Below are positions 1 through 64,000 of a DNA stretch of 64,000 nt, one piece after another. Every line of letters starts with the position of its first letter. Positions within the stretch are counted from its first letter, which is position 1. Source of the stretch: an uncultured Verrucomicrobiae bacterium (lineage in GTDB: Bacteria; Verrucomicrobiota; Verrucomicrobiia; Chthoniobacterales; JAFAMB01). Made by a program: the position numbers and the translations under genes. The notes beneath the pieces are model-generated. The model saw nothing but the letters and a program-made list of their open reading frames with translations. It did not search any database and was not told the DNA's origin. The stretch spans positions 96,001-160,000 of the forward strand of contig CAWEXO010000012.1 of NCBI GenBank assembly GCA_963813025.1, read 5' to 3'.

Positions 1-6
1 GCGTTC

Positions 7-1302
7 GTGGCCTTCTACTTTGTCGATAGGATACGCATGCTCCTCAGCCCACACCCGCTGCTGGCTCGGTCCACGCTGTTATTCGAGGCAGCCGCTGGGT
101 GTCTCTTTATTCTGTGGGTGCTGCGCCACAGTGCTCCTCCTGGATCTCGCGAGCGTGAGACCCGAGCTTTTGCCCGCACGTTCCGCGCTGCCCTCACCGT
201 TCTGGCTATTGGTTTTCTCACCGCGTTTCTGGCCAACGCGCTGGGTTACGTCAATTTCGCGAACTTTGTCATGACGGCCATTCTGCACTGTGCCTATGCG
301 GCTTTTCTGCTCTATGCAGTCGTCCGAATCCTGGAAGGCTTCACAATTATCGCTTTGGAAACGCGACCCCTGGCTTTGTTCAAGGCGGTCAAACGGTACC
401 GCGAAGTGCTCCAGCGCCGGATCGGAGCCGTGGTTCAGGCCGCAGTTTTTCTGTGGTGGCTGAGCATAGCCTTGCGCTCCTTCGCGCTGCGCGAAGCGGT
501 CCTTCAACAGCTCGATACGGTCCTAAACGCTACCTTCTCCCTGGGATCAATCAGCATCTCGTTGGGACGAATCCTCGCCTTTGTCATCGCGATAGTCGGT
601 TCATTTCTGATTTCCCGCTTTGTCCGTTTCATTCTGGAAGAGGATATCTATTCCCATCTCCGGCTTCCCCAAGGAGTTTCTTATGCGGTCTCGACGCTCC
701 TGCACTACGTACTGATTGTGTTCGGATTTTTTGTCGCGCTCGGCGCGCTCGGCTTCGACCTCACGAAATTCACGATTCTCGCGGGCGCCTTCAGCGTAGG
801 CGTGGGGTTTGGCCTGCAAAACATTATCAACAACTTTGTATCCGGCGTTATCTTGCTGTTCGAACGCCCAATTAAAGTCGGCGACGTTATCCAGGTCGAA
901 ACCGCGATTGGCGAGGTTCAACGCATTGGCATCCGCGCGAGTATCATCCGGACAACCGAAGGATCGGAAGTCATCGTTCCTAATGGCACCTTGATTTCCG
1001 GCCAAGTCACAAACTGGACATTGTCGGGACGTGAGCGAGTTATCGAGATCCAGGTTAGCGTCGCGCGAACAAGCGATTCCGGGGTGGTCACCAACCTGCT
1101 GGTGCGTGCGGCCGCAAACCACTCCGCGATCCTGAAACAGCCTGCGCCGAAAGCCTTCGTGACCAATCTGAGCGGCGCCGCGATGACGTTTGTCCTGCGC
1201 GCCTGGACCGATCGCTATGAGAATTGGGCCCAGGTGCGCGGCGATCTGTCGATTGCGGTCAACGCGGCATTGATGCGGGAGCAGATTGCGTTAGCGGGCT
1301 AG
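7..1302 (+). CDS. MscS-family mechanosensitive ion channel (5'-partial, runs off window)
   Basis: Multiple TM helices and the MscS signature GAFSVGVGFGLQNIINNFVSGVILLFERPIKVGD...VIVPNG. Confidence 0.92.
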   Translation: MAFYFVDRIRMLLSPHPLLARSTLLFEAAAGCLFILWVLRHSAPPGSRERETRAFARTFRAALTVLAIGFLTAFLANALGYVNFANFVMTAILHCAYAAFLLYAVVRILEGFTIIALETRPLALFKAVKRYREVLQRRIGAVVQAAVFLWWLSIALRSFALREAVLQQLDTVLNATFSLGSISISLGRILAFVIAIVGSFLISRFVRFILEEDIYSHLRLPQGVSYAVSTLLHYVLIVFGFFVALGALGFDLTKFTILAGAFSVGVGFGLQNIINNFVSGVILLFERPIKVGDVIQVETAIGEVQRIGIRASIIRTTEGSEVIVPNGTLISGQVTNWTLSGRERVIEIQVSVARTSDSGVVTNLLVRAAANHSAILKQPAPKAFVTNLSGAAMTFVLRAWTDRYENWAQVRGDLSIAVNAALMREQIALAG

Positions 1303-1332
1303 CTTAGCTAGACATATCGCTCTGGTATTTTG

Positions 1333-3235
1333 ATAGGGGTAGGGACGCCGGATTAGCAGCGCCCCTCCCTCCGAACCGGACTGGCGGATCTCCCGCATCC
1401 GGCTCTCCAGTTGGTGGTTAACTTCTAAGAAGATCGGCAAGCCACACGATGTGCTTGTCGTAAGGAAAACAAGCCCACTGTGGAGAAGTAGGTGTTGGGC
1501 CAGAGTTGATGATCGCTTCCGCGACCGTGTCCTTCTTTGCCCATCCGTTGACGCAGGATACTGCGCAGACGGCCCCGGGTGTATTTGTCGACGGCTCCGA
1601 AGACAGGGCTTTTACTGTGCTTGAAGTACTCGAACCAGCCGCGCAGGCTTTTATTGAGATCCGCGCAGATGGCCTGCAGACTACGGCCCTCGCTGCGACG
1701 GGTCTTTTCCCGGATTGTGTCCTTCAGTTTATCCATGCTTTTCTTTCACGGCCATTTCATGTCCCGCTCAAAATGGTAACCCAGGAAGTCGAAGCCTCCG
1801 GGTTGACTGGCATCGACCAGTCGGGTTTTGTGCGGGTGCAGGATTAGACCGTTTGCTTCTACCCAATGGCGAACTTCTTCGAGGGCTCTTTGGGCTTGTT
1901 GTTGGTCGCGACACAGCACGATGAAGTCATCGGCGTAGCGTACCATTTCAAAGCTCTTTTGTGCCATTTGCCAGTCCAATCCATTCAGATAGATATTCGA
2001 TAACAATGGACTGATGACCGCTCCTTGCGGTGTGCCTTGCTCGGTCGGTTGCCATCCTTTAGCACTGTCCATGACTCCGGCCTGGAGCATCTGTTCCAAG
2101 AGTCCCAACACCCGCCCGTCCGCAATCTTTTCCTCGATGCACTGCAGCAAAGCCTTTTGCGGAATGAGGTCAAAGTAGGATTTCAAATCCGCATCGACCA
2201 CCCAGTGATAGCCGCTTCTGAGCAGCTCCTCGACTCGGCGCAGTGCGTCCTTGCATCCTTTGCCCGGTCGGAACCCATAGCTTTGCGGAGCAAAATCGCG
2301 TTCAAAGATCGGCTCAATCACTTGGAGCAGGGCTCCTTGGACGATGCGATCCCGGACCACCGGTACTCCTAGCGGCCGCTTCTCTTGACTCCCAGGCTTT
2401 GGAATCCAGACCCGTTTGACTGCTTTGGGCTGATATTGATTGGCTCGTAGTTCTTGCTCTAACTTCCTGATCGTCTGGTTTTGGTGGACTTGGACTTGGT
2501 GCACACTCTGGGAGTCGATCCCAGGGCTGCCGCCTTTGGCCACCACCTTTTCCAGCGCTCGAGTCAGATTCTTTGGACTCCAGACTTTATCAATCAACCG
2601 AAACCACTTTCCTCCTTCAATCCCCGTTTCCAGGGTTGCCAACATGCGTTCGGTCCAGGCCACTGGTTCGACCCAGGCCCACCGGGCACGGATCTCTCCC
2701 CCTTGTGGAGCCGTTGCCGGCACTACCGAGGGTTTGGGTTCCTCTGTCCTGACTTTCACGCTTCCACCTTCCTGCCTCCCTTGGCTCCACGGGCGTTACC
2801 CCGCTTCTTTGCTACTACGAAGGCTCTGTCACCTTCCGGACGCGGTTCTTCGGACTCTCTGCTGGTCATGAACGCCGCTCCTTTCCCGGATCGTGATCCC
2901 TGGTTACTGTCGCTCCAACTTCTGACCATTCTATTTCCAACCACCCCATGCACTCCGTTCTCCACGCTCACTGTCTCGTCCTAGAGCCGGTCGCTTTGTT
3001 GCCGTTTTCCCTTTCCGGGCAGCTTTCCGTTCTGGGCTTCGCCTTTCACTCGCAGGCTCGCCAGTGCATTAGGCCGAATCGAATTCACCATTGTTTTAGT
3101 TATGGACTGGTCATTCGTCTCCGGTTGCTCTCCACCCCGTCTCTCGACGACGCAGTTACCTTCGACTACGGACAGCCAGTGCTTCTGTCCGATGGGGACT
3201 TCCACCCCACTGTTGGTGCGCCCTCCCAGGCGCAC
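1333..3235 (-). mobile_element. Group II intron (~1.9 kb), both ends present
   Basis: On the minus strand: 5' GTGCG at 3235; domain V GAGAGCCGGATGCGGGAGATCCGCCAGTCCGGTTCGGAGGGAGGG at ~1365-1410; domain VI ending CCCTACCCCTAT at 1333; internal RT ORF. Confidence 0.92.
1425..2759 (-). pseudogene. ltrA: Group II intron reverse transcriptase/maturase, split by in-frame TGA at 1746-1748; no endonuclease domain
   Basis: Motifs RPLGVP, GTPQGAVISPLLSNIYL, YADD, GFDFLG; the X-domain ORF (LRGWFEYF) continues in the same frame after WP*KKSMDKLK. Confidence 0.88.
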
Positions 3236-3393
3236 GAGTGCGTGCGACTTGTCGCACGCTTTCAGTCCGCCTGGAGCGCGGACTGGACCGAAAAAAGAAC
3301 CATGGAATGGAGACAGCCCGGCCGAAAAGGCCAATTTGTTGACGAACAGCGCTCCGCACCGTTTCAAAGCGGCGACAGGTCACACGCAGTCCA
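3236..3393. repeat. REP-like inverted repeat pair forming the intron 5' exon
   Basis: GAGTGCGTGCGACTTGTCGCACGCTTT (3236-3262, internal perfect palindrome) and inverse arm AAAGCGGCGACAGGTCACACGCAGTCCA (3366-3393). Confidence 0.7.
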
Positions 3394-3430
3394 CCCGTTT
3401 ACTGCTCGAGCTCCCGGGCTACCAAGGATA

Positions 3431-3733
3431 TCAAGTCTCCTGAGCGATACGGATGTCTACCGAGAGATCATCGCCCTTCTTTAACCGGGATCGGCCATGG
3501 GTGCGGATAGTAAACGTCCGTGGGCCCGAGAGGGTCGCTTCCACGATCCCCGCGCCAATCTCACTTTCCTGGAAGACGGGGCGAGCAGACTCCCAGTTGA
3601 TAACGTCCTCCTCGAGTTTCCCATCCAAGAGCCAGGTGTCCGTCGCTTTGTCCGGTTCGGATTCAGGATCTTCTTTCATCGCTTCCTCAATTTTGCCGCG
3701 AATTTTCTTCATCAACCCTTGTTCGCATAGCAA
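3431..3733 (-). CDS. Hypothetical protein (100 aa)
   Basis: Protein-like composition; no recognised motif. Confidence 0.4.
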   Translation of the reverse strand: MLCEQGLMKKIRGKIEEAMKEDPESEPDKATDTWLLDGKLEEDVINWESARPVFQESEIGAGIVEATLSGPRTFTIRTHGRSRLKKGDDLSVDIRIAQET

Positions 3734-3909
3734 ACGGACTTGGCTGTATTAGAGAAAGCAGCCTGGACTGGATCCAGCAGGCCGATTTGCGGATCGGGAC
3801 CGTAGAGAACTCGAAAAACCTTTTGCGAGTGGATGAGCCGGTGCGCGCGATGAGACTTGGAGCCGGGAAAGAATCTATAGAAACAACCGCAAGTTCGGAG
3901 TCCCGCATT

Positions 3910-4287
3910 TTACTGGACGAGCTTTAACCCATGAGGCAGGAAAACTTTGAAATCTTCTGTATTTGAGGTGGCTAGTCTTGCTCCCGCGACAACGGCCGTC
4001 GCAGCAATCATCGTATCTACTCTGAGATGCCGGATTCTGCCGATGCGGTTGAAGAGCCGAGCGGCTTCCGTGGCCTGGATTTCTTCGAATGCTGAAATTC
4101 CGCCGGAAAGAAAAGCACGAATCGCATTAATTTGCGGTCCGGTGACTGGACCGCAAAGAAATTCAAACCAGGCTGGAGCTGCGCAAAGCAGCTCTTCACC
4201 TGCTTGGTGCCACTGGATGAGCTGGGCAGACTCGGGTGCATCCTTGACTAGGCCGCGAACAAGGTAATTCGTATCAAGAGAGATCAT
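3910..4287 (-). CDS. vapC: PIN-domain VapC-family toxin
   Basis: N-terminal ISLDTNYL, conserved acidic residues, DTMIAATA...LATSNTEDF; overlaps antitoxin stop. Confidence 0.9.
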   Translation of the reverse strand: MISLDTNYLVRGLVKDAPESAQLIQWHQAGEELLCAAPAWFEFLCGPVTGPQINAIRAFLSGGISAFEEIQATEAARLFNRIGRIRHLRVDTMIAATAVVAGARLATSNTEDFKVFLPHGLKLVQ

Positions 4288-4553
4288 TTGCCTCTCCAGC
4301 GCTTTCTATCTGCGTAGACTTGAGCCAGATAGGATTCCGCTCTCTTCGGATCGAGGCCCTCTCCTGATTCTTGCAGGTGACGAAGCATAGTTACCGGATC
4401 AGATATTTGCGGTTCAGGTTGCGCTTCGGCTTGAGCGACGGCCCGCCGCACCACCTCCGCCTGGGAAACCCGCCAGCGAAGCGCGAGAAGCTTCAGGCGA
4501 CGAATCGTTTTGTCATCCAGCGCGAAGGTGGTGCGATACTTCATGGCAGCCAT
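4284..4553 (-). CDS. Ribbon-helix-helix (CopG/VapB-like) antitoxin
   Basis: RTTFALDDKTIRRLKLLALRWRVSQAEVVRRAV RHH pattern; ATGA coupling to the PIN gene; start at 4553 or 4544. Confidence 0.8.
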   Translation of the reverse strand: MAAMKYRTTFALDDKTIRRLKLLALRWRVSQAEVVRRAVAQAEAQPEPQISDPVTMLRHLQESGEGLDPKRAESYLAQVYADRKRWRGK

Positions 4554-4958
4554 ACCATCACTGCATACCATCACCTTAGCGGCCTGTCGAGGCAATGTTT
4601 CAATTTCGGTGTGACCTAAGGTCGCCCTGTACTTAAATCGTAGACTACTGCACTTAATTCGTGGACTGATTTCACCCCTGAATTTCGGGTGTTGCAAAAT
4701 TCCGAAAACTTCCGCAGGTCTCAAGTTTGCTGCCCGGCAAACCAGGACGTAAGGACTCCCGAGTCTTGTCAAGGCTGTCAGTTGCGCGCATCCGATTCAT
4801 TTGGATGTCCGAGCCGCCAACGGTGTTAAGCGCCAGTCCTTTGAGGCCGCGAGCGACAGGCCGCTCGCCAGATAGAGCACGCCGGCAGCTACAAACTCGG
4901 CCGCTTGCCGATGACGTTGTAGCACGTTGTCAGCGCGGCCCTCCTCCAGACATATTGT

Positions 4959-5927
4959 TCAACGCCCGCGCGAGAGTGAGTCCATGAAATCACGTACAAG
5001 TGCCGCAATCTCGTCTGCTTTGGTATCAAGCGCGAAGTGTCCGGCGTCCAGTACGTAGACCTTCGCGTTCGGTACGTCCCTGCGGTAGCGTTCCGGCTCC
5101 GAGAGGTCGAACGAGAGGTCATACTTACCCCAGATCACCAGCAGGCGCGGCTGCTTCTCGCGCATCCATGCTTGCCACTTAGGGTAGGCATCCACGTTTG
5201 TGCGGTAGTCGTAGAAGAGATCGCTCTGAATGTCGGCCTGGCCGGGCTGGTTGAGAAAGGCAAATTCATCGGTCCAGAGATCCGGGTCATAGCGCTCCAC
5301 GTCAGGATCGTTTCCGACATGGCGCGTCCGCGTCGTCGGCAGCGACAGGAGATTTGTGCGAAGCTTGCTTTCGTTGGCAGCACGATCGACCCAAAAGGCC
5401 CGCCGTGGCTTCCAATTCGCCCCGAGGCCTTCGTTGTGCGCCACAGCGTCCTGAACGATAAGAGCCTCGATCCGGTCTGGATGGGCTAATGCCATGCGAA
5501 AACCCACGGGGCCGCCGTAATCCTGCATGTAAAGCGTGTAGCGCGAGAGCCCGAGCGCTTCAGTGAAGTGATTCATGATCTCGGCATAATGATCGAACGT
5601 GTACGCGAATTTTTTTGGGTCCGGCCAGTCGCTATGTCCGAAACCAGGGTAGTCGGGCGCGACAAGGTGATAGCGATCAGAGAGACGGACGAAGAGCGGC
5701 TCGAACATTCGTGACGAAGAAGGCAGTCCGTGGAGCAAGAGAATCGTTGGGCCATCCTTCGGCCCCGCTTCCCGATAAAAAATTGAGAGTTCGTCAACCT
5801 TCACCGTGCGATAAAAGACGTTTTGCGACATTCCTATTTTGCTCCTTTCTTGAGCTTTGAGATTACCGGTAGCAAACCCGATTGATAAGAGTAATGCCGA
5901 GTTAATCGCGATTGTTTGAAGGTCCAT
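4959..5927 (-). CDS. Alpha/beta hydrolase (epoxide hydrolase/haloalkane dehalogenase-like)
   Basis: LLLHGLPSS, APDYPGFGHS, nucleophile MQDYGG, C-terminal AGHF. Confidence 0.9.
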   Translation of the reverse strand: MDLQTIAINSALLLSIGFATGNLKAQERSKIGMSQNVFYRTVKVDELSIFYREAGPKDGPTILLLHGLPSSSRMFEPLFVRLSDRYHLVAPDYPGFGHSDWPDPKKFAYTFDHYAEIMNHFTEALGLSRYTLYMQDYGGPVGFRMALAHPDRIEALIVQDAVAHNEGLGANWKPRRAFWVDRAANESKLRTNLLSLPTTRTRHVGNDPDVERYDPDLWTDEFAFLNQPGQADIQSDLFYDYRTNVDAYPKWQAWMREKQPRLLVIWGKYDLSFDLSEPERYRRDVPNAKVYVLDAGHFALDTKADEIAALVRDFMDSLSRGR

Positions 5928-5934
5928 GGCTCGA

Positions 5935-6081
5935 TCAGGTCGGCCGGTTCAAGGCGGCGGCAACGTCGTAGGCGACGGCTTCTTCCCGGGTCAGATCCGT
6001 CGGGCGCTCTCCCGCGACAATGGTCGCGACCTTGGCACGCGGTACGCCAGCACTCTCTGCCAAGTGCTGCGGGGTTCCCAT
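5935..6081 (-). pseudogene. Probable fragment of carboxymuconolactone decarboxylase-like protein
   Basis: Manual translation AESAGVPRAKVATIVAGERPTDLTREEAVAYDVAAAL resembles the middle of CMD-family proteins. Confidence 0.35.
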
Positions 6082-6090
6082 TTTCCGGCA

Positions 6091-6410
6091 TCAGCCGGAC
6101 ACCTCGAAGATCACTTCCAGCGCGACCGGGATACCGAGCGGAAGGCTTGCAACGCCATACACTAAGCGGCAGGGGTTCCTCTCTTTTCCGAAAAGGTCTT
6201 GTAGCAACTCCGAAGCGGCGTCGGCGACTTTCGGCTGATCGCGGACATCGCCCGAAGTGGCCACCGACTCGCCGAGCCGGACGATCCGCGTCACTTTGTC
6301 GAGCGATCCCAAGTGCTGCCTTGCGACAGCGAGGACGTTGAGCGCCGCGTGGTAGGCCGCTTTGCGCCCCATTTCCACATCGAGCTCCGCGCCGACGCGC
6401 GCTCTGGTCC
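6091..6410 (-). pseudogene. RidA/YjgF-family protein, N-terminally truncated
   Basis: AALNVLAVARQHLGSLDKVTRIVRL...DQPKVADAASELL...GVASLPLGIPVALEVIFEV; N-terminus missing. Confidence 0.75.
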
Positions 6411-6639
6411 GGTCATGGAACGACTTGCCCTTTTCGGTTGAATGTGGTCCCGGCGAACCCGCCGTAGTGTTCCAGCGCCTACCAAAAACCGCTCAAAACC
6501 TACTTGACCCGAGAAAAGGCGGTCGGCTGAAGGAAGGAGTTGCTGATCGAGGCGACGATCGGGCTCCCTCGCGATCGCTCTCCGCTTGCTTTTCGATCCA
6601 TTCAGGCTGTGACGAAGACGTTCCATTTCTGCGCGGGGC

Positions 6640-8262
6640 TCATTCCGCCGCGAGGTGAGCCCCTTTTTCGGCAACGGATCGCTTCATGAAGAGCACAAGG
6701 AACGCCAGTCCGACGGCGAGGACCGCGAAAATCAGAAAAGCATCAAAATAGGCCAAAGCGGAAGCTTGCTGGTCTCGTAAATTCTCCAGGGTTTGCCATG
6801 CCATCTGCTGCACCGCGACCGGATCTCGGTTTTGTTGTTGGAAGACTGGCTGCGCCTGAGCAAGGTACGAGTTTACGGCGGGGTTCAGTGGATCAAGATT
6901 CTCGTTCAAGCGCAGAGCGTGAAAGATCTCGCGCCTTTGGGTGATGGTCTGGCCCATCGACGTTCCCACGCTCCCGCCTTCATTACGTAAAAGGGCAAAA
7001 AGACCGACCGCGGCACCACGCAAGGCGCGCGGTGTATACAAATAAGCAGCAACATTCAGAGGCGCGAAAACCAGACCCAAACCCCCGACCATGACCACTC
7101 GCGGCCAAACCACGTGCCAGGCAGAAATATCCAGATTGAGTCGCGACATCCAGAAATTCCCGGCCGCCAGGATTAAGAGGCCGGTGGCAATCAGCCAGCG
7201 GGCATCTAGACCTCGACCTAACACCCTTCCCACGACCATCAGAGCGACGATCGCAAAAGCGCCGGAAGGCGAAAGGACCAGCCCGGCGTGGAAAGCATCG
7301 TAGCCGAATAGCGATTCCAACAGGCTGGGAATCAAGGTGCTGGTACCGTAAAGAACTCCGAAAGCACAGAAAATGATCACGCAGGCCACGGCGAAGTTTC
7401 GTTCCCGAAGCGGCCGAAAATTGACAATCGGACTTTCTTGACGCGTCTCCCAAAATACGAGGCTGACCGCGCCGAGCACAAAGAGAGTGGCGAGAATTTG
7501 CACACGGCCAAAGGCATCACTCAACCAATCCCATTCCTGCCCTTTGCTTAGCAGAACTTCCCAACAAACCAGGGTTAGTACGAGAAAGCTGAGCCCAACA
7601 AAGTCGAAATTGAGCGGTTTTTTTCCCAGTTCGGCCCGCTGATTACGGAGATAATCGGGGTCCTGCACCATGAGCCAACAAAGAAAGAACGCCAAAGCGC
7701 CCACGGGCAGATTGATAAAAAAGATCCATCGCCAGGAATACTCATCGGTAATCCAGCCGCCCAGGGTCGGACCGACTACTGGAGCAAGCAAAGCGGCGAC
7801 GCCAAAGAGAGTCTGGGCGGAGCCTTGTTTCTCGGTCGGAAAACTATCCAGCAGGATGGCTTGGCTGGAGGGTTGCAGACCGCCGCCGGCAAGACCTTGC
7901 AGGACCCGAAACAGGATCAACTGACCAAGGCTGGTCGCCATGCCGCAGAGCAGAGAACTTAGCGTAAAGACCGCGATGGAGAGCAGAAAATAATTGCGCC
8001 GCCCGAGATGAGCCGCTAGCCAGCCGGAGATCGGCAGGATTATCGCGTTTGCTGCGAGATAGCTGGTAACAACCCATTCGCTATCCGTAACCGCCGCCGA
8101 AAGGCCGCCCGCGATGTAGCGCAGAGCCACATTGGCGATGGTCGTGTCGAGTACTTCCATGAACGTCGGCACGACGACAGCCATCGCGATGAGCCACGGA
8201 TTGAAAACTCGCGGGCTGGCCGCCGCCAAGGATGCGGAGATGGCCGGCATTTGCGCGCTCAT
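6640..8262 (-). CDS. emrB: DHA2 (EmrB/QacA) MFS efflux permease
   Basis: FMEVLDTTIANVAL, WVVTSYL, GPTLGGWITDEYSWRWIFFINLPVG. Confidence 0.93.
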   Translation of the reverse strand: MSAQMPAISASLAAASPRVFNPWLIAMAVVVPTFMEVLDTTIANVALRYIAGGLSAAVTDSEWVVTSYLAANAIILPISGWLAAHLGRRNYFLLSIAVFTLSSLLCGMATSLGQLILFRVLQGLAGGGLQPSSQAILLDSFPTEKQGSAQTLFGVAALLAPVVGPTLGGWITDEYSWRWIFFINLPVGALAFFLCWLMVQDPDYLRNQRAELGKKPLNFDFVGLSFLVLTLVCWEVLLSKGQEWDWLSDAFGRVQILATLFVLGAVSLVFWETRQESPIVNFRPLRERNFAVACVIIFCAFGVLYGTSTLIPSLLESLFGYDAFHAGLVLSPSGAFAIVALMVVGRVLGRGLDARWLIATGLLILAAGNFWMSRLNLDISAWHVVWPRVVMVGGLGLVFAPLNVAAYLYTPRALRGAAVGLFALLRNEGGSVGTSMGQTITQRREIFHALRLNENLDPLNPAVNSYLAQAQPVFQQQNRDPVAVQQMAWQTLENLRDQQASALAYFDAFLIFAVLAVGLAFLVLFMKRSVAEKGAHLAAE

Positions 8263-9788
8263 CGCACCGGAATGACGGATTCACCAGGGGGCCGGAGTTC
8301 CTGAAGGAATCGGCCGGCGTTCGGACCGGTGGGAGCAGTTCTCAGATCGACTCTCGGCGTCACCGAGAGACCCACGAAAAGCGGCAGTTTGTCTGGATCG
8401 TAATTCGTCAGGTCGATTCGGACCGGCAGCCGCTGCACCACTTTCACGAAATTTCCGGTCGCGTTCTGTGCCGGCAACAGCGCCAAGGTAGAACCGGTGC
8501 CCATCGTAAAGCCCGAGATACGACCTTCAAATAAGTGCTTACCGCCATACATATCGACTTCGAGCTCGACCCGCTGACCGATTCGTAGATTGCGGAGTTG
8601 GGTTTCCTTAAAATTTGCGTCCACCCAGATATCGCGAAGAGAGCGGATCGCCATGAGACTCTGACCGACCTGGACGTTGTTGCCGGGATTTACATTGCGA
8701 CGAGTGATCACCCCATCGATCTCCGCTAAAACGGTGCAATAACGCAGATCGAGCTTGGCTTCATCGAGGTCGCGCTGGGCTTGCAGCACATTCGTTTGCG
8801 CCTGTTTTAAGCTGGGAGCGCTTTGGATGACCGTCGCATAGATCTTATCCACATCGCCGCTCGGATCGCGTCGATAAAATTCAGCCAGCATCTCCTTCGG
8901 CGTCAGGTTATAAGAGGAAGGATAAATGCCGAGCTGGGCGGCGCTTTGCAGCAGTTGAGCCTGCGCTTCGCGAACCGAGGAGAAGGTCTGGTCGAGATCG
9001 GCCGGAACATCCGCAAAGCTGGTCCCCGGGGGCGGTTCGGCGGGAAGTCCGAGCGCAACGCGGGCCTGAAGCACATTTTCTAGTGATTGGCTAACTTGTG
9101 CTTTGGCCACATCGAGCGCTTCCTGCCTCTGATCGTATTCCTCGGCACTCACCACTTTGGTCGTGAGCAAGCGCTCGGCCCGCGCAAACTCCGCTTGAGC
9201 CAGCACCAGAGTCGCCTTGCTCTGCTGCCATGTGGCAATGTGCGCCCGGATAAGGGCGATTTGATTATCCACATCTTCAATCGCCCGCGAAAGTTTGAAC
9301 CGTTGCCCCCGCGTCTGACCAATCAAACCCCGCACCGAAGCTTGAGCCACAGCCAGATTCGCCTGCGCGCTTTCCACGAGCGCCTGTTTGATCGCCACTT
9401 GCACCTGAAAAGGCTCCGGATCTAGTTCGACCAGCACGTCGCCCTTCTTTACCCGGTAGTTGTCGTCAACAAGGACACGCGCAACCTGACCCGCCACCCG
9501 GGGAGCGACAAATGTAATATAGCTGTTTACATAAGCATCATCGGTCGAAACCGTGCCTAACGAATGTTGAATCCGGAGCATAGCCACCGCGGCAAGCAGC
9601 AGACCGATCAGTGCCAAGATCCAAAGGCGTAAACGGCGTTTTCGTCGCGGCTTCGTGACCGCGCCACTCGGCGCCGCAACTGCAACAGGCGCTGAGGTTA
9701 CGGGCGCGGCAGCTGCTGGACCAGCATCGGTAGGCGCCGTTTCGGAAATGGAACCCCCTGTTGAGGTATTGGCGGGATGAGTGTTCAT
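8259..9788 (-). CDS. emrA: EmrA/HlyD-family membrane fusion protein
   Basis: STDDAYV, ANFKETQL, LLPAQNATGNFVKVVQRLPVRI; overlaps emrB start. Confidence 0.92.
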   Translation of the reverse strand: MNTHPANTSTGGSISETAPTDAGPAAAAPVTSAPVAVAAPSGAVTKPRRKRRLRLWILALIGLLLAAVAMLRIQHSLGTVSTDDAYVNSYITFVAPRVAGQVARVLVDDNYRVKKGDVLVELDPEPFQVQVAIKQALVESAQANLAVAQASVRGLIGQTRGQRFKLSRAIEDVDNQIALIRAHIATWQQSKATLVLAQAEFARAERLLTTKVVSAEEYDQRQEALDVAKAQVSQSLENVLQARVALGLPAEPPPGTSFADVPADLDQTFSSVREAQAQLLQSAAQLGIYPSSYNLTPKEMLAEFYRRDPSGDVDKIYATVIQSAPSLKQAQTNVLQAQRDLDEAKLDLRYCTVLAEIDGVITRRNVNPGNNVQVGQSLMAIRSLRDIWVDANFKETQLRNLRIGQRVELEVDMYGGKHLFEGRISGFTMGTGSTLALLPAQNATGNFVKVVQRLPVRIDLTNYDPDKLPLFVGLSVTPRVDLRTAPTGPNAGRFLQELRPPGESVIPVR

Positions 9789-9845
9789 GCTCAGGGCATC
9801 AATACGCCGCTTGTGACGCCAGTCTACCGAAAGTAGCACGGTCCT

Positions 9846-10919
9846 CTAACCAGGCTCGAGGCTCGACAATCCCGGCCTGAGCAAGGTTGTGGTGACAGGA
9901 TTCACCATCGAGAACGCCAACTTCGAGGGAATCCTTGTAACGAACGCTTCGTTCGTCACCATCTGGGACAATGAGGTAATCAACAACGACCGGAGTCTCA
10001 ACATCACTACTCTCAAGTGTCCTGGCCAGCCGGCTTTTGAGACGAACGAAGACTTTGATTGCGGTGAAGGAATCCATCTCATCGGTGTTGATCACTCGAC
10101 GGTGGTTATAACACTTCAGAGAAAAACTCCGGCGGGATCCTGCTCAGCGATGAAACTAGCGCCACGCACCACAACTTAATTATAGGCAATCTGTTCCGGA
10201 ACAACCCATTTGACTGTGGAATTACGCTCGCCTCCCATTCGCCTGCACCGTCTTCAGGTCTAACTTTGCCTCCGGGGGTCTATAGCAACACAATCGCCAA
10301 GAATGAGTCGTTTCACAATGGGCTTCAAGTCCCAGGAGCCGGTGCGGGAGTTGGCCTTTTCGCACCCGGACCCGGCAATAAGGTATACGCCAATGTGGTA
10401 ATTAATAATCAACTGAAGGACAATGGCCTACCTGGCGTCGCCTTCCACAACCATGCCTCATTTCCGCCGCCCGCACCGCCTGTGAATCTCAACGACAACG
10501 TTATCGTCGGTAACCGTATTTCCGGCAACGGCGCGGACACAGATGACGCGGCGACCCCTGGCCCTACCGGGATCAACGTCTTTGGCCTCGCCTCCATTAC
10601 TGGCACGGTCATCTCGGAGAACGTGATCGATGACGAGGCTGTAGACATAGCCACCAAAACGCCCGCTCAGGTGAATGTACATCTCAACGACTTACTCGGT
10701 GAGAAGATCGGCGTGGATAACCTCGGCACCGGCACAGTCGACGCCACGGAAAACTGGTGGGGATCCCCCGGCGGCCCTGGTGTGGAAGAGGCCACGTCTG
10801 TGAGCGGACCCGGAGTCTTCTTCACGCCCTGGCTGAGATACCCGATCCGCAAGGTTAGCCTCCCAGGGGTTGACGAAAAAGGAAACCAAGGAGACGACCG
10901 ACGGAACAATGCCGAGTGA
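9846..10919 (+). pseudogene. Right-handed parallel beta-helix (NosD/pectin-lyase-like) protein, 5'-truncated and frameshifted at ~10107
   Basis: Asn/Gly-rich beta-helix repeats in ORFs 9889-10179 and 10266-10919; the shifted frame reads NTSEKNSGGILLSDET...IIGNLFRNNPFDCGITLASH; ends DATENWWG. Confidence 0.7.
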
Positions 10920-11040
10920 TAGGCTCAGAACCTACGCAGTAAAATTGATGAGTGTATCCGGTTGACTCACCACACAGGTATGAGATCTAAGTTTCGTGCC
11001 GCCCAAGCGGCCGGCGTGAGTACAGCGATCCGATTGATTG

Positions 11041-11183
11041 GAGCGTCAACGAGAACTTGTTTGACCGTGTCCGCCGTAGCTTCAGCGAAGGAGGAGCCGT
11101 TTTGGAGGTGTGGCATATCCCTATGTCCGGCTCAACCGAGTCCTCGCTAAAGCTCGGATAAATTTTCGCCCTACCGGCGCAGG
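11041..11183 (+). repeat. Copy of dispersed repeat containing an unoccupied IS110 target TAAATTTTCGCCCTACCGGCGCAGG
   Basis: The 25-mer at 11159-11183 is identical to the reverse complement at 58446-58470 and to the IS-split copy at 58604-58617/59248-59258; GAGCGTCARCGAGAACTTGTTTGA is shared with ~58474. Confidence 0.8.
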
Positions 11184-11425
11184 GCCGAAGCAACGTTGCG
11201 GGATAAACATCTTATTCGAGCCGCGCTCGCAGGGCGAGATGAACCTCCCGATTTGGCGGACACAAAAGCACTCACCAAACTTGCTTTGCTATCTCCGCCT
11301 AACCTCGCCTGCGTTAGGGTATTTTTATTGCCATTCGTATTTTTTTATTTCACAATCGGCTCACCAGCTTTTCCGCATCGGAAAAGGCGGCGATTCCAAC
11401 CACGCAAGCGGAGCGGCCTTCTTTT

Positions 11426-11893
11426 ATGAAACTAGCCATCTCGATTATTACCGCGGTCAATCTGGGGCTGACCTGCACTGTTCCAGCCGATAATTACGGA
11501 ATTTTAGTAGCAAAGGGGTATCGCTGGGTTGCTGTTCGCGGACCTTATGCATGCACTACTGAGCAAGGCGTCCAGCGAATTACCGGTCACCGCACCGATG
11601 CAACAGAATTGCAAATGATAGAGGATGGGGAAGCCTACTACCTCATCCCGGGAACGATCGTTCAGGTGGTCCAAGAGGATCCGGCTAATGGTATGTCGCT
11701 CATGCATTTGGGAGCCCTTAGTAGGCCCCTATGGACCTACAGCCGATTCCTCAGCAAGCATCCGAGCCGGGACATCTATGGAGTCATCGAGACGCCGGAG
11801 AACTCCGGCCTAACGCCGAGCGGCAGCGCCGTAATTATCCCAACGGCCTCTGATAAATCGACAGGTCGGACTCGGTCGAACGGAATTCCGTAA
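11426..11893 (+). CDS. Hypothetical exported protein
   Basis: Signal-peptide-like N-terminus MKLAISIITAVNLGLTCTVPA. Confidence 0.6.
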   Translation: MKLAISIITAVNLGLTCTVPADNYGILVAKGYRWVAVRGPYACTTEQGVQRITGHRTDATELQMIEDGEAYYLIPGTIVQVVQEDPANGMSLMHLGALSRPLWTYSRFLSKHPSRDIYGVIETPENSGLTPSGSAVIIPTASDKSTGRTRSNGIP

Positions 11894-12095
11894 ACCGCAG
11901 AAATTGTCAGTTTTGGACCGATGACGGCGAGTCCTGGGGATTCCTATGTCATCGAATTACTTCTCGGCGCGATATCCTTACACCGGGCACTGCAGGCGCA
12001 ACGCTTCTTTCTTTATCTCGCGACGCTAAAGACGTTCCACCAGAAATCGCGCGCCTCTTCCGGGGCGGGCGGATGATCGACTCGTTTGATCTGGA

Positions 12096-12812
12096 TCACC
12101 ACCTCGAAGCGGTCGGACGAAATCGCACGGTGAGATAAAAATTTTGGATACCGAAACGATCCAGAGGCAACTGCACGAGATGGTCCGCCTGCAATCCCGC
12201 TGGATAACGTACCCTGATCGGAAATTCGCCGGTCACCGCTCCATGTCCCTCGCAGCGCGAGCACTCGTAGGGTCCAACGCTCCCGTGACCGCGGCATGTC
12301 GGGCAGACCAGTCGCACTGGAACCATAATACGAACTTCGCCCCCCGCGAACGCTTGTTGAGGCGACAACGGGACTTCCACATTCAGGCTTTCCAGCAGTT
12401 CCGCTTTCGGTCGGGTAACCACATCGAAATTGCTCCACCAGCGCTCGAACAACTCATCGAAGGAGGGGGAAAACGTTTGGAACGACCGGGACAGAGAGAT
12501 ATCAGCGAACTCGCGCTTTGGTTGAGCCGTCACCAGGGGCTCGGCTCGGCGCCTACGTGGAATGATGGTTTCCGGCGGGCGCATCGCGCCCATGCGCCGG
12601 ATCGGAATTTCTTCGGTCTCACGGTCGTAAGTTTGCCGTCGGAGCGGGTCACTGAGAACATCGTAGGCCTCTTGCAGTTCGAGGAATCGCTCAGTGTCAA
12701 AGCCCGATCGGTCAGGATGAAGTTCGAGTGCACGCCGGCGATAAGCCGATCGGATCTCCTCTGAGGTCGCTTCAGGCGCCAGTCGAAGAATCAAATAGTA
12801 GTTCTTTCTCAT
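12096..12812 (-). CDS. DnaJ-domain co-chaperone with reduced zinc finger
   Basis: J-domain NYYLIL...HPD...LQEAYDVLSDP; two CxxCxGxG repeats. Confidence 0.88.
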   Translation of the reverse strand: MRKNYYLILRLAPEATSEEIRSAYRRRALELHPDRSGFDTERFLELQEAYDVLSDPLRRQTYDRETEEIPIRRMGAMRPPETIIPRRRRAEPLVTAQPKREFADISLSRSFQTFSPSFDELFERWWSNFDVVTRPKAELLESLNVEVPLSPQQAFAGGEVRIMVPVRLVCPTCRGHGSVGPYECSRCEGHGAVTGEFPIRVRYPAGLQADHLVQLPLDRFGIQNFYLTVRFRPTASRW

Positions 12813-12980
12813 AATCCACCTCCGGTTTCTCCGCGAAAGCCGCGATGGCGCTCGCGGCGATAATCTTATTTTTAGTCCTCCCCTTCAGGAAATCAATCCG
12901 TGCGCTGAGCCGCATTTCTCCCGCGCACGGCCGCCGCCTGTCACGATTGCTGCCTCGTTCATGCTGGTGGTTTTCCTTGT

Positions 12981-13325
12981 TTAATCTCGATTATCTTGTT
13001 GGCGGGAAGTCGATTTTTCGCCATCGACAACGCCTTGTTCTGAGAGGCCGGCCGCCAGACGTTTCAACGCCAGGCAGACCAACGCGGCGACGCACAGAAT
13101 CAGCAGCGACGTCCGAAGGTTGGATGCACTTGCAACCGAGATGCCGACGCCGGTGACCAGCGCCACATACGCCGCCACACAAGCGGGACATTTGGGCAGC
13201 AAGATCAGCGTGGCGCTCGGAATGATCCACCCGGCGATCTCACCGCCGCGCCGCCAGCGCGACGCGGGCTGAGGAGCGTTGTCGCGGTCCCGCGTCGCAA
13301 TCTGGCAACAGTGGCGAGTGTTCAC
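12981..13325 (-). CDS. Small Cys-containing membrane protein downstream of DUF899
   Basis: LLPKCPACVAAY plus two TM segments; overlaps DUF899 stop. Confidence 0.65.
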   Translation of the reverse strand: MNTRHCCQIATRDRDNAPQPASRWRRGGEIAGWIIPSATLILLPKCPACVAAYVALVTGVGISVASASNLRTSLLILCVAALVCLALKRLAAGLSEQGVVDGEKSTSRQQDNRD

Positions 13326-14149
13326 GCGTGAGCCTCCGCCGATTCACAGGAGCAGGTTGCAACCGATGACGCCTCCAGCGGGGGCCAGTAGGGCTTATCC
13401 GCGTCAGCGAACTCGTTGGTTCCGTAACGATCATGGTAGCGGACCCATTCCATCGTGAATGCCAAACTGTCCTCGTCGCGGCCTTTGGGCACCAGGTCGA
13501 GGATCATGTACGTACCGAGGAGGGATTCGAGGCCGCGCCCGTAGCTGGAGTAGGTGTGGAAGACGTCGCCGCCGGCATCCTTGTAAAATACGCTGAGGCC
13601 CGGTGCTTCCGCACTAGGGAATTCCTGCATCGTGTAGTTGTAGTTCACCTTGCCCTGGGCCATTTCGTCTTTCGTGAACGAAACATGGAAATCCGCATTG
13701 AAGTCACTGCCGTAGGACGAGACCCACCTGAACCGCCAGCCCATGCGCTTCTTGAACGGCTCGATTTTGGTAAGCGGCGCCCGCGAGACCATAACCATCG
13801 TCACGTCACGTGCCGTCAGGTGCGCGAGCGCGCCATCGATATGATCGGACACAAACGAGCAACTCGGGCAACCCTCGTTCCAGTCCGGCCCGAACATGAA
13901 GTGGTAGATGACCAGTTGGCTGCGTCCGCCGAAGAGGTCGGCAAGCCTCACCCTGCCCTCTGGCGTGTCGAAGAAATAATCCTTCTCGATCTTCACCCAA
14001 GGCAAGGCGCGGCGCTCGACGGCCAATCGGTCGTGCAGTCGCGTGAGTTCTTTTTCTCTGCTGAGCAGTTCCCGGCGGGCCTTAGTCCATTCCTCGCGAG
14101 AAACGACTTTCTGGTCTCGAAGCAGCGTATTGGTTTGTGGGGCGGTCAT
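13322..14149 (-). CDS. DUF899 thioredoxin-like protein
   Basis: RRALPWV, YHFMFGP, GCPSCSF, VFHTYSSYGRG, LDLVPKGRDE. Confidence 0.9.
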   Translation of the reverse strand: MTAPQTNTLLRDQKVVSREEWTKARRELLSREKELTRLHDRLAVERRALPWVKIEKDYFFDTPEGRVRLADLFGGRSQLVIYHFMFGPDWNEGCPSCSFVSDHIDGALAHLTARDVTMVMVSRAPLTKIEPFKKRMGWRFRWVSSYGSDFNADFHVSFTKDEMAQGKVNYNYTMQEFPSAEAPGLSVFYKDAGGDVFHTYSSYGRGLESLLGTYMILDLVPKGRDEDSLAFTMEWVRYHDRYGTNEFADADKPYWPPLEASSVATCSCESAEAHA

Positions 14150-14241
14150 ACTGTTTTTGTTTGTTTATTGGTTTGAGAGAATTTCAAAGGTCGGTCCCCC
14201 AGGGTTTTGATTAGGACGGGGAACCGTTTCATTTTCAGTAC

Positions 14242-14268
14242 GACGAACGACCACTGCCGATCAGGACA
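14242..14268 (-). promoter_or_regulatory. Putative ECF-sigma promoter (TGTCCT-N17-CGTC) upstream of DUF899
   Basis: Minus strand TGTCCTGATCGGCAGTGGTCGTTCGTC resembles TGTC/CGTC ECF41/ECF42-type promoters. Confidence 0.45.
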
Positions 14269-14491
14269 CGGGACTCCAATTCCTGACTTGTGAGACCTCG
14301 TTCGCCGTCTTTGCGCCAGCTAGGCAAACTATTCGAATGTATTGGGATCGGTGAGGCTTTTGCGCTAGTCTAGACGTGAGTTTTCCCGGTGCCCCAGAAA
14401 TCTGATGCGGTCGTGGTGGACTGCGGGCTCTGTACGTGAACCGTCACAGACACAGTCTCGCTCGCCTCCCGCCTAACGAAACTTTAACGCC

Positions 14492-15856
14492 GTGAACCTC
14501 TCTCCCGAATTTGTCTTCGCAGAAGAAGTCACAGTCGAGTATCCGACTTACGGCGTGGGCCAGCCGGAAAAGCATCCACTGTTCTTCGAGAAGCGGGTCT
14601 ACCAGGGATCAAATGGCAAAGTTTATCCCCTGCCCTTCATCGATAAGGTTTTTGATGTGCCTCAGGTTCGCCGGTATCGGGCGATCCGTTTGGAAAACCA
14701 GTTCGTCCGGGTTCTGCTTCTGCCAGAGTTCGGGGGCCGCATTCACGCGATCCAGGATAAAACCAATCAAGATTACGACATCCTTTATCATCAAAAAGTG
14801 ATCAAGCCGGCATTGGTCGGCCTGGCCGGTCCTTGGCTTTCCGGCGGAATCGAATTCAACTGGCCTCAGCATCATCGACCCGGAACGTTTATGCCGGCCG
14901 ATTGGGCCATCGAGCGTTCGGACGACGGCTCGGTAACTGTGTGGATGTCCGAGCACGACCCATTGAACCGCCTGAAAGGGATGCACGGCGTTCGGTTAAC
15001 TCCGGATTCAGCACTGGTTGAGCTGCGGGTCCGGTTGTTTAATCGAACCCCGTATTTGCAGACGTTCCCGTGGTGGGCCAACGCAGCGGTCAAGGTCCAC
15101 GAAGACTATCGGAGTTTCTTTCCACCCGACGTTCATTACGTTGCGGATCATGCCAAGAGAGCGATCACCTCATTCCCCATCGCCTCAGGTCGCTATTATG
15201 GAGTCGACTACCAACACCGACCGGGTGCGAACGATCTTAGGTCTTACCAGAGCATTCCCGTTCCCACCAGCTACATGGCGGTCGATTCCGCGTACGGATT
15301 TTTTGGCGGTTTTGACGACCGGGCAAAAGGCGGTTTCGTGCACGTGGCGGATCCGTCAATTGCACCCGGAAAGAAACAATGGACATGGGGTCATGCTGCC
15401 TTTGGTCGGGCTTGGGATCGCGAGCTCAGCGACGACGGAGTGCCTTATTTCGAATTAATGGGAGGCGTGTACACGGACAATCAACCCGACTTTAGTTACC
15501 TGCACCCCTACGAAACCAAGATCTTTTCCCAGTTTTGGTGGCCGATCCAGGGTATCGGGCCGGTGCAGAACGCAAATCGCCACGCAGCGATTCGATTTGT
15601 TCAACGCGCAGGGAGTCGTTGCGAGATCGGTTCGGTCGCGCCAAGAAAGATCCAAAACGCTTGTCTTATTATCGAGGATGCGAAAGGGCTTTGCGCGGAG
15701 CGTGCGATGGCTCTTCAGCCGGGGCACTGCTGGGAGACTGAGGTGTCAGTAGGTGCCACAACGGCTAAAGCGTGTTTCCGGGAAGTCTTGAATCTCGATC
15801 CCTCTCACTTTGAAGCCACCGCCCAGCTCAGGGCTTTGAATGTTTTAACCGCTTAA
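14492..15856 (+). CDS. DUF5107-domain protein, most of the usual TPR C-terminus apparently missing
   Basis: VYQGSNGKVYP, VIKPALVGLAGPWLSGGIEFNWPQHHRP, PGKKQWTWG, GVYTDNQPDF. Confidence 0.8.
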   Translation: MNLSPEFVFAEEVTVEYPTYGVGQPEKHPLFFEKRVYQGSNGKVYPLPFIDKVFDVPQVRRYRAIRLENQFVRVLLLPEFGGRIHAIQDKTNQDYDILYHQKVIKPALVGLAGPWLSGGIEFNWPQHHRPGTFMPADWAIERSDDGSVTVWMSEHDPLNRLKGMHGVRLTPDSALVELRVRLFNRTPYLQTFPWWANAAVKVHEDYRSFFPPDVHYVADHAKRAITSFPIASGRYYGVDYQHRPGANDLRSYQSIPVPTSYMAVDSAYGFFGGFDDRAKGGFVHVADPSIAPGKKQWTWGHAAFGRAWDRELSDDGVPYFELMGGVYTDNQPDFSYLHPYETKIFSQFWWPIQGIGPVQNANRHAAIRFVQRAGSRCEIGSVAPRKIQNACLIIEDAKGLCAERAMALQPGHCWETEVSVGATTAKACFREVLNLDPSHFEATAQLRALNVLTA

Positions 15857-15890
15857 TCTCCCCGTCGTTAACCCCCCAAGTACCAACATC

Positions 15891-16877
15891 ATGAAAAGAC
15901 TCGTTCTCATCTATTGCATCATCATCAGTGCACTCTTTGTATCCCTCCAGACAATCGCCCAAGCTGACCCGGTAAAGGTCGGATTCCTAGTGAAATTACC
16001 GGAAGAACCTTGGTTCCAAGACGAATGGCGTTTTGCTGAACAAGCCGCGAAAGAAAAGAATTTTGCCCTTGTCAAGATCGGGGCGGAAAATGGGGAGAAG
16101 GTGATGAGCGCGATCGACAACCTGGCATCCCAACAGGCGCAGGGATTCATCATCTGCGTGCCCGACGTCAAGCTAGGGCCGGCCGTCGTAGCTAAGGCAG
16201 CAGCCGATCATCTAAAACTGATGACCGTTGATGATCAACTGGTGGATGGCAAAGGTGCCCCTCTATCATCGGTGCCGCACATGGGGATTTCCGCCCATGA
16301 AATTGGCAAGCAGGTCGGCCAAGCGATTGTCGACGAAATGAAAAAGCGAGGCTGGAATATGCAAGACGTCGGCGCCATTCGAGTCACCTATGAGCAACTC
16401 CCAACAGCGCACGACCGAGTAACTGGAACGACCGAAGTGCTGCTCGCGGCGGGATTTCCCCGCGAGAATATCATCGATGCGCCCCAAGCGAGGACGGATA
16501 CGGAGAACGCGTTCAACGCCGCTAACATTGCGATGACGAAGAATCCGCGTTTTCAGAAGTGGATCGCGTTCGGACTGAATGATGAGGCCGTTCTCGGCGC
16601 GGTCCGGGCGGCGGAAGGACGCGGCTTCGGTGCGGACAAAATGATCGGGGTTGGGATCGGCGGCGCTCAATCGGCCATCGACGAGTTCAACAAACCGAAT
16701 CCGACCGGTTTTTTTGGTACTGTCTTAATCAGTCCGAAGCGCCACGGTTACGAGACGTCGATCCTAATGTACGACTGGATCACCAAGAACCAGGAACCGC
16801 CGAAACTAACCCTCACCAGCGGGAAGCTGATGAATCGCGAAAACCTGAAAGAGGTGCGCCAGGAGTTCGGACTCTGA
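15891..16877 (+). CDS. araF: L-arabinose ABC transporter substrate-binding protein
   Basis: GFLVKLPEEPWFQDEW, PDVKLGPAVV, NDEAVLGAVRAAEGRGF, SPKRHGY. Confidence 0.88.
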   Translation: MKRLVLIYCIIISALFVSLQTIAQADPVKVGFLVKLPEEPWFQDEWRFAEQAAKEKNFALVKIGAENGEKVMSAIDNLASQQAQGFIICVPDVKLGPAVVAKAAADHLKLMTVDDQLVDGKGAPLSSVPHMGISAHEIGKQVGQAIVDEMKKRGWNMQDVGAIRVTYEQLPTAHDRVTGTTEVLLAAGFPRENIIDAPQARTDTENAFNAANIAMTKNPRFQKWIAFGLNDEAVLGAVRAAEGRGFGADKMIGVGIGGAQSAIDEFNKPNPTGFFGTVLISPKRHGYETSILMYDWITKNQEPPKLTLTSGKLMNRENLKEVRQEFGL

Positions 16878-16895
16878 GGCAGCGAGAGTTGCATA

Positions 16896-18391
16896 ATGAC
16901 TTCCCTGCGCCTGAACGAAATCACTAAGAGCTTCCCGGGCGTCCGTGCGCTCGACAGGGTCACGTTTTCTGCAGAACCCGGCAGCGTACACGCTTTGATT
17001 GGTGAGAACGGCGCAGGGAAGTCGACGTTGTTGAGAATTCTGGGTGGCATCTATCAACCAGACAGCGGCAGCCTCACCGTTGGCGGAACGGAGCGCCATT
17101 TTCAGTCCGCAGCAAGCTCGATCGCCGCGGGGATTGCGATCATTCATCAGGAATTAAACTATGTCCCCAACCTGACAGTCGCCGAGAATCTATTGCTCGG
17201 CCATTTGCCGCACCACTACGGCTTCTTTCGCCGGCGCGATGCGATCCGCGTTACGGGCGGACACCTTCGAAGAATGGGAGTCCATCTCAATCCGCGTGCA
17301 AAACTGAAGACGTTGTCAATCGCCGAGCGACAAATGGTCGAGATCTGCAAGGCTTTGCTCCGGGAAGCCCAGATCATCGCCTTGGATGAACCTACGAGCA
17401 GTCTTTCTCATCGCGAGACCGAAATCCTATTTCGATTAGTAAGCGACCTCCGAAAACATGGTAAGATCCTGATTTATGTATCTCATCGTCTGGATGAGAT
17501 TTTTGAATTGTGCGACGCCTGCACCGTTCTTCGAGATGGCCATACGGTCGCGACCCATCATTCGTTAGTGGGTGTCAGTCGTGCACAGTTAGTTGAAGAG
17601 ATGGTTGGCCGTAAGATTAGCGATATTTACAACTACCGGCCTCGGTCTATTGGTCCGGTCCGGCTCGAGGTCAAGGCGGTGACTGGCAAACGGGTTGCCC
17701 GTCCAGTGAGTTTCTCCGTACACGGTGGAGAGGTCGTCGGATTCTTCGGACTGGTTGGTTCCGGCCGTAGCGAGTTAATGCACCTGATCTTTGGGGCTGC
17801 TCGCCCGCGTTCCGGCTCGATTAAGATCGATGGTAAATGGATCCGCGGACACCATCCAATAGACGCGATTCGGCGCGGAGTCGCTTTTTGTCCAGAAGAC
17901 AGGAAGGAAGGCGGGATCATCCCGATTCGGTCAGTGACCGAGAACATCAACTTAACGGCTCGACAACGGGGCGGTCTCCGAGGGTTTCTTATCGATTTCA
18001 GCCGCGAGTTCAAAGTCACTGATCACTTCATTCAGCGATTAGGAATCAAGACGCCAAGCCGGCGACAGAAGATTCGCTTCCTCTCCGGCGGTAACCAGCA
18101 AAAAGTGATTTTGGCGCGTTGGCTGAATCTGCCTAACTTACGCGTCATCATCATGGATGAGCCCACTCGCGGTATCGATGTAGGGGCAAAGCATGAAATC
18201 TATAATCTTATCTATGAGCTTGCCGAGCGGGGAGGCGCGGTAGTCGTTGTCTCCAGCGAATTGCCGGAGATAATCGGCATTGCGGATCGAATGGTCGTTA
18301 TGCGAGATGGAGCGATTACCGCGGAAATTCCACGAGAAGATTTTTCGGAGCATCTTGCGCTGAGCTTGGCTTTACCTGACGAGCAGGTAGC

Positions 18392-18395
<4 letters not shown>
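16896..18395 (+). CDS. araG: L-arabinose ABC transporter ATP-binding protein
   Basis: Two ABC domains: [36 protein letters not shown]. Confidence 0.88.
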
Positions 18396-20350
<1,955 letters not shown>

Positions 20351-20467
20351 CTGTACAGGATTTTACGTGCGCAAAGCGAAAAAGGCTTGACCGCAGTAAG
20401 GAGATCATGATATTCAACACCTATTGTATAAATATACATCCCCCAATTTCGATACAATTCCCGCTTC

Positions 20468-21151
20468 ATGCTGAACGAACGCGACCTTAAGCTCAAATCG
20501 GCGCAATACCGCAAAGCGTTGTTGCGCTTGATCAAAGCCTGTGGAGCTGGCCACACCGGGGGCGACCTCTCCTGTCTCGATATCCAAAAACAATGCAATC
20601 ATCCATTTAATCATGAAATTCCCCTACCTTCGTTTTCTTCTGCCCGCAGCAGCCTTTGCAAGTATGGCCGGTGCGGTTTCCACCGGCAGCGCCCAGGATT
20701 CGGCAAAGCCTCCGGTCTTTTCGACAAAATGGTCTCTCAGCCCCAACAACCTTCGACGAGCTGGAACAAGTGTTCCAAGCTGAAGGAATGGGTAAGCAAA
20801 GGCTACTTTAACGATGGTTTTATCTCGCTCGATCCGAACCAGGCAGCCCTTCTATTTGCGTCGTTCATAACGACGCCAGAGGTGGCCAAGCGACACATTG
20901 CCCAGTTCGGTTCGCCAAGCGCTGTGGTGGGGGTTCTACCGCCTGCGGACGCCCGATCGAATGACACACTGACGGGTCTCACGCTCCTCTACATCGGTTT
21001 TGGGGTCCCGTTCGGCGTGTTAGTAATGCGGGGATTCTTTCGTACCGTACCGACCGCTATTATCGAGGCGGCACGCATTGACGGTGCTTCCTATCTCCGC
21101 ATTTTTTTTTGTATCGCACCTCTCGCTGCTTGTCAGCCTACGAACTCTTAA
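20468..21151 (+). pseudogene. Mosaic of fragments: transketolase N-terminus, sugar-binding protein pieces, carbohydrate ABC permease C-terminus
   Basis: [13 protein letters not shown] (transketolase), [15 protein letters not shown] (SBP), [22 protein letters not shown] (EAA loop). Confidence 0.65.
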
Positions 21152-21175
21152 CCTTGAAAACCGTCCACGAAAACT

Positions 21176-22072
21176 ATGGACCCACTTTTTGTTCCTGAGC
21201 CGTCCAAAAAAGTCCGAGTAATCCTCAATACCGATGCTAAGAACGAGGCTGACGATCAGTACGCCATCGTTCACACGATTCTGACGCCGCTCTTTGACCT
21301 TCACGGTATCATCCCCGCTCATTTTGGAGACCGGAGAGGACCGGGCAGCCTGCGGGCCAGCCACGAAGAGGTCCTGAAGTTACTCGATTTGATGCACCTT
21401 AGGGGCCGCATCCCGGTTCATGCCGGCGCCGAAAAAGCACTCCCGGACGAGAAGACCCCGATTCCCTCCGACGGCTCGGCTTTGATCATTCGAGAGGCCA
21501 TGAAAGACGACGCCCGCCCGCTCCACGTCGCTTTTCTGGGTCCGTTGACAGACATGGCCTCAGCCGTGCTGGAGGAGCCGGCGATCGTGGAGCGCAATGT
21601 GCGCGTCATCTGGATCGGTGGTGAGGATTGGCCCGTGGGCGGGTCGGAGTTTAACCTATCGAATGACGTTACGGCAGCAAATCTGATTTTCCGCTCAAAG
21701 TTGGAACTATGGCAAATCCCGAGCACCGTCTACAAGAGAATGGCGGTCAGTTACGCCGAACTGGTGGAAAAAGTTTACGACAAGGGACCCCTCGGCAAAT
21801 ACCTGGTCGAACAGCTCGTCGAATGGAACAAGCGATACCATTCTCACGGTGCTATCGAACACCGGTCGCTCGGAGATTCGCCCGCCGTTGGCGTAATGCT
21901 GTATCCGGAATGCGGATGGTTCGACTGGTGCCCTGCCCCGGAATTCAACGCGGAAATGAATTACGTGCATACTGGGCGAAACCGGCCCATTCGCGTTTAC
22001 CACGCCATTGATCAAAGGTTTATTCTGGAAGATTTCTTCGCTAAACTGACATGGTTCACTCGGCGGCCATGA
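21176..22072 (+). CDS. Nucleoside hydrolase (IUNH family)
   Basis: NTDAKNEADDQYAI, LGPLTD, EFNLSND, SLGDSPAVG. Confidence 0.85.
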   Translation: MDPLFVPEPSKKVRVILNTDAKNEADDQYAIVHTILTPLFDLHGIIPAHFGDRRGPGSLRASHEEVLKLLDLMHLRGRIPVHAGAEKALPDEKTPIPSDGSALIIREAMKDDARPLHVAFLGPLTDMASAVLEEPAIVERNVRVIWIGGEDWPVGGSEFNLSNDVTAANLIFRSKLELWQIPSTVYKRMAVSYAELVEKVYDKGPLGKYLVEQLVEWNKRYHSHGAIEHRSLGDSPAVGVMLYPECGWFDWCPAPEFNAEMNYVHTGRNRPIRVYHAIDQRFILEDFFAKLTWFTRRP

Positions 22073-22164
22073 AGGGGCGCTTTTCCAGCAGGTCCAATGA
22101 TTTACCTTCGACCTTGGGTTTACCCGCAAAAACAGAAACTTGAGTCATAAACAGGCAGAAAGAA

Positions 22165-23592
22165 ATGGTTATGAGCGGCCAGCAAAAGACTGTGCTCGGC
22201 GTGATTGTCGGCAACCGGAATTTTTTCCCGGACAGCCTCATCAGCCAGGGACGCCAGGACATCCTTGAGGTTTTGCAGGAACAAAACATCGAGGCAGTTA
22301 TCCTGGACGAGCAAGCGACCAAACTTGGTGCAGTTGAAACTTGGGAGAGCGCTCGAAGGTGTGCAGCGCTTTTTGACGAAAACCGCCATCGAATCGATGG
22401 GATTCTTGTCGCATTACCGAATTTCGGCGACGAGAAAGGCGTCACGGAGACCATTAAACTCTCGTCGCTGCGCGTGCCTATCCTTGTTCAGGCTTACCCC
22501 GATGATCTCGGCAAGTTCGGCTTGGAACGAAGGCGCGATGCTTTCTGCGGCAAGATCTCGGTCTGCAATAATTTGTATCAGTACGGGTTTCCTTTCAGCC
22601 TGACAGAACTCCACACGGTCGCTCCGAAAACCGAGTCTTTCCGAGCAGATCTTCAACGATTTGTCGCTGTGTGTCGCGTGGTGAAACGACTCAAGAATGC
22701 GCGTCTGGGTGCTGTGGGGGCGCGCCCGAATGCATTCAATACAACACGTTACAGCGAGAAACTCCTTCAGGCATTCGGCATCAGCGTCAACACCGTTGAC
22801 CTCTCCGAGATATTTGGAAGCGCGGCTAAGATCGAAGATGGTGACAAGCGGGTGAAGGAACGTCTGGAATCAATTGGTTCTTACGTTCCGACCAGCGGGA
22901 TCCCGGCACCGTCACTGGTGAAAATGTCAAAGCTCGGGATTGTCCTCGATGATTGGATGCAGCGCTATGGTATAGACGCAACTGCGATCCAATGTTGGGA
23001 TTCACTTCAGCATAATTACGGAGTGAATGTCTGCACCCTGATGAGCATGATGAGTGAAAGCCTGCTGCCGAGCGCATGCGAAGTGGACGTGACGGGAGTG
23101 GCTTCGATGTACGCGCTGCAATTGGCCTCCGGCAAACCCAGCGCCCTGGTTGATTGGAATAACAATTATGGGAGCGACCCGAACAAGTGCGTGCTTTTTC
23201 ACTGCGGCAACTGGGCCAAAAGCTTTTTCTCGGATGTTAAGATGGCAAACGCGGAGATCCTTGCCACAACGCTGGGCACGGAAAATACTTATGGAACGGT
23301 AGCGGGTCGGACTCCAGCGGGTCCGTTTAGCTATGCACGTATCACTACGGATGATCGCCAAGGCGTGATCCGCGCCTACCTGGGAGACGGTCACTTTGTT
23401 GACGACCCGCTGGATACATTTGGCAGCCGCGCCGTTGTTGAAGTGCCACGCCTCCAGGAGCTGATGAAATATATCTGCAAGAAAGGCTTTGAACACCACG
23501 CCGCCATGAATGCCTCCCATACAGCAAAGATTCTAAGCGAGGCCTTCACAACCTATTTTGGCTGGGAGACCTACACGCACAGCGCCAGCTAA
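22165..23592 (+). CDS. L-fucose/L-arabinose isomerase family protein
   Basis: [42 protein letters not shown]. Confidence 0.85.
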
Positions 23593-23623
23593 CGCTCAAA
23601 TCGTCATAGATAGACTTCATCAA

Positions 23624-24310
23624 ATGGCTCGCCTTGTCTTAGCCGCTGCCAGAACCAGAACAGCCATCAGCGTTTTAATCGCTTGCGCAATCATCGCTTT
23701 CATCTGCCTTCGTCCGCCCTTCGTCATCAAGCCCCTGCGACCCGTTGCCAGTTCCGGACCCGGGGCTGTCACTAGTACCCCCGATAGCGCCAACGGCTTC
23801 GTCGAGCCGATCTGGAACAGTAAAGTCATTCCTACGATTCTAACCAAAGCAATCGATGCCAACGTGTTGCTCCCCGAAATTCGAGGAAACCCGGAGACTG
23901 CCGGGCAAAAGTACGGTCGACGGGAAGCAACCAACCCCTTCAACTACATGATCAAGGGATCTGGCAAAGTTACCCAGGTGAACACCGAGTCGCGAGCAGG
24001 AACGATGACAGTAGAGGTCGCCAACGGCAGCGGTCATGAAAGCATCAGTCTGCAGATCGGCCCGGTCGTTATTGGCACAGCGTTGCGAGACGCGACCGGC
24101 CTCGTGAGCTTTAATCAATTTACCAATCAAATCGACTACGCGGGTGTCTCGAAGGAAATGAATTTGCGCGCTATTAAAGACGCGCTTGCCGGCAGAGACC
24201 CGGCCAGCTTTAACGGTAAGACCATTCAGTTTTTCGGCGCCTTCACCCTCGATCCGAAGTCGACCAGCCCCATCCGGGTAACTCCAGTCAAGTTGGTCAT
24301 CGAGAGTTAG
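23624..24310 (+). CDS. DUF2291 family periplasmic protein
   Basis: LQIGPVVIGTALRDATG...FNQFTNQIDYA. Confidence 0.8.
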   Translation: MARLVLAAARTRTAISVLIACAIIAFICLRPPFVIKPLRPVASSGPGAVTSTPDSANGFVEPIWNSKVIPTILTKAIDANVLLPEIRGNPETAGQKYGRREATNPFNYMIKGSGKVTQVNTESRAGTMTVEVANGSGHESISLQIGPVVIGTALRDATGLVSFNQFTNQIDYAGVSKEMNLRAIKDALAGRDPASFNGKTIQFFGAFTLDPKSTSPIRVTPVKLVIES

Positions 24311-24322
24311 TCAAACTGCGCC

Positions 24323-25942
24323 ATGGCCTCAGCTTCACCGTCAACTCAACACGAGATTTCGCAGAACGGCATCATCCTGACAGCCCAGGACATAACAAAA
24401 GTTTTTCCAGGCACGACGGCGCTCGACGGGGTCAACTTCAAGGTCTACCGCGGCAAAGTGAATGTTCTGGTAGGCGAGAACGGCGCCGGCAAGTCAACTC
24501 TGATGAAAATCTTAGCAGGCGTCGAACTGCCGACTTCCGGCCGTCTTCTCCTGGATGGCCATGAAGTAACATTCAGGAATACACGGGAAGCCGCCAAGGC
24601 CGGGGTCGGGATTATTTATCAGGAACTCAATCTTTTCCCAAATCTCAACATCGCTGAGAACATTTTTGCCGGGCGTGAGATTGCCAGAGTAGACGTCGTT
24701 GACCATGGTGCCCAGGAGAAGCTCGCCCGCAAGATTCTGGACCGTCTGGAGCAACCGCTAAACCCGCGGACCTTGGTTAGCGACTTGCGCATGGGACAGC
24801 AACAGATTGTCGAGATTGCCAAGGCCCTTTCTCAGAACGTCCGAGTACTAATAATGGATGAACCTACTTCGGCTCTGACCGCTGCTGAGACCGAGGCGCT
24901 CTTTCAGATTATTGTGGACCTCAAAGCGCACGGGGTCGCGATCGTTTACATCTCTCACAAGCTGGAAGAGCTCTTGAGGATCGGCGACCATATCACGGTA
25001 CTCCGCGACGGCAGGTTTGCCGCAGAAGCACAAGCGGCCGACGTCGATATCACCTGGATTATTGAAAAGATGGTGGGACGGACCGTTCGCGCGCCAAGTC
25101 GCGCACACGGTGCTGCCAAGCACAACGGCACGGAACTGCTGAAGGTCCAAGATCTGACCCTTCCTCGGGCAGGCAAAGGTTTCACTCTGAAAAATGTCTC
25201 CTTTTCCCTCCACGAAGGAGAGATTTTGGCCATCTATGGTCTGATGGGCGCCGGGCGGACAGAGCTCTTCGAATGCTTAATGGGCTTACATGCGGAGGCT
25301 ACTGGGAAGATCACTTTGACAGGCAAACCGCTGCGCCACGAGACTGTCTTCGATCGAATCGCAAACGGGATCACTCTGGTGCCCGAGGATCGACAACGGC
25401 TCGGGCTGGTCCAGCAATTGTCGGTAGCCCAAAATATTAGCCTGGCTAGCCTGAGACATTATCTTCGCTCGTTCTGGATCTCGGATCGCCAGGAGACTGC
25501 CGCTATAACCAGAATGATCAAGGAGCTGGCCATCAAGGTGCGGTCGCCGCAACAACCCATTACTTCGCTGAGCGGCGGCAACCAGCAAAAGGTCGTAGTG
25601 GCGAAAAGTTTACTAACCCATCCGAAGGTATTATTGCTGGACGAGCCGACCCGAGGAATTGATGTGGGCGCCAAAGCGGAGATTTTTCAAATTATTAATC
25701 GCTTAGCCAGCGAAGGGCTCGGGATCCTCTTTGTCTCGTCTGAGCTTCCCGAGGTGTTGGCCGTACCTGACCGCATCTTGGTGCTGTCCCGGGGCCGTGT
25801 GTCCGGCGTTTTCGGCCACGCCGAAGTCACCGAAGAGCTTCTCGTCCGGGCCTCGAGCGCTTATCGCCAGACGGACCTGGTGGGTGTCGAAGACACCGAG
25901 GTTACCCCGCGCCAGGGACACACCGCTAATCAGCTACCATGA
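24323..25942 (+). CDS. Sugar ABC transporter ATP-binding protein (RbsA-like)
   Basis: [26 protein letters not shown]. Confidence 0.92.
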   Translation: MASASPSTQHEISQNGIILTAQDITKVFPGTTALDGVNFKVYRGKVNVLVGENGAGKSTLMKILAGVELPTSGRLLLDGHEVTFRNTREAAKAGVGIIYQELNLFPNLNIAENIFAGREIARVDVVDHGAQEKLARKILDRLEQPLNPRTLVSDLRMGQQQIVEIAKALSQNVRVLIMDEPTSALTAAETEALFQIIVDLKAHGVAIVYISHKLEELLRIGDHITVLRDGRFAAEAQAADVDITWIIEKMVGRTVRAPSRAHGAAKHNGTELLKVQDLTLPRAGKGFTLKNVSFSLHEGEILAIYGLMGAGRTELFECLMGLHAEATGKITLTGKPLRHETVFDRIANGITLVPEDRQRLGLVQQLSVAQNISLASLRHYLRSFWISDRQETAAITRMIKELAIKVRSPQQPITSLSGGNQQKVVVAKSLLTHPKVLLLDEPTRGIDVGAKAEIFQIINRLASEGLGILFVSSELPEVLAVPDRILVLSRGRVSGVFGHAEVTEELLVRASSAYRQTDLVGVEDTEVTPRQGHTANQLP

Positions 25943-26997
25943 CAACCGCACTTTCGTCTTCCGCAGGGTCAGCAAGCGTTTCCCAACTTAGTATCGGAGT
26001 TTTTCTCTTTCGCTTACGTGCATTTATCGCATTGCTGATTTTGATCGGCATATTCACTCTGCTTACGCCCTCTTTCTTCACCCGGGAAAACCTAATCATT
26101 CTGGTAGGTCAGACTGCCATTAACGCGATCATGGCTGTCGGTATGACCTTTGTAATCCTCACGGGAGGAATCGATCTCTCGGTCGGATCCACGGTTGGGC
26201 TGGCTGCGATGGTTTCGGGCTTGCTCATCGATCGGGGTCTGGAGCTGCCAATGCTTGGAATCGTTGTGTACTTCAACATTCCAGCCATCATCATTCTCGT
26301 CCTTGGTCTGGGTATCCTGGTCGGTGCATTCAACGGCATTCTGGTTACTCGCTTCAATGTTGCTCCGTTTATCGCGACCCTGGGGACGTTGTATGTCGCG
26401 CGCGGTCTGGCTCAACTAAGTAATGAGGGAGCGACTTTCCCCAATCTCGTTGGAAATCCCGCTCTGGGAAATACTGGGTTCCCTATCCTCGGAGCTGGCA
26501 CGATCCTTGGCATTCCGATCGTGATTTGGATCATGATCATTTTTACTGGCCTTGGCTGGTTTGTGGCGGCCAAGACTCCGTTCGGGCGCCAGGTCTATGC
26601 AGTCGGGGGAAACGAGCGAGCTGCGGAATTATCCGGTATCTACGTTCAGCGAATCAAGATGGCAGTCTATATGATTTGCGGGATGTGTGCCGCCATGACT
26701 GGTTTGGTGACCGCCTCTCAGTTAGTAGCAGCCCATCCCGCAACAGGCGAAAGCTACGAACTCAATGCGATTGCGGCTGTCGTACTGGGCGGTACCTCTC
26801 TGGCCGGTGGACGGGGTACCGTCTGGGGTACCCTGATCGGCGCTTTGGTTATCGGTGTACTAACGAATGGGCTCGTTCTTCTTGGAGTCCAAGAGTTCTG
26901 GAAGAAAGTTATTACCGGACTCGTGATTATCCTGGCCGTTGTGCTCGATCAGTTACAAGCGAGGTTACAGCAGCGGCTTGCCCTGAAACGTGGTTAA
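25939..26997 (+). CDS. Sugar ABC transporter permease (RbsC-like)
   Basis: GMTFVILTGGIDLSVGS, AAHPATGESYELNAIAAVVLGGTSL. Confidence 0.92.
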   Translation: MTTALSSSAGSASVSQLSIGVFLFRLRAFIALLILIGIFTLLTPSFFTRENLIILVGQTAINAIMAVGMTFVILTGGIDLSVGSTVGLAAMVSGLLIDRGLELPMLGIVVYFNIPAIIILVLGLGILVGAFNGILVTRFNVAPFIATLGTLYVARGLAQLSNEGATFPNLVGNPALGNTGFPILGAGTILGIPIVIWIMIIFTGLGWFVAAKTPFGRQVYAVGGNERAAELSGIYVQRIKMAVYMICGMCAAMTGLVTASQLVAAHPATGESYELNAIAAVVLGGTSLAGGRGTVWGTLIGALVIGVLTNGLVLLGVQEFWKKVITGLVIILAVVLDQLQARLQQRLALKRG

Positions 26998-27103
26998 CCG
27001 TTTGAAAAGAAGGAGGTGATACCAGACGCAAAAGAACGTTATAACTTCGCAACAATAATGGCGTAGAACTTCTTTCTACTTTCAACCCTGTAATTTTGTT
27101 TAA

Positions 27104-28144
<1,041 letters not shown>

Positions 28145-28747
28145 CTGATACATCCCCACTGAAGCTTCTTGTATGGCGCCCCTTATCGCTGCCCGTCGAT
28201 TGGGGCGTCCAACCACACAAGGATCGGCTCGAGTCCAGCCATTGCTCCCTGGTCATTTTCTTTGCGCAAGACGTCCAATCGAGGCACGATGTGGGATCCT
28301 TCTGGAACGGCCGAATCCTGATCATCGATTTTCTCGCGAAGTTCGGCAGTTTCGGAAATGTACCAATGGAACGAACTTTTAGATTAGTTGGAGAAGGTTC
28401 GACTTGGAGATTCTGAGGCAGAATTTCCACTCGCCCCGCGCAACGGTGGAAAAAATGGAAGACCACTACTATCTGCAAATCCACGGAGCATTTTGGACCG
28501 GAAATGAGGTTTCGGATTGGGACTCCGCTGAAGATGAGCTTAGCCAGATAAATGGCATCGCTAAGCTATTGCAGACGCGATGGCTTCCTTTCTGGTCACA
28601 ACCTGGAAAGAGCGGTCCACCTCTGAAACAAAATCAAAGCCAACTATCAACCATGAAGACGAGTCAGCCTCCGGCTCAAACCAGCTTACCTTAAATCCCG
28701 CATCTAGCTCCCCAAGCGCATCAGATTAAAAAGAGCCTTCCACTCTA

Positions 28748-29303
28748 ATGAGACACCTCCTGCTCCGCTCGCTCGCCGGCCTCGCGTGGCTCGGTGTTTT
28801 CACTCTGCCGCAGACTTCCGCCGCACCCAAGCCGGAACCGGACAAACCGAATTTCAGCGGCACCTGGACACTGGACCTTAAAGCATCGACTTCACTCGAA
28901 CCCCTGATGAAGCAACTCGGAGCCAGTTTCCTCGAACGAAAATACGCCGCCTCGGCTGGGCTTAAAGCCACCCTCTACCAAACCGAATACGTTCTGACGG
29001 TCGCTGCCCGCGGCCCCGGCTTCGCCTTAGATGAAATCCTTTATCTCGACGGACGCACCGAGCCAAGCAACCTAAAACTCCTCGGAGCGACTTCCATCAA
29101 GACCACAACCGCCTGGTCCAAGGAGGACAAGCAGCTCGTCGCGACTCATCAGATCAATAACGAAACAGGGGAAGGAAGGCGAACTGATCATCAAAAGGTA
29201 CCTGATAAACGAAGGGAAAAGCTTGGTGGTTGAATTCACCCTAAAACTCAACGCAGAACCAAACCAAACCTCTGCCCGCCAAATCTGGCACAAGCAAGCT
29301 TAA
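28748..29303 (+). pseudogene. Exported lipocalin-like hypothetical protein, frameshift at ~29158
   Basis: Signal peptide and PNFSGTWTLD motif; the shifted frame continues TKQGKEGELIIKRYLINEGKSLVVEF...WHKQA*. Confidence 0.55.
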
Positions 29304-29336
29304 TTAGGTGAGCCGCGTGAAGCCGGCCCAGGCCCT

Positions 29337-29966
29337 TCAGGAGATTTCAAAGCAACAGCGTGGTGCTTCTCCGTGGTGGCAGCGTTCCTTTACGGGGATG
29401 CCGATAATTTCCGAAAGAAGTGCCTCTACGATCAGACAAGCCTCCGGATGATGGGCCGTGGCGGCAGAAAGAGGGCAACCATTTCCATTAATAAATTGTT
29501 TCCCCTCGCCCTCCTGGACCGTGGCGTAACCGCCTAAAGCCTTTAGGGCACTCAATGCGATTTCAATCCGCTGGTCACGCGTTTTACCTTTAACCTGATC
29601 GATATGTTCCATCGCGGCCGCCCGACCAACCTCGCGCAAGCTCGCTTGCAATTCCTGCGAAGGTAAGCGCCTACCGATGACCCCGAGAACGTGGCGTAGG
29701 AGCGAACCGTATGCGGTTGGGAAAAGATATTCAGCTTCGCTAGTAATACCATATAGAGAGTGGGGCTTGCGAAGACCAGGCCGGGTCCCTAGCTGCTGGA
29801 CCAAACCATCGCGCTCAAGGCTCGTCAGGTGAGAGCGAATCGCGTTATCAGTTAGTTCCAATGCCTCAGCAAGTTCATTAACGGTGCGGTCCTCGCTCCG
29901 GAGCAAAGCAAGAATTTTACCACGTGTGCTGGCCAAAAGGCGCTGGCGCCATCCAGGAATCTTCAC
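29337..29966 (-). CDS. ArsR/SufR-like HTH transcriptional regulator
   Basis: TVNELAEALELTDNAIRSHLTSLERDGLV; C-terminal GCPL...C...C. Confidence 0.85.
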   Translation of the reverse strand: MKIPGWRQRLLASTRGKILALLRSEDRTVNELAEALELTDNAIRSHLTSLERDGLVQQLGTRPGLRKPHSLYGITSEAEYLFPTAYGSLLRHVLGVIGRRLPSQELQASLREVGRAAAMEHIDQVKGKTRDQRIEIALSALKALGGYATVQEGEGKQFINGNGCPLSAATAHHPEACLIVEALLSEIIGIPVKERCHHGEAPRCCFEIS

Positions 29967-30277
29967 AGTTGGACTATAGGCTAAAGCTCGAAATAATCAA
30001 AATATTCTCAAAAACTTATTGACTTATCTCAGTATTCGCGTTACTGGCCTTGGGTTCGTGAATTCAGTAGTCAACAACTCCTCACGCTAAAATGGCTTTT
30101 TGTTCATTGAATTGGTCACAGCGTTGGCGAACCGACTCTGCGGCATTTGAGGGACTCGCTCCTTCAGCCCGCGCCACTATACTTGGCCGGGCAAGCCTTT
30201 TTTCAGACATCGTGCTGCGCCATGCAACAAAGGCCATTAAGAGGTTTCAGAAATAACTCAATCCGAAGGAGAAAAAA

Positions 30278-30625
30278 ATGAAGAAGCTAGTAATGAGTAT
30301 TGGTGCAAGCCTGTTGCTGGTGCCTGGTTTATGGGCGGCGAAGGACACAACCTTCAGCGGCGAGATCATGGACGAAGCGTGTGCCAAGGGTGGCGGGCAC
30401 GAGTCGATGTTCAAGAAGATGGGTACCAACGATCCTAAAGCGTGTACCGAGGCATGCGTTAAGATGGGGAGCAAGTACGTACTGTTTAAGCCAGACAAAA
30501 CGTACTACCGACTGGACGACCAGAAGAAGCCCGTGCCGTTCGCCGGGCAGAAGGTGGAGGTTACAGGAAGCCTGAACAAGGCGAGCAAGACGATCCACGT
30601 CACAGACATCAAAGCAGCATCGTAG
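30278..30625 (+). CDS. Exported OB-fold-like hypothetical protein
   Basis: RBS AAGGAG, signal peptide, FSGEIMDEAC...CTEACVKMGSKYVL. Confidence 0.75.
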   Translation: MKKLVMSIGASLLLVPGLWAAKDTTFSGEIMDEACAKGGGHESMFKKMGTNDPKACTEACVKMGSKYVLFKPDKTYYRLDDQKKPVPFAGQKVEVTGSLNKASKTIHVTDIKAAS

Positions 30626-30699
30626 ACCTGGGGAAAGGGCTGAGCGCCTAACCTGCCCTCTCTGGCTTTCTGGACGATTTTTCTGCCAGGGCTAATTGG

Positions 30700-31197
30700 A
30701 TGAAGCGCTCGATTCTTCTTGCACTTATGGCTCTTGCGCTGGCTGCAGTGGTGGTGGTCGGGGGATTGACTCAAATAAGGCTCGATGCGCTTCAGGAGCC
30801 CGGCCATCTCGAGACCGTTTTTGCGGCACAAGTAAAACACCACTTGGTCCGCCGCAACAGCCGCGAGGGTATTCCCCCGGCATCGCCGAATCTGCAATCG
30901 AGCATCGAGGAAGGGGACAAGCTCTACGGCACCGAATGCGCAATGTGTCACGGCCTCGACGGCCATACCCTCACTGACACGGGTCGTTGGATGTATCCGC
31001 GCGCTGCGGACCTTACCTCGGTGGCAGTGCAGAACTATTCCGATCGCGAATTATTCTGGATCGTCAAAAATGGAATTCGACTGAGCGGGATGCCCGGGTT
31101 TGGAAGAGTCGAATCCGACGAGCACATCTGGAACTTGGTGCACTACGTAAGGACTCTGCGCGGAGCGGTTCGCGTTTCTCCAGATTCCGACAAATAG
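30700..31197 (+). CDS. Membrane-anchored c-type cytochrome
   Basis: CAMCHG heme motif; LFWIVKNGIRLSGMPGF. Confidence 0.88.
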   Translation: MKRSILLALMALALAAVVVVGGLTQIRLDALQEPGHLETVFAAQVKHHLVRRNSREGIPPASPNLQSSIEEGDKLYGTECAMCHGLDGHTLTDTGRWMYPRAADLTSVAVQNYSDRELFWIVKNGIRLSGMPGFGRVESDEHIWNLVHYVRTLRGAVRVSPDSDK

Positions 31198-31451
31198 AAG
31201 GGGCGACTGATCGATGGCTAGATCCCACTTTTAAAGAAACCACGCTTAGCTGACACGACGCTTGCCTGGGCATTACAAACCTGAAAGGAAGCGAGAAGCC
31301 GGTCTTGATCGACGGCTCTGGCCTGTGAAGGAGGAAATCGTGTTGGTTCGCCGCGACTGATCCAACAGCTGTGCCGCTCACCGCACCGATCGGCACAAAA
31401 AGAGCCGCGAGTGACTCGACACCGCTCGCGGCTTTCAGACCATGGGATGGA

Positions 31452-31820
31452 CTACATGCGCAAGAAATCGAGCAAAAATCCGCCCACGAACGAACGATGA
31501 TATCGCGGCCAAGAATCTTTTACGAATCCCGGGCGTACGGTTTTTCCGTTTCGGTGTGAGTCGCAGTGATCTAGCCGCTTCAGGCACGATGCATAGATTG
31601 CCAGGGCGCGTAGCGGCCAGTAGTTCCGGTAGTAGTCGTACCGCAGGTAGATTACTCCTGGAAAGCCCGTGCCAGTCGGCAGCCTCTCGTCCCACGTACC
31701 GTCCGATCTCTGACGACTGAGTAAATATGCAACGCCTCGTTGGATGCTAGCGCGGTTAAGCTCCGGGAAAACGCAAAGTCCCATCAGCGCCCACGCGGTC
31801 TGCGACGCCGTGCTTTCTCC
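31452..31820 (-). pseudogene. Squalene-hopene cyclase C-terminal fragment
   Basis: STASQTAWALMGL, YLLSRQRSDGTWDE (QW repeat), TGTGFPGVIYLRYDYY. Confidence 0.8.
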
Positions 31821-31837
31821 TTTTCCCTTTTCTTCAG

Positions 31838-32035
31838 GATCGATGTCGCGTTGTTGAAAATACCGGCTGACAATCTGCCGGCGCTGACCTTGGCCGACAG
31901 CGACAAAGTCGAAGTCGGTGATGTCGTTCTAGCCGTCGTAAATCCGTTCGGTGTGGGCCAGACAGTAACGGTCGGTATCGTCAGCGCCAAGGACCGGGTG
32001 ACTTCAGGCAATATGGATGAGGGTTTCATTCAGAT
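31838..32035 (+). pseudogene. DegP/HtrA protease internal fragment
   Basis: DVALLKI...LADSDKVEVGDVVLAVVNPFGVGQTVTVGIVSA...FIQ. Confidence 0.8.
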
Positions 32036-33748
32036 CAGACGCGCGGACGTACCGCAACATGATTTGCGGCGCCCTAACTAAATAACTTCTTGGGTCGAAT
32101 GGGCGACCCCAGTGCACTGTGAGGGGACCAGCTTCACCCTTGGGTTTGGCCCAAGTATGAAAATCGTCGTGTGCGCGCGAGCCGTCGTGCGCTGCGGGAC
32201 TCTCCATTGTGCGGCTCATCAAACGAGGGCTGTTGCAGTGGTGCTCACGAGGCAAATGGCGGCTGAGCGCCGCTGGTCTTGCAGCATGTCGGCGGCTCTG
32301 TCCGGACATTTAGCACCCGACCTGGCGGCTCATATCGCCTTGCGAATGTGAAATTGATTTTCAGACAGGGACGGCCAGTGCTCTACCACTCGCATGGCTC
32401 GCGAGCGGCAGCCAACTAAACAGGCGGAACGCTGACGGTGGATAGCCCAAAACCTGGATAGCCCAAAATCCTATACGGCGGAAAGCGATCCAGGCGAGCG
32501 CCTACCTGCGGCGCAAAGCAAAGCCAAAAATCACCTTCCAAAGCGGGCCTCAAGCCGCCACATACGCGTCGCAGCCACCCCGTCCTGCTCTCGTTCCCTC
32601 CCACACCAAACAAACACGCCCAGAAGCGATCCTATGAAGGCCTGCATTAGCGTTGAGAAATGTTAGCGGTCGTGGACTGCGTGCGCGCGCCGCCCGGAAA
32701 TAGCGGGCATGAATTAGTGCCTTCACCGAAGCACTTGCCGCCCTTCTCGATCTAGGCTGCGCTTGCCCCGATTTTCCGGACACTAATTTTGGGCTGATTT
32801 CTCTATTGATGGTTACTTGTTTGGTTAGTTGCCGGAACGTTCCGCTGCGGTCAAGAGCCAATCCGGCATAAACAGAGTACTTCCCGCGCTGTGCGCGGGC
32901 CCCTTCTATTTATTCCGTTTGCCTCTTGACCTTCGCTCCACGTTCTGAAGAAGGTTACTGTCACTTTTCCGTTGGAAAAGTGCTTTCCAAAGCAGCTTGT
33001 TGGTATGTTGTCACAAGGTTAGTTTGCCAGGTTTTCGAACTCCGCCGGGGCCAGATAACGAGAGCGCACTGTGCCGCCGCCGACGGTTGTAAAAGCTTTC
33101 CATAAAGCACAAGATTTCGCGCTGAGCGCTTGGATGGGTCGCAAAAGAGCTGCGGTAGACGCACTCGACTCCCAAGCGTACTAAAGAACGCTTCCATCGC
33201 CGCGTTATCGTAACAGCACCCCTTACGACTCATGCTGGCAACCACGCCGTGCGCCTTGAGCACCTGGCGGTAAGCGGCGCTGGCATACTGCACACCGCGA
33301 TCGGAATGATGGATCAGTCCCTCCGGCGGCCGGCGATGCACCAGGCCCATCGCCAAGGCCGCGGCTACCAGCTCGGTACCCAGGTGATGCGCGAAAGCCC
33401 ACCCGATGATTCGCCGGCTGTACAGATCCATGATCACGGCCAGCTACAACCAGCCTTCCTCGGTTGGGATGTAGGTGATAGCGCTCACCCAAATCTGATC
33501 GCGCCGGCTCGCCTTAGGCCGCTGGGCAAGCCGGTGAGGAGCGATCGGTTCATCATGGCAGCTATCGGTTGTCTGAGGCCGGTAGCGCCGCTTCGCTCGG
33601 CCACTCAGCCCGAGCTCGCGCCGAATCCGATCGATCCGTTTCCGGCTGTGCTTGTGCCCTCGATCCCGTAGCTCTGCATGCAGCCGCGGCGTTCCATAGG
33701 TATCACGACTTTGTTGGTGAACTTCACTGATCTGTTCAGCTAGTCACA

Positions 33749-34902
33749 TGTCTCTTAAATAATAGTGACATTTATTTCTCCTCAAGAGCGGCCTGCCAAG
33801 CGCGCTGGATCTTGGCCAGAATCTCTTCTCCTTGAGCCCTCCAAACATAACGCTTCGGAGGGAGATTATGTTGAGCCAGGTATTGCATGATCGCCTCAAC
33901 CAGTTGGCCGACACTGCCAAAGCTGCCGGGCAGGATCGTCTGCTGGCTCAGATCGCGGAAGAAGCGCTCGACCATATTCATCCAGGAGGAACTGGTTGGG
34001 GTAAAGTGCAGTTCGAAACGCGGATGGCGTTCCAACCAACGCCGGACGCTCGGATGTTTGTGAGTGGCGTAATTGTCCAGAATGATGTGGATGTGTTGGC
34101 TCACGGGGATCTCCCGGTCAATGCGCTTGAGGAATTCGAGCCATTGGCGGTGCGTGTGTTTGTGAGCGGTGTGGGCGATTACTTTTCCCTGCAGGTAGTC
34201 GAGCGCGGCAAAGAGGGTGACCGTGCCATTGCGATAGTAATCGTGGGTTTGGGTACGAATATGCCCTTTGCCCAGCGGCAGACCGGGTTGGCTGCGTTGC
34301 AGCGCTTGGATCTGGCTTTTCTCGTCACAGCAAAGCACCACCGCATTCTGGGGCGGATTGAGGTAGAGCCCGATCACGTCCCAAAACTTCGCTTCAAAGT
34401 CCGGATCGGTCGAAAGCTTAAAGACCCGTGTCAGATGCGGCTTGATTTCATTCTCGCTCCAAACCCGCTGCACGGTTGCCTTGGACAGTCCCAACTCCCG
34501 AGCCATTGCTCGACAAGTCCAGCGCGCTTGACCGTGCGGAGGCCGGGTGGCTTGATCGAGGATCTGCCGCAAGACAGCGGCTGCAATGCGGCCCTTACGG
34601 CCCGAGCGCGGCTGATCCTGCAAAGCGGCCAGCCCGCCTTCGCTGAAGCGCCTTCGCCACTTCCTGACTTGGTTATAGTGCATATCGACCTCTCGGCCGA
34701 TGCTCCGATCCCTTTTGCCTGCTGCCGCCAACTGGATCACTCGCGCCCGTTGGGCCAAGCCATGAGGAGTGCTTTGGGCGCGCAGCAATTGCTGCAGTCG
34801 CTGCTCTTCAGCCGAACTCAATTCCACTTTTCGCCGCGCCCGCTTAGCCATGCAGCCAGCGAAGCATTTTTCTCTTAGAATGTCACTATTATTTAAGAGA
34901 CA
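33749..34902 (-). mobile_element. IS630-family insertion sequence
   Basis: Perfect 24-bp terminal IRs TGTCTCTTAAATAATAGTGACATT (33749-33772) and AATGTCACTATTATTTAAGAGACA (34879-34902); inserted at a CTAG of IS3 orfB. Confidence 0.92.
33772..34851 (-). CDS. IS630 transposase (intact, 359 aa)
   Basis: CDEKSQIQAL, THDYYRNGT, ILDNYATHK, FTPTSSSWMNMVERFF. Confidence 0.93.
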   Translation of the reverse strand: MAKRARRKVELSSAEEQRLQQLLRAQSTPHGLAQRARVIQLAAAGKRDRSIGREVDMHYNQVRKWRRRFSEGGLAALQDQPRSGRKGRIAAAVLRQILDQATRPPHGQARWTCRAMARELGLSKATVQRVWSENEIKPHLTRVFKLSTDPDFEAKFWDVIGLYLNPPQNAVVLCCDEKSQIQALQRSQPGLPLGKGHIRTQTHDYYRNGTVTLFAALDYLQGKVIAHTAHKHTHRQWLEFLKRIDREIPVSQHIHIILDNYATHKHPSVRRWLERHPRFELHFTPTSSSWMNMVERFFRDLSQQTILPGSFGSVGQLVEAIMQYLAQHNLPPKRYVWRAQGEEILAKIQRAWQAALEEK

Positions 34903-35254
34903 CTGCTGCACGTCTTCCTTGGCTCGAGCACTGGGCTTACTGCGCCGCTCCAGCCAGTCATAAAAACCACTCCGGCTGACGCAGAAGGCCTCGCAGAGCA
35001 CCTCTGTCGAGTAACCGTTCTTCATTTCTTCGATCCGTTCGTAGCGCTCGAGGGCCCCCCTCAGACAATGCCCAGCGTTTTTTTTAGTATCTCCCGCTGT
35101 TGCGTCAGATCAGAACTGCGGAATTAAATCTAGAGGCGGTAGCTATATAAGCAGGGAAAGAGGGAGAGTAGAAGGAAACACTGATGGCAAGTGGTAGGGT
35201 GGCTAGGGACTGAGCTCGGCGTCAGCGAAGTTGCCAAAGGACATTTGAGGTTCA

Positions 35255-35385
35255 TTCTTTCTGGCCAACTCCACCGCGACCAACCGACTGCCCCTTTGCT
35301 TCGCCCTTGGCCAAGCGACGCTTTTTGAGTTGGCGCTGCAAGGTGCTTAACGCCAAACCGTGATTCCGGCAACACTCGTTCTCGC
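35255..35385 (-). pseudogene. IS66 TnpA-like fragment
   Basis: CRNHGLALSTLQRQLKKRR resembles the IS66 TnpA HTH. Confidence 0.5.
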
Positions 35386-35602
35386 GTCGATTCGAAAGAT
35401 ATAAAGCTACACCTAAGCCGCCAGGCCGCTCAGCGATTTCGTTGGCTCGGCTAAACGCGATGAATTCGCACCCTTGCAATCCCTCGATCCAGCGTCTTCC
35501 TCCCTGAGCGGCACTGCTTGTAACCACAATCTCCTTGATCAAGATCAACTCGGGCATGCTCGTTCGTTCGCTGCTTGATAAGAACAAGGATCGCCCAAGA
35601 TT

Positions 35603-35851
35603 TCAAACGTGTTCTGATAAGTTTTCACCGTCGTTATCCTGCCACGTGGCAGTCCAGGTTTCGGCGCGGCGTTTGCCGCGATCACGCACAAACTTGGTCC
35701 CCTTCGCCCTGCATAGCTTCTCAATATAGGCGGAGAACTCTGCGTTGGTCATTGCCCGGATTTCTTCGACTGTTGGGGAGGGTAAACCGTAGTACCAATG
35801 GCCGTCCGGAAAGACCCATTCTTCCAAGTACGAACCGTTCGCCATTTTCAC
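35603..35851 (-). CDS. Hypothetical protein
   Basis: 82-aa ORF with protein-like composition; no motif. Confidence 0.45.
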   Translation of the reverse strand: MKMANGSYLEEWVFPDGHWYYGLPSPTVEEIRAMTNAEFSAYIEKLCRAKGTKFVRDRGKRRAETWTATWQDNDGENLSEHV

Positions 35852-35982
35852 ATAGCCCTTGTACTGGCCGCGCCAGTGATCACTGTAGCCGACAGCAAAT
35901 CGCGACTGGAGGGTTGGTTCAGGGAGCCGGAGTGGCCGCTGCCTGTGTCTGGGACTCAGTCTGCGTGCTTGAGGTATTTAAT

Positions 35983-36459
35983 TCAGCCTGCTGAGTCCCC
36001 GACAAATGGGAACCGAAAGCCAGAGAAATAAGCAGCAACTCCGCAAGACCAACGGACGCTAATAGAATGTTTGCTGTCCAAAGGGTGGTTATGCTCGTCA
36101 AGGTAATCAGTGAGCTTGGCCGTTTTGACGACTTCTGGGTCAATCTTGTTGCGAGCGAGAAACTTTTTTAGATCGGCATCAGTCAAATGGTTGCTCCGGT
36201 GTGCATGCCCCCAAACTCCATACCCGGCAGCCGTAACTATTTCTTGTTGATTGAAGTGTCAATCAATACACCAATCGCCCTGACGATAGAGGTCATAAAA
36301 GCTGGGCAATTTGTGAGATTTGCCATCAGCGCCCATAACATCGAACCTGTCATCGTGAGCCAGCCTCACATATTTACGGTCGATTTGGGCTCTGGTTTCC
36401 CCTAAGTCAGCGTGGGCGATCGAGGCCACACTGAGAAAGGCTAGTAGTGCGTATTTCAT
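35983..36459 (-). pseudogene. Exported hypothetical protein with in-frame TGA at 36259-36261
   Basis: Signal peptide MKYALLAFLSVASIAHA-DLGETRAQID; ORF 35983-36186 is in the same frame. Confidence 0.5.
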
Positions 36460-36812
36460 CGATTTAAAAGCATGCTTGCTGGATGTGGTAGCCCCGAGCA
36501 TTTCTAATAGGGGGTTCCCGCGGCTCGGTCGCGGTAGTGATTTCCCGTGTGCCAATTAGAGTAGTGTCCGTCTTTGTGGTTGGAATTGGACGAACCAGGA
36601 TACGAGCCGTCCCTTGAACCCGGGACGTGGGATTTGTTGCCTGCAGAGCACCGGCCGGCGCTAGGGCCATAACTAGGATGACAAGTAGGGATGCGAAGAG
36701 TTTATGTATTTAATGAAAAATGAAGAATCGGTGGCTGAAATCAGGACTTAAGAAATAAATTGTTCTAGCTAGAATCCCCAGTTCGGCCAGACTTTGACTA
36801 ACCGGCTCGAAA

Positions 36813-37295
36813 CTAATTGACGTATTTGATGACGTAGAACCGTCCCTCACGACGCATGATCGGCACGGATACGCCGGTACCAAACGCGCTTGCGCCGCCG
36901 CTAAAGTTTGTGACGTTGCCGAAGGTTGTGGCAGTACCCCAACCTGTCGCCGTGGCGTTAGCCGTCGAAACGATGCCCATCGTCTCGGTTTCGTCGGAAC
37001 TAAGAAGGAGTCCATCGCCGCCTCGCTCCTTGGTTAGAGCAGCCAAATGCGGATTGCGGGCCGCCATCATAGGAGGTCCGGCGGGTCGGCTGTCTTCGAT
37101 GTAGCCGATGATCATGAATTTACGAGGCGGCGTGCCGACAACCCAAAGATCAATTCCGTCGACGCTCTTGGATGCCCCTCCTTTACCGATAAGAACTCCT
37201 GAGCCGGAATAGGTGTAGTAGGTACTTGAGCATCCAACGCCAAGAACTGAAAGCGCGATGCCGAGGAGGGCTGCGCCGAATTTGAGATGCTTCAT
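36813..37295 (-). CDS. Putative lipoprotein
   Basis: RBS AAAGGAG; lipobox-like LGVGC; GTPPRKFMIIGYIED...GGDGLLL. Confidence 0.75.
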   Translation of the reverse strand: MKHLKFGAALLGIALSVLGVGCSSTYYTYSGSGVLIGKGGASKSVDGIDLWVVGTPPRKFMIIGYIEDSRPAGPPMMAARNPHLAALTKERGGDGLLLSSDETETMGIVSTANATATGWGTATTFGNVTNFSGGASAFGTGVSVPIMRREGRFYVIKYVN

Positions 37296-37331
37296 TTAAG
37301 ATGTCTCCTTTTCTTTCAGAATGCGGAATCG

Positions 37332-38576
37332 TCATGCAGGGTCGGAGGAAAACTTTCCATGACGAAGAACTGCCCGGTGGAACTGCAGAATCGTCTGGCC
37401 GCTGAGGACGATCTCGAACCGGCAATGTGCGTGATAAAGACGCCCGGCGCGTTCTTGCGCCCAGGTCTCTTCATCGATCGACTGATGCAGATAACTGAAC
37501 GCATCGACCCAATCATGGTAGGTCGCGCGGTTCGGCACTGTTCTGCACCAAGCGTAGGTCTGCCGATCGTTAGTCATATCGTTGCTGATCCAGGCTTTCG
37601 TTGCATTAGCCTTACCGAAGTAGAATGTTTCTTCCCCAAGGTACTGGCTCAAGCTCGGGTAGTCATGGGCCGTTAGCAGCGAACCAATTCCGATCAGGAA
37701 ATCGATCGGCATGGCCGTGCGCGTTTGCGTTGGAGGTTGAGCCCTTGGCGCGGACGGCGCTTCCGCAACGACTTGCCGAAGGCTGATGACCTTAATAAGC
37801 ACGGTCGCTCTGCTTGCTTCGGCGACGATCTCTTGGCGCGTTAGTTTCTCGGTCCGCGAAGAGAGCGAAAAATAAGAACCGAAATCTGCAAATACTTGGC
37901 TACTACAAATCGCATGGTTAATTCGCTCTGACATTTGCCCGGTCTGTTTGAGGACATAGAGGGGATTTATGCTGCTTTTCACGACCCCGACGACCTCGCC
38001 GCGGTCGTTAAGAACTGGTCCCCCGGAATTACCAGGGTTAACGGTCGCATCGATTTGCAGGAGTCCGGGTCGAACCGCGTTTATCTGACCGCGACTGGCC
38101 GACACGCCATCACCCAGTATATTGCCCAGGGGATAGCCGAATACGAACACGTCATCCATGATTTGGGCTCCGTCCGAATCGCCTACTGGCAAAACATCGT
38201 AGTTGTCACCTTGAATCTTGAGCAGAGCGAGATCATGAACGGTATCGTCAACAATGACCGCCGCACTGGCGTCATTGGTTTTGCCGGGAACCGATACGTA
38301 GATTTCCCTGGCGTTCTCGACCACGTGGTGGTTCGTAATAACGTATCCGTCCTTGCGAACGATAAAGCCGCTGGCGGTGCCATCGGCCTTAAGATTGGGA
38401 GCGATCGTCGCAAGGAGTATCACCCCAGCTAGTAGCTTTCTGCAGGGCGAATTGGTTGGCCAACCAATCAAGACGGTTCCGAGCTTCAAGCCGGAACCGG
38501 AAGATTTCGTCGCAGATTTTCGTGAGAATCCAAGGTTTATCGGCGAGCGGAGGAAAGCGATCACTGATGCAAGCAT
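37332..38576 (-). CDS. Trypsin-like (S1C) serine protease with C-terminal extension; start uncertain
   Basis: ASGFIV, ITNHHVV, DLALLKI, GYPLG, QIDATVNPGNSGGP. Confidence 0.85.
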   Translation of the reverse strand: MLASVIAFLRSPINLGFSRKSATKSSGSGLKLGTVLIGWPTNSPCRKLLAGVILLATIAPNLKADGTASGFIVRKDGYVITNHHVVENAREIYVSVPGKTNDASAAVIVDDTVHDLALLKIQGDNYDVLPVGDSDGAQIMDDVFVFGYPLGNILGDGVSASRGQINAVRPGLLQIDATVNPGNSGGPVLNDRGEVVGVVKSSINPLYVLKQTGQMSERINHAICSSQVFADFGSYFSLSSRTEKLTRQEIVAEASRATVLIKVISLRQVVAEAPSAPRAQPPTQTRTAMPIDFLIGIGSLLTAHDYPSLSQYLGEETFYFGKANATKAWISNDMTNDRQTYAWCRTVPNRATYHDWVDAFSYLHQSIDEETWAQERAGRLYHAHCRFEIVLSGQTILQFHRAVLRHGKFSSDPA

Positions 38577-38750
38577 TCGTCCTCGTTGGAGAGTTGATGT
38601 GTGTTGAGCGGCCCATTTGAAAACGCAGCTGCATGTCATAAGACGGATTGTATACGAAAAGTTAAATCTTTTCTTATAATTGTATGTTTTTATAAGCACG
38701 GTCGACAATCGGCCTTGACCCCTGAGCTCCAACGAGCGTAATTTCCGAGC

Positions 38751-39461
38751 GTGGCCGCTGAATCCGACACCGCTCAAGACACTCGAGAACTTTTTAATGG
38801 GGACTCAAAAACTCCTTTCCAGCTGGCGGAGATGATCCGGCGCACGATTCTGGAGGAGCAGTTCTGTCCGGGGGACCGATTGACCGAGGCCGAGCTCTCA
38901 GAGCAATTCAAAGTGAGCCGTTCACCAGTCCGGGAAGCACTGCTCGCATTGGAAAAAGAGGGGAGTGTCGTTCTGCTGCCGTACCGAGGCGCAATCGTTA
39001 CAGCGCTCTCAGCTGAGGAGGCTGAGGAAATCGCCGAGCTCAGGCTCGCTGTAATCCCTTTCATAGCCAAAGCGGCTTACCCGCAGCTTTCGCCGGCAGA
39101 TTTTATGCTGGCAGAAAAAGCAGCCAAGGTACTGCGAAAGACGAAAATCCCCAGGGAGTACTATCATGAGGCGGTGACGTTCTGGAATGTGTTCCTGAAG
39201 CGAGCCAATCGTCCAATTGCTGTGGAAGTTTTCCGGCAGCTTCAGAACCGGGGTACCCGATATATACCGCTAATCTTGAGACTGTTCCCCGATCCAGAGT
39301 CCAGGCCAAGGCAACGCGAGGAGTTCGTCAGACTTATCCAGCAGGGCAAAATCACAGAAGCAGTCCGGACATTTCGAAAGCTCTACTTCGAGGTGATGGA
39401 GCGTCTAATCGTTCACCTGAAGGAGCGGCGGCTCTCGGAACACAACATGAAGAGACCATAA
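38751..39461 (+). CDS. GntR (FCD) transcriptional regulator
   Basis: PGDRLTEAELSEQFKVSRSPVREALLALEKEG. Confidence 0.88.
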   Translation: MAAESDTAQDTRELFNGDSKTPFQLAEMIRRTILEEQFCPGDRLTEAELSEQFKVSRSPVREALLALEKEGSVVLLPYRGAIVTALSAEEAEEIAELRLAVIPFIAKAAYPQLSPADFMLAEKAAKVLRKTKIPREYYHEAVTFWNVFLKRANRPIAVEVFRQLQNRGTRYIPLILRLFPDPESRPRQREEFVRLIQQGKITEAVRTFRKLYFEVMERLIVHLKERRLSEHNMKRP

Positions 39462-39689
39462 CGGCAGGCCGGGTAAGCTGTGGAGGGATCCTACGATTCG
39501 AGCCGGAGAACTTGCTCGACACTTCAAAGCTCGGATGAGGGATCGGTTCGTCCTGTCGTTCCTGAGCGGCCTCTGAAGTCGAGCCTTACGGTCAGAAATC
39601 GTGAGATATTGTCAAAAGTTGTGTATCAGGGACGGCGCATCCCTGTTGAAGTGATTGGTTAAGCGGACTGTTGGGATTGTTCCTCACCA

Positions 39690-39800
39690 TCGACAAAAAG
39701 GACCAGTAAACACCTTTGGGATCAGCTCGAAGCCGGTCGAACCGATGCCAACGTTTTGGGGCTTCCAGCCCCAGTTTAAAGACCATGGCCGGCGTGCTTA
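39690..39800 (-). pseudogene. IS256-type transposase C-terminal remnant
   Basis: AMVFKLGLEAPKRWHR. Confidence 0.55.
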
Positions 39801-39883
39801 AATTCATGCCCCGATGGGCTTCCGGTCTGGCAAGGCCGCGCCTCCGAGTCTAACATTTAGCGAGAGGGGCTCGCACGATCTTA

Positions 39884-40230
39884 TTAGGTGACCGATACGC
39901 TAATTATTAGGTGCCCGTTGGCGCTTGTGCCGATAGCCAGGACAGGGAGATCGCGTTTTGCAGGACCCTTCGTCACTTTCCCTTCCTGGGTGAATGTTGA
40001 TCCGTGACATTTGCACATGAATGTATGGTCAGCTTCTGCCGCCAGCTTGCATCTGCGATGAGTGCGATAGGATGAAAGGGCGACCAATTTTCCGCCCTTT
40101 CGGACCAGGAAAAATGCTTGATCGCGGAATTTATCGTACAAACCGTCGGCTGCGTAAAGGCCGGCTTGCCCTGCATCAATTACCTGTTCCTTTGCCGGCG
40201 CGTCCAGATGTGATGCGATCGTCGTACGGC
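39884..40230 (-). pseudogene. Rieske [2Fe-2S] protein, truncated, first Cys ligand replaced
   Basis: Box 2 CKCHGS intact; box 1 reads SYRTHRRC instead of CTH..C; no clear start. Confidence 0.7.
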
Positions 40231-40589
40231 CAGAGCGTATTTCCCAGCAAGATCAACAAACTGATCAACAGTTTGTGCCAGGGCTATTCCACACATGAGA
40301 AAAAAGGCCAGACAAAGAAGAGTGTCTTCATCACTTGTGCCGAAGCATTGCCAAAAATTCTCATCTTTCTACTCCCGACCAGCGTATCAGCATGCAACAG
40401 AGCGGGAGCAGGAGCGGTGAGCCGGCTGTCTATAGTCAATGTTGCGATAATCCAGTCTCCGCAAGCTCCGGTATTACGGCGGTTTGCGTGATGGAGAAAC
40501 TCAGCGGCGAGACCCTGACTCAGGCCGTGGGTCGATTTTCGGTAGGCACTACGTTCCAGGTCGCCGGACCGGCTTCTTGAGCAATCTTG

Positions 40590-43424
40590 TTACATGTACA
40601 TGTTAAGACGCGACCCAGAAGGCTGCAGGCGCGCGCCGGTTACCAGCGCATGAAGGCAGTGGCTGACTTGATCGATCCGAATATCTGAACGCGTCAGTGT
40701 ACAGCGCACGCCGCCAATGGCCTTTGGTCCGGCCCGCAGCGCGAAAACGTCTTCCGGAAAAACGATCAGGTTTGTCATAAACCGCATCGCTGCCGACCAT
40801 GCCGCAGCATAGCGTGCGGCTCGTTCGACGTCGCCCACAGCGATCGCAATCTCCCAGGATGCAGCGACGCCCTCGGCGATAAAACCCGTATTGAAACTCG
40901 GCTCATCCGGGCTGAGATCTTCAAGAAACGCACCGCTACTCCCTAGTTGCCGATCAATGGCCCAATCAGTGGCCGCGAAGGCAAGTTCAACCGCCGCCCG
41001 ATCTGCAGTAACCCGGTACAACGCCGCCATGCCCTGCGGCAGCCAGCCGGCCTGTCCCCACCCCGGCAAAGCTGAAAAATGATGTGCGTACCATGCAACC
41101 TGCGCGCCGGCATTCTGGATAGCCCCGAAATTTGCCAAACCGGCCAGCAGAGCTCCGGGCAGAAACTCGTGATCCTCCGGCAGTTCAAGCCGCTTAGGCG
41201 TATACCCGATTCGTCCTTCCGGCCGCAGCAGGCCGCGCAGACGGGCAGCCAGAGCGCGTGAAGCAGCCCGCTGACTGAGCGCCTTATAGCGAGCGACCGC
41301 GCCAAGGAGAACCGCGTCCGCAAGCGTCCCGCCGACGACGCCGGGAAGAACGATGGTACCCTCCCGCACATGGTCCAGACAATAACCGAAGCCGGCGCCA
41401 GCCCCCTCCCGCCAACTCCGTTCCCCAAGAAATAACCCTGCGAGGTCCAGCGCCATCAATCCGTGAATGGCGCGTCCGGCAGTCCCGTAGATCTGCACCT
41501 CGCCGCTGGCCGGTTGTAGCATGTAACGCGGCAGGCGGTCAGCCCCGAGCGATCCGACGATGTAAGTGCCCAGCAAACGGATCAAAGAGGCGGAATCCAG
41601 GGTATCGGCATCACGAACCGCAGAGCCGAACCGCAAAGGGTGGGTATACCGGCCATCATCAACCCATTCGGCGCATTGCAAGGTTCGCCATTCGACCTGG
41701 CGACTTTCGGCTGCAGCCTCGGCACCCGCCAAGCGCACGCAGGTCCGGACGAATTCCGCTCGCGTGAGGTTGTTGTAAACCAGCACCGATGGCAGGAGAA
41801 TCGTGGTTTTGCCGGAATAGTGGATTTCAAGCGCATCAAGCCCGCGCCGAAGCTTGAATGCGACAGTTTGGACGGCCGCCCTGCCGAGCAGTTCCGGATC
41901 GTGCAGGACGGAAACGACTATCGTTCCGCGCGTCAACCCTGAACCGCCCCGCGGGTCAGCGGCCGCCTGTAGCACCGCAGCACGCAGCGCGTCGTCGAAC
42001 TCGGTTCCCAGTGCTAATCCGTATCCGATCAGGCCGTAGTCCGGGTGATAGACGCGGACCGCGACCGCTTCGATACGGCCAATATCCTCCGGCGCACTGG
42101 CCAATGGAAAAGCATCGACTGAGGCCGGAGCACTTGCGCTTTCTTTTTCCTTCGATTGTTCCTCTTTACCCTGCAGTTCGTCGAATAACTGCCGAGCACG
42201 GGCTGTGATCCGGCGACCACACTCTGCGGTCCGCCACCAGCCTGCAGCGCTCTCCGGCGAACCGTACTGCAGCCACGTTTGGCCCGGTTCGACGTATTTG
42301 AAGACCTCGTGGCGGAATAGATCGTGGGGCTCGCCAGGCTCAATGCCTGCATTGGTCACGCGCGCCTGGCGATATTGTTCGACCTCGCTGATGAAAGCCT
42401 GCGTGTTGGGCAGCGCGCCGCCCATCTTACTTGGAAATGCCCGGCTTCGCACCACAATACCGTAACGCTCAAAATCAAGATCTTTGGGCTTAATCAGTTC
42501 GAGCGCGGAAAAAAAAGTGACCGCAATTTTGAGTTCTGGAAGGGCTTGGGGTGTAATGCGCCCATGCGCATCCCGTAGTGTCTCAATTGTTGCCGCAATC
42601 ACGTCCGCACACGGCGCCGCATCGTCCGGATTGAAATGCCAATATCCGCTACGAGCAATTCGGTTATCGTTAGCGCGCTCACGAAAGCTGACAAAGACGC
42701 CTCCCGGGGATGCATAGTTCCGATCCATTTGCAGGGGCGGCCAGGGCGCCAGACCGGTGGCAAGCCACGTGGCCGCTGAAAACCGGGCCAGTGCCGCCGG
42801 GTGCAAACCTTCGGGAGCTCTCACTTTGCCGGTAAGCGGGGCCGGCCGCCGTTCAGGCTTAGCCAGCGTGCGGGCCATACCAAGATCGGACCAGACATCC
42901 AGGATCGCTTCGGCCCGGTAGCCAGCCGAATTTGCCCAATCGAGGCCACCTCGATACGGAAACTGCACCAGGGCGATCGCGCCTTCGACTTCGCCTCCCT
43001 CATTCTCGATAGCCCTGATGGCTTCTGCGATGGAATTGCCGGAGCTGACCGAGTCATCGATAATCACAACCGGGGCAGATTTGTCGAACGGCCCTTCCAC
43101 CTGGCGGCAGGAAACATATTTTTTCCGGCTCTCGCGGATGCAAAGGCCAGTGTAGCGCCCTTCTCCGAGCAGGACGCACGCGGAGAGCAGGGGTATGCCG
43201 GTGTAACCGATGCTTGCTAACTGGGAGGCCCTGAATCCGCGCAGCCGCTCCAGTATGCAGACCGCAGCAAGACGCAATCCCCGCGCTGTCAGGGTTGCGT
43301 TCCAGCTATAAAATGCCCATGGTGCAGGTGTCCGATCCTGATGCCGAATTGGCTGCCCGGCTGAAGCATAAAGAATGCCATGCCGGCTCAAACAGGTGGC
43401 CAGCTCTTCCCGGTTACGGCTCAC
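40590..43424 (-). CDS. Multidomain protein: PyrE-like phosphoribosyltransferase + two AMMECR1-like domains + C-terminal alpha/alpha-barrel-like domain
   Basis: PRPP loop VVIIDDSVSSGNSI; AMMECR1-like GGVFVSF...ELKIAVTFFS...YGIVV...GGALPN and AAADPR...VVSVL...LRRGLDAL...ILLPSV...LAG; helical C-terminus ending IRIDQVSHCL. Confidence 0.8.
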   Translation of the reverse strand: MSRNREELATCLSRHGILYASAGQPIRHQDRTPAPWAFYSWNATLTARGLRLAAVCILERLRGFRASQLASIGYTGIPLLSACVLLGEGRYTGLCIRESRKKYVSCRQVEGPFDKSAPVVIIDDSVSSGNSIAEAIRAIENEGGEVEGAIALVQFPYRGGLDWANSAGYRAEAILDVWSDLGMARTLAKPERRPAPLTGKVRAPEGLHPAALARFSAATWLATGLAPWPPLQMDRNYASPGGVFVSFRERANDNRIARSGYWHFNPDDAAPCADVIAATIETLRDAHGRITPQALPELKIAVTFFSALELIKPKDLDFERYGIVVRSRAFPSKMGGALPNTQAFISEVEQYRQARVTNAGIEPGEPHDLFRHEVFKYVEPGQTWLQYGSPESAAGWWRTAECGRRITARARQLFDELQGKEEQSKEKESASAPASVDAFPLASAPEDIGRIEAVAVRVYHPDYGLIGYGLALGTEFDDALRAAVLQAAADPRGGSGLTRGTIVVSVLHDPELLGRAAVQTVAFKLRRGLDALEIHYSGKTTILLPSVLVYNNLTRAEFVRTCVRLAGAEAAAESRQVEWRTLQCAEWVDDGRYTHPLRFGSAVRDADTLDSASLIRLLGTYIVGSLGADRLPRYMLQPASGEVQIYGTAGRAIHGLMALDLAGLFLGERSWREGAGAGFGYCLDHVREGTIVLPGVVGGTLADAVLLGAVARYKALSQRAASRALAARLRGLLRPEGRIGYTPKRLELPEDHEFLPGALLAGLANFGAIQNAGAQVAWYAHHFSALPGWGQAGWLPQGMAALYRVTADRAAVELAFAATDWAIDRQLGSSGAFLEDLSPDEPSFNTGFIAEGVAASWEIAIAVGDVERAARYAAAWSAAMRFMTNLIVFPEDVFALRAGPKAIGGVRCTLTRSDIRIDQVSHCLHALVTGARLQPSGSRLNMYM

Positions 43425-43442
43425 GACCGAATGACCGCTCTA

Positions 43443-43844
43443 TTATCCTTGGGCGCCCGTCGAAGCCCGGAGAGCAGCGATGCTCGCCTCGATAGAACTG
43501 AGCCGTTCGAGGATCGCGCTGATATACTGCGTCAGCTCGCCGAATTCGGCTGGAGGAAGTTCATTCGGGGCACCGGGACCTGGACGATGGAGGATGAAAT
43601 CTCGAATCGGCGGGAGTTCGTGAGGATTAGGCCTTGGCGATCGCGGATTAAATTTTATGATCAGCAGCTCGGATTCGAGCGCGTGTACGCGGTCGCGCAA
43701 ACGGAATAATTCGGTGACCGCCTCGCGGTCAAAGGCATAAACCGGGCCTGCAGGTAATTCCTCGACTCCCGGACGCGGAGGATGCGCCCGTCCGCCGCCG
43801 CCTTCGACGGGGCCGGCCGGCAATTCAACAATATGTTCTGGCAT
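43443..43844 (-). CDS. Small Pro-rich protein with four ELP motifs (candidate substrate/precursor)
   Basis: VELPAGP, EELPAGP, PHELPP, PNELPP plus two heptad helices; 18 bp upstream of the large gene, same strand; ATG at 43844 preceded by GAAAG. Confidence 0.7.
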   Translation of the reverse strand: MPEHIVELPAGPVEGGGGRAHPPRPGVEELPAGPVYAFDREAVTELFRLRDRVHALESELLIIKFNPRSPRPNPHELPPIRDFILHRPGPGAPNELPPAEFGELTQYISAILERLSSIEASIAALRASTGAQG

Positions 43845-44052
43845 GGGTTGGCTTTCGTTCTGCGATTTGAACAGAAGGGGACAGAAAACTAACAGTAATA
43901 GCAAATGCCAAAGCGACCCCGGATGCAACACGAAAAAGCAACGACTACCCGAAAGGAGTAAATTTGGTTAGTTCTATCAATGGCCGGTTTCTCAGACCCA
44001 AGTCGTTTGTGGCAGCAGACGTTGAAAGATCTAGGAAGTGGACGACGGAAAA

Positions 44053-44245
44053 TCAGAAGGCAGGTACATGGACGACGCTGAATCGTTCGTAAACAAGCGG
44101 CATTCGTTCGTCAAACGCTCCATCCTTGAAGCACTGCCGATTAAAGTAATTCCGATGAGCTTTCCTCCAGTACGCCAGCGATCGATCCCCCTCTCCTTCG
44201 TCGTAGGCGAACCACTCGGGAACTTCATTGAAGGGCATGACAAAA
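44053..44245 (-). pseudogene. ASCH-domain C-terminal fragment
   Basis: PFNEVPEWFAYDEGEGDRSLAYWRKAHRNYF...LVYERF. Confidence 0.75.
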
Positions 44246-44778
44246 ACGTCGACAGTTTCAATAACCGCTACCGGGACACCGTTTCCATCGAGAACGACAG
44301 AATGATCTCCTCTTTCCGGCAGTGGCTTTTTGCTCTTCTTCGTAGGTCCAGAGCGCCGAGCAGGTCGCAGTTTTCAGGCCTGCTCGTACGAGCATAGCCA
44401 AGCTGAGGCCACCGAGCTGGCTGGATTTCCCTACGAGGAGCGCGGCTATCTCGTTCTATAGATGTCGGCAGTGTAGTTAGTAAGACGCTTACCCTCGAAG
44501 TGCTCTTCGCCATAAATTCCTGCCCGGCGTCCTTTGCCTCTGTTTGATTCACCCAGCAGCTTGAGGTGAGGACGGATTCATGCAATACCTGCCCGTGGTG
44601 ATGGCGCTTCGCCTTTGGCTACGGCTGATATTATTGCTTGTTAAGACGTGACCCTATGATGTGTGTCCCTATCTAACCTCAAATCTTACGGGCCAGCATG
44701 TGGAGTTTGTACGGACACAGGCGGACTCCAAATTTGTATCTGTTTTGGCTTGCTTCAGCAATCGACCAGAAGCGGGAA

Positions 44779-45693
44779 ATGATGCATAATATGCGCGTGA
44801 AGACGGAGATACGGAAACGGATCGACGCCATCTTCCGCCCCGATCCGCCCAAGAAAGATAGTGCTCTGGCCGGGATGGCGCAGTGGGCCAAGCAGCTGGA
44901 CGAGCAGTTCCTTGCGCAGGCTCGCCATCGCGCGCAAGTTCGCAAGGCGCTGGCGTTCACTCGGGACACCCTGCCACAGAAGTACGAAGCAGGCGCCGGA
45001 TTCGAAAAGGAGCGTGAAAAGGCTCGTGCGGCACTCAAAAAATGTAAGCCACCCAAGCTACCACCGGTGAAAGTTCCGAAACATATTGACCGGATCTTCA
45101 GCGGTTCCATCGGCGCCAGCTACGGGCCGCCATACGACGTGCAATGGACTTGGCAGCAGCAGCAGGGAGACCCTCCAAGCCCGCAAGTGTCGGCCGACGC
45201 GAACTCAGGCACGATGCAGCTTAGTGCTGTGACGCTTGATGACACATCGGCGGTTGCCGCGCGCGCGGCGGTAGGCAATTGGCTGTCCGCCCCGCTCGGC
45301 ACCTCCACCATGAACATCTACGCGGCGCCAGCCATCGACTGGTCTTGGGTGGTAGCTGTGTTGAGCAACTGGGGCGAATCGGCTGGATGGCTCGGCTTCG
45401 TTGTGCAAAGTTCTGACCGCGCCGGCAATTTTGTGGCTACGGTTATCGAGCAGCAACTCCCGATTTGGGACGTGCAGCTCAACGCTCCGTCGTTCCCTTG
45501 GCCTGGTTGGATCCAGTCCCAGTCGGACCAAGGCTCGACTTCGGGCTATTCGCTTCAGGCGCAGTTCACGGCGGTCGAAGGACTGTTCTACACGATCTGG
45601 ATATGGTTCGGTGTCTATGCGGCCGAGGGGGACAATGTTATTGCCACGTTCTCGCCGGTCACCGTGCCGTATTTCACATGGGTGAACGGGTAA
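44779..45693 (+). CDS. Hypothetical protein (basic helical N-terminus, Trp-rich beta C-terminus)
   Basis: Long ORF with coding-like composition; no recognised family. Confidence 0.7.
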   Translation: MMHNMRVKTEIRKRIDAIFRPDPPKKDSALAGMAQWAKQLDEQFLAQARHRAQVRKALAFTRDTLPQKYEAGAGFEKEREKARAALKKCKPPKLPPVKVPKHIDRIFSGSIGASYGPPYDVQWTWQQQQGDPPSPQVSADANSGTMQLSAVTLDDTSAVAARAAVGNWLSAPLGTSTMNIYAAPAIDWSWVVAVLSNWGESAGWLGFVVQSSDRAGNFVATVIEQQLPIWDVQLNAPSFPWPGWIQSQSDQGSTSGYSLQAQFTAVEGLFYTIWIWFGVYAAEGDNVIATFSPVTVPYFTWVNG

Positions 45694-46059
45694 GGAATTG
45701 GTGCCGCGCCGGAGTTTCAGCACGACACGGAATTTGGTCCAGAGCTGGCGGTCGCCCGCGTGGACCTTTTGCCGGACGGAGGGTCATAATCATGTACACA
45801 TACCACACAAGAAAGGGTTGAACATCCGCGGTGAGGCGTGTGTCTAAGATTGGGACCTTTGGCGACCACCCCGAGCAGCAAATAGTATCCTGATCCTCAG
45901 ATCTTCTACCAAACGCTTTGATCCTCTTGCCCCAAGGCGCGTGGCAAAACCCGCACCGACTCCCTCGACACTTCGAAAAGGATACTAAGAATGGCACAAG
46001 CAGAAACTGAAAAACTAACCTAGATCCTCTGGGGTGCGGCGCTAAGTCGAGCAGTTTGT

Positions 46060-46205
46060 AGCATTGCCGAACTCGGTATTGCCGATCAGATCGAGGCGGG
46101 CTCGCCGCAATCTGTGGAATCGCTCGCCAGAGCGGCGGGAACCCCATGAGCGTTTCCTCTATCGAATACTACGTTTCCTGGCCAGTCATGGAATATTCCA
46201 GGAAA
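46060..46205 (+). pseudogene. O-methyltransferase dimerisation-domain fragment
   Basis: ELGIADQIEAG..SVESLARAAG then, after a frameshift, HERFLYRILRFLASHGIFQE. Confidence 0.6.
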
Positions 46206-46250
46206 AAGCAAGCGCCAGTTCGACCATCTTCCAAACTACGCTCATCAAGA

Positions 46251-46787
46251 ATGCCCAACCATCCTCGGCTCAATCACATCCAACGCGGAAAGATAGACAA
46301 ACTCGCGCAGAGGTACCCACATAACCTGGCAGAGCCTCCGAAATCACTGGAGGATGTCACGGTGAGCGCGGACAAACCTGTCACCCTCGGCGAATTCATT
46401 GAGGCTTCTGATTGGGACTATGCAGCCGTAGACGTAACCGACCGGTGGGAGGTTGATCGTTTTGAGATGGAGGATTTTTGGCGACATGTTGGACAATCCT
46501 CGGTTGTCCCGCACGAGCCGCGAGGGCTGTCGCCGGTTACGGTCGCCAAACTGATAATCTATGGAGTCCACTTGGTCGGAGTAATCTTCGAGAATAACAT
46601 TCGGGGGTTTATCCGTGAAGACCCTCGGATCGGACGCGTCATCGATTGGGCTTTACAACAAACCGCCTCACCCGGCTTTCCTGAGGAAGCCAACCTCTTC
46701 TTGCATTTCCAGATGTTGATGAAGCACCCTATCATTAATTCAGGTGTCCGAAACGCCGCATGGCATCACTACAGACTTCCCGATTGA
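46251..46787 (+). CDS. Hypothetical protein
   Basis: Protein-like ORF; start uncertain. Confidence 0.5.
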   Translation: MPNHPRLNHIQRGKIDKLAQRYPHNLAEPPKSLEDVTVSADKPVTLGEFIEASDWDYAAVDVTDRWEVDRFEMEDFWRHVGQSSVVPHEPRGLSPVTVAKLIIYGVHLVGVIFENNIRGFIREDPRIGRVIDWALQQTASPGFPEEANLFLHFQMLMKHPIINSGVRNAAWHHYRLPD

Positions 46788-46830
46788 TTCGCCATCACTG
46801 CGAAATGATATAGCCTTGAATCTATCAGAT

Positions 46831-47085
46831 ATGCCAGAAGACCCGATCTACTTCGATGTCACAATTCAACGCCCTGGCGTGAAACCTGAAAAATTGATCG
46901 TCGCCGCAGAAACTACAAGGGCAGGCGGTGTTCCAACTGATCAAACTTTTCCGATTGAGAAGGCCCTAGAGGTTGTCAGCCACGTCTTGGGTCGGACCGT
47001 TGATCAGGCCGAGATAGTCCATCTTGCACCGTGTTGGGACTCTGCACCAATTGAGACTACCGCGGACTCCTCGGCGATTACCTAG
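46831..47085 (+). CDS. Hypothetical protein
   Basis: Short ORF following the previous gene. Confidence 0.4.
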   Translation: MPEDPIYFDVTIQRPGVKPEKLIVAAETTRAGGVPTDQTFPIEKALEVVSHVLGRTVDQAEIVHLAPCWDSAPIETTADSSAIT

Positions 47086-47182
47086 TCTGGCATGCCGAGG
47101 AAGAGTGAATGGACAGTTCGCCGGTTCGGTCGCCGAAGCCTGAGGAGCCCCCACGAGCAGTGCTTGACTTCGAGCGCTCCCC

Positions 47183-47440
47183 TTAGACAACCCGCACCTC
47201 AGTCCCATCCCAGCTAACTTCCTGCACATCTCCGGCAGGACTCTTTAGCATAATCCTGAACCCCGAGATTTTTCCCTGATGGAATTCTTCGATCGCCCGC
47301 AGGACTGCGACAACATCCTCCTCCACGGTCTTCTTTCCGCGCCCAGTATCGGTAATCTCAATTTCTTCAGTCATCATGGAAAAGGTGAAATCTGCCTCAG
47401 GCTTCGAGTGACTCATCTGGCTTGCGGGATCGTCTGGCAT
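47183..47440 (-). CDS. Hypothetical protein
   Basis: IEITDTGRGKKTVEEDVVAVLRAI; protein-like composition. Confidence 0.5.
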   Translation of the reverse strand: MPDDPASQMSHSKPEADFTFSMMTEEIEITDTGRGKKTVEEDVVAVLRAIEEFHQGKISGFRIMLKSPAGDVQEVSWDGTEVRVV

Positions 47441-47798
47441 AGATCCTACTTTACACTACGTTCCCGGATCGAGCACGGCCTCACAGCAGACCAGATCACC
47501 GAGCGCAAAGACCGCCTTCGAGAACTCCGGGCTTTGCCGGATAAGCCAGATACGGCGGAGATGAAGGAGCCGTGATCGGTACTCAAGTGGCTTGCGGGGT
47601 TGTCTGGCATTGCGTTACACTGTGCCTTGCGATTCGAGCTGCATGTTTGCCTTTGATATGCTTGCAGATTTTAACCGAATCCGCTTTTTTCCATCAGGGA
47701 TGGCGGTCTATCGTTTAGCTCGTAGCGGAAATCGTCCGTCGTATAGCGCACCACTCTCGGCAGCTACCGAGCAGGGGACTCGCATGCAGCGACCCGCC

Positions 47799-48029
47799 TC
47801 AATTAATGTTGCCGTGATCATGACTCTGATCGTGGTCGTGACTCTGATCGTGGTCGTGACTCTGATCGCGGTCTTCATCATGAGTCTGGTGATGGTGCTT
47901 CTGATGATGGTGATGATGATACGATTGATGATGTTGGTCCTGGTGCTCGTCATCGTCGCGAGCTTGCGCCAAAGGACAAAAAACAACAGCGATCCCCAGC
48001 GTGACAAAAGCCATAAGTGCGTTTTTCAT
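47799..48029 (-). CDS. Small secreted His/Asp-rich peptide
   Basis: Signal peptide MKNALMAFVTLGIAVVFCPLAQA; poly-His and DQSHDH x3 encoded by an 18-bp tandem repeat at ~47815-47870. Confidence 0.6.
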   Translation of the reverse strand: MKNALMAFVTLGIAVVFCPLAQARDDDEHQDQHHQSYHHHHHQKHHHQTHDEDRDQSHDHDQSHDHDQSHDHGNIN

Positions 48030-48047
48030 GTTTTTGATCGTGACGGT

Positions 48048-48375
48048 TTATCCAACCGTGATTGATTGTGTGATTCCAGCCTTTAATTTCGGCATCTCCG
48101 CGGTAATCCCGCCCGTCGGCGCAGTCTCCATCGCTCGCTTCCAAACCGCACGCTGCTGTTCGGGCTCCAGCTTGGCTAACGGGTGACGGACGGATTCAGA
48201 GGACGGAGTGTTGCCAATTGGACAACAAATTGGCGGCAACCCCTGCCACGTCTATAAGTGGTGGGCATAAAATCTACTCATCCCCCATCGTTCCCGGGCA
48301 GTACTGCTCGAACGTACTGTATTGCTCGCGGTACAGTCGGGATTCCCGGATAGTCAGCACAAACGCTTATAGGCC
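48048..48375 (-). pseudogene. Phage/MGE-type DNA-binding protein remnant
   Basis: IRESRLYREQYSTFEQYC and PSSESVRHPLAKLEPEQQRAVWKRAMETAPTGGITA. Confidence 0.5.
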
Positions 48376-48590
48376 CTCAGGCCGATTTTCCAACCCACCC
48401 TCAATCCACGGTGCGGTCGCTTCGACCCAGGTGGGTCTGTCACGTCGAGCCGGATGAACCGCGCGTCGATCTCCTCCGCCGCGAGCTTGGTTGCGGCCTC
48501 GCGTCCGCCGGTTTCGTCGCGTGCGCCCCGAGGGCGACCATTCAGGTTTTTTTGAGCGCTCGCAGACCGTACACAATATTTGACAATATC

Positions 48591-49010
48591 TCAGCGGATA
48601 TAGTCCGGAGCCTTCCTGAGTAACTTGGCGAGCAGCTTACGTCGTTGGAGGAACGGTTGAGCGCGCAAGTCGGTTCCCTCGAGCCTGAGCAGATCAAAGG
48701 CGTAGTAGACCAGCGGGGTTCGCTTCCCGCTGCCGTATGATTGCAGGAGTCGGAATGACGTTTTCCCGTCAGAGTCAAGCGCAGTGATTTCGCCGTCGAT
48801 AACCACGTTTCTTACAGTTAGCAGTTTCCGGGCGTCGATGAGCTGGGGGTAATCGTTGCCGAAATTGATTTGGTTGCGTGAGATCAGCCGAACCTCTTTA
48901 CCAGCTTTGACAGCGAGCGCGCGGTAGCCATCGAATTTCAATTCATAGAGCCAGTCGCCGGACGGGAGATCCCGGACGGGGAGCGCCTTCATTGGCTCAA
49001 TGAATGAAAA
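48591..49010 (-). pseudogene. LigD-type ATP-dependent DNA ligase, adenylation-domain fragment
   Basis: FIEPMKA, WLYELKFDGYRA, VIDGEI, YYAFDLL; truncated. Confidence 0.8.
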
Positions 49011-49271
49011 GTTGCTGGCTGCGCCTGCTTCATGGAGAGGGAGGCGGGTAGGCCAAAAACTGGGCTCGGCTCTTGAGATAGGGACGGCCGCGTGGCTGGG
49101 CGCAGCAGCGTTTGCAGCGCCGGTTGAGGCCATCGGGAAAATGGCGGGAACGACATTATGCTGTTAGAAGCTGGCGTCGGTGGCAGCTGGTACACTTTTT
49201 CGTTTTTGGAATCTTCGCGCTTTTGGCTCGCGCACGAACTTCGGCACCGTTGTGCAACTGGGTGTTCATTG

Positions 49272-49710
49272 TCATTGGTTCACGCCAGCGGCAGTTCGGG
49301 ATCGGGACCCTTGGTCCATGTAGAGCCTCGCCAGATTGTTGAGCCCCGTAGCAACGTCAGGGTGCTCCGGACCGAGGGCCTTCTCCCAGATCGCCAGTGC
49401 CCGCTCATAAAGAGGCTCCGCCTTCGTGTATTGGCTTTCGTCTGCGTAGAGCACCGCCAGATTGTTCAGACATGTGGCCACGTTGGCATCCTCTGCCCGC
49501 TGATAAAGAGGCTCGGCCTTCGCGTATTCGCCTTGGTCTTTCAAAACCACAGCCAAGTTGTTGAGGCTGGTGGCCACCCCTACATGTTCCGGACCAAGGA
49601 CGTTTTTCCGAATCGACAGGCTGAGGCAAAACAACTGTTCGGCTTGCGGATACGCGGCTCGCGCTCGGAGAGATACACCCAGCTGATCAGCCTCTGAGGC
49701 GATGAGCATC
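49272..49710 (-). pseudogene. TPR (kinesin-light-chain-type) repeat fragment
   Basis: LGPEHxxVATSLNNLA / AEPLYERALAIWEKALG repeats. Confidence 0.75.
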
Positions 49711-49796
49711 TCGTTCACGCCGTCGCGCTTCGCAGCGAAGCTCGGTCTTGGAAGACCATGGTGGCTTTTTTGCGGGGAGTACTGACGCACTAATGA

Positions 49797-50627
49797 TTAG
49801 CAATTAGCGTGTCCACAGACGGCCGTAGACGATTGCTCACTCTGAGTGCCGTATTGTCCAACTCTCCATTGGAACGATCCAGGGTTTCTGGGCACCGCTA
49901 TGAAAGCGGACCATCCGAGTGCTCGGCGGGCAAAGCGGAAGTACCAGTCGCACCATTGCCTGGCTTCCTGCAAAAATGCTTCGTGCTGGGGATGATTTGG
50001 GTTTTCTCGGCCCCAGGCGTGTACGCTTTGCCAGGTTGAATAACAATAGCGATCCCAATCCTCAGTTGATGCTTCGATCACCGAAATCAGTGAGAGGCCG
50101 TGTCGATACAGAATGTCCAATAAATCCGACTTTGGTTTTGAGCGGGCGGGATCAATTCCATCGCATTGAGCGAGATCCATCGTGGCCGACTCGCGCAAGT
50201 AAACTTCCCCGATTGTGAGTAGCCCGTTTAATCGCAGTTTGCCTCTCATCCAATTGACTGTGCTTGCAAATCCACCCAAAGCGAAGGATGCGCCTAAGCA
50301 GGTGATCACATCATAGCCACCTGGACGAACGCGCGCTTCGCTCGCCGGGGCTTCAACGAAGTGAACGTGTCCTCGAAGATTTTCAGACGCCGCGGCTCGC
50401 CTCGCGTAAGCAACCGCCGCGCTCCTGATCTCAAGCCCGGTGCCGTCAATTTTCCAGCGTTTTGCCCACTGACGTAACAAAAACCCTTTCCCACAACCGA
50501 CATCAAGCACAATCGAACCATCGCGTACCCGACAGTGGCGGGCCAAAAGCTCCAGGTTTTCCGCGGAAATCGGTGTAAGAATCTCAGGGTCGCGCTCGGC
50601 GACAGTTGCATAGTCCAGAGAGGGCAT
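49797..50627 (-). CDS. Class I SAM-dependent methyltransferase
   Basis: VLDVGCGKG, YDVITCLGASFALGG, DWDRY. Confidence 0.85.
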   Translation of the reverse strand: MPSLDYATVAERDPEILTPISAENLELLARHCRVRDGSIVLDVGCGKGFLLRQWAKRWKIDGTGLEIRSAAVAYARRAAASENLRGHVHFVEAPASEARVRPGGYDVITCLGASFALGGFASTVNWMRGKLRLNGLLTIGEVYLRESATMDLAQCDGIDPARSKPKSDLLDILYRHGLSLISVIEASTEDWDRYCYSTWQSVHAWGRENPNHPQHEAFLQEARQWCDWYFRFARRALGWSAFIAVPRNPGSFQWRVGQYGTQSEQSSTAVCGHANC

Positions 50628-51593
50628 TCGAGTTCATTGCCTGAATTCAGCTTACACTCAAGTGCACAGTTACCTAGGATGGTCCCGCTCGCCTTGTGGC
50701 GCATCAGGAAGCGCTACCCTGATTTCTTCCAGCCTGCTAGCAGCTACAATGGTCGGCCGGCAACTTCAAGCATAGTCGTCAGCGAGAATGTAAGACTGCC
50801 TGTGTTTTCTCCACGAAGTGCATCAATGAGACGAATCAGTTCCTCGTTCGTGAGAAGGCCGATCGATACTTGGGTGCAGATATCGGCTAAGCAGCGACGA
50901 AACAGATCGTGAAAAAACCAGAGATAAAGCAGAAACTCTTATGAACGGAAATCCGGTTCAGTTCATTCCATCGGCGGTCCCCGTGGTGCTCAACTGGTCG
51001 CCGCGGGTATCGCCGTGCCCGCGGCCCAGCCTCCCGAAACTAGCGTTGACCGGTGCCGACAGTTTCAAGACGTCGATACGTGCATCGGTCGATGCACACC
51101 CACAGCCATCGACCGATGTTCCGAGTAGCAATCGGCCGATTCCTCCGTCCTTGAGCGTGCAAGCCGATGCGCTAGTTGCCGCGCTGAGTCGCCGAGCTCG
51201 CCGCCGTCGTAAGGGAAAATAGCTAGAAAATTCGAGAAATTTTTCTAGCGGGCTTTCACGCTCTCGGCGGGTAAGGTAGCGGCGGCTCGATAAGGCGCTT
51301 AAATCGCCTCGTATGAAATCTGCGAGATATTCAAACGCGAGACCCTAAAATTTCTTGCTATGAAAATGGGAACCATAATTGCGTTCTTTAGCGTCGTACT
51401 CGCGACGACGAATGCGAAAGTGGCGGTTGGTGAAACTATCGCCGAGCTTATCGCCCGCTATGGCGAACCGGAGAACGGGGGGGTCGAACTCACGCTTGGC
51501 TATGGTGCGTGGAAGACAAAGCAAGTGGCATCAGCGTTTTTTACGTTGCCAGCTGCGTTAGGCGCGGGCCGATAGGATGTATGAAATGGACGG

Positions 51594-52058
51594 GTGAACA
51601 TGGCGACACTACATTTGATGATTGGATTACCTTGCAGCGGAAAAACAACCTATGCCCGTCAGCTTGCAGGGGAGACAAATGCGCTCCTGCTGACCCTTGA
51701 TGTTTGGCACTTGAAGCTGTTTGGTGATGATAGCGGGCAGGAACATCACGATGAAAGACATGAGCGCGTAGAAAAGATCATGTGGGACGTTGCAAAACAT
51801 GTCTTGGAAATGGGCGGCGATGTAATTCTTGATTATGGCTGTTGGGCGCGTGTTGAGCGTGATGATTACAGAAACAGGGCGAAAGAGTTGGGTGCAGATT
51901 TCAAACTGCATCATATGGATGTTCCGTATTCCGAATTATATCGCCGTTTGGAAGAACGAAATCGAAACCGCCCTGAAGGCGTGTTTGAAATTTCCAAAGC
52001 GGAAATGGATAGATACATCACTATTTTTCAACCGCCGACCGGAGACGAGCTTGAATAA
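51594..52058 (+). CDS. AAA_33-type P-loop kinase
   Basis: GLPCSGKTTYA, DVILDYGCWARVERD. Confidence 0.85.
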   Translation: MNMATLHLMIGLPCSGKTTYARQLAGETNALLLTLDVWHLKLFGDDSGQEHHDERHERVEKIMWDVAKHVLEMGGDVILDYGCWARVERDDYRNRAKELGADFKLHHMDVPYSELYRRLEERNRNRPEGVFEISKAEMDRYITIFQPPTGDELE

Positions 52059-52456
52059 AAGGTGTACTGGTTAGGCGTGAATGACTTTTTGGGGGCTAAC
52101 CGGTTGAGCTACATCGGGACAGTGTTAGTTGGTTAGTTGTTGACGTTAGACGCGCGCGCCGCGGCTCGCGGGTCCTCCCAATCGGGAGGGGGGCGACGGC
52201 TGCGAAGCGACCACAAAATTCCGCTAGACACGCACAATCTTTTTGCGCGTTACTACTGACAACCCCACGTGGCTCCTGTCTTACGGCGTGGTATTCACGC
52301 CGGTCGTGATCAAGGCATTAAACCAAAATTCGGCTGTTCGCCTAGCGCGATCCGAGCCGATCTGCGTTTACTAAGTAGATACTCGTTTAAAGGATCGGGG
52401 CCAGGCGGAATCAGGCAGTCGACGCAACACGAGACTGGATTTGAGCGAGGCATTCC

Positions 52457-52931
52457 TTAATCTCCCGAAAAAATCTCCGCACGGCGAAGTGGGTGGAGAT
52501 CAGTTTCCACGCGTTTATCGTTATATAGCTCCGCGGTGGCGAGAATGTATCGAGGTGCGACCTGTTGTAGCTGCTTCTTAATGTCATCGATGTCGACTTG
52601 GAGTGTTTCCGAGGCTGGCATTCCATGTGCGAACTTGTGGCGCAACTTGGCTAGTTTGTTCACGAGTAACCAGATCTCGTCATCTGGAGTTTTCCCGATT
52701 AGAGCCTGAACTAAAATCAACCTTGCGAGAAAAACCGTTGACTTTGAAGGCGGTAGGATCGCGAAGAGCCAAGTTTATGATGTCTTCCAGTTGACCTTCT
52801 ATCTCGGCATGAAAATCAAGCACCGCACTCTTGAAGAGGTCGGCTGGTGTAAAGAACAGAATGTCGCTCCCCTTGTGAGGATCGGACCAATCAATTTTGT
52901 GCTGATAGAGCATAAGCTTTCCGATTTGCAC
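52457..52931 (-). pseudogene. HEPN/MtlR-like helical protein, frameshift at ~52720
   Basis: Two overlapping ORFs join to HAEIEGQL...FSRK/LILVQALIG...LAKLRHKFAH (Rx4H). Confidence 0.5.
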
Positions 52932-53017
52932 GTTGGTTCATGACTGCGCCCGGCGGGAAGTGGGCGTTGAGCGCGTTTGGGGCTGCGGGCTATGTCGTTG
53001 TGAGGTGGGCACGAAAA

Positions 53018-53164
53018 ATGGGCGCTGAGGTCAAATGCGTGGATTCGGGCGACGCGACACGCGAGCTCCGGCTTAAGGCCCGAGAGCTCGGCGTGCCCGT
53101 GGAAGCCTTGGCCCAGGTTGCCATTGCCGAGTTTGTGCGCCAGAGACGACGGCGGAAGGGCTAA
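53018..53164 (+). CDS. Small RHH-like hypothetical protein
   Basis: ELRLKARELGVPVEALAQVAIAEFV. Confidence 0.3.
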   Translation: MGAEVKCVDSGDATRELRLKARELGVPVEALAQVAIAEFVRQRRRRKG

Positions 53165-53393
53165 GTGATGTGGCTGTTAGAATCCACCAGTGAGGCCGTA
53201 CTTTTCGACGGCCAAGCTCGTCGGAAAACTGTTCGCCATCTTCGTCTGCCATAATTGGCAAGGCTAACCAGAAAGGCGCGATGAAGCGAGATATGTTGGA
53301 AGCAAGAATTGGCAAGACATTGGCAAGACTAGGTTTTTGCGCTCTGATTTCAGACGGTTAGAATTGCCCGTTGATAGGCTCTGGAACTTGGTC

Positions 53394-53466
53394 TGCACCG
53401 TGTAGGAATCGAACCTACAACCCAGTGATTAAGAGTCACTTGCTCTGCCAATTGAGCTAACGGTGC
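53394..53466 (-). tRNA. tRNA-Lys (anticodon CTT), CCA not encoded
   Basis: GCACCGTTAGCTCAATTGGCAGAGCAAGTGACTCTTAATCACTGGGTTGTAGGTTCGATTCCTACACGGTGCA folds as a cloverleaf. Confidence 0.96.
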
Positions 53467-53611
53467 GCTAAAGGAATGGAGCGGAACATTAGGATCAGTT
53501 TTCTTGGGTGCAAGAGCAAATCGGCAGGCCGAACAGATCAGGAATTGGAGGAGCTTTCGATTTCATTACCAATGCGGGACAAAGACGAAGACTGTTTCGA
53601 CCCAGCGCGGC

Positions 53612-54076
53612 TCAAGCCGGGAATTGATGAGTTGAGGCCTGAACTCTCGGTGCCTTTTTGACCCCGCCTCTTCGAGCAGACCAGAAATATTTGGCAGAGG
53701 GCGAGGCTTTGTTCGGCAAAGATGCTTGAAAGGCCGCTTTCTTGATTTCCTTTTGTTTCGGTCTGGCAACCTTATTCGATCGCTGGCTCGGGACGGCAGC
53801 AAAGAGCAGCGTGATCGCGTCTTTATCGCGCCGATCCAGTACGCCGAGGAGGGATCCAATCTGCGCACGCAGACCGGTTTCTTCGCGAACTTCTCTTTTC
53901 AGCGCTCTCACCAGTGATTCACCGCGTTTGACCTTCCCGCCGGGAAGCGTCCAAAGTCTCATTCCAGCAGCCTGACGCACCAGCAAAACCCGATTCGTTG
54001 AATCTTCGATCCACGCCATCACGGACACTTCTTTGGTCGGACGCAATCTGGGGGCTTTTGTCGGGGCGCTGGGCAT
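53612..54076 (-). CDS. NUDIX hydrolase
   Basis: Nudix box GGKVKRGESLVRALKREVREETGL. Confidence 0.9.
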   Translation of the reverse strand: MPSAPTKAPRLRPTKEVSVMAWIEDSTNRVLLVRQAAGMRLWTLPGGKVKRGESLVRALKREVREETGLRAQIGSLLGVLDRRDKDAITLLFAAVPSQRSNKVARPKQKEIKKAAFQASLPNKASPSAKYFWSARRGGVKKAPRVQASTHQFPA

Positions 54077-54366
54077 GCTTCGTTAACCGTTTACCGGTGC
54101 AATGTAAATACAGGTGGCGTTAATCGCGAGCGTGGCCAGACACGGCGTTCCTGGAGAAGACAAAACAGGTCGAGCACTCTGGAAGTGGTGAATGGATCTT
54201 TGATCTGCTACTCTGCGCTTCGCTAAATCCGGGACAGCTAACGAATCCGCGGCCGTGGGTTTGCCGGGTTGATCGTTTTCTCGTTTGCTCCGGTTCATCG
54301 ACGCTTTTTCCGCGTCTCTTCGCATATGTTCAGCCAATTGCGGCGGAGAGCCTCCACCAAATGAAG

Positions 54367-54753
54367 TCAAAAAATGCGTACGGGATATTTGGCGACTGCA
54401 GAATCGACCGTGGCAAGTTCCCAGCCGTGCAGAACGGCGTGAGCGATCAAAAGACGGTCAAACGGATCTCGATGGACAAAAGGTAATTTTCCAAGAAGAA
54501 AAATCCCTTCATCTTCAATAAACCCTGGAAAAAACCCGGCGGCCTTGATGGCTCCAGGTAGCAGCACGGCCGGAGCCTTAGGCAGCTGCAGCTTTCCCAT
54601 ATCATATTTGATCTGGATTTCCCAAAGGGAGACTTGGTGAAAGATCCAACGAATCTGCGGGTCGGCCGCGGCGGATCGATATGCGATTGAAAGCTGTGGA
54701 CTGCCGGACAGCATCCAGAGGGCGATCTGGGTGTCGAGAAGGATCGTTCTCAG
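54367..54753 (-). CDS. vapC: PIN-domain VapC-family toxin; start appears to be CTG overlapping the antitoxin stop
   Basis: ILLDTQIALW upstream of the called ORF; SLWEIQIK; LPFVHRDPFDRLLIAHA. Confidence 0.88.
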   Translation of the reverse strand: MRTILLDTQIALWMLSGSPQLSIAYRSAAADPQIRWIFHQVSLWEIQIKYDMGKLQLPKAPAVLLPGAIKAAGFFPGFIEDEGIFLLGKLPFVHRDPFDRLLIAHAVLHGWELATVDSAVAKYPVRIF

Positions 54754-55001
54754 GACTTCAGCTCGGTTGAATAAAAGTCATCTTCGAAGTGTTTGAGCGG
54801 GGCGTTAAAGTCCTCGGGAACTTTGAGGACTCCTTTCAGAACACCAAGGCGCAGGGCTCGCGACTCTTCGGGCTGCGAAATCGGTCGAAGTTCCGCGACT
54901 GGACGGTTACGTTCGCACAGGACAATCACTTCACCCTTCGCGACCTTGGCGAGATACTTGCCGAGGTGCGCTTTTGCCTCGCCCAGATTGATCAATGTCA
55001 C
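54750..55001 (-). CDS. Phd/YefM-family antitoxin
   Basis: INLGEAKAHLGKYLAKVAKGEVIVLCERNRPVAELRP...VPEDFNAPL. Confidence 0.9.
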   Translation of the reverse strand: MTLINLGEAKAHLGKYLAKVAKGEVIVLCERNRPVAELRPISQPEESRALRLGVLKGVLKVPEDFNAPLKHFEDDFYSTELKS

Positions 55002-55193
55002 AGTATTAGACTACTTCTGGACTAAAAGAAGTCAACTCGGTCAATTCCCTTATGAGGATCCGGATTACAGCGAGGCTGAGTCCTGATGTCCCTTCGGGAA
55101 GAAGCCACAGTTCGACATGCCCGAGGCCGTCCGCGCTATCTGCGTCCACAGCGCAGGCTCCAGATCACCGCGTTTCATGTTCCGCGTTTGGCA

Positions 55194-55505
55194 TCAACCC
55201 GAATATTCAACCCGGTCGCGCTCATCCCTGACGCTGATCGAAGACCCGGGTTCGGCCAGGGGCAAAGTTGCCGTCCGACCGTCCTCGCCTGTGAGGGTTA
55301 ATTGTCCGCCTTCTTCCCGCGCGGATTCGATTCTACCCTCACCCAACATGTTCACGGTTATCCCTCCCGCGACTCTTATTCGCATCGTTGAATGATCATC
55401 AAAGATGATCACGATCAGCCCTGCTTCTTTAGATACAACCTTTATGGTGCGTCCATGAATGATTTTCGTCAGTTTCTCATTCATTTCCATGAAGGCAGTA
55501 TCCAC
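55194..55505 (-). CDS. Hypothetical protein (two beta-rich repeats)
   Basis: Protein-like ORF with upstream AGG. Confidence 0.55.
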   Translation of the reverse strand: MDTAFMEMNEKLTKIIHGRTIKVVSKEAGLIVIIFDDHSTMRIRVAGGITVNMLGEGRIESAREEGGQLTLTGEDGRTATLPLAEPGSSISVRDERDRVEYSG

Positions 55506-55724
55506 CTATCCGTGTTGATCTCCAAGTGGGAACACTGGTCTTACGTCTCGGCCGGGACTATTGCTCCCAAGAAAACCGTGGATCCAGACGTGATCCAACA
55601 CTAAAGGAGGTCAAGCAGGAGCTTGCCCCGAGCCGACCTTGGGTGTTGTGAGACAATCTCTTTATTCGAGCCCCTTTCGGAGTAGCGTAAAGACCGCGCT
55701 ACTTGCGACGCCAAACCGCACGAT

Positions 55725-56048
55725 TCAGATGATCCACGCCTTGAGGTCAGCCTGGGCGAATTCAGGCGGCTTTCCCGCGATCTCGGAAGGAGGCACGTTG
55801 GAAATCAGGTAGGCGAGCCGGAAAGGGCCGAAGCTCGCCCGGTGTGTGAAAATATTTCGGGCAATCGGGTCGGCCAAATTACGGGCAATTGTCCTGGCAT
55901 CGACCTCGCGACTGAAAGTCCCTTCTTGAAACCGGGCGATGCTTTGTCCGGGCACAAAGACGACGACTGTCTTGAGAGAGCCAGCGTTCGTCGGAGTTGC
56001 GGTTATTTGCACATAGAGGTCGGTTGAGCTGTCAGCGAGCGAGGCCAT
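55725..56048 (-). CDS. Hypothetical protein
   Basis: Protein-like 107-aa ORF. Confidence 0.5.
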   Translation of the reverse strand: MASLADSSTDLYVQITATPTNAGSLKTVVVFVPGQSIARFQEGTFSREVDARTIARNLADPIARNIFTHRASFGPFRLAYLISNVPPSEIAGKPPEFAQADLKAWII

Positions 56049-57170
56049 TTAGTGCCAGTGTTAGTGCCAGTGCCGGTGCGCCGCGATCATTTGCTGAATG
56101 GCTGTTATGGCAATTTACTATAAAAACTTGACGATTACTTTGCCGAGAGTCCCGGACTCCACCAACGCAAATGCGGCATCGATGTTTTTGGCTGCCATGA
56201 GTTTCCCGAAAAAAAAGCGAGCGCGCAACCTCCGAAGATCCAGACATCGAATTTCTTTTCGCCGATTTCCATCAACGGTCCAGTCGGTAACGCCAATAAT
56301 CCGGATCTCGTCGATCATGTTTGACCGCTAAGATCATGATGTCGCGGTCCCTGAATGTGTATAATATCGAGTACGGAAATTTCGAAACCGGCAGGCTCGC
56401 ACGCCAGGCTCAAATTCCCGGAAACGGTCCGGCCTAAGAATAATTGCCGCGATGGCCGTTTCGACGGCATCGACGAACCTTTCAGCTGTTCGGTCATAAA
56501 ACAAGAGGGCTTCGCGAAACTCGTCTCGAGCGTCAGGATGAAGCAGGAAACTCGCTATTGGATATGAGCCTACTACGGAACGTGAATGGGCCGCGATTGC
56601 TCAAGATCGGATACGCCAAATCGAGTCCGGAGAAGTGGCTCCTCTTGATGGCGAGCAGGTGCTAAAGGAAATGCATCAGCTAGCGAAGCAGTTGGCTCAA
56701 CACAGTTCCTTGATCGCGCCTCGATAGCAAAGAGCGCTCTGCCCGTCGGAGACCCGGCACCAGCGTGAGCGCAAAGGCTGCGGTTACTAATACGCAAACG
56801 TCATTAAATACAGTGTCCATTGCGAAGATCCCAGGAGTCGCTCATCAAAAAGAATCGTCCTGGGGGCGACAGAACTGCAAAAGAACTGCGGCATTATTTT
56901 ACTGAACGGTCAACGCGTGAGAGGGAATTGAAGCCAAATCTGAAACTAATCAAGTTAATAAGTTGACGGATTGGTTTGCTATCGAGGAGATCGTGTTTCG
57001 CGAATCTCGCGGTGAGCAAGAGTTCGCTTGATTGCTTCGCTCGACCCGCAGCGGATGCGGCGGCTGCCCGGTATCGCTCCGTCCCAAACTCGAACTTCGA
57101 GCGGAAAGCGGCATCGCGCAGTCTCCGCCACCACCTCTCCAATGGCTTTCGCTATCACTTGGATGATGCC

Positions 57171-57467
57171 TCAAAGACCGAGGATCGCTAGGAGCAGATA
57201 AGCGAGTATTCCAGCTGAGATCAGCCAATAGAGCGCCTGTTCAACAGAGTCAGCGAACCGCTCCGACCGTTCCGGGCCGGCCTCGACTCTGCGGACCTCC
57301 TGTTTCGCGCTTTTTATCATCCCATCAAATCGCGATGCTAATCGATCACGCGCCTCGAAAAAATCGATCACAGACGCTGAATCAGTCGTCGAAACCCTTG
57401 TAGCTTCATCGAACGATCGTATGGACGGTTTGGGGGTGGCCTGCAATTCTTGCGGTATTAGCTTCAT
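57171..57467 (-). CDS. Hypothetical protein with C-terminal TM helix
   Basis: VIDFFEAR motif; hydrophobic C-terminus. Confidence 0.5.
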   Translation of the reverse strand: MKLIPQELQATPKPSIRSFDEATRVSTTDSASVIDFFEARDRLASRFDGMIKSAKQEVRRVEAGPERSERFADSVEQALYWLISAGILAYLLLAILGL

Positions 57468-58445
57468 CTTACCCCGAATGATTTTGAGTTGAAGGGGACC
57501 TGTTCCAGGTTCCTAGACGGCCGCCTCCTCGAGAACGCCCCATCTTGGCGGGATAGGCGGCGAGGAAGGAGCACATCATGTGGCCGTGACCCCAGCGACG
57601 TCGCACCAGGTGGAAACTGAGGAGAAGTCGTACTCGCGCAACGCTTCGAGCGCCCAAGCGGATTGAATCGCCGAAAAGCCGGACATCGCCCGGCGAAAAC
57701 CGCGCCGTAATCACTGTCCGGACCGCCAGGAGACCCAGTCGAAAAATACGCTCCTCGAGGGCCGCTACCCGATCCGACGTTTGCAACACAGCGGGTAGGT
57801 AAACTGAAATAGGAATGGGCAGGCTTTCCCAGCTCGTTGGCATCGTCTCGCGTCAGCTTAGTACCTCCGATCAAAGGGCGGACTGAGTCGCGGGTTTGGT
57901 TGCAGAACAGTGGAGCGGGAACCTCATAAGCGGCTTTCGGAGGCAACAGCCTCCGCGCTCGGGCGCCGCGGCGCAGGCAGGTCTCAAACTGCCGCCGGTT
58001 GTCACCTCGGTTTTTCCTTCGGCCAGAGGCATCCTTTCGGGTTCCTTCAGCTGATCTTGCAATCGTTCGGTGGCGGCTTGGAGCTGAATCAAGAATAGAG
58101 CAAATGAGTACATGCGGAAATCTCCTCCAGTGCGGAACTAACTGTTCCAAAGGAAGCTTTCGTATTTTCACAGTTATCTATCGCTTTCCGGCGGGCTTTA
58201 TTCCCTTTTCTTGGGCAAAGTAAATCGAGTTTGATTTATGTCTTGCGAGCTCAATGTGTTGAAAACCTGACGGCCTCAGATCAATCAGCCACTTTCGCCG
58301 ACTCGAAGGATTGTCTATGGGATGCCCCCCGCCCGATACGGACGAGGCCAGCCAGGTCTGTCGAACTTTGGGTAATCTATGGCGTACGCAATCGAGCTAC
58401 GGTTCGGGAGAGAGGTTCGAGGGAGGTCCCGAAGGCGTCTTTGGT

Positions 58446-58617
58446 CCTGCGCCGGTAGGGCGAAAATTTATTCGAGCGTCAGCGAGAACTTGTTTGAGCC
58501 GTCTTCAGTGTGACCTGCCGCAGCGCCCGGCTCGAACGAGTCTTCGCCGAAGGCTCAGATGAATTCTCGCCCTACCGATTTTGGGATGTTGCGAAACATT
58601 CTCTAAATTTTCGCCCT
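58446..58617. repeat. Palindromic REP/MITE-like element whose right arm is the IS110 insertion site
   Basis: CCTGCGCCGGTAGGGCGAAAATTTA (58446-58470), partial copy at 58561-58577, inverse arm TAAATTTTCGCCCT|ACCGGCGCAGG split by the IS. Confidence 0.8.
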
Positions 58618-58689
58618 TGTACCTTGCCCCACCAACTTTTTTTCCCTTTTAAAGCCGCCCGCAAGGGCGGAACTCTGGAGGTGAAGAAC

Positions 58690-58865
58690 TTGGCCGAGGG
58701 GGGTGGAAAACTGCTTCGCCCAAAGGTCGGTAGAACCTGTCCGGTAGATTAGTCCACCCTCCTCGTGCCGCACCTTGCAAAAGACCGAACCGTATCTTAG
58801 GCCGTTCCAAAACAGGGTTGGAACATGAGCCTGTGTGAACAAGGCTCTGTCGGAAAGGTGCCCGC
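58690..58865 (+). ncRNA. Putative bridge RNA of the IS110 element (ends approximate)
   Basis: Stem GAGGGGGGTGGA/TCCACCCTCCTC encloses target guides TTCGCCC and CCGGTAG; stem GCACCTT/AAGGTGC encloses donor guides ACCGTATCT and ACAAG. Confidence 0.8.
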
Positions 58866-58914
58866 CCAAGCGCTTCATCAAACAAAGAACCAATTCAACG
58901 CGAATTCCTGTCTG

Positions 58915-59224
58915 ATGAAAAAACCTTACTGCATCGGTATTGACCTGGCAAAAGCAACCCTTGACTTTTGCACGCTCTCCAAAACCGGCGCCCGCCTCTG
59001 GCGGGGGAAACAACGCCTTCCTGCGTAAAGCCCTCTATCTGCCTGCCGCCGTGGCCCGTCGTTGGTGCAAACCCATCCGACAATGGGCTGCCGAGCTTGA
59101 GTCGCGCAAACTACACTCCCTGATCATCCGTGGCGCGATCATGCGCAAACTCCTCCACATTGTTTTCGGCGTTCTTCGCCACCAACAACCCTACAATCCC
59201 CGCTTGGCTGCTATCCTCAAATGA
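58915..59224 (+). pseudogene. IS110 recombinase with large internal deletion
   Basis: MKKPYCIGIDLAKATLD joined at ~59010, out of frame, to NAFLRKALYLPA...GAIMRKLLHIVFGVLRHQQPYNP. Confidence 0.88.
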
Positions 59225-59519
59225 CTTGACATTTCAAGACCGTATCTACCGGCGCAGGACAATGCGGTATCCTGAGACAATCTTAGCGCTCGCGCGACCA
59301 ATCGCTTGGTGGCGTGCTACAGATTCCCAAGTCCGACACCCCCGAGGCCGTTCCGCGCTACTTGCGATCAATCTTTGATCAGCAAAGCGATCGTCTGGCG
59401 TCCGCTACGCCGGTAAATGCGAAAGTCATTATCCAAGTCCAGACGACGCAGTTCAACGTGATCTCCGACATTCGCACCAGACAGGCATCGGCAAATGAAA
59501 TAGGGACGTCGTAATGCAA

Positions 59520-60020
59520 CTACTTCAAGCCCTCGCCCTCGCAGACTGCTGGGGATTCGCGCAAACTCCGTGCGCAGATCAGACCATCAAAATTTGCCGG
59601 AACAAAGGAAAGCTCCGGCGGGATCGTGATTCCAGCCGCAGCCAGAAGTTCTCGCTTGAACGCCTGAGTTGCGGGATGATCGACCTCGAAGACTCGCGGA
59701 GCAGATTTAGACGATGAATTCCGATAGGCAAAAGTATCCAATCCGGCCCCGAGGATGACGTATTGGCGAACTCTACTTTGAATACTTGTGGCTAAGACGT
59801 CCTCGGCATAGCGGCTTCGAACTGCAAAGAAGGCGCGCCTCCGTCGCGCCGCGGATTTTTGGGCTTCTTCCGGATCGGTCGCCAAGGCCGCCCTCGCTTC
59901 CACCCCGATGATCCCAAGGGCAAGAGGATCATCAAAGACTCTCAGATAGTCATAGATCTGGTGGGCGGCCCGATGTAGCGCGACCCGCTCGGCCGTCTTG
60001 CTTGGCGTGGTCCTGTGCAT
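59520..60020 (-). pseudogene. LCM-type SAM-dependent methyltransferase, C-terminally truncated
   Basis: SKTAERVALHRAAH, VRSRYAED, QYVILGAGLDTFAYR, VFEVDHPATQ. Confidence 0.75.
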
Positions 60021-60080
60021 TCGAATGCTGTTGTTTGGGACTAACCCCAACAAAGGCTGATTTGGACAACCCCGAAAATC

Positions 60081-61071
60081 TCAAGACTTCGGCAGAAGAT
60101 CGGCAACCAAGGCTCGTTCTTCGTTCAATTCTTTCACACTGGCGCCGATGCGTTCCTGGCTGAACTCATTGATCTCGAGCCCTTGGACAATCTCCGATCG
60201 GTCGCCCGCGATGCGAACGGGAAAGGAACTGATCAAGCCGCTGATCGACCCCGTAGCTACCATCGGAACAGAGCGCAACACTAAACCATTCCTTGTTTTC
60301 CGTCGGCAAAGTCAAGGTCCGTACGGTGTCGATCGCCGCATTGGCTGCGGATGCAGCGGAAGAAGCTCCCCTCGCCTTGATGATGGCCGCACCGCGCTGT
60401 TGCACCGTGGTGATGAAAGTTTCCTTGAGCCATGAGTGGTCCTTGATGATTTCAGTCGTGGGCCTTCCGTCGATCTGCGCGTGGTAAAAATCCGGGTACT
60501 GGGTGGAGGAGTGATTTCCCCAGATGGTCATGTTCGTCACCGCGGATACATGCCTGCCCGCACGCGCCGCCAATTGTGATTTGGCGCGGTTCTCATCGAG
60601 ACGAGTCATCGCGAACCACCGGTCGCGGGGGATTTCCGGTGCGTTATTCATGCCGATCAGACAGTTCGTGTTACAGGGATTGCCCACCACCAGGACACGA
60701 ATGTCCGCCGCGGCGTTCCGTTGGATCGCCTGACCTTGTCCGGTAAAAATCTTGCCATTGATCCCAAGTAGATCTTTGCGCTCCATGCCTTGCTTGCGCG
60801 GAACGCTCCCGACCAGCAGCGCCCAGTTCACATTGCGGAAACCCTCGTCCAGATCGGCCGTGGCCGACGTCGTTTTCAGGAGGGGAAACGCACAGTCTTC
60901 CAATTCCATCACGACACCTTCAAGAGCTGCCATAACCGAAGGGATCTCGACCAAACGAAGCTCAACAGGTTGATCCGGGCCAAGCATCGCGCCAGAAGCG
61001 ATTCGAAACAGGAGCGAATACCCGATCTGACCGGCAGCGCCAGTGACCGCAATCTTGATGGGCGATTTCAT
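60081..61071 (-). CDS. mdh: Malate dehydrogenase with apparent +1 frameshift at ~60242
   Basis: [51 protein letters not shown]-terminus GLISSFPVR...[10 protein letters not shown] lies in another frame. Confidence 0.92.
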
Positions 61072-61124
61072 AGAGGACCGTAGGTGCGGCTGCGCACTTC
61101 GACAAGAAGAGGATTTGGCAGGAC

Positions 61125-61164
61125 CAGTGCTAGTGCCAGTGTCAGTGTCAGTGCTAGTGTCAGT
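61125..61164. repeat. Hexamer tandem repeat (YAGTGY)n next to the four-helix-bundle gene
   Basis: CAGTGC TAGTGC CAGTGT CAGTGT CAGTGC TAGTGT CAGT; inverse GGCACTGACACT at ~61597-61608. Confidence 0.75.
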
Positions 61165-61537
61165 TGGTGCGAGATCGAGAGCGCTGTAAAGAGTTGATCA
61201 AACCGTTGCACATTCGACCGATCTCCTGAGTGACTGCCAGCAGCTCGGAACAGCCCTCGTTCCCGAGGTATTTTAACCGTTCTGCGAGCAAGAGCTGAGT
61301 CTCAATTTCGAAGACTGAGACTCGGGCATGACCAACGGATTGAACGAATTCGCCTGAAGTGATTCGACCGGTTCCTTCCGCGATGTTACTCGGAACTGAG
61401 ACGGCCGCTCGGCGCAACTGATTGCTTAACCCATAAATCTCCCGGTCTGGGAAAGTTGCAGTCAGCAAGTAGACTTGCTCGCAAAAATCGACGGATTTCT
61501 GCCAAACGAGTAAATCGCGGTAACCCTTTGTCCTCAT
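61160..61537 (-). CDS. Four helix bundle protein (23S rRNA IVP/bAvd-like family)
   Basis: [37 protein letters not shown]. Confidence 0.92.
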
Positions 61538-61606
61538 AACACAAGTAAGGAACGTTATCACCACCTCTTTCCACCCTGTCCAGCTCGAAAAACGCTGGCA
61601 CTGACA

Positions 61607-63994
61607 CTACCCCAACCCCACAAACCGTGCGAGGGCTGTCGAATACACCTCGACACGAGTGACTCTTTTCGCCAAACCCTGTTCCAGAACCGATTGGTAA
61701 GCGAGCAACTGAGGAAGATAGGTTGTTCGTAGACGTCGCTCGAAGTCTTGCGTCGATTCGCTGGCGCCTCGCTGGTTTGTTTTCCAGTCTACGATCCAGA
61801 CGTCCCGTTCAGTCGTGCCAACCACCAGGTCAATCACTCCCTCAACCCACTCCGCCCCCGTGCGCGGCCAGGAGAAAGGCACCTCGACCTGAAACCATTT
61901 CCCCGCTTGCAAAATCTCCCGGACCGCGGGACTAGCATGGAACGCTTCGGCTTCCCGACGAGCTCGACCGCCGAAAATGTCGGGAATCGCCCCAATCCAT
62001 TCGAGGCGAGCTTGCTCAGTTGATGCCCAGGGATAGCCCTCCGCCCAATTATGCCACCAACGACCATAGAGGTACGCTGATGGACCGTCTTCAAACCCAC
62101 TGTCATCGATGTCCTGATCATCAACCAGAGTATGGGGACGGATGACCTTCGGGACCAGCAAAGAGGTCGTGACCGCAGTGGAGAAATCGGCTTCAGGGAG
62201 CGGCAGAGCCGCGCGTTCGATCTTTTTTTCGCGTTCCCTGACAGGCGAAAACTCGTTTGGTGGGTTTTGCAGAATAACATCGAGCTGCGCATCCACGACG
62301 TGCAGAAAAGAGTTTTTTGATCGCGCGTAATGTTTGGGGGCAAAGGGCAGCGCTAAGAGGTGACGGGCCCGAGTGAGAGTGACATAGAGGATACGCTGTT
62401 TCTGCTGAAGAGGCGCTTCCGGATCAAGAGAGATCTTCGCGTTGGGACTTCCTGAGTGCCAGATCAGGCGCACGCGTCCATCAACAGTAGCGAGGCGGGG
62501 ATACGGCAGCGGACTCGTCTCGATTGGCCTGCCTAATCCGACCGGAATGACGATGTCCCACTCGAGGCCCTTCGCCGACTGGCAGGTGATCAGCTGGATC
62601 TTTTCCTCGGCTGACTCCGGAAAACGCGTAGCCTCATCCAACCCCTTGACTAACTCATCGACAAACTCCCGGAGAGACAACCGTCTTTGATCAGCTTCCA
62701 ACGCGCGCTGCTGGATGAAACTAAGATCAGCCGACGGCTCGTTGATCGCGGACAATCGTTGTCTGAGTTCCGTCGCCCGTATTACCTCTTGCAAGAGTCC
62801 GGCCAGGCTCGAACCGCTTCGGTCGCTTACCTTGATTTCAAGGCGGCGCAACATCTCGCGAGCCTCCGTAAATTCCGCCGATGGAACCACCTGGCCTTCG
62901 GTGTGCCGCGCGAGCTCAACATCGGAAATTCCGAAAATCTCCCGGTAAACGCCGAACCGTTCGAAACGATCCCAAGGGTAGAGCAAGGTGTACAGCAGCG
63001 CGATCGGCCAGGAAAAGGCGGCCCTGGTACTCCAGCTGATCTGTTGATTATAATAATTGTGCTCCAGACCTGCTCGTCGGAGGACTTGCACACACACATT
63101 CAACCACGCGTGTTGCGGCGCCAGAATGGCTACCTGACTCCACGAATCAATTCCGAGTCCGTCTTTGCCGGTCTGCTTCAGCCAGTGAACCACTTGCTTT
63201 ACCTCCTCCTCGAATCGCCAGGCAACACTGCCCGGTGAGCCCTCCGGCGGTCGCTCCAACGGTAAGAGGATCGCGTGCCCCTCCAAGGCTGCCGGCGCCG
63301 CCACGAGGTCCGGAAAACTTTGTCCAGCGGTCGTGCTAAAGATTTGATTGATTCCCCTGACGATCTCCCGCGCACAACGCTGGGTAACGGCTAGTTCGAT
63401 CACTTCGCCGCCATGCCTTGAACGAAACGCCTCGTTGATTGCGGTGTATTGATCGACCCCAGAATGTTCATAAATTGCCTGCCTCGGATCACCGACGATA
63501 CTGAACCGGCCCGGTTGCGGAGGCTCCCCGCTGCCCGGCCAGGAATCGTAGGGAGCGCCGGCCGGACGGGTAATTTCCACCAATACCTGAAACAATTTTC
63601 CAGCAGTATCCTGAGCCTCATCTAACAACACGGAGAATGCTTCTCGACGAATTTCATCAAGCACCCCGGGTTTGCGGAGCAGTTCGCCGGCCAGGTTTAC
63701 CTGGTCAGCAAAAGTTAACAGCCCCTGCGACCGGCATTGCTGACGATACCGGGCCGCCAGCGATCCGACGATATAGGCGGAAACCTCTTCGACCCAGGCG
63801 AAAAGCGGACCCGCGGCTGCATCGAAGGCCTTCAGCAAGGAATCGCTCGTCCCGGCCGGCGCGGGCAGCGGAACGAACTCCCGCGCGGTTTCCAACGCCA
63901 AGACGGTACGCTCGACGCGTTTGATAGTGCTGAGACGGTTAGATTTTGAATTGCCGGGAACGACGCATCGCTCCAGAAATGTTAGATCGGGCAC
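61607..63994 (-). CDS. UvrD/AddA(RecB)-like helicase-nuclease, 5'-partial
   Basis: LLDEAQDT, VGDPRQAIY, TCQSAKGLEW, LYVTLTRAR; C-terminal EVPF...GVIDLV...IVDWKT...QLLAY nuclease. Confidence 0.9.
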   Translation of the reverse strand: MPDLTFLERCVVPGNSKSNRLSTIKRVERTVLALETAREFVPLPAPAGTSDSLLKAFDAAAGPLFAWVEEVSAYIVGSLAARYRQQCRSQGLLTFADQVNLAGELLRKPGVLDEIRREAFSVLLDEAQDTAGKLFQVLVEITRPAGAPYDSWPGSGEPPQPGRFSIVGDPRQAIYEHSGVDQYTAINEAFRSRHGGEVIELAVTQRCAREIVRGINQIFSTTAGQSFPDLVAAPAALEGHAILLPLERPPEGSPGSVAWRFEEEVKQVVHWLKQTGKDGLGIDSWSQVAILAPQHAWLNVCVQVLRRAGLEHNYYNQQISWSTRAAFSWPIALLYTLLYPWDRFERFGVYREIFGISDVELARHTEGQVVPSAEFTEAREMLRRLEIKVSDRSGSSLAGLLQEVIRATELRQRLSAINEPSADLSFIQQRALEADQRRLSLREFVDELVKGLDEATRFPESAEEKIQLITCQSAKGLEWDIVIPVGLGRPIETSPLPYPRLATVDGRVRLIWHSGSPNAKISLDPEAPLQQKQRILYVTLTRARHLLALPFAPKHYARSKNSFLHVVDAQLDVILQNPPNEFSPVREREKKIERAALPLPEADFSTAVTTSLLVPKVIRPHTLVDDQDIDDSGFEDGPSAYLYGRWWHNWAEGYPWASTEQARLEWIGAIPDIFGGRARREAEAFHASPAVREILQAGKWFQVEVPFSWPRTGAEWVEGVIDLVVGTTERDVWIVDWKTNQRGASESTQDFERRLRTTYLPQLLAYQSVLEQGLAKRVTRVEVYSTALARFVGLG

Positions 63995-64000
63995 CGGCGG

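Follow-up and report, generated by a model that had tools for sequence, protein, structure and literature searches.

AMMECR1-like domains (PF01871; structures 1vaj, 1zq7 and 1wsc) occur in protein A of the AmmeMemoRadiSam system (TIGR04335), and Memo-AMMECR1 systems were reportedly treated by Burroughs and colleagues in 2019. RGCIG, with a conserved Cys, is what we take to be the canonical AMMECR1 motif. Orotate phosphoribosyltransferase (OPRT or PyrE; 5hki/5hkl from M. tuberculosis, 2wns from human) is a small-molecule enzyme with a DD..SSG loop and a flexible loop bearing Arg and Lys residues. In RiPP precursor–maturase pairs, such as those of the NHLP/double-glycine and the multi-core cyanobactin type, a hypervariable short-motif gene adjoins a conserved enzyme, and PARP-type enzymes ADP-ribosylate Glu and Asp residues of proteins. 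Our search of the published literature found nothing on AMMECR1 biochemistry or on the four-domain architecture described below. The AMMECR1 papers from 2019 onwards, among those listed, all concern human or animal genetics.

In the 64-kb window (the whole stretch of DNA analysed), a preliminary description had reported two intact, co-oriented genes with 18 nt between them, and the ORF coordinates and the sequence bear this out:

43443..43844, minus strand, gene 1, 133 aa from an ATG, Glu/Pro-rich putative substrate, ending in a double stop (TAA TAG)
43425..43442, minus strand, spacer of 18 nt between gene 1 and gene 2, read from the sequence
40590..43424, minus strand, gene 2, the 944-aa four-domain enzyme, with a GTG start
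40514..43970, no strand assigned, duplicated portable two-gene cassette, present a second time in this genome, on contig C5

The two copies of the cassette are 97.8% identical over 3457 nt (window versus contig C5). Comparison of the paralogues gave a pN/pS of 0.14 (0.0152/0.1108) for gene 1 and of 0.19 (0.0060/0.0320) for gene 2, and both frames are under purifying selection. A longer GTG frame of gene 1 (162 aa, start at 43931) is probably not coding, because the paralogous copy carries an indel there and the pN/pS is about 0.54, while the 133-aa frame has 0.14. Two RNA libraries contain contigs that span gene 1, together with the 5′ end of gene 2, in a 95–97% relative, and one of them crosses the junction between the two genes; this is weak evidence, as DNA carry-over is possible. 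Gaps in this RNA coverage do not show that those parts of the cassette are silent. A promoter and terminator scan revealed no convincing operon signals.

The preliminary description had likened this layout to a multi-core RiPP precursor next to its maturase, and had named as its own test the linkage of large-protein homologues to ELP-type repeat ORFs. This linkage turned out to be strong and to extend over six phyla. When 44 genome loci from these phyla were compared with 462 control windows by a fixed motif (E-[LIVFMTRHQ]-[AG]{0,2}-P, at least three within 150 aa of a co-oriented flank), a partner was found at 33/44 loci versus 11/462 control windows, and at 29/44 versus 5/462 with a threshold of four. 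Judged by eye, with a lax idea of 'repeat', a partner was clear at 40 of the 44 loci, upstream at 31 and downstream at nine, and no other conserved neighbour was found across the loci compared. The partners are 130–400 aa long and carry 4 to about 50 motif copies, whose number shifts even among close relatives (25 motifs in the best upstream frame at locus L010 versus 38 at L020). Their motifs are hypervariable (e.g., ELP, ERPE, PEIPET, EVAPE, EFAGP and SEVPDH); the fixed motif fails at 11/44 loci. The sole constant across lineages is an acidic residue followed by Pro within 0–2 residues. On balance, and with moderate confidence, we read the two genes as an enzyme–substrate module in which the 944-aa protein would modify its ELP-type partner; a PRPP-dependent mechanism is proposed below.

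The protein encoded by gene 1 agrees with its earlier depiction as a 133-aa product with four ELP motifs, starting at residues 7, 29, 76 and 95, a number reached in only 5 of 200,000 composition-preserving shuffles of the protein. Its features, with conservation among 15 orthologues, are as follows:

43818..43826, minus strand, ELP motif 1 (residues 7–9), with E7 and P9 invariant
43752..43760, minus strand, ELP motif 2 (residues 29–31), with E29 invariant and P31 kept in at least 90%
43611..43619, minus strand, ELP motif 3 (residues 76–78), E-[LIVF]-P in the majority of orthologues, though not in every one
43554..43562, minus strand, ELP motif 4 (NELP; residues 95–97), with E95 and L96 invariant
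43650..43736, minus strand, helix 1 (residues 37–65, core ELFRLRDRVHALE) in the AlphaFold model, with a block pLDDT of about 84–85
43449..43544, minus strand, helix 2 (residues 101–132) in the AlphaFold model, with E119 invariant

Motifs 1, 2 and 4 thus keep their Glu without exception, and E45, R52 and E57 of helix 1 are likewise invariant. The AlphaFold model consists of two helices, with the ELP motifs sitting on disordered segments. A profile search retrieved 135 homologues, every one named hypothetical; no family was matched when the protein was compared with family models, and its scores in the protein Atlas (0.82 or lower) were at chance level.

Several loci place the pair in a RiPP-type context. 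L027 encodes a radical SAM (rSAM) C-methyltransferase (TIGR03975, 495.6 bits) together with a 63-aa peptide that ends in ...ELDNVSGG-AVPTKAPRPELGPPA, that is, a double-glycine leader followed by a single PELGPP core; this peptide scores 16.5 bits against the GG signal model, just at the cut-off of 15.7. LanB-N proteins are encoded at L010 and L020 (E 8.5e-32 and 6.4e-30), a B12-rSAM gene is present at L019, where the NHLP leader matches (20 bits) lie below the cut-off of 50.9, and 2OG oxygenases occur at six loci. At L027, L019, L010 and L020, rSAM, LanB-like and 2OG tailoring genes thus occur along with leader-like N-termini, and the pair as such resembles RiPP precursor–maturase pairs in that a gene of hypervariable short motifs adjoins a conserved enzyme. 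Unlike the described RiPP classes, however, the core pair has no class-defining enzyme, the partners reach 130–400 aa, and the window and most loci have no recognisable leader, protease or exporter. Neither the family models nor the flanking ORFs revealed any of these three at the module in the window, and the window, like most of the loci scanned, lacks known RiPP tailoring enzymes. The linkage over six phyla, taken together with the RiPP enzymes and leader-type peptides at some loci, supports a relationship of the substrate/maturase type; since leader, protease and exporter are missing at most loci, this one included, and the partners can reach 400 aa, protein modification is equally possible, and the RiPP label of the preliminary description is perhaps too narrow. 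At P0186 the partner is fused in frame to the enzyme, in a single metagenomic gene call that may be an artefact, and in P0130, another predicted protein, an APH kinase domain is attached at the C-terminus. No fused form above 1653 aa turned up in a dedicated search, which is weak evidence.

The same comparisons bear on the possibility that the enzyme acts in the synthesis or breakdown of a small molecule (such as a nucleotide or a sugar-phosphate compound) and that the repeat protein serves as its scaffold, chaperone, regulator or polyanionic mimic. The absence of export and protease genes at most loci would suit this explanation, as would the two conserved helices of the class-A partners, which could be docking elements, the toroid of gene 2, which resembles carbohydrate-active enzymes, and its PRTase domain, which is closest to OPRT with the orotate-binding region included. 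Nevertheless, a regulator is unlikely to vary wholly, from 4 to about 50 copies, and yet keep only the acidic-x-Pro pattern, and at some loci the enzyme has RiPP enzymes as neighbours, as well as the GG-leader peptide with its single PELGPP core. We therefore consider this explanation rather unlikely.

Gene 2 had been described as a fusion of a phosphoribosyltransferase (PRTase), two AMMECR1-like domains and a long helical domain, and both profile and structure matches support this. The AlphaFold model of the 944-aa protein is of high quality (pLDDT 93.3, pTM 0.92) and shows the long helical part to be an (alpha/alpha)6 toroid. The domains are:

42870..43424, minus strand, OPRTase-like type I PRTase domain (residues 1–185), from fold and profile matches
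43038..43070, minus strand, PRPP-binding loop VVIIDDSVSSG (residues 119–129), aligned to the PRPP loop of OPRT
42240..42842, minus strand, AMMECR1-like domain a (about residues 195–395; best Pfam stretch 235–365)
41625..42077, minus strand, AMMECR1-like domain b (about residues 450–600; TIGR04335 match at 477–583)
40608..41612, minus strand, (alpha/alpha)6 toroid (residues 605–939), a twelve-helix fold (VIA Z 21–24)

This architecture had been called unrecognised. The family is indeed unnamed, and in the protein Atlas gene 2 matched only the enzyme's own unnamed clusters, but it is widespread rather than unique, with 485 clusters at E ≤ 1e-30 and 299 homologues of the full-length type. Its hosts belong to six phyla and are mainly soil bacteria; cultured carriers are Collimonas arenae, Paraburkholderia humisilvae, Dyella subtropica, Cellulomonas alba and Hamadaea tsunoensis.

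The PRTase domain shares its fold with OPRT over residues 1–183 (Foldseek, 5hki, TM 0.91, E 2.5e-10; VIA, 5hkl, Z 24.8, rmsd 1.5, 168/168 residues aligned), the family profile matches human OPRT (E 2.7e-14), and the pyrE model TIGR00336 matches residues 45–155 (E 2.9e-12). The PRPP loop was found where the preliminary description had placed it. Among 109 sequences, D123 and G129 of this loop are invariant, D124, S125, S127 and S128 are kept in at least 90%, and R97, K101 and R107, which align to the flexible loop of OPRT, are invariant as well. Judging from these residues, an active site of the OPRTase type looks intact. The OPRT-like fold and motifs, and the name 'orotate phosphoribosyltransferase' that family members bear in some sources, might suggest that gene 2 is a mere PyrE variant with orotate phosphoribosyltransferase activity and that the small ORF is incidental. 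However, gene 2 scores 46.7 bits against the TIGR00336 equivalog cut-off of 106.8, with all other PRTase models also far below their cut-offs; unlike OPRT, its PRTase domain invariably shares one protein with two AMMECR1 domains and the toroid (about 760 more conserved residues), and a Glu/Pro repeat protein almost always accompanies it; that partner is conserved and under purifying selection; and a separate pyrE-type gene is present on contig C4 (134.4 bits, E 7.8e-39, with one TGA inside the match). Taken together, these data make the PyrE explanation extremely improbable.

The Pfam AMMECR1 model matches gene 2 in two stretches with 40.3 bits, above the gathering cut-off of 25; TIGR04335 gives 33 bits against a cut-off of 99. 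Domain a is the most conserved part of gene 2 and has many invariant Arg and Lys residues; its invariant residues in the 109 sequences include R248, R255, R258, K299, N340, Q350, N358, R371 and K376. Domain b keeps DPRF-, VSVL..PE- and LLP-type motifs of AMMECR1 and is matched by the family profile to the AMMECR1 structures 1zq7 and 1vaj (E about 5e-11). Single-domain phmmer searches of both regions against PDB sequences gave nothing meaningful, and the family profile alone detects them. The Cys of RGCIG is missing in both copies: the GCIGF segment of 1vaj aligns to G-l-v-G-y in the profile and to G-L-I-G-Y in the window protein, and the corresponding place in copy a, located by eye, reads GYWHF here and GFWHF in the family consensus. 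Because this Cys is absent and AMMECR1 has no settled chemistry, any catalytic roles of the two copies are guesses. Unlike AmmeMemoRadiSam protein A, gene 2 carries the AMMECR1 domain twice. As had been anticipated, no Memo homologue was found in the genome (80% complete), and neither a Memo nor a radical SAM gene was found among the flanking ORFs scanned.

The toroid shares its fold with the six-hairpin (alpha/alpha)6 enzymes, and its matches to GH76, the GH88/GH105 unsaturated glucuronyl hydrolases, AGE epimerases and squalene-hopene cyclase are all tied (270–310 residues aligned). No sequence-family model matched it. These ties among many unrelated families preclude the transfer of any activity to the toroid. 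Its invariant residues in the 109 sequences include E851, R907, R916, D918 and H922.

Considering the pair as a whole, it is probably an undescribed way to modify peptides or proteins chemically. We infer that the partner is the substrate and PRPP the co-substrate, and the target residue and the domain roles are proposed in the same spirit. The small protein would present its acidic-x-Pro motifs (four ELP here) on disordered segments between two helices, and the 944-aa protein would be its dedicated modifying enzyme. AMMECR1 domain a, strongly basic and highly conserved, may bind the acidic-Pro motif, and domain b may have a structural role. The OPRTase-type domain would move 5-phosphoribose from PRPP to the motif, with the Glu carboxylate as the most likely acceptor, and the glycosidase-like toroid might afterwards process the sugar or adduct. 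PRPP-dependent modification of the motif Glu is suggested by two features only, the intact-looking OPRTase-type active site and the acidic residue that stays constant in the partner motifs; Pro could be the target instead. To our knowledge, a carboxylate acceptor is unprecedented among type I PRTases. If this chemistry is right, the product would resemble that of PARP-type ADP-ribosylation, in that an acidic side chain would carry a ribosyl ester, but the donor would be PRPP rather than NAD+, and the folds are unrelated. An uncontrolled complex prediction with alignments (enzyme residues 1–937 and partner residues 1–63) scored 0.00, which says nothing either way. We put forward only tentatively, as a possibility of low confidence, that the module represents a new posttranslational modification, PRPP-dependent Glu phosphoribosylation at acidic-x-Pro motifs of a dedicated protein or peptide substrate, perhaps with further processing afterwards, and with AMMECR1 domains as readers or processors of these motifs.

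The genomic setting of the cassette raises a further possibility, a conflict system (defence or toxin–antitoxin) in which the PRTase protein would act as an effector that depletes nucleotides, with the hypervariable acidic protein as antidote or sensor. The surroundings had been described as a decayed island, which is partly borne out. From about 28 to 61 kb of the window there are few long ORFs, and an IS630-type transposase, an rve fragment and fragments of Rieske, DNA-ligase and LCM genes were found; however, two nearby genes, for a GntR regulator and for a trypsin-like protease, seem intact. DNA contigs of relatives from two other runs part from the window at 43970 and at 40545 or 40481, with no terminal direct or inverted repeats at the cassette borders. 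We regard the module as an accessory cassette that moves horizontally. Its location in a variable, IS-bearing island, its duplication in this genome and presence in only 1 of 60 relatives searched, and the hypervariability of the partner are all in keeping with a conflict system, and PRTase effectors are known from retron type III-A systems (PADLOC model). Nevertheless, PADLOC matched gene 2 to PRTase_III-A only weakly (E 0.055, 10.8 bits, PRPP loop alone) and left the partner unmatched, no further defence genes are conserved nearby, and the recurring neighbours are peptide-tailoring enzymes. A conflict system thus seems quite improbable.

If the partner is the substrate of the enzyme, the pair would represent a widespread and so far unnamed peptide- or protein-modification system, built around an architecture with no characterised member, and the cultured carriers make this idea directly testable. 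The pair also provides a minimal two-gene handle on AMMECR1 function, which has been unsolved since the naming of the human disease gene, and bears on PRPP as a possible donor in protein modification. Should Glu phosphoribosylation with AMMECR1 domains as readers or processors prove true, the AMMECR1 fold, and with it human AMMECR1 and the AmmeMemoRadiSam proteins, would gain its first biochemical role.

The cassette comprises two intact, co-oriented genes separated by an 18-nt spacer, and the coordinates and reading frames agree with what the preliminary description had reported, including the four ELP motifs of gene 1 (at residues 7, 29, 76 and 95). Four such motifs were reached in just 5 of 200,000 composition-preserving shuffles of gene 1. 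The two genes and the mobile or truncated genes near them are as follows.

43443–43844, minus strand: gene 1, small partner protein with ELP motifs (133 aa)
40590–43424, minus strand: gene 2, four-domain enzyme (944 aa, GTG start)
32961–33437: rve integrase fragment, truncated
33772–35025: IS630-type DDE_3 transposase, adjoining the truncated rve integrase fragment
39884–40141: Rieske gene, truncated, in the island
48591–49133: ATP-dependent ligase gene, truncated, in the island
59520–60053: LCM methyltransferase gene, truncated, in the island

The same description placed the genes in a decayed island. Long ORFs are indeed scarce from ~28 to 61 kb around the cassette, with an insertion sequence and gene fragments, but the neighbouring GntR regulator and trypsin-like protease genes appear whole. 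These two genes (37332–39461) are divergent, with the protease on the minus and the GntR/FCD regulator on the plus strand, and their predicted starts overlap by ~27 nt. A 76-aa ORF (47799–48029, minus strand) begins with a signal-peptide-like segment, is otherwise extremely rich in His and Asp, with three DQSHDH repeats, and possibly encodes a secreted metal-binding peptide. A 162-aa reading of gene 1 from a GTG at 43931 is unlikely, as the extension has an indel in the paralogous copy and a pN/pS of ~0.54. The 133-aa frame gave a pN of 0.0152 and a pS of 0.1108 against that copy, and orthologues begin at a Met equivalent to its start.

Pfam, NCBIfam, Foldseek, the family profile and an AlphaFold2 model (pLDDT 93.3, pTM 0.92; input of 109 homologues) together bore out the proposed PRTase-AMMECR1-AMMECR1-helical fusion. 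Pfam matched AMMECR1 over two stretches (40.3 bits; cut-off 25) and the PRTase weakly, and NCBIfam AmmeMemoSam_A matched residues 477–583. AMMECR1 structures 1zq7, 1vaj and 1wsc were matched by Foldseek and by the family profile (E ~5e-11). Conservation within the enzyme is highest in copy a, where many Arg and Lys residues are invariant. In copy b just four positions are invariant, and the Cys from the canonical GCIG segment of PH0010 falls opposite a non-Cys residue (G-L-I-G-Y). In the model, residues 605–939 form an (alpha/alpha)6 toroid, to which no specific activity can be assigned because GH76, GH88/105, AGE epimerases and squalene cyclases tie at Z 21–24. Residues 1–183 superpose on the OPRTases 5hki (TM 0.91) and 5hkl (Z 24.8, rmsd 1.5 Å). 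In the PRPP loop, D123 and G129 are invariant and D124, S125, S127 and S128 at least 90% conserved among the 109 homologues, and R97, K101 and R107 of the flexible loop are conserved in the family. Given that these residues are conserved and align with the catalytic elements of OPRT, the PRTase domain looks competent from its sequence. The NCBIfam pyrE match (E 2.9e-12, residues 45–155) falls far below its cut-off, and it is very improbable that the enzyme is a plain PyrE.

The family search found 299 proteins at the 90%-cluster level, nearly all of 920–990 aa, and 485 clusters reach E ≤ 1e-30 among 1.84 billion 50%-cluster representatives. Its members are named 'hypothetical' or 'orotate phosphoribosyltransferase/AMMECR1 domain-containing', and no publication on this architecture was found in the literature searched. 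One representative, P0130 (1370 aa), carries a C-terminal APH-family kinase domain (E 1.1e-18). In P0186, a single metagenomic gene call, a partner of the window's class is fused in frame ahead of the enzyme (43% identity to the partner at locus L039, E 3e-6). P0118 and the enzyme of locus L019 (L019:5377-6000) have a common N-terminal extension of ~185 aa, without a Pfam match.

A linkage of the enzyme to ELP-type repeat ORFs, raised in the preliminary description, was recovered in a set of 44 genome loci from Pseudomonadota, Acidobacteriota, Verrucomicrobiota, Chloroflexota, Actinomycetota and Myxococcota. When the ORFs flanking the enzyme gene at these loci were clustered all against all, small repeat proteins proved the only conserved neighbours. 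By eye, 40 of 44 loci have a co-oriented ORF with short Glu/Pro repeats immediately next to the enzyme gene, on its upstream side in 31 and its downstream side in 9. With a fixed pattern (E-[LIVFMTRHQ]-[AG]{0,2}-P, at least 3 matches per 150 aa, co-oriented 1.2-kb flank), 33/44 loci were positive versus 11/462 control windows drawn from those loci; raising the threshold to 4 gave 29/44 and 5/462, one of the five control positives being a second precursor gene in L019. Of the 11 loci that the pattern failed to pick up, L001 and L022 have apparently frameshifted partners, the L009 partner is cut by the contig, and L019, L021, L025 and L036 carry variant motifs that the pattern or the searched flank does not cover. 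The others are L043 (ambiguous, with a truncated enzyme gene and KEFVE repeats without Pro), L027 (a convergent 63-aa peptide in place of the co-oriented repeat ORF), and L033 and L038, where no partner was seen on contigs that stop inside or just past the enzyme gene.

Lineages differ entirely in their repeat units:

ELP with two helices (class A, the window's class): Proteobacteria, Verrucomicrobia, several Acidobacteria, one actinomycete
ERPERPE / IVERPE: Thermoanaerobaculia, downstream
PEIPET, ETPETFE: Acidobacteriaceae and Terriglobia
EVAPEV, VEFAGP, PEVGPEIG, SEVPDH, PELPEFPERPE, ELPQGPG, PIEPG: Actinomycetota
DIEPP: Chloroflexota

The sole constant is an acidic residue followed by Pro within 0–2 residues; what is kept is the type of partner rather than its sequence. 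Within class A, E7, P9, R24, E29, E45, R52, E57, E95, L96 and E119 are invariant in 15 orthologues. The class-A profile finds 135 proteins, all unnamed, and the contigs of 21 class-A homologues coincide in size with contigs of enzyme matches, which is circumstantial. The gene 1 model (pLDDT 62.6) has helices at residues 37–65 and 101–132, and its ELP motifs lie on low-confidence segments that are probably disordered. In the Actinomycetota, the upstream VE[FI]AGP-repeat partners at L031, L032 and L034 terminate in long tails rich in His (HH..GH..H runs), whose composition suggests metal binding in that lineage.

Some loci also hold peptide-tailoring genes. L027 encodes a full-length TIGR03975 'RiPP maturation radical SAM C-methyltransferase' (L027:3918-6026, minus strand; 495.6 bits, above cut-off), divergent from the enzyme gene. 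Its 63-aa peptide (L027:8916-9104, minus strand), convergent to the enzyme gene, ends ...ENELDNVSGG-AVPTKAPRPELGPPA and barely passes the double-glycine signal model (16.5 versus 15.7 bits); with its core AVPTKAPRPELGPPA, it reads as a single-core version of the partner. Besides the enzyme, L010 and L020 each encode an SDR, a PEIPET-repeat protein and a 2OG oxygenase, together with a protein bearing a LanB N-terminal domain (E 8.5e-32 and 6.4e-30). At L019 the enzyme is accompanied by a B12-rSAM, two repeat proteins, an SDR and a 2OG oxygenase; the repeat proteins have sub-threshold NHLP-leader matches (E ~3e-4) and SEGG immediately before the repeats. A 2OG-Fe(II) oxygenase is also present at L025, L029 and L036.

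This genome has a second copy of the cassette, on contig C5 (L051:9452-12906), which is 97.8% identical over 3457 nt to 40514–43970. The flanks of the two copies are unrelated, and the C5 copy likewise lies in a stretch poor in long ORFs. Comparison of the paralogues revealed purifying selection on both genes. The enzyme was found in just one of 60 relatives searched, a genome of the same taxonomic family (94% identity), and not in the same-genus genome (79% complete); its identity to proteobacterial members (63–66%) exceeds that to most acidobacterial members. In DNA contigs of 95–96% relatives from two other runs, similarity to the window is lost at 43970 on one side and at 40545 or 40481 on the other, breakpoints that fit a portable two-gene unit. 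That the pair is a conflict system we consider improbable. Two metatranscriptome libraries, from two studies, yielded contigs (95–97% alike) that cover gene 1 along with the 5′ part of gene 2; one of these contigs bridges the junction, although DNA carry-over is possible. The genome's best pyrE-type match (C4:108252-108635; 134.4 bits to TIGR01367) covers only profile positions 2–131 and has an in-frame TGA, so that the gene may be disrupted or the sequence misassembled.

The strict pairing across phyla, the complete turnover of the partner except for acidic-x-Pro and the highly variable motif copy number are best explained by the enzyme acting on the motif, and the occasional siting among RiPP tailoring genes is in keeping with this. 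We lean slightly towards an enzyme–substrate relationship with a PRPP-using enzyme; that the partner is instead a scaffold or regulator seems rather unlikely. For the enzyme–substrate relationship, we tentatively propose, with considerable doubt, PRPP-dependent phosphoribosylation of the motif Glu, because the PRTase is the only domain with recognisable catalytic apparatus and a carboxylate and a proline are the only universal partner features. The PRTase would use PRPP to phosphoribosylate the motif Glu, the basic AMMECR1-a domain would be the motif-binding module, and the toroid would act on the sugar.

What the first reader, a model, noticed from the sequence alone, without database searches (positions are those of the whole stretch)
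58616..59247. Miniature IS110 element retaining a fully readable bridge RNA
Seen: the element is bounded by CT cores. The reconstructed target is TTTCGCC-CT-ACCGG and the reconstructed circle junction (donor) is ACCGTAT-CT-TGTAC. In the left non-coding end one stem-loop holds TTCGCCC (58715-58721, left target) and CCGGTAG (58741-58747, reverse complement of core plus right target). A second holds ACCGTATCT (58789-58797, left donor) and ACAAG (58839-58843, reverse complement of CTTGT). Known: this is the IS621-type bridge-RNA architecture, and the donor closely resembles the IS621 donor. Inference: most of the recombinase is deleted but ends and guide RNA are intact, so this could be a non-autonomous, self-guided element mobilised in trans, and it defines a natural target specificity for a new ortholog.
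Basis: partly seen in the sequence, partly recalled or inferred. Interest (0 to 1): 0.82.

Follow-up and report, generated by a model that had tools for sequence, protein, structure and literature searches.

The report
Deleted IS110 copy keeping bridge RNA
This is a single broken copy of an RNA-guided jumping gene that lost most of its enzyme but kept both ends and its guide RNA; intact sister copies could in principle move it, but nothing shows that this short form ever moved, so it is an ordinary member of a known kind.

Summary
Window 58616-59247 is a 632-bp IS621-type IS110 element with CT cores, intact ends and an intact bridge RNA, but recombinase codons 33-262 are gone. The guides are real. 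All 12 two-ended copies in the genome sit at the same base of an abundant REP-like repeat, and in orthologues both target guides change with the insertion site (0 of 20,000 permutations reach the observed match). Seven intact sister copies (336 aa, all catalytic motifs, same donor) are possible helpers. But the 632-bp form is single-copy, carries private changes at otherwise invariant codons, and alone among 38 junctions has an 18-nt promoter spacer (possibly an assembly indel). It is most likely a copy deleted in place (0.6), not a mini that moved (0.25). "Self-guided" cannot be shown, because the helpers' RNA reads the same ends. The better hint of movement in trans is a 1012-bp catalytically dead sister form found at two sites. 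Non-autonomous IS110 derivatives are known (MITEPpu9), and this scan has noted transposase-less IS110 minis in other genomes. New member of a known kind; low interest.

The parts
58616..59247 (+). Whole element, 632 bp, CT core to CT core; internal-deletion derivative of an IS621-type IS110 element (subfamily A)
58609..58617 (+). Left target (7 nt) plus left CT core
59246..59252 (+). Right CT core plus right target (ACCGG in 12 of 12 two-ended copies)
58618..58622 (+). Right donor arm (left end of element)
59239..59245 (+). Left donor arm (right end of element)
59226..59231 (+). -35 box (TTGACA) of the inferred circle-junction promoter; spacer 18 nt here, 17 in 37 other junctions
   Evidence: function inferred from IS621
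58620..58625 (+). Candidate -10 box of the junction promoter, joined to the -35 only in the circle
   Evidence: inference from spacing
58653..58874 (+). Bridge RNA region: 5' hairpin 58655-58670, target-binding loop 58691-58770, donor-binding loop 58771-58860
58714..58722 (+). Left target guide; 7 of 9 bases match this target
58741..58747 (+). Right target guide, 7 of 7 complementary to core plus right target; followed by candidate handshake bases 58748-58749
   Evidence: handshake by analogy
58789..58796 (+). Left donor guide
58835..58843 (+). Right donor guide (two bases presumed looped out, as in IS621); candidate handshake bases 58844-58845
58915..59009 (+). Recombinase N-terminal remnant, codons 1-32 (keeps only the first catalytic Asp); weak PF01548 hit, E 0.024, below cut-off
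59012..59224 (+). Recombinase C-terminal remnant (from helper residue 263), out of frame with the N-terminal piece
58440..58615 (.). Host dispersed REP-like repeat cluster, continuing after 59248; an empty copy of the target lies on the minus strand at 58452-58464 and forms an inverted arm with the occupied site

Best explanation
A full-length subfamily-A IS110 element inserted by bridge-RNA-guided recombination at the CT core of a host REP-like repeat. It then lost about 690 bp of its recombinase gene in place and has been decaying since. Shown: ends, target, guide-target match, loss of three of the four DEDD residues and of the catalytic serine, presence of intact sisters. Inferred from IS621 biochemistry: the left end is transcribed weakly by read-through, or from a junction promoter once circular. 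It folds into target- and donor-binding loops, and a sister (subfamily B) recombinase with either RNA could still excise or copy it. It is mobilisable in principle, with no sign that this form has moved.
For: One copy of the 632-bp form among 14 bridge-RNA hits in the genome. It differs from the two other A copies by 12-13 substitutions and 3 single-base insertions in 629 aligned bases, while those two differ by 5 substitutions and 1 indel in 1012. Private changes at 58960 and 59123-59124 alter residues that are invariant in both A copies, B and 8 of 8 orthologues aligned. The junction-promoter spacer is 18 in the mini and 17 in the other 37 of 38 junctions. Internal deletions with both ends kept arose repeatedly here (632, 1012/1013 and 1245 bp forms). 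No other family genome gave both ends within about 630 bp (7 of 42 had any match).
Against: The genome is only 80% complete, so further copies may be missing. The three single-base insertions may be assembly errors: the malate dehydrogenase gene about 1 kb away is frameshifted and has no second copy in the assembly. Ends, all four guides and the stems are intact, and derived substitutions are fewer in the non-coding end than in the coding remnants (about 1-2 against 6), though not significantly (p 0.13-0.29). A dead 1012-bp sister form sits at two different sites, so movement in trans probably does occur in this family.
Confidence: 0.6

Rival explanations
1. The deletion arose elsewhere and the 632-bp form inserted here as a non-autonomous element, using a sister recombinase in trans.
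For: Ends and donor are identical to those of 7 intact helpers. IS621 recombines a 22-bp donor with enzyme and RNA supplied in trans (PMC11208160 section 8). Mini-IS cargo moves in trans (PMC11187229 passages). Two A copies share one internal deletion that removes the third and fourth DEDD residues, and their flanks share only repeat sequence over 2 kb. The reconstructed empty site is 93.5% identical over 123 bp to an intact repeat.
Against: Single copy. A clean insertion site is expected under either history. Private decay-type changes. The shared 1012-bp deletion could also spread by gene conversion between copies. One preprint found no activity for elements with truncated recombinases in its assay (10.64898/2026.08.14.744561 passage).
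Confidence: 0.25
2. The copy is kept as a source of bridge RNA (or a decoy) for the intact sisters, not as a mobile unit.
For: Intact RNA region. IS621 bridge RNA is weakly made from the genomic locus by read-through, and the authors could not exclude action in trans between loci (PMC13626964 section 5). Its left target guide fits the commoner form of the repeat (75 of 87 empty sites) better than the B guide does.
Against: The sisters carry their own RNA. No promoter-like site was found on the + strand upstream. The lower substitution count in the RNA region is not significant.
Confidence: 0.08
3. The internal deletion is an assembly artefact of a longer copy.
For: An indel-type error is likely nearby. 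No public contig spanning the deletion junction was found to confirm it.
Against: The copy has its own substitutions on both sides of the junction. The junction is not at a repeat or homopolymer shared by both breakpoints. Other deleted forms occur in the same genome, one of them twice.
Confidence: 0.07

Closest known systems
IS621 (E. coli) and ISCro4/IS622, IS110 group, bridge-RNA recombinases (PMC11208160, PMC11208158)
   Same: The helper protein's only PDB hits are IS621 (E 2e-46) and ISCro4 (E 3e-44), with all DEDD residues and the serine aligned. CT core; bridge RNA in the left end with target- and donor-binding loops; junction -35 box; insertion into a REP-like repeat; near-identical donor at positions 6-13.
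   Different: The recombinase gene is deleted in this copy. The target differs. The natural right target guide pairs over 7 nt (IS621: 4 nt in the structure). The ninth base of the left target guide does not match the core T in most orthologues.
MITEPpu9 of Pseudomonas putida KT2440 (PMC12288879; passages and Discussion part 1)
   Same: A natural transposase-less IS110 derivative with both ends kept, beside intact elements, in a REP-targeting family.
   Different: MITEPpu9 has 8 copies and detected minicircles, and carries the small RNA Ssr9 (proposed as a regulator, not described as the bridge RNA). This element is single-copy, keeps the parental bridge RNA and two gene remnants, and has no evidence of circles.
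Engineered mini-IS or minimal donors moved in trans (PMC11187229, PMC11208160)
   Same: Ends suffice when enzyme and RNA are supplied.
   Different: Those are laboratory constructs; here movement is untested.

Membership tests
IS110 family, IS110 group (IS621 type) | DEDD RuvC-like plus Tnp-domain recombinase with catalytic serine | tested here: met
   Met for the 7 intact sisters: PF01548 and PF02371 over cut-off, D10/E62/D104/D107/S248. In the 632-bp copy only remnants are left (codons 1-32 and 263-end).
IS110 family, IS110 group (IS621 type) | Shared 2-nt core at both ends, no long terminal inverted repeat, long left and short right non-coding end | tested here: met
   CT core in 12 of 12 two-ended copies; left end about 298 nt, right end about 25 nt; no inverted repeat between the two ends.
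IS110 family, IS110 group (IS621 type) | Bridge RNA whose target-loop guides covary with the insertion site | tested here: met
   Right guide 91 of 115 matches over 23 distinct pairs, permuted mean 58.7, 0 of 20,000. Left guide 172 of 208 over 26 pairs, permuted mean 140.2, 0 of 20,000. Relatedness not controlled.
IS110 family, IS110 group (IS621 type) | Guides lie in unpaired internal loops of a conserved two-loop structure | tested here: met
   Target loop: both guides unpaired in the RNAalifold consensus of 20 sequences. Donor loop less clear: RNAalifold and the single-sequence fold pair parts of the donor guides. An IS621-like structure with all guides unpaired gives 91.9% paired cells and 13 pairs with double changes, 0 of 500 shuffles; it was drawn by hand from the mini.
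IS110 family, IS110 group (IS621 type) | Donor-loop guides covary with the donor | tested here: inconclusive
   Guides match the donor, but the donor is almost invariant in the orthologues retrieved.
IS110 family, IS110 group (IS621 type) | Circular intermediate with junction promoter, and an expressed RNA | not testable with these tools
   -35 box conserved at a fixed distance in 38 junctions; no joined junction in the assembly; no RNA holder listed.
Non-autonomous IS110 derivative (MITE-like, as MITEPpu9) | No functional transposase, both ends intact | tested here: met
Non-autonomous IS110 derivative (MITE-like, as MITEPpu9) | Several copies of the same short form at different sites | tested here: not met
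   1 copy in an 80%-complete genome; the 1012-bp sister form has 2.
Non-autonomous IS110 derivative (MITE-like, as MITEPpu9) | Compatible helper in the same genome | tested here: inconclusive
   7 intact B copies share the donor; A and B are about 90% identical over the 5' 547 nt and 81% over the 3' 475 nt. Cross-activity untested; no full-length A copy is in the assembly.

The most novel reading that the evidence does not exclude
Subfamily A survives in this genome only as enzyme-dead derivatives (two of 1012/1013 bp, one of 632 bp) that ride on the subfamily-B recombinase while keeping their own bridge RNA, whose guides differ from the helper's at one or two bases. That would be a natural 'guide-only' parasite able to load its RNA onto a helper enzyme and shift its target choice.
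Probability: 0.15. Interest if true: 0.5.

Novelty: new member of a known kind. Interest (0 to 1): 0.22.

Why it matters
Modest. It adds a new IS621-type orthologue family with a well-mapped natural target and a naturally 7-nt right target guide; the seven intact copies, not the mini, are the useful resource. If the dead subfamily-A forms were shown to move with the B enzyme, the genome would offer a natural test of whether a non-autonomous IS110 uses its own or the helper's bridge RNA, since the two differ at one left-guide base.

Tried and rejected
Rfam scan of 57000-61000: 0 matches at E up to 1.

Sequencing runs: no RNA holder listed; one DNA run held 0.30 of the words. Laying 3 runs gave no contig across 58910-59205, so the deletion junction was neither confirmed nor refuted. 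One contig joins 58615 to 59246, but it may come from any paralogous repeat.

Search for more minis: the RNA model found 14 hits in G000, all already known, and hits in 4 of 150 other order genomes sampled. The 33 two-ended loci from other genomes measured 1253-1361 bp, but they were found by protein search, which misses minis by design.

Rows dropped before the covariation counts: 22 of 80 had no scaffold match; 49 rows had a right target and 44 a left target. The motifs used to find ends came from this element.

Whose guide was used: both 1012-bp copies sit at the rarer repeat form (12 of 87 empty sites) that fits the B guide. The likelihood ratio is about 6, but B copies themselves use that form in only 3 of 9 (p 0.12) and a U:G wobble lets the A guide read it. 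Treated as a weak hint only.

An extra right-end motif at C13:611528 lies in a coding stretch and is chance.

Literature searches for natural non-autonomous bridge-RNA elements gave MITEPpu9 as the one case I read; one search was for mechanism. I found no report of a natural IS621-type deletion derivative shown to use its own bridge RNA, but the library lacks most subscription papers and no supplements were opened.

No structure prediction or complex job was run; neither bears on the question.

Full report
Observation. Every motif is at the stated place and the element is 632 bp from CT to CT. In 20,000 dinucleotide shuffles of the left end the four motifs never occurred together, and three of them only 4 times. 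Rfam gave no match.

Family in the genome. BLAST of the element against the 4.4-Mb, 80%-complete genome found 11 other two-ended copies and two fragments. Seven are 1324-1325 bp (subfamily B) and encode 336-aa proteins with the DEDD and serine motifs. One of them hits PF01548 and PF02371 over cut-off and, in the PDB, only IS621 and ISCro4. One B copy has an in-frame 81-bp deletion, and one is interrupted by other DNA. Two copies of 1012 and 1013 bp (subfamily A) are 98% identical to the mini and share one internal deletion of about 305 bp that removes the third and fourth DEDD residues and the coiled coil; one is also frameshifted. No full-length A copy is in the assembly. The mini keeps codons 1-32 and 263-end, out of frame, so it cannot make an enzyme (catalytic roles from PMC11208158 passages). 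The 632-bp form has one copy.

Target. All 12 two-ended copies have ACCGG right of the core, and 11 of 12 have TCGCC left of it. This is part of a dispersed host repeat: 87 empty exact 13-mers against about 0.6 expected from a fourth-order Markov model. The commonest 13-mer occurs in 23 of 42 other family genomes, with up to 39 copies. The mini interrupts one arm of an inverted pair, and its rebuilt empty site is 93.5% identical over 123 bp to an intact repeat. IS621 and ISPpu9 likewise target REP sequences. 'REP-like' is my label from abundance and inverted arrangement; I did not look for a REP-associated transposase.

Bridge RNA. Orthologues came from genome and metagenome collections (22 and 52 loci); the closest named records are soil-type Verrucomicrobiota. 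Of 80 rows, 58 matched the RNA scaffold. The right target guide matched its own right target at 91 of 115 non-core positions over 23 distinct pairs (permuted mean 58.7, maximum 78). The left guide matched at 172 of 208 over 26 pairs (permuted mean 140.2, maximum 160, best of 7 registers allowed in both). Neither was reached in 20,000 permutations. Relatedness is not controlled, but distant orthologues with quite different targets (L060-L069, L093-L095, L107) carry matching guides. The region folds stably (z -3.25). In the 20-sequence consensus both target guides are unpaired. The donor loop is less clean: the single-sequence fold pairs the right donor guide in a hairpin, and my IS621-like structure scores -67.5 against -91.1 kcal/mol for the best fold. 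That structure still shows 13 pairs with double changes, 0 of 500 shuffles; it was drawn from the mini, which favours it. Candidate handshake bases follow both right guides, as in IS621.

Did the short form move? For: ends and donor are identical to the helpers'. Enzyme and RNA work in trans on a 22-bp IS621 donor (PMC11208160 section 8) and on mini-IS cargo (PMC11187229 passages). A preprint abstract reports that donor-arm recognition is enough for excision and that the outcome is copy-and-paste (10.64898/2026.08.31.748434). The dead 1012-bp form stands at two sites whose 2-kb flanks share only repeat sequence; this suggests trans movement, though gene conversion is possible. Against: one copy; 12-13 substitutions from the other A copies in 629 bases, against 5 in 1012 between those two; private changes at codons invariant in A, B and 8 orthologues; a junction spacer of 18 where 37 of 38 have 17. 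The indel evidence is weakened by a frameshift in the nearby malate dehydrogenase gene, which suggests assembly indels. At one site (58977) the mini shares the B base while both 1012-bp copies differ, which hints at an independent deletion from a full-length parent. Deletion in place followed by decay is the simplest reading (0.6); insertion as a mini is second (0.25).

Self-guided? Not separable on sequence. A and B RNAs have the same donor guides at pairing positions and differ at one left-guide base, so a helper's RNA would serve. The one handle on this, the target form used by the 1012-bp copies, leans weakly towards the helper's RNA.

Comparison. It works like IS621 and meets the testable IS110-group criteria through its intact sisters. 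As a MITE-like element it fails the multi-copy test. Natural non-autonomous IS110 derivatives are in print: MITEPpu9 has 8 copies and forms minicircles (PMC12288879). Earlier notes of this scan describe transposase-less IS110 minis in two other genomes (unchecked).

Papers seen. PMC12288879: passages and Discussion part 1. PMC11208160: passages and section 8. PMC11208158 and PMC11187229: passages. PMC13626964: abstract and section 5. 10.64898/2026.08.14.744561 and 10.64898/2026.10.21.760802: passages. 10.64898/2026.08.31.748434: abstract. No supplements were opened; ISfinder-type tables there could list similar derivatives.

Verdict. A real feature, correctly read as an IS110 bridge-RNA element; an ordinary defective copy; new member of a known kind; interest 0.22.

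Noticed in passing
G000:C14:36985-37222, G000:C14:104508-104753, G000:C13:343107-343230: Five copies at three loci of a roughly 122-bp unit that begins like a different IS110 family of this genome (the 467-aa-frame family) and ends in the same bases, with an AG core; two tandem pairs, one directly behind a full element. This is a multi-copy MITEPpu9-like element and a better non-autonomous case than the finding.
   Followed up: partly
G000:C15:123618-124629 and G000:C9:218159-219171: Two subfamily-A copies share one internal deletion that removes two catalytic residues, yet sit at different repeat sites: the best sign of movement in trans in this family.
   Followed up: yes
G000 C4, C8, C11, C13, C14, C16, C1 (431-aa-frame IS110 family): A second IS110 family ends just before the same TACCG of the same host repeat in 8 of 10 copies examined.
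   Followed up: partly
G000:C9:218159-219171, G000:C4:5760-5896, L080, L051-L053, L057: A right-guide variant with a mismatch opposite target position 11 recurs in separate lineages, including four identical copies at different sites of one genome, so it seems tolerated.
   Followed up: partly
G000:C4:5760-5896: A bridge-RNA fragment whose left side is fused to the host repeat at a short shared stretch that coincides with the left target guide; its first half is A-like and its second half B-like.
   Followed up: no
window 60081-61071 (-): Malate dehydrogenase gene frameshifted near codon 280, with no second copy in the assembly; probably an assembly indel.
   Followed up: partly
L075-L104 group against the mini group: The left target guide slides by one base within the loop between orthologue groups, matching a one-base longer left target.
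   Followed up: no
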